A stretch of 26,762 nucleotides of DNA from an uncultured Acidobacteriota bacterium (lineage in GTDB: Bacteria; Acidobacteriota; Thermoanaerobaculia; UBA5066; Gp7-AA6): positions 1 to 26,762 of the forward strand of contig CAVXTP010000005.1 in the NCBI GenBank assembly GCA_963764715.1, read 5' to 3'. The notes beneath the pieces are model-generated. The model was not told the origin of the DNA. It searched no databases and saw only the letters and a list, made by a program, of their open reading frames with translations. A program made the translations under genes and the position numbers. This document shows, piece by piece, positions 1 to 26,762 of the stretch. The first letter of the stretch is position 1; the number at the start of each line of letters is the position of its first letter.

Positions 1-279
1 GTCGATGTCACGGACGGGCTTCGAGGTGTCGCCCTTGGTCTTCTCGAACAGCTCCTGGAACTTCCGGTTCAGGACGTCCTTCTTCGACTTCTCGGCCTCG
101 ACCGAAGCGGCGAATTTCTTCTCGCGCTCCTCGTCCTGGCCCTTGAGCGCGCCGATGGCGTCGTCGACCGAGCCGAACTTGCGCGGCGTCTTCGGCGCCT
201 CGTGGGCGATGACGGCCTTCAGGTCGGCGTCGACCTTGAGGCGCGCGTTGCAGCAGGGGCAGAGGACGTCGAAATCCAT
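1..279 (-). CDS. Small hypothetical protein with N-terminal CPCC motif and charged helical C-terminus (runs off the window edge; not in the ORF track)
   Basis: Manual translation from ATG at 279: MDFDVLCPCCNARLKVDADLKAVIAHEAPKTPRKFGSVDDAIGALKGQDEEREKKFAASVEAEKSKKDVLNRKFQELFEKTKGDTSKPVRDID, open to position 1. Third codon positions are GC-rich. TAGACT lies 7 nt upstream of the ATG. Confidence 0.8.
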   Translation of the reverse strand, partial: MDFDVLCPCCNARLKVDADLKAVIAHEAPKTPRKFGSVDDAIGALKGQDEEREKKFAASVEAEKSKKDVLNRKFQELFEKTKGDTSKPVRDID

Positions 280-286
280 CGCGACG

Positions 287-292
287 AGTCTA
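287..292 (-). promoter_or_regulatory. Putative -10 box (TAGACT) for a leaderless transcript of the CPCC gene
   Basis: TAGACT-7 nt-ATG(279); no Shine-Dalgarno; overlaps the hslR stop codon. Confidence 0.45.
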
Positions 293-706
293 TTCCGAGT
301 CGCCCCGCTTGTGGCGGATCCGGTCGCGCCGCGTCCGCTTGTCGGGGCGTCCGGCGTCCCGGCGGGGCGCCAGCAGCCGGTCGAGCCGCCGCGCCTCGAG
401 GACCTCGGGCGGGGGCGCCGGGGTCACGTCCTCGTACAGGGCCCGCGCCGCGGCCTTCGGGATCGAGCGGTCGGCGAGGCCCCGCACGACGAGCTCGCGC
501 CGGCCGCCGGAGTCGTCGCGCGCGGCGAGGCCGATGCGGTCGCCCGGCCGGACCTCGCGGTGCGCCTTCGCGCGGGACCCGTTGACGTCGACCTTCCCGC
601 CCTCGCAGGCCTCCTTCGCCTGGCTGCGCGTCGGAAAAACGCAGGCGACGTCGAGCCAGACGTCGAGACGGACGGCCGACAGGGGCTCCGGCTCGCCCTT
701 GCCCAA
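290..706 (-). CDS. hslR: Ribosome-associated heat shock protein Hsp15 (S4 RNA-binding domain)
   Basis: VRLDVWLDVACVFPTRSQAKEACEGGKVDVNG..AK..REVRPGDRI S4 motif, A..LYED, and C-terminal GRPDKRTRR typical of Hsp15. The TTG start is uncertain. Confidence 0.85.
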   Translation of the reverse strand: MGKGEPEPLSAVRLDVWLDVACVFPTRSQAKEACEGGKVDVNGSRAKAHREVRPGDRIGLAARDDSGGRRELVVRGLADRSIPKAAARALYEDVTPAPPPEVLEARRLDRLLAPRRDAGRPDKRTRRDRIRHKRGDSE

Positions 707-707
707 G

Positions 708-1817
708 CTACGCGCTCCGGGAGGCGCCCCGTCGGGACTCGAACCAGGCCTTGAGCTCCGGGGAGGCCGCCGGGGGCTCGGCCGCGGGGCGCGCCAGGAA
801 GTAGCCCTGGGCGGCGGCGACGCCTTCCGCCGCGCACACGTCGAGGTCCTCGGCCGACTCGATGCCCTCGGCGATCAGCCGGAAGGCGAACTCCCGCGAG
901 AGGTCGGCGAGGAACTTGAGGATTGCCCGGCGGCGGGGGTCCGTCGCGATCCCGCGGGTCACCTCGCTGTCGACCTTGATGAACTCGGGCTGCAGGGCGT
1001 GGCAGAGCTGAAGCGTTCCGTAGCCGGAGGTGACGTCGTCCAGGGCGATCACCGCGCCGAGGTCGCGCGGCACGACGAGGGCGGTCGAGAGCCCGGCGGC
1101 CGCCGGCAGCGTCTCGATCTCCACGATGTCGAGCACCAGGCGCGCGAACGAGACGCCCCGCCGGTCGGCCTCCTCGCCGAGGGCCGAGAGGGCGTCCTCG
1201 GAGCGGCCGATGAGGCGCGGGTTGACGTTCAGGAAAACGAGCGCGTTCTCGGGCAGCCGCGCGACCGAGTCGAGCACGTTGGCCCAGGCGAACCGCTCGA
1301 AGGCCGGCGCGAGATTCAGCGCCTCGGCCGCCGGGAAGATCTCGGCGGCAAGCCGCATGATCCCGCGTCCGCGCGCCCGCAGGAGGCCTTCGTAGCCGAG
1401 GACCTCCCCCGTCTTCAGGTCGAAGATGGGCTGGAACTCGACGAAGAACTCCCCCGTCGAGAGCTCGTCGGCGAGCCAGAGCGCGTCGACCTCGTGCCGT
1501 GCCCGCGGCAGCGGCGTCAGGCGGCTCATCGCGTCCCACTTGGTCTGCTGCATGTCCTCGGGAGCGACGCGCACCCGCTCGGCGAGCGGTCCCAGGAGCT
1601 TCGTCAGCTCGTCGAGGAAGTGCTCGGGGGTCCGCTCGACGAGCAGCCGCCGGGCGCGCCCGTACATCGGGGCGCGGACCCAGTTCCGACCGAACGCCGC
1701 GGCCACCGCGCGCTCGGCTTCGACGCCGTCGGGCCGTACGAACACCGCGCGCGCCTTCCGCCAGCGATCAAGCCGGCCAAGGATCTGGCCGTCCAGAACG
1801 CTTCCGGATGCTTTCAC
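708..1817 (-). CDS. EAL-domain protein (putative c-di-GMP phosphodiesterase) with an unrecognised N-terminal region
   Basis: FQPIFDL..GEVLGYEGLLR, FLNV, IALDDVTSGYGTL, FIKVD, IAEGIE, AQGYFLARP. Confidence 0.9.
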   Translation of the reverse strand: MKASGSVLDGQILGRLDRWRKARAVFVRPDGVEAERAVAAAFGRNWVRAPMYGRARRLLVERTPEHFLDELTKLLGPLAERVRVAPEDMQQTKWDAMSRLTPLPRARHEVDALWLADELSTGEFFVEFQPIFDLKTGEVLGYEGLLRARGRGIMRLAAEIFPAAEALNLAPAFERFAWANVLDSVARLPENALVFLNVNPRLIGRSEDALSALGEEADRRGVSFARLVLDIVEIETLPAAAGLSTALVVPRDLGAVIALDDVTSGYGTLQLCHALQPEFIKVDSEVTRGIATDPRRRAILKFLADLSREFAFRLIAEGIESAEDLDVCAAEGVAAAQGYFLARPAAEPPAASPELKAWFESRRGASRSA

Positions 1818-1824
1818 CGATTCG

Positions 1825-1830
1825 ATTGTA
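1825..1830 (-). promoter_or_regulatory. Putative -10 box (TACAAT) for a leaderless EAL gene transcript
   Basis: TACAAT-7 nt-GTG(1817). Confidence 0.55.
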
Positions 1831-1865
1831 CGTGTTCGAACGCGGGTGGGAAGGGTTTTCTCGGA

Positions 1866-3401
1866 CTAACCGAGCGCGCGCAGGCTCGGCCACAGCGCGC
1901 GAAGCGAGGCCTTCGGCTTCCGGCAGACCCAGACGTCGAAGTGCTGGTACGGCATCGAGTACGGATGCTCCACGCGCCCGCCGTACTCGACGGACGCGAA
2001 GAGCTCCTCGAGGCGCGGCCGGTCGTCGTCGAGGACGATCAGAACCTGAGGGTCCTCGGCCGGCGGCCCCCACGCGTGGTACGCGAGATGCCCGGACAGG
2101 GCGGGCGGAAGCCCGAGCGCCGGACCGTACATGTCGATCGCGCCGGCCTGTCCGTAGTTCTGCCCGAAGACGCGGGCGTGCGCCCGCTCCTCCGGGGGCA
2201 GAGCGCGGAAGATCTCCGCCGCCTTGCCCGCCATCTCTTTCCACCCGAAACGGTCGGCGAAGAGCTGAGGCAGCGGCCCCATGCGGTGGGTCTCGATGCG
2301 CGGCAGCTCCATCCCGATCGCCCGCGCGTAACGCACGTACGCCTCGGGCGGCAGGCACGGGAGGGAGAGGGGCGCGAGAACGATCCCCGCGCCCACGAGG
2401 AGCGCGGCATACGCCGGCCGGACCCACGCGATCCGCCGGCTCCCGAAGAGCCGCTCCGCCGCCACTCCGCCCGCGGCGAAGAGCATCGGATACGCGGGCG
2501 CCAGATAGTAGACGCGGCCGTCCGTCGCGAGCAGCGTCCCGAGCACCACGAGGTAGACGATCGCGAGCACGCGGTGCCGCCGCCCGTCGGGCGCGAACAG
2601 GAGCCAGCCGAGGCCGCCGATCCACAGCGGCGCCGAGAGCGGGAGGAGAAACTGGACCTGCTGCCCGAGGAAGGCGAGGGGCGAGAGCTCGACGTTCCGG
2701 CGGTGCTGCCGGATCGCCTCCTGGAGCTCGAAGAAGGGAAATCCCTCGCGGATGTTCCAGGCGAGGTTCGGCAGGAAGACCAGGAGCGCGGCGGCCGCGC
2801 CGATCCAGACCCAGCGGCCTTTCAGGATCTCCCGCCCGCGGGCCGTCGCGACGAGCCCGACGGCCACGCCGGCGCCGAAGAGACCCATCGTGTGCTTGTT
2901 GAGCAGGCCGACGCCCGCGATCAGGCCGAAGGCCAGCCAGAGCCGCGGGTCCGCCCCGTCGAAGAGACGGACGAGGAGGATCGCGCAGCCGGTCCAGCAG
3001 AGCGGCTCCCACGCGTTCATCGTCGAGAGGCTGTGAATCGCGAGGAAGATCGGCGCGACCGCGATGCCGATCGCCGACAGGATCTGCGCCGACCGCCCGC
3101 CGCCGAGGTCGCGGGCGAGCACCCCCGTCAGAAGGACGAGCGCGGCGCCCGCGATCGCCGGGAGCAGCCGGATCGCGAAGAGCGAGCCGGGCGCGACCGC
3201 CGTCACCAGGGCCGTGACCGCCGGATGGAACGGCGGCATGTCGATGTAGCCCCACGCCAGGTGCTTCGCGCAGGCGTTGAAGTAGAGCTCGTCGACGAAG
3301 TACTCGTAGCCGAACCGGCCGGTGGTCGCGAGGTGCGCGAGGAGCTTGACGGCCGCGACGATCCAGACGCCGGCGAAGAGCCTGTCGCCCGTCGGCCTCA
3401 C
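1866..3401 (-). CDS. Glycosyltransferase family 39 / ArnT-PMT-like polytopic membrane protein
   Basis: C-terminal part of ORF 1866..5138. The true start is probably GTG at 3401, overlapping the acs stop (GTGA). Motifs: [24 protein letters not shown], many TM helices, [32 protein letters not shown]. Confidence 0.85.
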
Positions 3402-5353
3402 GCGTCGCGATCCTCGTACTTCTTCTTGAGCGTCGCGACGACGCCCGCGTCGGCCAGCGTCGTCGTGTCGCCCAGCACCCGGCCCTCGGCGAGGTCTCGC
3501 AGCAGCCGCCGCATGATCTTGCCGGAACGCGTCTTGGGCAGGTCCGCGACGAAAAAGAGCTTGTCCGGCCGCGCGATCGCACCGATCTTCTTGCCGACGT
3601 GGCCGCGGATCTCCGCGTTCAGGTCCCGATCGGCCGCCCGGGCGGATTCCCTCAGGATGCAGAAGGCCGCGATCGCCGTGCCCTTGAGCTCGTCGGCGAC
3701 CCCGACGACGGCGGCCTCCGCGACGGCGGGATGGTCGACCAGCGCGGACTCGACCTCCATCGTGCCGATCCGGTGGCCCGCCACGTTCATCACGTCGTCG
3801 ACCCGGCCGAGCAGCCAGAAGTTGCCGTCGGCGTCGCGCTTGGCCCCGTCCCCCGGGAAGTAGACGTCGCGGCCCCAGCGCGACCAGTAGGTGCGGACGT
3901 AGCGCTCGTCGTCGCCCCAGATCCCGCGGAGCATGGCGGGCCACGGCCGGGTGATCGCCAGGTACCCGCCCCCGACCTCGACCTCGCGGCCGTCGGTGTC
4001 GAGGATCTTCGCTTCGACCCCCGGGAAGGGACGCGTGGCGGAGCCGGGGCGCGTCGTCGTGACGCCGGGCAGCGGCGAGATCAGGATCATGCCGGTCTCC
4101 GTCTGCCACCACGTGTCGACGACCGGGCACCGGCCGCCGCCGATGTGCTTCTGGTACCAGATCCACGCCTCGGGGTTGATCGGCTCGCCGACCGAGCCGA
4201 GCAGGCGCAGCGACGACAGGTCGTGCTTCTCGGGCCACTCCGTGCCCCACTTCATGAACGCCCGGATCGCCGTCGGCGCCGTGTACAGGATCGTGACGCC
4301 GTGGCGCTCGATCAGCTCCCAGAAGCGGCCGCGTGTCGGCATGTCGGGGGCGCCCTCGTACATCAGGCACGTCGCGCCGTTGGCGAGCGGGCCGTACACC
4401 ACGTAGGAATGTCCCGTGACCCAGCCGATGTCGGCGGTGCACCAGTAGACGTCCTCGTCCTTGAGGTCGAAGATCCACTTCGACGTGGCGTAGGCGCCGA
4501 CGAGGTAGCCGCCGGTCGTGTGCAGGATTCCCTTGGGTTTGCCGGTCGTGCCGGACGTGTAGAGGATGTACAGCGGGTCCTCCGCGTCCATCTTCTCGGG
4601 GGGGCAGCCGGCCGGCGCCTCCTTCATGAGGTCGTGCCACCAGCGGTCCCGGCCGCCGTGCATGGCCGCGTCCGCTCCGGTTCGCCGGACGACGACGACG
4701 TGCTCGATCGAAGGCGCGTCCGCCAGCGCCTCGTCGGCGATCTGCTTGAGCGGCACCGCGTGGCCGCGCCGCCAGCCGCCGTCGGCCGTCACGAGGACCC
4801 TCGCGCCCTGGTCGTTGATCCGGTCCCGGAGCGACTCGGCCGAGAAGCCGCCGAAGACCACGGAGTGGATCGCCCCGATGCGCGCGCAGGCGAGCATCGC
4901 GACGGGAAGCTCCGGGATCATCGGGAGGTAGAGCGTGACGCGGTCGCCCTTCTTCACGCCGAGCGACTTCAGGACGTTCGCGAACTGGCCGACCTCCCGG
5001 TGGAGATCGTGGTACGTCAGGGTGCGCCTGTCCCCCGGCTCCCCCTCCCAGATGAGCGCGGCCTTGTTGCGCCGGGCGCCGCCGAGGTGGCGGTCGAGGC
5101 AGTTGACCGAGACGTTGAGCTTGCCGCCGACGAACCACTTCGCCTTCGGCGGCTTCCAGTCGAGGACCTTCTTCCAGGGCTTGAACCAGTCGAGCTCTTT
5201 CGCAAAGCCCTCCCAGAACTTCTCGAAGTCGCGGTCGGCCTTCTTGTAAACCGATTCGCTCGAGACGTGCGCGGCCTCCGCGAAGGCCTTCGGCGGCGGG
5301 AAGCGGCGCTTCTCGAGGAGGAGGTCCTCGAGGTTCTTCTCGCGATCGCTCAC
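3398..5353 (-). CDS. acs: Acetate--CoA ligase (acetyl-CoA synthetase)
   Basis: [82 protein letters not shown]. Confidence 0.97.
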
Positions 5354-5360
5354 GGGCGGG

Positions 5361-5366
5361 AGGATA
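5361..5366 (-). promoter_or_regulatory. Putative -10 box (TATCCT) for a leaderless acs transcript
   Basis: TATCCT-7 nt-GTG(5353); no SD. Confidence 0.45.
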
Positions 5367-5378
5367 CCGCGGCTCGAG

Positions 5379-6248
5379 TCACTTCACCGCTCCCACCGTG
5401 AACCCCTGGATCAGCCGGTCGAGGAACAGGTTGTAGACGATCGCCACGGGGACACAGGCGAAGAGGCAGGCCGCCATCAGCTCGCCCCAGTAGTAGACGT
5501 CGCCGCGGACCAGGTAGATCGGCACGCCGACGCCGACGGTCTGAAGCGAGGCCGAGGAGATGAACGTCAGCGCGTACACGAACTCCTGCAGGACCAGGGT
5601 GAAGGCGAAGATCGAGACCGTCACGAGGCCGGAGTAGGAGACGGGCACGATCACCTTCGCAAACGCGGCGAAGGGCGAGAGGCCGTCGACCATCGCCGCC
5701 TCCTGGAGATCCTTCGGAATCGACTTGAAGAAGCCCATGAGGAGCCACGTCGCGAACGGCACGGTGAAGGTCGGGTACACGACGACGAGCGCCCAGAGCG
5801 AGTCCTGCAGGCCGAGGAGAGCGACGACCCTCGACATCGGGATGAAGAGGAGGGTCGGCGGCACCAGGTACATCAGGAACATCCCGATCCCGGCGCGCTC
5901 GCCCCAGCGGCCCGTCAGCCGGGCGAGCGCCCAGGCCGCGGGCACCGCGAGGACGAGCGTGATCGCGACGACCGCGAGCCCGACGAGCGCCGTGTTGAGA
6001 ATCCATCGCGGGTAGAGCGTCTCGGCGAAGAGGAACCGCCAGTGCTCGAGGGTCGGCGCCTCGTTGAAGAGGAGCGGGTTGTTCTTGACGTCGTAGAGAT
6101 CGCTCGTGCGCTTGAGCGACGTCAGGAGCATCCAGTAGAACGGGAACGACAGGACGACGGCGAAGCCCGCGACGACCAGGCGCAGGACCCGCCGGGTGGT
6201 CCGAGGACGGGGGCCCCACCGCGCCCCCCGGCCCCCCCGCGGCCGCAT
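5379..6248 (-). CDS. Carbohydrate ABC transporter permease (MalG/UgpE-like)
   Basis: [12 protein letters not shown], several TM segments, EAA motif [20 protein letters not shown]. Confidence 0.93.
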
Positions 6249-6249
6249 C

Positions 6250-7140
6250 TCAGGTCACCTCGGTGCGCCGCGCGATCCGGAGCAGGACGACCGCGCCCGC
6301 GAGAAGCAGCGGAAAGAGGAAGAGCGAGATCGCGGCGCCGCCCGAGAGATCGCCGCCGAGGATCCCGGTGAAGAAGGCGAGCGAGGGCAGGACCTGGGTC
6401 GCGTCGGCCGGCCCGCCGCGGGTCAGGATGTAGACGGCGGTCATGTCGGTGAACGTGAAGACGACCCCGAAGAGCAGGGCCACGAGCACGATCGGCCGGA
6501 TCATCGGCAGGGTGATCGAGAAGTGGGTCCGCCAGAACCCTCCCCCGTCGACCGCGGCCGCCTCCGGGATGTCGCGCGGGATCGAGGTCAGCCCCGCCAG
6601 CAGGATCACCGTCGCGAACGGCAGCGTCCGCCACGTGTGCACGAGGACGACGGAGAGCATCGCGAGCCGCGGCTCCCCCAGCCACATCGGGGGATTCATC
6701 GGGTCGACGAGGTGCGCCGCCGCGAGCGCCCAGTTGAACACGCTGTAGATCGAGTCGAGCAGCCACTTCCAGCCGATCGCCCCGAGCGAGATCGGCGCGA
6801 CCCACGGCAGCAGGACGAGGAAACGGACGAGGCCCCGGCCGCGGAACGCCTCCTTGAGGGACAGGGCGAGGAGCGTCGCCCCGGCGATCACGAGAAGCTG
6901 CGAGGCGACCGTGAAGAGGAACGAGTGCGCGAGCGCCGCCCGGAAGGCCGGCGTGCGGAGAGCTCCGGCGAAGTTCGAGAGCCCGACGAAATGCGTCTCG
7001 TCGCTGCCGACCCGCGCGTCGCTGACCGAGAGAAAGAGCGAGAGGAGCGCCGGCAGTCCCACGAGGAGGGCGATGTAGGTGAAGGCGGGAGCGACGAGGG
7101 CCGGGCCGAGCCAGCGGCCTCCCCGGGAGCGGGCGCTCAC
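6250..7140 (-). CDS. Carbohydrate ABC transporter permease (MalF/UgpA-like)
   Basis: FVGLSNF, LLPWVAP, W..LPF..ILLAGL.SIP.DIPEAAAVDG, LTRGGP. Confidence 0.93.
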   Translation of the reverse strand: MSARSRGGRWLGPALVAPAFTYIALLVGLPALLSLFLSVSDARVGSDETHFVGLSNFAGALRTPAFRAALAHSFLFTVASQLLVIAGATLLALSLKEAFRGRGLVRFLVLLPWVAPISLGAIGWKWLLDSIYSVFNWALAAAHLVDPMNPPMWLGEPRLAMLSVVLVHTWRTLPFATVILLAGLTSIPRDIPEAAAVDGGGFWRTHFSITLPMIRPIVLVALLFGVVFTFTDMTAVYILTRGGPADATQVLPSLAFFTGILGGDLSGGAAISLFLFPLLLAGAVVLLRIARRTEVT

Positions 7141-8159
7141 GGCACGGGCGCCGGGGGACGGCGCCGGCCCGACGCGGCGTCGAAGAACCGCAGCCGCGCC
7201 TTCTCCACGCGGACGTCCTGGACCGAGCCCTCGGCCGGCGCCGGCTCCCAGGACGGGAACCGCCAGACGACCTCGCGTCCCTCCCAGCCCTCGAGCGTGC
7301 CGAAGGCGAGCTGCTCGGAGCCGAGGTACTCGGTCAGCTCGCAGCGGAACCGGAACCGCGCGTCATCGGGGCCGCCCGCGCCGGTCCGCACGTGCTCGGG
7401 CCGGAAGCCGACGACGACGCCGTCCCGCTCGAGGAGATTCATCGGCGGGGAGCCCAGGAACGTGGCGACGAAGGTGTCGGCGGGATCGTCGTAGACCTCG
7501 GCCGGCGTGCCGACCTGGCGCACCCGCCCGCGGTCCATGATGACGACGCGGTCGCCGAGCGCCATGGCCTCGACCTGGTCGTGCGTCACGTAGACGGCGG
7601 TCGTGCCGATCTCCCGCTGGAACTTCTGGAGCTCTTCCCGCGCCGAGGCGCGCAGCTTCGCGTCGAGATTCGAGAGGGGCTCGTCGAGGAGGAAGACCTG
7701 GGGCTCGCGGACGAGGGCGCGCGCGAGAGCGACGCGCTGCCGCTCGCCGCCCGAGAGCTCCCGGGGCTTGCGCCGCAGGAGAGGAACAAGGCCGAACTTG
7801 CCGGCCGCCCAGCCGACCTTGCCCTCGTGCTCGCTCTTCGGGACCCCCTGGGCCTTCAGCGGGAAGGCGATGTTCTCGTAGACCGTGAGGTGCGGATAGA
7901 GCGCGTAGCTCTGGAAGACCATCGCGATGCCGCGCTCGCGGGGCGTCAGATCGTTGACGACCTTTCCCCCGATCAGGATCTCGCCGGAGCTCGGCTCCTC
8001 GAGGCCCGCGATCATCCGCAGGACGGTCGTCTTGCCGGAGCCCGACGGGCCGAGCAGAACGAGGAACTCCCCGTCGCGGGTCTCGATGTCGACGCCGTCG
8101 ACGGCGTTCTCCCCGGCGCCGAACCGCTTGGTCAGCGCGCGCGTCGCGACGATCGCCAT
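7137..8159 (-). CDS. ABC transporter ATP-binding protein (MalK/UgpC-like)
   Basis: Walker A GPSGSGKT, VFQSYALYPH, signature LSGGERQR, Walker B FLLDEPLSNLDAKLR, YVTHDQVEAM. Confidence 0.96.
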   Translation of the reverse strand: MAIVATRALTKRFGAGENAVDGVDIETRDGEFLVLLGPSGSGKTTVLRMIAGLEEPSSGEILIGGKVVNDLTPRERGIAMVFQSYALYPHLTVYENIAFPLKAQGVPKSEHEGKVGWAAGKFGLVPLLRRKPRELSGGERQRVALARALVREPQVFLLDEPLSNLDAKLRASAREELQKFQREIGTTAVYVTHDQVEAMALGDRVVIMDRGRVRQVGTPAEVYDDPADTFVATFLGSPPMNLLERDGVVVGFRPEHVRTGAGGPDDARFRFRCELTEYLGSEQLAFGTLEGWEGREVVWRFPSWEPAPAEGSVQDVRVEKARLRFFDAASGRRRPPAPVP

Positions 8160-8168
8160 GCGGGCGGG

Positions 8169-8174
8169 ATTCTA
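8169..8174 (-). promoter_or_regulatory. Putative -10 box (TAGAAT) upstream of the ABC ATPase gene
   Basis: TAGAAT-9 nt-ATG(8159); its TAG is the stop codon of the upstream regulator remnant. Confidence 0.45.
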
Positions 8175-8527
8175 CGCGGTTCGGTCGGGATGGGCCGGCG
8201 TGTAGAAGGACGTCCCCCGGACGTTCTCGTCGATCCCGAGCTTGCGGTGAATGGGCGGGAAGGCGCGCTGGTCGCAGTCCATGCGCTCGCACAGCCGGCA
8301 GGTGATCCCGATCGGGACGGCCGCGGCGGGGTTGTTCACGTCGACGCTGTCCCCGTAGACGAGGTGGCGGGCGTGGCTGACCTCGCAGCCGAGAGAGATG
8401 GCGTGGAGGGGGTGCGCGGACCCGAAACCGCCGAGGCTCTGACTGACCGTGCGGGCGACGCAGGGTAGGTCGTCCCGTCGGGCATGCGCGAGATCTGGGT
8501 CCGGACGATGCCCGGCGTCATGAACGC
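8172..8527 (-). pseudogene. 5'-truncated, frameshifted C-terminal fragment of a short-chain fatty acyl-CoA regulator (ScfR/RamB/PrpR family, DUF2083 domain)
   Basis: Reads AFMTPGIVRTQISRMPDGTTY, then a 1-nt frameshift at ~8463, then CVARTVSQSLGGFGSAHPLHAISLGCEVSHARHLVYGDSVDVNNPAAAVPIGITCRLCERMDCDQRAFPPIHRKLGIDENVRGTSFY...*. MPDG..Y..ART, LGC....A..LVY and PIG..CR.C.R.DC.QRAFP are hallmark motifs. The HTH and central domains are absent. Confidence 0.85.
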
Positions 8528-8537
8528 GGGGGGGGGC

Positions 8538-9881
8538 TCACGCCCACTTCTTGAAGATCCGTTCCACGTCCGCGTGCGCCGTGTCGACGGCCGCCCGGGG
8601 CTCGATCTCGCCGCGCGCGACGCGGGCGAACATCGTCGGGATGACGAAGGTATTGAAGACCTCGTCGATCGCGGCCGTCGCGTAGCCCGGGAACCCGACG
8701 TTGGTCGCCCAGTCGAGGACGCCCGCGAGCGCCGTGTACTTGCCGGGCGGGTCGGCCTTCGGGTCCTTCGCCAGCCGGTCCGCCAGGTCCGGGACCGTGT
8801 CGGGATAACAGGGGAAGTTGTAGAACTCGCTCTTCGAGAAGACCTCCGCGAAGTGGCCGACGAGATCGACCAGGAACTGCTTCGCCCCGTCGATGTTCTG
8901 GGCGAACTTCCAGATGACGTAGCAGTTCATGACGTGCTCGGCCGCGATCCGGCGGACGGGGCCCTGCAGGGCCGGCACGAGGCCGATCTTCTTCGCGATC
9001 GCCGGGTTGTCCTTCTCCGCCGTCCGCGTGACCGAGATGGCGTTGCACACGAAGGAGGCGCGGCCGGCGAGCATCATGCGGTTGTTGGAGGCCGGGTCCC
9101 AGGTGAAGACCTCCGGCGTCATCGTCTCCTTGTAGAGGGCGCGCACGAACTCGAGCGCCGCGACGGTCTCCTTCGAGCGCAGCGCCGGCCGCCCTTCCTC
9201 GTCCTGCACGGCGCCGCCGAAGGACCACAGCACGCCCCGCAGCGCCATGTTCGAGTCCATCTCCTGCGACAGGCCGAGGCCGACGGGGTTGCCGAACTTC
9301 TCCCGGATCTGCCGCCCCCCCGAGCGCAGGTCCTCCCAGGTGCTCGGGCCGTTCGGGTAGCCGACCTGGTCCCAGAGGTCGATGCGGTAGTTGCCGGGGT
9401 CCGGAACGAAGGAGTCGGAGAACGCGAAGTACTTTCCGCTCTTCGGGTTCAGCGTCGACTTGCGGGCCAGCGGGATCATCTTCCCGTGCCGGCGCTCGAC
9501 CTCGTCCACGATCTCCTTGAGATCGATGACCTGCGCCTCGTAGGCCGCCGGCGGCGAGATGAAGAGAAAGAGATCGTGGCCCTTCTTCGCGGCGGCCTCG
9601 GAAGCGCCGCGGGCGTTGATCTCGGTCGTCGACATGTGGTCGACGATGACCTCGGTCCCATTCTTCGCGCCCCACTCCTTCGTGTAGACGCCGTCGAACC
9701 AGGTGTCGTAGCCCGGGACGAAGTGGCTCCACTGGAGGATGCGGAGAGTCTTTTTCGCCGCGGACGCTTTCGTCCCGGACGGCTTGCACGCGAGCGAGGG
9801 CACCGCGCCCGCGGCGAGCGCGGCCCCGGCCGTCTTCAGGAACCGCCGCCGCGAGATCCGGGCGCGCTGTCTCTGTCTCAT
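8538..9881 (-). CDS. Extracellular solute-binding protein (sugar-type ABC), probable Tat-exported lipoprotein
   Basis: Twin-arginine SRRRFLK, hydrophobic stretch, lipobox-like SLAC; LRILQWSHFVPGYD, P.TWEDL, WDPASNN; adjacent to the ABC ATPase and permeases. Confidence 0.9.
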   Translation of the reverse strand: MRQRQRARISRRRFLKTAGAALAAGAVPSLACKPSGTKASAAKKTLRILQWSHFVPGYDTWFDGVYTKEWGAKNGTEVIVDHMSTTEINARGASEAAAKKGHDLFLFISPPAAYEAQVIDLKEIVDEVERRHGKMIPLARKSTLNPKSGKYFAFSDSFVPDPGNYRIDLWDQVGYPNGPSTWEDLRSGGRQIREKFGNPVGLGLSQEMDSNMALRGVLWSFGGAVQDEEGRPALRSKETVAALEFVRALYKETMTPEVFTWDPASNNRMMLAGRASFVCNAISVTRTAEKDNPAIAKKIGLVPALQGPVRRIAAEHVMNCYVIWKFAQNIDGAKQFLVDLVGHFAEVFSKSEFYNFPCYPDTVPDLADRLAKDPKADPPGKYTALAGVLDWATNVGFPGYATAAIDEVFNTFVIPTMFARVARGEIEPRAAVDTAHADVERIFKKWA

Positions 9882-9938
9882 CGCCGCGTGTCCTCCCGGG
9901 AGAGCTCGACGTGTCGCCGAGGAGCCCGGCGCGAAGTC

Positions 9939-9944
9939 TATAAT
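9939..9944 (+). promoter_or_regulatory. Consensus -10 box TATAAT, probable leaderless promoter of the thioredoxin-fold/AAA+/VWA operon
   Basis: Perfect TATAAT in a very GC-rich divergent intergenic region, 8 nt before GTG(9953). Confidence 0.65.
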
Positions 9945-9952
9945 CCCGGGCC

Positions 9953-10462
9953 GTGGCCGCCCTGGAGCCGGGAGCTCCCTTTCCGAAGATCTCTCTCCGC
10001 GACGAATCCGGCGCGGCCGCCGACCCGAAGCGCGCCGGCGAAACCGTCTACGCCGTGTTCAAGACCACGTGCCCGACCTGCGAGCTGACGTGGCCGTTCC
10101 TCGAGCGGATCCGGCGGATCGCCGAGGGCGGCGGTTTCTCGATCGTCGCCATCACGCAGGACGACCCGGCCAAGACGAAGGCGTTCAACGCCCGGCTCGG
10201 CACGAAGCTCGAGACGCTCTACGACCGCGAGCCCTGGCCGGCCTCGAACGCGCTCGGCCTCGAGAACGTTCCGACGCTCTATCGCGTCGGCGCCGACGGC
10301 AAGATCGCCGAATCGATCGTCGGCTTCGACCGCGCCGGGATGCAGGGCCTCGCCCGCCGCGCCGCCGCGGCCGCGGGCCGGGCGCCGGTCGAGCTCTTCT
10401 CCGCGTCCGACCACGCTCCCCCATTCAAACCCGGTTGAGGATCCCGAAACGCCGGCAGGTAG
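9953..10462 (+). CDS. TlpA/AhpC-like thioredoxin-fold protein (CPTC), probable selenoprotein with UGA(10436-10438)=Sec; 169 aa with readthrough, 161 aa if UGA is a stop
   Basis: FKTTCPTC CxxC, AITQDD, VPTL cis-Pro motif. The C-terminus PPFKPG-TGA-GSRNAGR-TAG has a SECIS-like hairpin right after the UGA. Confidence 0.85.
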
Positions 10463-10466
10463 CCGG
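10436..10466 (+). promoter_or_regulatory. Putative bacterial SECIS element
   Basis: UGA, 13 nt, stem CCGGC(10452-10456)/GCCGG(10462-10466), loop AGGUA with G at loop position 2, 18 nt between UGA and loop. GCAGGU also occurs in the E. coli fdhF SECIS apical region. Confidence 0.7.
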
Positions 10467-10478
10467 AGAAAGCACCCC

Positions 10479-12032
10479 GTGAGCTCCAAGCCCCAGACCC
10501 TCGGAGACCTGAAGTCGTCCGGCTACGCCTCGCGCGGCATCAAGGAAGAGCTCCGCGGCAACCTCTGCCGTGCCCTCGCGAAAGGCGAGAACCCCTTCGC
10601 CGGCATCCACGGATACGAGCGCACCGTCCTGCCGGCGCTGCACAACGCCATCCTCTCGAAGCACGACCTGCTCCTCCTCGGGCTTCGCGGCCAGGCCAAG
10701 ACGCGCCTGCTGCGGATGCTCGTGAATCTCCTCGACGCCGAGATCCCGGCGATCGCCGGAAGCGAGCTGAACGAGGACCCCTTCGCGCCGATCACGAAGT
10801 ACGGCCGGCGCATCCTCGCCGACAAGGGCGATGCCGCGCCCATCGTCTGGATCCCGCGGGAAGAGCGCTACCGCGAGAAGCTCGCGACGCCCGACGTCAC
10901 GATCGCCGACCTCATCGGCGACATCGACCCGATCAAGGCCGCCACCGAGCGGCGCGCCTACTCCGACGAGGAGGTCATCCACTACGGCATCGTGCCGCGC
11001 ACCAACCGCGGCATCTTCGCGATCAACGAGCTGCCCGACCTCCAGCCCCGCATCCAGGTCGGGCTCCTGAACATCCTCGAGGAACGCGACCTGCAGATCC
11101 GGGGCTTCCCGGTCCGGATCCCGCTCGACATCCTGCTCGTCTTCTCGGCGAACCCCGAGGACTACACCAACCGCGGCAACATCATCACGCCGCTCAAGGA
11201 CCGCATCTCCTCGCAGATCTTCACGCACTACCCCGAGGACGTGAAGACCGCGGCGAAGATCACGGCCCAGGAGGCGTGGGTCGAGCGCGACGGAGGGCCG
11301 AAGATCGAGATCCCGGACCTCTTTCGCGAGCTCGTCGAGGAGATCGCCTTCGCGGCCCGGGCGTCCGAGTTCGTCGACCAGTCCTCGGGCGTCTCGGCGC
11401 GGATGCCGATCTCGGCGATCGAGATCCTCGCCTCGAACCTCGAGCGGCGCGGCCTCGTCAACGGCGAGGCGCGCGTCTCGCCCCGCCTCTGCGACCTGCC
11501 CGCGACGCTCCCGGCGATCACCGGCAAGGTCGAGATGGTCTACGAGGGCGAGCAGCAGGGCGCCGAGGTCGTCGCGAAGAAGCTGATCGGGACGGCCGTC
11601 AAGAAGCTCTTCGACGCCAAGTTCCCGGCGCCGGACTCCGGCCGGCCCTCGGAGCGCCGCCGCCAGGAGGCGGAGGACGACGAGGAGGCCGCCGGGCCGC
11701 AGCGCCGCGGGCGGCTCGCCCCGCCGCCGCCCGAGAAGGTCCACCCGCTCTACGAGCCGATCGTCGCCTGGTTTGCCGCCGGCAACAAGATCACGCTGTC
11801 GGACGACGCGCCGTTCTCGGAGCACCTGGCCGCACTGCAATCGGTCCCGAGCCTGAAGAAGGCGGTCGAGGAGCACTTCTCCCCGGCGTCGAAGGAGGAG
11901 CTCGCGATCGGGATGGAGCTCGTCCTCGAGGGACTCACGCAGCACCTGAAGATCGCCCGCCAGGACCTCGACTCGCGCGTCTCCTACACGGAGATGCTCA
12001 AGTTCAACCTCGTGCGGAACCGGGCGAACTGA
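10479..12032 (+). CDS. AAA+ ATPase, magnesium-chelatase-like / VWA-associated (Rv0958-like)
   Basis: Walker A GLRGQAKT, EKLATPDVTIADLIGDIDPIKAA, NRGIFAINELPDL (Walker B variant), SANPEDYTNRG.IITPLKDRI, SGVSARM; GGAG SD at 10465-10468. Confidence 0.9.
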   Translation: MSSKPQTLGDLKSSGYASRGIKEELRGNLCRALAKGENPFAGIHGYERTVLPALHNAILSKHDLLLLGLRGQAKTRLLRMLVNLLDAEIPAIAGSELNEDPFAPITKYGRRILADKGDAAPIVWIPREERYREKLATPDVTIADLIGDIDPIKAATERRAYSDEEVIHYGIVPRTNRGIFAINELPDLQPRIQVGLLNILEERDLQIRGFPVRIPLDILLVFSANPEDYTNRGNIITPLKDRISSQIFTHYPEDVKTAAKITAQEAWVERDGGPKIEIPDLFRELVEEIAFAARASEFVDQSSGVSARMPISAIEILASNLERRGLVNGEARVSPRLCDLPATLPAITGKVEMVYEGEQQGAEVVAKKLIGTAVKKLFDAKFPAPDSGRPSERRRQEAEDDEEAAGPQRRGRLAPPPPEKVHPLYEPIVAWFAAGNKITLSDDAPFSEHLAALQSVPSLKKAVEEHFSPASKEELAIGMELVLEGLTQHLKIARQDLDSRVSYTEMLKFNLVRNRAN

Positions 12033-12064
12033 TGCGCGATGCAATGACATCCGGGTTGCAGGAC

Positions 12065-12118
12065 GTAGGGGCGGGCGGACCGCGGCCGCCCTCGGGCGGG
12101 GACCAGCCCCGCCCCTAC
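12065..12118. repeat. GTAG-family REP doublet (REPIN-like inverted pair)
   Basis: GTAGGGGCGGG...CCCGCCCCTAC 11-bp terminal inverted repeat. Each half is GTAG plus its own palindrome (GGGCGG...CCGCCC; reverse copy GGGCGGGG-CTGGT-CCCCGCCC). Intergenic. Confidence 0.8.
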
Positions 12119-12122
12119 TCTG

Positions 12123-12881
12123 ATGGCCGAGGGTCCGCTGCGCTCCCGGATTCTTGCGCACGAGAAGCTCCTGGGAGCGTTCCTGACCTGGCCGGTCGAG
12201 GGCCATCTCGAGATGCTCGGCCTCTCCGGCTTCGACTTCGCCGTCCTCGACACGGAGCACGGCTTCTTCAACCCGGAGTCGGTCGAGCGCATGGTGCGCG
12301 CGGCGGAGGGGGCGGAGTTGCCCGTCGTCGTCCGCGTCCCGAACTGTCTGGCGTCGGCCGACGCCGGACGGGCCCTCGACGCCGGCGCCTGCGGCATTCT
12401 CTTCCCGCGCGCGGACTCGGACGCGCCCGTGCGCGCCGCCGTGGAATCGGTCAAGTACGCGCCGGTCGGAAAGCGCGGCCTCGCCGGCGTCCGCGCGAAC
12501 CGCTACGGCGGCGTGCCCTTCGACCGCTGGGTCCTCGAGGCCAACGAGGGAACCCTGGTCTTCGTCCAGATCGAAACGGCCGGCGCTCTCAACCACCTCG
12601 ACACGATCGCCGCCGAGCCGCACGTCGACGTCCTCTTCGTCGGGCCGAACGACCTTTCGCAGGCCCTCGGCGTCCCCGGCCACTACGAGGAGCCCCGCTA
12701 CCGCGCCGCCGTCGAGCGCGTCGGCGCCGTCGCGAAGGAGCACGGCAAGGCGGCGGGCATCATGCTCCGGACGGCCGACCAGGTCCCGGGCCTCGCGGCG
12801 CTCGGCTACACCGTCTTCACGACGAGCGACCGGTCCCTCTTCATGCAGTCGGCCGCGGCCTGGAGGGGGGCGATCGCCTAG
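12123..12881 (+). CDS. HpcH/HpaI aldolase family protein
   Basis: GFDFAVLDTEHG, VVRVP, ALDAGA.GILFP, KYAPVGKRG, VQIET, DVLFVGPNDLS. Confidence 0.93.
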   Translation: MAEGPLRSRILAHEKLLGAFLTWPVEGHLEMLGLSGFDFAVLDTEHGFFNPESVERMVRAAEGAELPVVVRVPNCLASADAGRALDAGACGILFPRADSDAPVRAAVESVKYAPVGKRGLAGVRANRYGGVPFDRWVLEANEGTLVFVQIETAGALNHLDTIAAEPHVDVLFVGPNDLSQALGVPGHYEEPRYRAAVERVGAVAKEHGKAAGIMLRTADQVPGLAALGYTVFTTSDRSLFMQSAAAWRGAIA

Positions 12882-12883
12882 GC

Positions 12884-13969
12884 ATGCGCTACCGGTACTC
12901 GGAATTTCCGCTCGACCTCCTGAAGGAGCTGCTGACCTACCAGGAGCTCGTCAAGCTCTTCCTGCAGCTCGTGCTCCAGTCGGGCGGCGACGTCGAGGAA
13001 GCGCTCCGGTGGATGAAGTACCTCCAGGAGCGCGGCATGATCGATCCGGGAATCGACCTCGAGGAGTTCCGCAACGAGCTCCAGAAGAGCGAGATGGTCG
13101 AGGACCGCGGCGGGCAGCTCGCGCTCTCGGCCGCGGGCGAGCGGCGCATCCGCCGCTCGGCGCTGGAGGAGATCTTCACCTCGCTGACGAAGTCGGGACC
13201 GGGCTACCACGCGGTCCCTCGCTCGGGTGCGGGGGGTGAGCTCCTGCCCGAGACCCGCGCCTACGAGTTCGGCGACAACCCGAGCGCCATCGACGGCGTG
13301 CGCTCGATCGGCAACGCGGTCCGCCGCGACGCCGAGGACATCGCGCTGACGGCCGAGGACTTCGAGGTCCACGAGGAGGAGCACCTGACCTCCTGCGCCA
13401 CCGTCCTCGCCATCGACATCTCCCACTCGATGATCCTCTACGGCGAGGACCGCTTCACGCCCGCGAAGAAGGTCGCCCTCGCCATGGTCGAGCTCATCCA
13501 GTCGAAGTACCCGAAGGACTCGATCGACGTCCTGCTCTTCGGCGACGACGCGAAGCGGGTCCCGATCTCCGAGATCTCCAAGACGCAGGTCGGCCCGTTC
13601 CACACCAACACCAAGGCCGGCCTCGCCCTCGCCCGCAAGCTCCTCGTCCACCGCAAGAACCCCAACAAGCAGGTCTTCCTCATCACCGACGGCAAGCCCT
13701 CGGCGATCTGGGAGCGCGGACGGCTCTACAAGAACCCGTTCGGCCTGGATCTGAAGATCGTCAACCGCACGCTCGAGGAAGCCGACGCCTGCCGCCGCGA
13801 CGGGATCACGATCACGACCTTCATGATCGCGACGGACACCTACCTCGTCGAGTTCGTGGACAAGCTGACCAAGATCAACCGGGGACGGGCGTATTACGCG
13901 TCGCCGTACAACCTGGCGGAATTTCTCTTCACGGACTACATCCGGAACCGGAAAAAGTTCCTGCACTAG
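12884..13969 (+). CDS. VWA domain-containing protein (Rv0959-like partner of the AAA+ ATPase)
   Basis: C-terminal part of ORF 11276..13969, true start ATG 12884 (MRYRYSEF). MIDAS DISHS, HTNTKAGL, LITDGKPS. Confidence 0.92.
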   Translation: MRYRYSEFPLDLLKELLTYQELVKLFLQLVLQSGGDVEEALRWMKYLQERGMIDPGIDLEEFRNELQKSEMVEDRGGQLALSAAGERRIRRSALEEIFTSLTKSGPGYHAVPRSGAGGELLPETRAYEFGDNPSAIDGVRSIGNAVRRDAEDIALTAEDFEVHEEEHLTSCATVLAIDISHSMILYGEDRFTPAKKVALAMVELIQSKYPKDSIDVLLFGDDAKRVPISEISKTQVGPFHTNTKAGLALARKLLVHRKNPNKQVFLITDGKPSAIWERGRLYKNPFGLDLKIVNRTLEEADACRRDGITITTFMIATDTYLVEFVDKLTKINRGRAYYASPYNLAEFLFTDYIRNRKKFLH

Positions 13970-14032
13970 AGGTTCGGGGCTTCGCATCCCTCTCCGATCG
14001 GTGTAGATTTGGACCACGCTTCGGGAGGTGCC

Positions 14033-16168
14033 ATGCCGCTTCGCCGCCCGGCTTTCATCGTTCCATGTCTATTCGCCGTCGCCGCGGGCGCGTCGGCGCA
14101 GTTTCCGGTCGCCGGCCCGGAGTTTCCCGTCAACGCCGCCACGACCGGGGACCAGCGCGGGCCCGACGTCGCGCCCCTCGACGGGGGGAAGATGGTCGTG
14201 GCCTGGTCCTCCGGCTCTCCCTCGAAGGTGACCGCCCGCTTCTTCGACTCGACCGGGGCGCCGCTCGCGGGAGAATTCGTGGTCAACAACTACACCGGCA
14301 GCCAGTACTCGCCGCAGGTCGCCGCCGATCTCGCCGGTAACTTCGTGATCGTCTGGTCCGACCAGGGCCGCAACGACGGCAGCATCTTCTTCGATCGCCG
14401 CGACCACAACGGCGGGATCTTGAACGGCGCCGTCCCCGTCGAGACCTACACCACCGGTCTGCAGCAGAACCCGGCCGTCGCGATGTCGGCCGCCGGCCAG
14501 TTCGTCATCGTCTGGCAGAGCTATTCGGGCATCGACCCGTCCGATTCGGGCGTGTTCGGCCAGCGCTTCGGTTCGAATGGCGGCAAGCTCGGCGGCGAAT
14601 TTCAGATCAACCAGTACACGACGGGCTACCAGCGCAACCCCCGCGTGGCGATGCTCACGAGCGGCGAGTTCATCGTGACGTGGAGCAGCCAGCAGGACGC
14701 CCAGAGCGGTGCCGTCATGGCGCGCCGCTACGATAACGACGGCAACCCCCTCGGCGGAGAGTTCCAGGTCAACACGACCGAGCTCGGCGCGCAGTATCGG
14801 CCGGACGTCGCGTTCGACGCCTCCGCGCAGGCCATCGTGGTGTGGCAGAGCTTCCTGCAGGACGGCGACGGGCCGGGAATCTTCGGCCAGCGGCTCGACG
14901 GGTCGGGCAACAAGCTCGGACCGGAGTTCAACGTGAACACGTACACGACGGGAACGCAGCGCAGCCCGCGCGTGGCCGCCGGCCCGGAGGACGACTTCAC
15001 GGTCGTCTGGGAGAGCTTCGGCAACGAGGGCGACCCGAACAGCGAGGCGATCGTCGCGCAGCATTTCGAAGGCAACGGGCACCGGGACCAGGCCGAAACG
15101 GTCGTCAACGCGACCGCGACCGGGAACCAGCAGCTGCCGAACATCGTCGCCGACGACCGGGGGCAGTTCGTGACGGTCTGGGAGAGCGCGGGCCAGGACG
15201 GATCGGGATACGGCATCTTCGGCCGCGAGCGCGAGGTTCCCCGCGGCGCGCCCGCCAGTGTCGATGCGCACGCGAGCGGCGGCGTGTCGAACGTCAACGG
15301 CGTCCTCGAGACCGGCGAGCGCGTGAAGGTCGAAACGGCTTACCGCAACACGTCCGGGGCGCCGCTCCCGCTGACGGGAACGGCGTCGAACTTCACGGGC
15401 CCGGCCGGGGACGCCTACCTCCTCAACGACTCCACGGCCGATTACGACACGATCCCGGTCAACATGACCGTCGGCTGCCAGGGCGCCTCCGCCAATTGTT
15501 ACGAGATGACCGTGTCCGGGCCGCGGATGACGCCCCACTGGGACGCAACCTTCGACGAGACTCTGAGCGACGGGCACTCGAAGCGCTGGTCGCTCCACGT
15601 CGGCGGAAGCTTCGCCGACGTGCCTCAGAACGCCTTTTACCCGTTCATCGAGAACCTCTTTCACAACGGCGTGACCGGCGGCTGCGCCACCGGCTACTGC
15701 CCCGCGAGCAGCGTCACGCGGGCGCAGATGGCGGTCTTTCTGCTCAAGGCGCGCTGGGGAGCAGCCTTCGTTCCGGCGCCCGCGACCGGGACGGCCTTTG
15801 CGGACGTGGCGGCCGGCAATCCGTTTGCGCCGTGGATCGAGGAGCTCGCCCGCGAGGGCGTGACGGGCGGCTGCGGCGGAGGGAACTACTGCCCGAACAA
15901 CGCCGTCACGCGCCAGCAGATGGCGGTCTTCCTGCTGAAGACCCACTACGGCCCGGCCTACACTCCCCCGGCGGGCGTCGGCCTCTTCTCGGACGTGGCC
16001 TGCCCCTCCGTCTTCTGCGACTTCATCGAGGACCTCTACAACCAGCAGATCACCGGCGGCTGCCAGACCAACCCGGTCCTGCTGTACTGCCCCGGCAACT
16101 CGGTCCTTCGCCAGCAGATGGCGGTCTTCCTCGTCAAGACGTTCCTGCTCCAGCTCTACGGAAACTGA
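14033..16168 (+). CDS. Secreted protein: seven beta-propeller-like repeats, linker domain and three Cys-paired SLH-like repeats
   Basis: GGAGGT SD before ATG 14033; signal peptide ending ASA-Q; seven EFxVNxxTTGxQxxPxVA...FxVxW repeats; FxDV...TGGC..G.YCP...VTRxQMAVFLLK x3. Confidence 0.88.
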   Translation: MPLRRPAFIVPCLFAVAAGASAQFPVAGPEFPVNAATTGDQRGPDVAPLDGGKMVVAWSSGSPSKVTARFFDSTGAPLAGEFVVNNYTGSQYSPQVAADLAGNFVIVWSDQGRNDGSIFFDRRDHNGGILNGAVPVETYTTGLQQNPAVAMSAAGQFVIVWQSYSGIDPSDSGVFGQRFGSNGGKLGGEFQINQYTTGYQRNPRVAMLTSGEFIVTWSSQQDAQSGAVMARRYDNDGNPLGGEFQVNTTELGAQYRPDVAFDASAQAIVVWQSFLQDGDGPGIFGQRLDGSGNKLGPEFNVNTYTTGTQRSPRVAAGPEDDFTVVWESFGNEGDPNSEAIVAQHFEGNGHRDQAETVVNATATGNQQLPNIVADDRGQFVTVWESAGQDGSGYGIFGREREVPRGAPASVDAHASGGVSNVNGVLETGERVKVETAYRNTSGAPLPLTGTASNFTGPAGDAYLLNDSTADYDTIPVNMTVGCQGASANCYEMTVSGPRMTPHWDATFDETLSDGHSKRWSLHVGGSFADVPQNAFYPFIENLFHNGVTGGCATGYCPASSVTRAQMAVFLLKARWGAAFVPAPATGTAFADVAAGNPFAPWIEELAREGVTGGCGGGNYCPNNAVTRQQMAVFLLKTHYGPAYTPPAGVGLFSDVACPSVFCDFIEDLYNQQITGGCQTNPVLLYCPGNSVLRQQMAVFLVKTFLLQLYGN

Positions 16169-16272
16169 CCCGCTTCGGTCCGAAATCTCGCGGATAGAGA
16201 TGTGAGGACCTCCCGGCTCCGGCCGGGATGTAGGATTCGGGCACGGTCTCGCCGATTCGATCAGGAGGACGC

Positions 16273-18480
16273 ATGAGGAAGCTCCCGGTGGCCGCCGCCG
16301 CGCTCGGTCTCTCTGCGCTCGCCGCGCTCGCGCGCGCCCAGGCGCCGGTCTTCGGCCCCGAGTTCCAGGCCAACAACTTCACGACGAGCGACCAGTACTC
16401 TTCGGGCGCGGCGAACCTCGGACCGAGCTGCAACTTCGTCGTGACGTGGGCCTCGGACGGAGCGGACGGGGACAAGACCGGCGTCGTCGGCCGGCTCTTC
16501 GATGCGGCCGGAAATCCGACCGGCGGAGAGTTCGCCGTCAACGTATCCACCACGGGCTACGAGGGTCTTCCGAGCGTCGCGTCGAACGACGCGGGAAGCT
16601 TCGTCGTGACCTGGACCGAATCCGCGACGGCGGCCCCGAGCGCCTACGAAGTGCGCGCGCGCCGGTTCAACTCCTCCGGCGCCCCGCAGGGCGGGGAGAT
16701 CATCGTCAACACGTACACGACCGGTACGCAGGCGCGTTCCGACGTCGCGCTCGATTCCGCCGGCAACTTCATCGTCGTCTGGCACAGCGGGCCGGACGTG
16801 GGCTCCGGGCAGCCCGCGCAGGACGGCGACAACCTCGGCGTATTCGCGCGGCGCTTCGACGCCAGCGGCAACCCGCTCTCCGCCGAGTTCCAGGTCAATG
16901 AGTACACCACGGGCTACCAGGCGCGGCCGACGGTCGCGATGCGACCGACCGGCGAGTTCATCGTGGCCTGGGCCAGCGCCCAGGACGATCAGCTCGGCGC
17001 GATCATGGCGCGGCGTTACAACAGCGCGGGGGCTCCGATCGGCGGCGAGTTCCAGGTGAACACGATGGAGCTCGGGGCGCAGTATCAGCCCGACGTGGCG
17101 CTCGATCTGGCCGGAAAGGCCATCGTCGTCTGGACGAGCTATGGCCAGGATGGCGGAGGGGCCGGGGTCTACGCCCAGCGTCTGGACGCCGCGGGGAACA
17201 AGCTCGGGCCGGAGTTCAACGTCAATACCTACACGACCGGTGCCCAGCTGCGGGCCCGCGTCGCGGCTCCGGCGATCACGGGCACGGACCCCGGGGCGTT
17301 CGCCATCATCTGGCAGTCCGCCGGACAGGACGGAAGCGATTTCGCCATTCGTGCCCAGCACTTCTTCGCGAACGGCCGGCGCGACGGCATCGAGCTGCCG
17401 GTCAACAACATCACCTCCGGATTCCAGGGGATTCCCGCGCTCGCCGCGCAGCCCAACGGCCAGTACGTTGCGACATGGGAGAGCAACAGCAACGACGGCT
17501 CGGGCTACGGCATCGCCGCACGCCTGGCCGGCGCGCCCCGCGCCGAGGCCAACTTCGCCGACATTCAGCACATTCCGGGCCCGCCACCGACCGGCAACGC
17601 GAATGGCGTGCTCGAAGTGGGGGAGACCGTCAACTACGAGACCGGGTATCGGAACTGGACGCCCGATCCGATGACGCTGACGGGGACGGCCTCCAATTTC
17701 CGGGGCCCTCTGGGCTTGACCTACGCGATCCCCGACGCGACCTCAGACTGGGGAACGATCGGGGGCCCGGGCGGCAACGCGGACTGCTTCCAGGCCACCG
17801 GCGACTGCTACCAGTTCTCGCTGACCGGAACCCGCCCCGCCGTTCAACACGTGGATACGGCCTTCGACGAGACGCTGTCCTACAACGGCTTTGTCCGCAC
17901 CGCGGCGCTCCACGTCGGCGAGAGCTTCCCGGACGTCCCCTCGGGCAACCTCTTTTACCCGTTCATCGAGAACCTTTTTCACAACGGCGTGACGGGAGGC
18001 TGCGCCGGGGGCGGCTACTGTCCCGGCAACAACGTGACTCGGGCTCAGATGGCGGTCTTCCTGTTGAAGTCGCGCTGGGGAGCGGTGTTTCTCCCGCCCC
18101 CCGCGACGGGCACGGCATTCCCGGACGTCCCCGCCTCGAACCCGTTCGCGCGATGGATCGAAGAGCTCTCCCGCGAGGGAGTCACCGGAGGATGCGGCGG
18201 CGGGCTCTACTGCCCCGACAACCCCGTCACGCGGCAGCAGATGGCGGTTTTCCTGCTCAAGACCAAGCTCGGCTCGACGTACGTGCCCGACCCGTGCGCC
18301 GGAGATTTCGACGACGTGCCCTGCCCCGGACAGTTCACCGACTGGATCGAGGACCTCGCAGGCCAGAGCATCACCGGCGGCTGCTCCGTCTCCCCGCCGC
18401 TCTACTGCCCGCTGAATTCCGTGCTTCGGCAGCAGATGGCAGCCTTCCTGGTCAAGACGTTCGCGCTCCGACTGTACTGA
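16273..18480 (+). CDS. Paralog of the upstream gene: secreted seven-repeat propeller protein with Cys-paired SLH-like C-terminus
   Basis: AGGAGG SD; signal peptide ending ARA-Q; same repeat and C-terminal module architecture. Confidence 0.9.
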   Translation: MRKLPVAAAALGLSALAALARAQAPVFGPEFQANNFTTSDQYSSGAANLGPSCNFVVTWASDGADGDKTGVVGRLFDAAGNPTGGEFAVNVSTTGYEGLPSVASNDAGSFVVTWTESATAAPSAYEVRARRFNSSGAPQGGEIIVNTYTTGTQARSDVALDSAGNFIVVWHSGPDVGSGQPAQDGDNLGVFARRFDASGNPLSAEFQVNEYTTGYQARPTVAMRPTGEFIVAWASAQDDQLGAIMARRYNSAGAPIGGEFQVNTMELGAQYQPDVALDLAGKAIVVWTSYGQDGGGAGVYAQRLDAAGNKLGPEFNVNTYTTGAQLRARVAAPAITGTDPGAFAIIWQSAGQDGSDFAIRAQHFFANGRRDGIELPVNNITSGFQGIPALAAQPNGQYVATWESNSNDGSGYGIAARLAGAPRAEANFADIQHIPGPPPTGNANGVLEVGETVNYETGYRNWTPDPMTLTGTASNFRGPLGLTYAIPDATSDWGTIGGPGGNADCFQATGDCYQFSLTGTRPAVQHVDTAFDETLSYNGFVRTAALHVGESFPDVPSGNLFYPFIENLFHNGVTGGCAGGGYCPGNNVTRAQMAVFLLKSRWGAVFLPPPATGTAFPDVPASNPFARWIEELSREGVTGGCGGGLYCPDNPVTRQQMAVFLLKTKLGSTYVPDPCAGDFDDVPCPGQFTDWIEDLAGQSITGGCSVSPPLYCPLNSVLRQQMAAFLVKTFALRLY

Positions 18481-18504
18481 CAGCTTTCATCTTCAGAATT
18501 CCTT

Positions 18505-18529
18505 AAGGGGCCGCGCGAGCGGCCCTTTT
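18505..18529 (+). terminator. Rho-independent terminator
   Basis: GGGCCGC-GCGA-GCGGCCC hairpin followed by TTTT, about 25 nt after the stop codon. Confidence 0.75.
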
Positions 18530-18570
18530 CGTTAGGATGGAGCGCACTGATCACAAAAGGGGGAATCGCC

Positions 18571-20232
18571 GTGCGATCCAAGACCTTCCTCGCGCTCGGC
18601 CTGTCGCTTGCCTTCTTCGCATCGAAGCCCGCCTCCGCGACCTTTCACGAGATCATGGTCAAGGAGGTCTTCCCGGGCACGGCCGCGGCTCCGAACGCGC
18701 AGTACGTCATGCTGCAGGCCTGGGCGCAGTTCCAGAACTCGGTCGGCGGCCACACGCTCACCGTCTACAACGCCGCCGGAGTCTCGGTCGGGACCTTCAC
18801 CTTTTCGGTGGGCGTCGGAAACAGCGCCAACCAGATGACGCTCTTCATCGCGACGCCCGAGGCGGCGACGCTCTTCAATCTGACCGCCGACCTCGCGATG
18901 ACACCCGTCATCGCGCCGGCCGGCGGGAAGGTCTGCTGGGAGACCTGGGACTGTGTCGCCTGGGGCAACTACACGGGCGCCGCCGCGGGGGTCGGGACGC
19001 CGTTCAACGTCCCGGTGGGTCTCGAGCGCGGAACCGTCATGCGGCGCCGCCTCGACGTCGCCGGCAATCCGAGCCTCCTCGAGGGGGCCGACGACACGAA
19101 CGACTCGGCGAACGACTTCCTGGAGGCGCCACCGGCGCCGCGCACCAACCCGGGGGTCAACGGGACTCTTCCCGCCTCGACCTGCGGAAACAGCACGCTC
19201 GAGGGCCTCGAGCAGTGCGACGACGGCAATACGGCTGCCCTCGACGGCTGCTCCGCCGTCTGCGCCTTCGAGCCGCTGCTCTTCCTTTCGGCGGAGGCGC
19301 AAATCGTGGATGTTTCGGGACTCGCGGCCTCCAACGGCGTGCTCGAGCCGGGAGAATCCGCTGCCTTTTTTACGACCTGGTTCAACAACACGTCCGCCGC
19401 CGCGACACTTTCCGGCACGGGCGTCCTCTTCACGGGCCCGGCGGGCGCCACGTACGACCTCCTCGATGGCGCCGCGCAGTACTCCCTGCCCTCCAACGCC
19501 TCCGCCCCCTGCTCGGCTTCCCTCGACTGTTATGCCATCGGCGTCTCGGCCCCGGCCGTGCGCCCCTCCCAGCACTGGGACGCGCAGTACTCCGAGGTCC
19601 TGTCGAACTATGCCTTTCAGACCTGGGCGGTCCACATCGGCGAGAGCTTCCCGGATGTGCCGACGGGCAACCAGTTCTACGCCTTCGTCGAGAACCTTTT
19701 CCACAATGGGATCACCGGCGGCTGCTCCGCCGGCAATTACTGCCCCGCCAATCCCGTCACGCGCGCCCAGATGGCGGTCTTCCTGCTCAAGGCGAAGCTC
19801 GGTTCGGGCTACGTCCCGCCGGCATGCACCGGCGCGGTGTTCACCGACGTTCCCTGCACCGGGGGCGCGTTCGACCCGTGGATCGAAGACCTCGCGGGCC
19901 GCGGAATCACGGGCGGATGCGGCGGCGGCAATTACTGTCCCGGCAACACGGTCACGCGGGGCCAGATGGCGGTCTTTCTCTTGAAGACGCTGGAAGGCTC
20001 GGCCTACGACCCTCCGGACTGCGCCGGGGTCTTCCAGGACGTCGCGTGCACGCCGGGAACCGGCTTTTCGGACTGGATCGAGGAGCTCTACGCCCGCCAG
20101 ATCACCGGGGGTTGCTCGGCGTCTCCCTTGCTCTACTGCCCGGACAATCCCAACAACCGCGGGCAGATGGCGGTTTTTCTCGTGAAGACGTTCTCGCTCC
20201 TGCTCTACGGAGCGCACCTGCAGTTGGTGTGA
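18571..20232 (+). CDS. Secreted protein: lamin-tail-like N-domain, one Myxococcus-type cysteine-rich repeat (DUF4215-like) and the same SLH-like C-terminal module
   Basis: Signal peptide ending ASA-T; IMVKEVF...AQYVML; CGNSTLEGLEQCDDGNTAALDGCSAVC; SNGVLEPGE linker; three TGGC/YCP/TRxQMAVFL repeats. Confidence 0.87.
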   Translation: MRSKTFLALGLSLAFFASKPASATFHEIMVKEVFPGTAAAPNAQYVMLQAWAQFQNSVGGHTLTVYNAAGVSVGTFTFSVGVGNSANQMTLFIATPEAATLFNLTADLAMTPVIAPAGGKVCWETWDCVAWGNYTGAAAGVGTPFNVPVGLERGTVMRRRLDVAGNPSLLEGADDTNDSANDFLEAPPAPRTNPGVNGTLPASTCGNSTLEGLEQCDDGNTAALDGCSAVCAFEPLLFLSAEAQIVDVSGLAASNGVLEPGESAAFFTTWFNNTSAAATLSGTGVLFTGPAGATYDLLDGAAQYSLPSNASAPCSASLDCYAIGVSAPAVRPSQHWDAQYSEVLSNYAFQTWAVHIGESFPDVPTGNQFYAFVENLFHNGITGGCSAGNYCPANPVTRAQMAVFLLKAKLGSGYVPPACTGAVFTDVPCTGGAFDPWIEDLAGRGITGGCGGGNYCPGNTVTRGQMAVFLLKTLEGSAYDPPDCAGVFQDVACTPGTGFSDWIEELYARQITGGCSASPLLYCPDNPNNRGQMAVFLVKTFSLLLYGAHLQLV

Positions 20233-20254
20233 GGCGGACCGCGCAGGGCTCGGA

Positions 20255-20719
20255 GTGACTCTCGCCCTTTCGATCGCGGCCGCCGCCGTGGCGGCCGCGC
20301 TGCTCATCGCGCTGCCCCGGTTCCTGCTCCGCCGGGCGCAGGACCGTCTGGCCGCGAGGCTTCTCGCCGAGCCGGGCGCCGCGTTCAAGCTCCTGACGCG
20401 CGCCGAGCGCGTCGCCGGCGCGCACCGGCGCTCGCCGGGCGTGCTCGGACTGACCGAGGAGGCCGTGACCTTCCACGGCCTCTTCGGCGAGAACGACCTC
20501 CTGCCGACGTCCCGCATCCAGAAGATCGCCACCGGACGAAGGCTCGCGAGCGGCCGCAAGCTCCTCCGGCAGGAAGTCCTCCGCCTGACGCGGGCGAACG
20601 GCGAAGATCTCGAATTCGTTCTCTCACCGGCGTCTGCCGGGGCCTGGCGAAGTCACCTCGGGCTCTGGGCCATCGCGGAGCGCAAGGCCGCGATGGACGA
20701 GGTTACGCCCGGCCGCTGA
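20255..20719 (+). CDS. Hypothetical protein with an N-terminal membrane anchor, possibly PH-like fold
   Basis: N-terminal hydrophobic helix; GVLGLTEEAVTF...I..I pattern reminiscent of bacterial PH domains; co-oriented 22 nt after the previous gene. Confidence 0.7.
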   Translation: MTLALSIAAAAVAAALLIALPRFLLRRAQDRLAARLLAEPGAAFKLLTRAERVAGAHRRSPGVLGLTEEAVTFHGLFGENDLLPTSRIQKIATGRRLASGRKLLRQEVLRLTRANGEDLEFVLSPASAGAWRSHLGLWAIAERKAAMDEVTPGR

Positions 20720-20924
20720 GGTCGCTCGACTCGACACCGGACCCCGGACTCGGCTCCCGAAGCCTTCGGCAGCTCCGAACCGTGGCATTGGCAGCAAATC
20801 GACCACGCGCCTGATCTGATCCATTTGCATCAACCGGCGGTAAGCTGCCCCGAATAGACTACGGTGGAACTTCATACCGTCTCAACCTTGACGGGCAAGC
20901 ATGCGCCCAAGAAGGAGCGTGAAG

Positions 20925-21845
20925 ATGTCGAAGCTCGAGGTCCGAAAATCACTTTTGCTGCTCGTCGTGTGCCTCGCATTGGCGGGTGCGCTCGTGAGTT
21001 GCGCGCCTCCCCAGGAACTCGTCACGGCGAACGAGGCGATCGAAAAGGCTCGCCAGGAGGGCAAGGACAAAGAATGCCCCGATGAGTTCTTTGCCGCCGA
21101 GAACCTGAAGAACGAAGCCTACGCGATCTGCCAGCCGTGCGACACGAAGAAGGCGATCGAGCTGGCAAACCAGTCACTGGCCAAGACGAGGGGACTCTGC
21201 CCGGCCAAGCCCGTCGTCGTGGCCGAGAAGCCGGCGCCCGCTCCCGTGGCCCCCGCTCCGGCCGCCGCCAGTGTGTCGGTCTCGGCGAGCCCCACGACGA
21301 TCCAGCAGGGACAGTGCGCCACCCTGAGCTGGTCCTCCTCGAATGCCACGAGCGTCACGATCGACCAGGGTGTCGGCAGCGTCGACGCCAACGGCTCGCA
21401 CCGCGTCTGCCCCGATCACACCACGCAGTACGGCGTCACCGCGAGCGGCCCCGGCGGGTCCCGCTCGGCTTCCACGACCGTGACCGTGAACAAGGTCGTC
21501 GACCGCCTGACGCTCCACGTCAATTTCGACTTCAACAAGGCGACGATCCGAAAAGCCGACGACGCGGACCTGACGAAGGCCATCGCCTTCATCGAGAAGT
21601 ACTCCGGCTCGCAGGTATCACTCGTGGGATACACGGACAGCGTCGGCAGCGACGCGTACAACCTGAAGCTCTCGGAAAAGCGGGCCGAGGCGGTCAAGGA
21701 CTACCTCGTGAAGCACGGCGCCAACGCGGCCCGGATCCAGACCGAGGGACGCGGAGAGGCCGATCCCGTCGCCGACAACAACACGGAGAAGGGCCGGGCC
21801 GAAAACCGGCGGGTCGAGATCCTGATCCTGTCCGAAGCCACGTAG
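20925..21845 (+). CDS. OmpA-family lipoprotein (helical Cys-containing N-domain, Pro/Ala linker, Ig/PKD-like domain, OmpA C-terminal peptidoglycan-binding domain)
   Basis: AAGGAG SD before ATG 20925; lipobox LVSC; VNFDFNKATI, GYTDSVGSDAYNLKLSEKRAEAVKDYL, GRGEADPVADNNTEKGRAENRRVEI. Confidence 0.92.
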   Translation: MSKLEVRKSLLLLVVCLALAGALVSCAPPQELVTANEAIEKARQEGKDKECPDEFFAAENLKNEAYAICQPCDTKKAIELANQSLAKTRGLCPAKPVVVAEKPAPAPVAPAPAAASVSVSASPTTIQQGQCATLSWSSSNATSVTIDQGVGSVDANGSHRVCPDHTTQYGVTASGPGGSRSASTTVTVNKVVDRLTLHVNFDFNKATIRKADDADLTKAIAFIEKYSGSQVSLVGYTDSVGSDAYNLKLSEKRAEAVKDYLVKHGANAARIQTEGRGEADPVADNNTEKGRAENRRVEILILSEAT

Positions 21846-21877
21846 GCCTGGACGCGGACCACGCCGCGAAGCTCGAA

Positions 21878-21909
21878 CCGGCGCCCTGCAAGGGGCGCCG
21901 GGCGTTTTT
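21878..21909 (+). terminator. Probable Rho-independent terminator
   Basis: CCGGCGCCCT-GCAA-GGGGCGCCGG hairpin, then GCGTTTTT. Confidence 0.7.
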
Positions 21910-21993
21910 GTGGGCCCGATGCCGGAGCACAAGGTGGCAATGCGCCAGGCCCCCGCCGGTCGCTGACATCCCTCGGCTATAGTTTCGAGCCGC

Positions 21994-22947
21994 ATGAAGG
22001 CTCGCACCGCGATGGCGCTCGCCGCCCTGATGCTGTCCCGCGCGGCCGCCGCGCAGACGCCACCGGCCCCGGCGCCCCGGCTCGTCGCCCCCGGGGTCAT
22101 CTCGACCGGCGACATCGAGTTCGGACCCGCGCTCTCTCCCGACGGGAAGACGCTCTACTTCTGCAAGGGCAGCCCGGGCAACCGGCGCGTCATGTGGATC
22201 GTCGTCTCGAGGCTCGAGAACGGCGCCTGGACGACTCCCGAGATCGCGCCATTCTCGGGCCGGTACACGGACATCGATCCGACGATTTCGCCCGACGGGA
22301 AGTCGCTCTTCTTCGCCTCCACGCGGCCGACCGAGGGGACCGAGCCGAAGAAGGACTTCGACCTCTGGGTCGTCGAGAAGACGACCGGGGGCTGGAGCGA
22401 GCCGCGCAGTCTCGGCGCGCCGGTCAACAGCGCCGGCTCGGAGACGACGACCTCGGTGGCCGCCGACGGCACGCTCACTATCGGCGCGTCCGGGCGCGAC
22501 GCCGGGCCGCGTACGGGGCGGCGGCTCTACCGCTCGAAGCTCGTGGACGGGAAGTACCAGGCCCCCGAGCCCCTGCCGGCCCCGATCGACGCCGGCGAAG
22601 AGGACTCCAACCAGTACGTCTCCCCCGACGGGCGGTTCATGATCTTCCTCTCGAAGCGCCCCGGCGCGGAGCCCGCGCTCTACGTCTCGTACCTCGAGGG
22701 AGCGGCGTGGTCGGCGCCGGAGTCGATCGGGGCGAAGCTCAACGCCGAGTTCTCCCCCTACACTCCGCTCGTCTCGCCGGACGGGAAGACCTTCTACTTC
22801 ACCAGCGTGAAGGGCGTCTTCGACAGGCCGCCGATCGCTCCGATGTCCTACGCGCGGTTCCTCGAGGCGATCCGCTCTCCCGGCAACGGCCTCGGCGACA
22901 TCTACTCCGTCGGCATCGAGGCCTTGAGCCTGCGCCCCGGGCGCTGA
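21994..22947 (+). CDS. Secreted WD40-like (PD40) / TolB-like beta-propeller protein
   Basis: Signal peptide AAA-Q; repeated SPDGKTLYF / SPDGKSLFFAS / SPDGRFMIF / SPDGKTFYF; GWSEPRSLGAPVNS. Confidence 0.88.
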   Translation: MKARTAMALAALMLSRAAAAQTPPAPAPRLVAPGVISTGDIEFGPALSPDGKTLYFCKGSPGNRRVMWIVVSRLENGAWTTPEIAPFSGRYTDIDPTISPDGKSLFFASTRPTEGTEPKKDFDLWVVEKTTGGWSEPRSLGAPVNSAGSETTTSVAADGTLTIGASGRDAGPRTGRRLYRSKLVDGKYQAPEPLPAPIDAGEEDSNQYVSPDGRFMIFLSKRPGAEPALYVSYLEGAAWSAPESIGAKLNAEFSPYTPLVSPDGKTFYFTSVKGVFDRPPIAPMSYARFLEAIRSPGNGLGDIYSVGIEALSLRPGR

Positions 22948-22957
22948 CGCTCCGACG

Positions 22958-24652
22958 ATGCCGCACGAGACGGCGCTGATCGCGACGATCGCGGGCGGAT
23001 TCGCCCTCGCTTTCGTGCTGGGCCTCCTCGCCGTCCGCCTGCGGCTGCCGCCCCTCGTCGGCTATCTGCTCGCCGGCGTCGCCGTCGGCCCCTTCACGCC
23101 CGGCTTCGTCGCGGACGCGGGCCTCGCCTCGCAGCTCGCGGAGATCGGCGTCATTCTCCTGATGTTCGGCGTGGGGCTCCATTTCTCGCCCGGCGACCTC
23201 CTCGCCGTCCGAGGCATCGCGGTGCCCGGCGCCATCGGCCAGATCCTGGCCGCGACCGCCCTCGGCGCCCTCGTCGCGCACCTCTGGGGCTGGCCCTGGG
23301 GCTCGGGCATCGTCTTCGGTATCTCGCTCTCGGTCGCGAGCACCGTGGTGCTCCTGCGGGCGCTCGAGGACCGCGGCGAGCTCGAAACGGGCGACGGACG
23401 GATCGCGGTCGGCTGGCTCATCGTCGAGGACCTCGTCACCGTCCTCGTCCTGGTGCTGCTCCCGGCGCTCTCGGTGCCGCTCGGCGGGACAGCGGCCGCG
23501 GCGGGTCACGGAGGCCCGGGGCTCGCCGCCGCGATCGCCTGGACACTCGTCAAGGTCGCGGCCTTCGTCGGCCTCATGCTCGTCGTCGGCCGCCGCGCCG
23601 TGCCGTGGCTTCTCGAGCGGGTCGCCCGCACCGGCTCCCGCGAGCTCTTCACGCTCGCGGTCCTCGCCACCGCGCTCGGGATCGCCGTCGGCGCCTCAGC
23701 GCTCTTCGGCGTCTCCTTCGCCCTCGGCGCGTTCTTCGCGGGCATGGTCATCAGCGAATCGGACCTCTCGACGAAGGCCGCGTCGGATGCCCTCCCCCTC
23801 CAGGACGCCTTCGCCGTGCTGTTCTTCGTGGCGGTCGGAATGCTGTTCGACCCGACGATCCTGGTGCGTCAGCCGCTGCGCGTCGTCGCGGTCATGCTGA
23901 TCGTCATGGTCGGGAAATCGATCGCGGCCGGGGTCATCGTCCTTCTCTTCCGGTACCCTCTCCGCACGGCGTTGACGATCTCGGCGAGCCTCGCCCAGAT
24001 CGGCGAGTTCTCGTTCATCCTCGCGGCCCTCGGGATGTCCCTCGGCCTGCTGCCGCCCGAAGCCCAGAGCCTCATCGTGGCGGGGGCCCTCCTGTCGATC
24101 ACGCTCAACCCGCTGGTGTTCCGGACGATCGAGCCCATCGACCGCTGGCTTCGCTCGCACCCGCGCTTCGCCCGCCGATTGGAGCCCGCCGCCGTGCTCG
24201 CGGAAGCGCCGGAGGGTCTCGACGCGGACCACCTCCGCGGCCACGCCGTCCTCGTCGGTTTCGGGCGGGTCGGCGGGCGGGTCGGCATGGCGCTCTCGGG
24301 GCGCGGGATCCCATTCACCGTCATCGAGCACGATCGCGACGCCGCGGCCTCACTGCGCCGGCGGTCCATTCCGGTCGTCTACGGCGACGCCGCGCGGCCC
24401 GGGGTCCTCGAGCACGCCGGTCTGCGCCACGCGCGCCTGCTCGTCGTCACGGCGCCGGACCCCTTCCAGGCCCGCGCCGTCATCGACCTCTCGCGCAGGA
24501 TCAACCCCGGGATCGACATCGTCGTCCGCACCCACAGCGACGGCGAGCGCGAGTACCTCGAGGGCAAGAACGTCGGCAAGGCCGTCATGGGCGAGCACGA
24601 GCTCGGCGAGGCGATGGCCCGCTACGCGCTCGAGCGGCTGACGGGCTCGTAA
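22958..24652 (+). CDS. ybaL: YbaL-family CPA2 cation:proton antiporter with C-terminal TrkA-N/RCK domain
   Basis: MPHETALIATIAGG, PPLVGYLLAGV..GPFTPGFVAD, AEIGVILLMFGVGLHFS, SVASTVVLLRALE, GWLIVEDL, LAQIGEFSFILA, LVGFGRVG. Confidence 0.9.
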   Translation: MPHETALIATIAGGFALAFVLGLLAVRLRLPPLVGYLLAGVAVGPFTPGFVADAGLASQLAEIGVILLMFGVGLHFSPGDLLAVRGIAVPGAIGQILAATALGALVAHLWGWPWGSGIVFGISLSVASTVVLLRALEDRGELETGDGRIAVGWLIVEDLVTVLVLVLLPALSVPLGGTAAAAGHGGPGLAAAIAWTLVKVAAFVGLMLVVGRRAVPWLLERVARTGSRELFTLAVLATALGIAVGASALFGVSFALGAFFAGMVISESDLSTKAASDALPLQDAFAVLFFVAVGMLFDPTILVRQPLRVVAVMLIVMVGKSIAAGVIVLLFRYPLRTALTISASLAQIGEFSFILAALGMSLGLLPPEAQSLIVAGALLSITLNPLVFRTIEPIDRWLRSHPRFARRLEPAAVLAEAPEGLDADHLRGHAVLVGFGRVGGRVGMALSGRGIPFTVIEHDRDAAASLRRRSIPVVYGDAARPGVLEHAGLRHARLLVVTAPDPFQARAVIDLSRRINPGIDIVVRTHSDGEREYLEGKNVGKAVMGEHELGEAMARYALERLTGS

Positions 24653-24741
24653 GGGCCGCTGTGAAGGTCGCTCGAAACGCGACCAAGTTTCGCGAGGCCA
24701 CGATCGAAACGACTCGCGTTGCGGGAGCCGGAGCGCAACGA

Positions 24742-24804
24742 GGAGGCCAGGTCGGCCGTCGAGCCCCTTTGGGCGAGCGGCCGACCGGTGCGAAGCAGGC
24801 CTCC
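24742..24804. repeat. Nested palindromic element between ybaL and the tRNA 3' end
   Basis: GGAGGCC(24742-48)/GGCCTCC(24798-804) enclosing GGTCGGCCG(24750-58)/CGGCCGACC(24778-86), an inner GCCC-CTTT-GGGC and a GCGAAGC mini-hairpin (24790-96). Confidence 0.6.
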
Positions 24805-24827
24805 GAGCAAGCGAAGGCGACGGTCAC

Positions 24828-24903
24828 TGGCTGTGGGGGGTGGAATCGAACCACCAACCTTCCGGTTAACAGCCGGACGTTGTACCAATTCAACTACCCC
24901 ACA
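24828..24903 (-). tRNA. tRNA-Asn (GTT), CCA encoded
   Basis: 76-nt cloverleaf: acceptor TGTGGGG/CCCCACA, D arm GTTG/CAAC, anticodon arm TCCGG-CTGTTAA-CCGGA, T arm GGTGG-TTCGATT-CCACC, discriminator G, then CCA. Confidence 0.97.
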
Positions 24904-24915
24904 ACCGCACGCCCA

Positions 24916-25320
24916 TCATAACGGCGGAAGGAACGGGATGACGCGGGACGCGAGGGGCCCGGGAATCGCCGAGAGCGCGGTCAGGATCTCCTCGGGCCGG
25001 TAGCGCTGCGAGAAGTGCGTCAGGACGACGGCTTCGTTCTCGAAACGGTCGGCGCGCGCCAGGATGTCGTCGAGGTGGATGTGCGCGTACTCGCGCGCGC
25101 GGCCAACGTCCTCGGGCAGGACGAACGAGCACTCGAGCAGGAGCACGCGGGCGCGGAGGATCTCCGGCGCGGCGTCGAAGATCTCCGCGGAGCAATCCCC
25201 CGGGTACGCGAAAGAGGGATCTCCTCGCGGCGCGTGACCTCGACGCCCTTCCTCCGGAGAGCGGCGATCTCCTCCCCGCCGTGACCCGCGAGCTCGTCGA
25301 TGAGCTTGTGCCGGACCTCG
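24916..25320 (-). pseudogene. C-terminal half of a TM-type tRNase Z / MBL-fold hydrolase; 5'-truncated with one frameshift (possibly a sequencing artefact)
   Basis: EVRHKLIDELAGHGGEEIAALRRKGVEVT (KL flexible-arm motif), frameshift at ~25212, then FAYPGD, LLLECSF, AHIHLDDI, LTHFSQRY. The N-terminal HxHxDH region is missing. Confidence 0.8.
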
Positions 25321-25323
25321 GAG

Positions 25324-26418
25324 TGCCCGTTCACTTGCGAGTTCTGCGACATCATCGTGACCTTCGGTCTGACGGCCTCGCCTCAAGTCGAGCGAGCAAG
25401 TCTTGGCCGAGCTTGAAGCCTTCCAACAGGCCGGGTTTAGAATTGTTTTTGTGGTTGACGATAATCTGATCGGCAACAAAAAGGCGATTAAGCCGGTGCT
25501 CCGCGACATCATCCGCTGGCAGCAAGAGCGCGCCTATCCGCTGACGCTTTTCACCGAAGCCTCGCTCGATCTCGCCGAGGATGAGGAGCTCATGGAACTG
25601 ATGGGTCTCGCCAATTTCCAGAACGTCTTCATCGGCATCGAGACGCCGAACGAGGACTTGACGAGAAACCAAGAAACACCAGAACGTGCGGCCGAACGCA
25701 GGGACCCTCCTTGAGCGCGTGCATCGCGTCCAACAGCGCGGCATCGACGTCTGGTGCGGCATGATCGTTGGCTTCGATCACGACGATACGTCGATCTTCG
25801 AGGTGATGCCAAAGTTCCTGGCCTACGCGCGCATCTCAGCCGCGCTCATAGGCATGCTGCACGCGATCCCGACGACGCCCCTCTATGATCGGTTGAAGCA
25901 GGAGGGGCGGCTGAGTGACGATGAAGCCAGCGACGAATTTGGCACGAATGTCATTCCACTCGGCATGTCACGGGAAGAGCTCCGCGAGGGCTTTATCCAG
26001 GTGATGCAGGAGCTGCTATCGCGCTGACGCCTATTTTCAACGCCTCGATGCCCAATTCATCGACGAGGAGTTCAAGTTCACGATACACCAGCTCCCTTAT
26101 TGGGCGAGCCATCGCTGGGCCTGGGCGAAACGATGCCTGCTCAACTACTGCAGATTCCTTGTCGTCACTACGCGCCTGCTGCGCTTGGTAACGGACGAGG
26201 CGCTTCGGTCGAGATACAGGCAACAGCTGTTACGCATGCTGCGCATCCGCTGGCGCGAGCCCCACATCCTGTTCGTCTACGCGCTCAAGGTCGCGACCCA
26301 TTATCATTACGCCGCGATTACCCGTGCTTTGAAAGTCCAGGCATGGCAGTTCTGCCCGATGCGGGTGATCATTCTCGCGCGTGCGAAGCGACGGGCAGAG
26401 GTGCAAGCCGCGGCTTAA
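25324..26418 (+). pseudogene. 5'-truncated, multiply frameshifted B12-binding-class radical SAM protein (DUF4070/HpnP-like family)
   Basis: CPFTCEFCDIIVTFG (CxxxCxxC) at 25324; frameshifts at ~25370, ~25660 and ~26020; VDDNLIGNKK, FTEASLDLA, VFIGIETP, GMIVGFDHD, AIPTTPLYDRLKQEGRL, TNVIP. The cobalamin-binding N-domain is absent. Confidence 0.85.
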
Positions 26419-26425
26419 CAGACTT

Positions 26426-26541
26426 CGGAGCATCGGCGAAGAGGTCGACAACGGGTATGCCTGGCGCCAGCTGATGCAGCACTGCCTTCATCTGACCCGT
26501 ATAGGGCCGTGCAACCCGAAATCCGTGAACAGCACAATCAA
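26426..26541 (-). pseudogene. N-terminal fragment of a SAM hydrolase / SAM-dependent halogenase family protein (DUF62)
   Basis: From TTG 26541: (M)IVLFTDFGLHGP, 1-nt frameshift, YTGQMKAVLHQLAPGIPVVDLFADAP. TDFG...Y...MKAV...P...+DL is the family's N-terminal signature. Similarity ends near the convergent radical SAM stop. Confidence 0.7.
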
Positions 26542-26583
26542 GTTATCAACTCATCAGCGAGTCCTAGTGTGATGCCAGCCGCC

Positions 26584-26762
26584 TTACGCGCGGAAGGCTT
26601 GCTCCGCCTCGCTTCGAAGCCGGTCCTCCTGCTTGCGGTAGCGGGCCGAGAAGTGGAAAGGGACAAATCGGGCAACACCTGCTCGCATTGCGATATCGCC
26701 AGCTTGACGCGCCGTCAGATGTCGCCTCTGTGCAGCAATATCCGCATCTGCATCGAGGAAAG
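26584..26762 (-). CDS. 3' end of a ribonuclease Z-like MBL-fold protein (start outside the window)
   Basis: Manual translation: [65 protein letters not shown] and HFSARY are RNase Z motifs. Confidence 0.8.

Follow-up and report, generated by a model that had tools for sequence, protein, structure and literature searches.

A putative thioredoxin-fold selenoprotein with a C-terminal Sec, encoded across the annotated stop in soil Acidobacteriota and related loci

Organization of the locus

The gene described here lies in a window of 26,762 nucleotides, which is the whole stretch of DNA analysed, and all of its features are read on the forward (+) strand. An open reading frame of 161 codons (9953-10438) begins with GTG at 9953, ends in ...PPFKPG and is closed by TGA. 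The 161-residue portion annotated by gene callers (9953..10435, +) corresponds to a thioredoxin-fold body of Redoxin/TlpA-ResA-like type, assigned by the Pfam Redoxin match, an AF2 model and Foldseek. Residue conservation delimits in it a CPTC motif (Cys40 and Cys43; codons 40-43, 10070..10081, +), and its end is formed by a K-P-G turn (10427..10435, +) preceding the TGA. The codon of Gly161 in this turn encodes Gly in 79/79 unique sequences, with all four synonymous codons in use, and Gly161 is invariant also in the family alignments A1 and A3.

Translation confirms the suggestion of an earlier note on this DNA that the frame goes on past the TGA (10436..10438, +) as GSRNAGR up to a TAG stop (10460..10462, +). 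With TGA translated as U, the proposed full coding sequence covers 9953..10462 (+) and comprises 169 codons, of which the putative Sec is codon 162, plus the TAG; the proposal draws on the conservation of TGA and tail throughout the family. The post-Sec tail G-S-R-N-A-G-R would occupy 10439..10459 (+). A SECIS-like hairpin (10452..10466, +), characterized by helix search, constraint test and covariation, pairs CCGGC (10452-10456) with GCCGG (10462-10466) around an AGGUA loop (10457-10461). Stem, loop and the distance of 18 nt (10439-10456) between TGA and loop are exactly as the earlier note had given them. The TAG is contained within the hairpin: its T and A are the last two bases of the loop and its G opens the 3' arm. 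Outside the selenoprotein gene, the context includes a GGAGA Shine-Dalgarno-like motif (10465-69), which shares 2 nt with the hairpin's 3' arm, and, at 10479, the GTG start codon of an AAA+ ATPase gene (together 10465..10481, +).

Considered in the window alone, seven stop-free codons and a hairpin after TGA are no better than chance, and a stop-free stretch of this length behind a stop is unremarkable because the DNA is 69% GC. The combination of TGA, tail and hairpin rises above chance because of its conservation across related loci. A recoded genome was ruled out as an explanation, since elsewhere in the window UGA serves as an ordinary stop, ending 25/40 long ORFs.

Conservation of the TGA and of the codons behind it

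Related loci (n = 80) were compared, and 79 of them reach the C-terminus, the remaining one (L048) ending at a contig edge; direct reading was possible in 72, and 7 required prior correction of assembly frameshifts or insertions. TGA follows the invariant Gly in 79/79 loci, belonging to Acidobacteriota, Armatimonadota and Chloroflexota, and TAA or TAG was found in none, although because the sequences are related neither this figure nor the shuffle counts given below represent independent probabilities. The background share of TGA in the same loci is 62% (972/1578 stops).

In Acidobacteriota, the TGA opens a U-x-S-R-N motif, and related short tails follow it in Armatimonadota and Chloroflexota. 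Among the 79 unique sequences, Ser at codon +2 is written as TCC in 31, TCG in 27, TCT in 8 and TCA in 2, Arg at codon +3 as CGC in 38, CGA in 15, CGG in 9, AGG in 4, and CGT and AGA in 2 each, and Asn at codon +4 as AAC in 62 and AAT in 6. Third-position entropy of the tail codons is 1.6-1.7 bits, compared with 0-0.85 bits at positions 1 and 2, and this pattern past the TGA equals that of the codons upstream of it. Such third-base wobble of Ser TCN, Arg CGN/AGR and Asn codons indicates that the tail is translated, and its occurrence from +2 to +4, with Arg written as both CGN and AGR, is the pattern of protein-coding selection downstream of UGA. The TAG stop is located at the window's position in 57/79 unique sequences. 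Comparison of the loci thus shows an invariant sense position in the UGA at 10436 and protein-level selection on the codons behind it. The opposite situation, named by the earlier note as speaking against its own reading, of homologues that stop at PG with nothing conserved behind, was not seen. Its claim that gene callers truncate the protein agrees with the database, where 119/120 homologues (among the matches listed) end at the same Gly.

Of 136 representatives inspected at position 162, 123 are truncated and lack it; the remaining 13 have Cys (9), Arg (2), Gly (1) or Ala (1) there. Sec-type (cut-short) representatives thus outnumber Cys-type ones about 14:1 (123 vs 9, n = 136). In the rare Cys homologues, Cys aligns with the UGA in a PGCxS[KR]N pattern, as proposed for checking in the earlier note. 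The PGCGS[KR]N-like tails mentioned there are represented by P0257 (...FGCGSRRGYGA), P0249 (...PGCRSKN), P0155 (...LGCASKN) and P0245 (...PGCESKRPA). The fused domain of Cys forms gave no Pfam match and has no relative in the window or in the loci.

Sec decoding in related genomes

In 13 related loci, TGA occurs in line with Sec140 of FdhF (ARV-U-HGPTVA), marking Sec-type FdhA genes, and in L070 it aligns with Cys17 of SelD (CAG-U-ASK), marking a Sec-type SelD. Judged by this comparison of sequences, relatives are shown to decode Sec. When SelA, SelB and SelD of E. coli were used as tblastn queries, they gave no match in the window (26.8 kb) and a single match, to SelD, throughout the 80 loci. 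The only tRNA of the window is tRNA-Asn, and ARAGORN detected no tRNA-Sec among the 20 tRNAs in flanks of the 80 loci. Missing Sec machinery beside the gene is to be expected with flanks of 20 kb.

Hairpin at the TGA

Bacterial SECIS elements (bSECIS) are characterized by an apical loop of 3-9 nt on an upper stem of 4 bp or more, a G within the first two positions of the loop, spacing of 16-37 nt and MFE ≤ -7.5 kcal/mol, according to the 2026 review (PMC13188914). The hairpin in the window, already proposed as a SECIS in the earlier note, satisfies the four published constraints (5-nt loop, G at loop position 2 followed by another G, 5 bp, 18 nt) with MFE of -11.1 kcal/mol.

The ungapped helix search, which required a stem of 4 bp or more, G[G/U] close to the beginning of the loop and matching distance from the stop, located a hairpin in 72/80 family sequences, compared with 426/1555 (27%) controls, namely ordinary stops that end long ORFs of related genomes. 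Hairpins with at least 5 bp follow 61/80 family TGAs and 216/1555 (14%) control stops. As many as 30 distinct complementary stem pairs were observed among the 72 hairpins, for instance GCAGGCT/AGCCTGC, CGGAC/GTCCG and TCACT/AGTGA. Counted from the U of UGA, the loop G is nt 23 in 54/72 hairpins and nt 24 in 12/72; it is nt 23 in the window, in E. coli fdhF (K-12 sequence) and in 13/13 Sec-FdhA genes of related loci. A strict bSECIS test, in our own implementation of the published constraints using a single MFE of the whole region, was passed by 56/80 family sequences and 301/1553 controls, and when combined with spacing of 18-20 nt, by 48/80 and 34/1553, respectively. The hairpin is a short one, with 5 bp in the window, and failures amounted to 8/80 in the ungapped helix search and 24/80 in the strict MFE test.

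Covariation was evaluated in two alignments. In the model-fitted one, which favours the structure because it was fitted to it, and which includes 9 off-site chance matches and misses 7 family sites (L063, L064, L067, L070, L074, L077 and L079), the score of 0.177 exceeds the 0.105 of shuffles (0/500 reach it) and that of every slid register. The signal is weak in the MAFFT alignment (67.6% paired, score 0.161 vs 0.145, reached by 78/500 shuffles), where the rows of Chloroflexota and Bryobacterales are out of register by at least one column and bulges occur in some stems. No Rfam family was found at the hairpin, the sole match there, mir-432 (E 6.9), being due to chance. A transcription terminator was also considered and rejected, as a terminator scan found no such site.

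Fold and family assignment

The annotated protein scores above the cut-off of Pfam Redoxin (PF08534; 33.9 vs 26.6 bits) and below that of AhpC-TSA (23.8 vs 26 bits). The AF2 model (pLDDT 94.3) predicts a thioredoxin fold with CxxC at the N-terminus of a helix (residues 41-56, beginning at CPTC) and a cis-Pro loop. Its tail is predicted to be ordered, with mean pLDDT of 96 for residues 151-160 and 88 for 161-169. The top Foldseek matches are ResA 3c71 (E 1.9e-9), the DsbE-like 3gl3 and 4nmu, and TlpA 1jfu, with target-normalised TM of 0.79-0.84, and 3gl3 is also the best PDB match by sequence (4.9e-8). No hydrophobic N-terminal anchor is visible by eye in the sequence. Within the fold, Cys40 is present in 78/78 aligned sequences and 135/136 representatives, and V106-P107 (cis-Pro) is invariant. 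Cys43 is found in 124/136 representatives, replaced otherwise by Ser (9) or G/T/V (3), and CPTS forms (L040, L045 and L046) retain the TGA.

Membership in the peroxiredoxins (AhpC/TSA) was rejected because the PxxxTxxC motif is absent: Cys40 is preceded by YAVFKTT, which places Lys at -3 and Tyr at -7, and the peroxiredoxin-type motif PxxxTxxU has Thr three and Pro seven residues ahead of the peroxidatic position (PMC13188914). Peroxidase-like chemistry may nevertheless take place at the Sec. The NCBIfam cut-offs for ResA, DsbE and TlpA are not reached by the window protein (NF002854 23.4/170, TIGR00385 17.7/123, NF047696 14.6/230), nor is any NCBIfam cut-off by any of 42 members (0/42), all of which score 23-84 bits against the 170 of the ResA model. 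The VPGUxxT model NF041383 matches 0/42 members, even at E ≤ 1. The family comprises 337 clusters at 50% identity scoring below 1e-10, and fits none of the NCBIfam models nor any of the 119 prokaryotic selenoprotein families of the 2026 list (PMC13188914). It is most likely a large soil-bacterial selenoprotein family for which no description was found in these two sources.

Gene neighbourhood

Neighbours were assessed by targeted tblastn and by Pfam scans of chosen genes. A neighbourhood of Thermoanaerobaculia type is formed by SBP (63 loci), AAA+ ATPase (60-63), HpcH (54) and vWA (51), with the AAA+ ATPase gene directly downstream, 41-406 nt behind the TGA, in 60-63 loci. Loci of this type share sequence between the hairpin's 3' arm and the ribosome-binding site of the next gene, and this overlap possibly constrains the sequence for reasons unrelated to Sec. 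The neighbourhood, SBP included, occurs in none of the 16 loci of Bryobacterales, Armatimonadota and Chloroflexota, AAA+, HpcH and vWA genes being downstream in 0/16, and neighbours differ among the seven of these 16 loci that were scanned. Chloroflexota loci have a NuoCD fusion and a 2x[4Fe-4S] protein upstream; in Bryobacterales loci a 2x[4Fe-4S] protein is located downstream, and upstream a pyridine-nucleotide disulfide oxidoreductase was seen in one of the loci scanned (L076). Conserved neighbours were dropped as a clue to function, there being no universal partner across groups. No gene for metal handling or selenium metabolism is a consistent neighbour in the loci examined.

Proposed function and alternative explanations

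The best explanation, to which we assign a probability of about 0.85, is that the product of 9953-10462 is a cytoplasmic selenoprotein of 169 residues with a thioredoxin fold (TlpA/ResA-like), eight residues longer than annotated. SelB with Sec-tRNA(Sec) would bind the hairpin when the UGA occupies the A site, Sec162 would be inserted, and seven further codons would be read up to the UAG inside the hairpin. Sec162, just past the K-P-G turn, would be carried on a 30-residue C-terminal arm packed on the body, and could form a selenenylsulfide with Cys40, the first and exposed Cys of CPTC. If present, Cys43 would resolve this bond, leaving a Cys40-Cys43 disulfide. The arm would act as a mobile redox-active centre transferring electrons from CxxC to a substrate, in a manner similar to the GCUG arm of animal thioredoxin reductase; in the alternative order, it would attack an oxidant or disulfide first and then be recycled by Cys40/Cys43. 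Residue conservation makes Cys40 and Sec162 a plausible core redox pair, which sharpens the CPTC-to-Sec relay suggested in the earlier note.

If the TGA were a real stop, the 161-residue protein would be complete, and the RNA element behind it would control the next gene, for instance by a hairpin masking the ribosome-binding site. The overlap of GGAGA (10465-69) with the 3' arm, the AAA+ gene close behind in 63 loci and the similar-sized hairpins after 27% of control stops would fit such a role. However, TGA, tail and hairpin are kept in the 16 loci without AAA+, HpcH and vWA downstream, as well as in loci with repeats between the hairpin and the next gene. The complete lack of TAA or TAG in 79 loci, the coding-like wobble with Arg alternating between CGN and AGR, and the Cys forms that read through the same position further argue against a real stop, making it very improbable. 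Distinctly unlikely, too, is readthrough of the UGA that is not, or not only, due to Sec, by near-cognate or other recoding, or with forms of 161 and 169 residues coexisting in a ratio set by selenium. Termination competes with Sec insertion at UGA in bacterial selenoproteins generally, and Arg in two representatives and Gly in one (P0262 PGRGTKN, P0194 PGGGGAA) could be taken as traces of other decoding. Yet Arg (CGA) and Gly (GGA) are one base away from TGA and are each limited to single clusters, Cys occupies the position in 9/13 full-length representatives, which is the usual Sec/Cys signature, and the hairpin has SelB-type features at the register of fdhF.

Granting a selenoprotein, Sec162 could also be a stand-alone ligand or carrier, delivering selenium, sulfur or a soft metal, with the thioredoxin fold as a scaffold and no CxxC relay. 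The G-U-x-S-[KR] motif resembles the selenophosphate synthetase loop G-[U/C]-x-x-K (CAG-U-ASK in L070), and the excess of Sec over Cys forms (~14:1) is in accordance with such a role. Metal-ligand roles have been proposed for the C-terminal Sec of the UXX-star and SaoC families (PMC13188914). Against this, Cys40 is as invariant as Sec162, the hallmarks of a redox fold (cis-Pro V106-P107, CPxC) are kept, and a consistent neighbour for metal handling or selenium metabolism is missing, so the carrier role appears fairly unlikely. A Cys40-Sec162 redox couple offers the simplest explanation for the invariance of Cys40 together with these hallmarks.

Adopting the selenoprotein with this couple, a broader picture can be offered tentatively. 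The loci would represent an undescribed and unusually Sec-dependent family, widespread in soil Acidobacteriota, Chloroflexota and Armatimonadota, which would be a bacterial one-domain analogue of the GCUG arm: Sec, carried on a mobile arm, would pair with the leading Cys of CPxC. The SECIS of Thermoanaerobaculia would hold the true stop and overlap the ribosome-binding site of the AAA+ gene, which is highly conserved, and for this reason Sec decoding, and with it selenium supply, could gate translation of the downstream operon. If the selenoprotein reading is right, hundreds of ~160-aa entries named 'peroxiredoxin' or 'TlpA family protein' end just before their most reactive residue, and selenoproteomes of abundant soil lineages are undercounted. 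For annotation, the family could be recognized by [KR]-P-G-TGA-x-S-[RK]-N and, behind this signature, a hairpin whose G is nt 23, and it would provide a simple bacterial system for studying why flexible redox arms prefer Sec.

Comparison with known systems

The protein shares with TlpA, ResA and DsbE (CcmG) the fold, the position of the active site, CxxC at the helix start and V-P. It differs from them in having FKTTCPTC in place of WCxxC and in the additional 30-residue C-terminal arm with the putative Sec. Animal thioredoxin reductase has a C-terminal GCUG arm in which Sec, next to Gly, works together with a dithiol centre in another part of the protein. The likeness to this arm would be functional and the proteins are unrelated: the reductase, a flavoenzyme, has Cys and Sec adjacent to each other and a eukaryotic SECIS in the 3'-UTR, whereas the present protein consists of a single thioredoxin fold and its bacterial hairpin spans the stop codon.

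Within the same superfamily, Sec is used by Prx-like 3 or 'Redoxin family protein' (PF08534, UxxC), by UGC-containing TlpA and by Prx-like UxxC/UxxS proteins, in which it substitutes an active-site Cys (UxxC, UGC, UxxS; PMC13188914 and GOS table). Sec in place of an active-site Cys is likewise described for the other thioredoxin-fold selenoproteins that the 2026 review lists (PMC13188914). The architecture proposed here is unusual, with an intact CxxC, both active-site positions being Cys, Sec added 119 residues past Cys43 on a C-terminal tail, and a SECIS extending across the stop codon. The VPGUxxT family (NF041383, OS_HP5) is also described as thioredoxin-like with P-G-U (PMC13188914), and VPG-U occurs in the present family in L027, L034, L040 and L045. 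The two are set apart by the HMM and by the motif as listed in that source, U being followed by x-x-T there and by x-S-[RK]-N here.

In the 'UXX-star', 'KCU-star' and 'GUXX-star' families of Haft and co-workers, Sec lies a few residues from the C-terminus (PMC13188914), as proposed here. Because of this proximity, in the 'star' families and in the present one alike, the SECIS must reach past the stop codon. The 'star' families have other folds, and the present family matches none of their NCBIfam models. With the SECIS of E. coli fdhF, the hairpin shares the G-G-U / G-U apical loop, in which G is nt 23 counted from the U of UGA; it differs in a shorter upper stem (5 bp in the window), in lacking the long lower helix and in being accompanied by only seven sense codons after the UGA.

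The redoxin gene and its in-frame TGA

The open reading frame at 9953-10438 (+) codes for 161 amino acids from a GTG start, with the CPTC motif at residues 40-43. It scores 33.9 bits against Pfam Redoxin (cut-off 26.6) and slightly under the cut-off of AhpC-TSA. The frame ends in ...APPFKPG-TGA and continues as G-S-R-N-A-G-R to a TAG at 10460-10462, as the earlier note had described. The CCGGC/GCCGG stem reported there is also present on the same strand (CCGGC 10452-10456, loop AGGTA 10457-10461, GCCGG 10462-10466), exactly 18 nt separating the TGA from the loop. These sequence observations are confirmed, and the interpretation of the gene as a selenoprotein gene with a SECIS element is supported, at a probability of roughly 0.85. 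Seven stop-free codons past a stop are unremarkable at high GC, which is 69% in the window; the pattern in the window alone is no better than chance, so the case depends on comparison with relatives. UGA is not globally reassigned, since TGA is the most frequent ordinary stop in the window, ending 25 of 40 long ORFs.

Conservation of the TGA and of the codons past it

A word-indexed protein search returned 180 proteins at E ≤ 0.001. Among the best 120 of these, 119 end at the same Gly (...[KR][PA]G), in line with the proposal that gene callers truncate the protein; P0104 alone differs, being a frame-shifted call which reads the same downstream DNA in a different frame. An exhaustive profile-free search yielded 1176 representatives at E ≤ 0.001 (337 at ≤ 1e-10), and the same Gly is the C-terminal end in 122 of the 148 newly listed ones.

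Related DNA loci, the best 80 of 92 confirmed, come from Acidobacteriota (mainly Thermoanaerobaculia, also Bryobacterales/Solibacteraceae), Armatimonadota, and Chloroflexota, with protein identities to the window redoxin from 89% down to 32%. Leaving out L048, in which a contig end cuts the gene, TGA could be read directly after the Gly in 72 of 79 loci, and it was recovered in seven more (L004, L035, L049, L056, L060, L065, and L066) after allowing for an assembly frameshift or insertion. TGA thus occupies position 162 in 79/79 loci, and TAA or TAG in none, against a background of 972 TGA among 1578 long-ORF stops of the same loci. As the sequences are related, the pooled value of 2e-17 for this conservation serves to illustrate it and should not be taken as a probability. 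A frameshift interrupts the family gene in the MAG contigs of L004, L035, L049, L065, and L066; because the conserved C-terminal end, the TGA, and the tail are picked up again in a different frame, assembly indels seem likelier here than pseudogenes.

Codons past the TGA were compared in 79 unique sequences. Codon +1 is unconstrained (G, S, T, E, D, A, and others), while the other three positions of the GSRN motif are conserved in most sequences: codon +2 encodes Ser in 68 (TCC 31, TCG 27, TCT 8, TCA 2) and Ala in the other 11, codon +3 Arg in 70 (CGN 64, AGR 6), and codon +4 Asn in 68 (AAC 62, AAT 6). Entropies at codon positions 1/2/3 are 0.58/0/1.70 for +2, 0.85/0.62/1.62 for +3, and 0.55/0.23/0.83 for +4, a pattern matching that of the Gly, Pro, and Lys codons 5' of the TGA. 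This third-position variability, like that of the codons before the TGA, argues that the codons following it are indeed translated. In the Thermoanaerobaculia type the predicted tail reads U-x-S-R-N-A-G-[RS]-stop; Bryobacterales have U-[GS]-S-[RK]-N-stop, Armatimonadota U-G-S-R-R-..., and Chloroflexota U-G-A-[EA]-H-R-H-stop or close variants of it.

The hairpin downstream of the TGA

Helices were searched as ungapped stems of at least 4 bp, with a loop of 3-9 nt starting at nt 19-27 (counted from the U of UGA) and G[G/U] near the loop start. Such a hairpin was found in 72/80 sequences, compared with 426/1555 (27%) ordinary stops in related genomes and 21% of shuffles; with at least 5 bp, the corresponding values are 61/80, 216/1555 (14%), and 10%. 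In the eight sequences failing the search, the stem looks bulged or mismatched by eye. The family uses 30 distinct stem pairs, among them the full compensatory sets CCGGC/GCCGG, GCAGGCT/AGCCTGC, CGGAC/GTCCG, TCACT/AGTGA, and GGCTCCC/GGGAGTC. In 54 of the 72 hairpins the loop G lies at nt 23, and 12 have it at nt 24.

The region from nt 4 to 60 was folded into its single MFE structure and checked against four bSECIS constraints published in the Fig. 2 legend of PMC13188914. All four hold for the window hairpin (-11.1 kcal/mol, spacing 18, AGGUA, 5 bp), as well as for 56/80 family sequences versus 301/1553 controls; with a spacing of 18-20 nt, the counts are 48/80 versus 34/1553. Covariation by pair counting on a naive alignment is weak. 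The covariance-model alignment, which leans towards structure, includes 9 off-site chance matches, and misses 7 family sites (L063, L064, L067, L070, L074, L077, and L079), has 74.1% of its cells paired, with 25 double-sided changes (shuffle mean 12.5) and a covariation score of 0.177 (shuffle mean 0.105). Neither value is reached in any of 500 shuffles, and the score tops all slid registers. At the hairpin, a terminator scan detected no terminator-like site and Rfam no family match.

The next gene, encoding an AAA+ ATPase (10479-12032 (+), GTG start), has its GGAGA motif (10465-10469) overlapping the 3' arm of the hairpin, so translation of the Sec tail might expose the ribosome-binding motif of this gene. 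In some loci the spacer ahead of the AAA+ gene, just past the hairpin, is filled with short tandem repeats, made of ATTTCGG units (L007, L013, L019) or GTGAC-type units (L020, L042, L057).

Cysteine homologues and protein architecture

Both the active site and position 161 lie within 136 of the newly listed 148 representatives. Among them, 123 lack position 162, 9 have Cys there, 2 have Arg, and Gly and Ala occur once each; Sec-type genes are thus far more numerous than Cys forms, and Cys does align with the TGA. Tails resembling PGCGS[KR]N, which the earlier note had mentioned, exist among short-tailed Cys forms, as in P0249 (PGCRSKN), P0155 (LGCASKN), P0257 (FGCGSRRGYGA), and P0245 (PGCESKRPA); others are P0178 (PGCVAAYL) and P0246 (PGCMSKQPA).

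In P0193, P0212, and P0269, PGC[TAV]SRHLE is followed by an extra domain, which in these proteins and in P0273-P0275 measures ~300 aa. It has no Pfam match and also stands alone, in widespread "hypothetical proteins" of ~380-400 aa (P0293, P0304, P0316). This domain could be a functional partner of the family; no relatives of it were found in the window or the 80 loci.

An AlphaFold2 model, built from the 78-sequence alignment with Sec entered as Cys, reached pLDDT 94.3 and pTM 0.90. In this model the C-terminal arm is ordered, its pLDDT averaging 96 over residues 151-160 and 88 over 161-169, short beta-bridges are predicted to edge the K-P-G turn, and Foldseek groups the body with ResA, DsbE, CcmG, and TlpA. 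Invariant columns of the alignment are C40, Q69, D91, V106, P107, G161, and U/C162. Cys43 is replaced in 12/136 representatives (Ser in 9; Gly, Thr, and Val in 1 each), and position 40 is other than Cys only in P0262 (Leu in the alignment). Loss of Cys43 concerns Sec-type members (CPTS in L040, L045, and L046) as well as two Cys forms (P0246, CPVV; P0257, CDTS). As Cys43 is lost in some members and Cys40 is kept in 135/136, the conserved pair is Cys40 and Sec162. This conservation suggests that Sec162 on the arm would form a selenenylsulfide with the exposed active-site Cys40, Cys43 serving as an optional resolving thiol, and thus that the redox relay proposed earlier may be narrowed to the Cys40-Sec162 pair.

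Selenocysteine decoding and gene neighbourhood

No tRNA-Sec, SelA, or SelB was detected within the window or the flanks of related loci. In 13 Thermoanaerobaculia-type loci (L007, L009, L017, L020, L024, L029, L033, L037, L052, L055, L056, L057, and L058, e.g. L058:2439), the family gene is preceded, 7-8 kb upstream, by a formate dehydrogenase alpha (FdhA) homologue. Its in-frame TGA aligns with Sec140 of E. coli FdhF (ARV-U-HGPTVA) and is followed by a strong hairpin, GGUGGCC-AGU[CU]U-GGCCGCC, with G23-U24 in the register of E. coli fdhF. These 13 represent unannotated classical selenoprotein genes in Thermoanaerobaculia-type MAGs. In Chloroflexota, L070:1-939 (-) encodes a homologue of E. 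coli SelD (41% identity) with a TGA (886-888) at the place of the catalytic Cys17 (CAG-U-ASK); this alignment identifies it as a Sec-type selenophosphate synthetase. The family tail G-U-x-S-[KR] is similar to its G-U-x-S-K motif. As classical selenoproteins, Sec-type FdhA and SelD argue that lineages carrying the family use Sec.

Neighbours are fixed in the Thermoanaerobaculia type, with a solute-binding protein upstream (51 loci) and AAA+ ATPase (63), HpcH-like (60), and vWA (54) genes downstream; none of them occurs in the 16 loci of other groups. The AAA+ protein (AAA_5/sigma-54-interaction-like) is 79-96% identical in 63 loci, versus about 43-89% for the redoxin. Beyond Thermoanaerobaculia, the family gene adjoins redox genes in the scanned loci. 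Both scanned Chloroflexota, L070 (7473-9932) and L074 (7373-9961), have a NuoC/NuoD fusion and a 2x[4Fe-4S] protein upstream, and in the two scanned Bryobacterales, L073 (10511-11038) and L076 (5468-6736 and 7294-7809), a gene for a ferredoxin-like 2x[4Fe-4S] protein follows after 75 nt; L076 also has a pyridine-nucleotide disulfide oxidoreductase directly upstream. No universal partner gene was found among the neighbours.

Elsewhere in the window, a 121-codon frame at 8175-8537 (-), adjoining ABC transporter and acetyl-CoA synthetase genes, matches PF09856, the short-chain fatty acyl-CoA regulator family. The match is restricted to the C-terminal region of the profile (positions 71-157 of 157); its N-terminal counterpart was not found. 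Three successive large ORFs (~730, 750, and 580 codons) at 13970-20229 (+), each with an S-layer homology domain, are followed by OmpA-like and PD40 (TolB-like) proteins.

Comparison with known selenoproteins

Members go by "peroxiredoxin", "thiol-disulfide isomerase/thioredoxin", or "TlpA disulfide reductase family protein" in databases, and Atlas clusters are named alike. NCBIfam release 20.0 holds no model of the family: 0/42 members reach any cut-off, and 0/42 match NF041383 (VPGUxxT) at E ≤ 1. The family is not mentioned in the portions of the deep-Sep (PMC12013277), BSepDB (PMC13326102), and Olavius (PMC1976440) papers covered here, and full-text searches turned up no description of it. 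Table 1 of PMC13188914 (119 families) lists several unrelated families with a C-terminal Sec and no redoxin with intact CxxC and a PG-U tail; its thioredoxin-fold selenoproteins carry Sec within the active-site motif (UxxC, UGC, UxxS). Likewise, the GOS "Prx-like 3, pfam08534", as it appears in an excerpt of PMC2398784, has UxxC, in contrast to the intact CPTC and tail Sec proposed here. Measured against these sources, a thioredoxin-fold selenoprotein with Sec on a C-terminal arm and a SECIS element across the stop codon is apparently undescribed. The family would thus belong to a known kind, the thioredoxin-fold selenoproteins, and differ from it in placing Sec on the C-terminal arm while the active-site CPTC stays intact.
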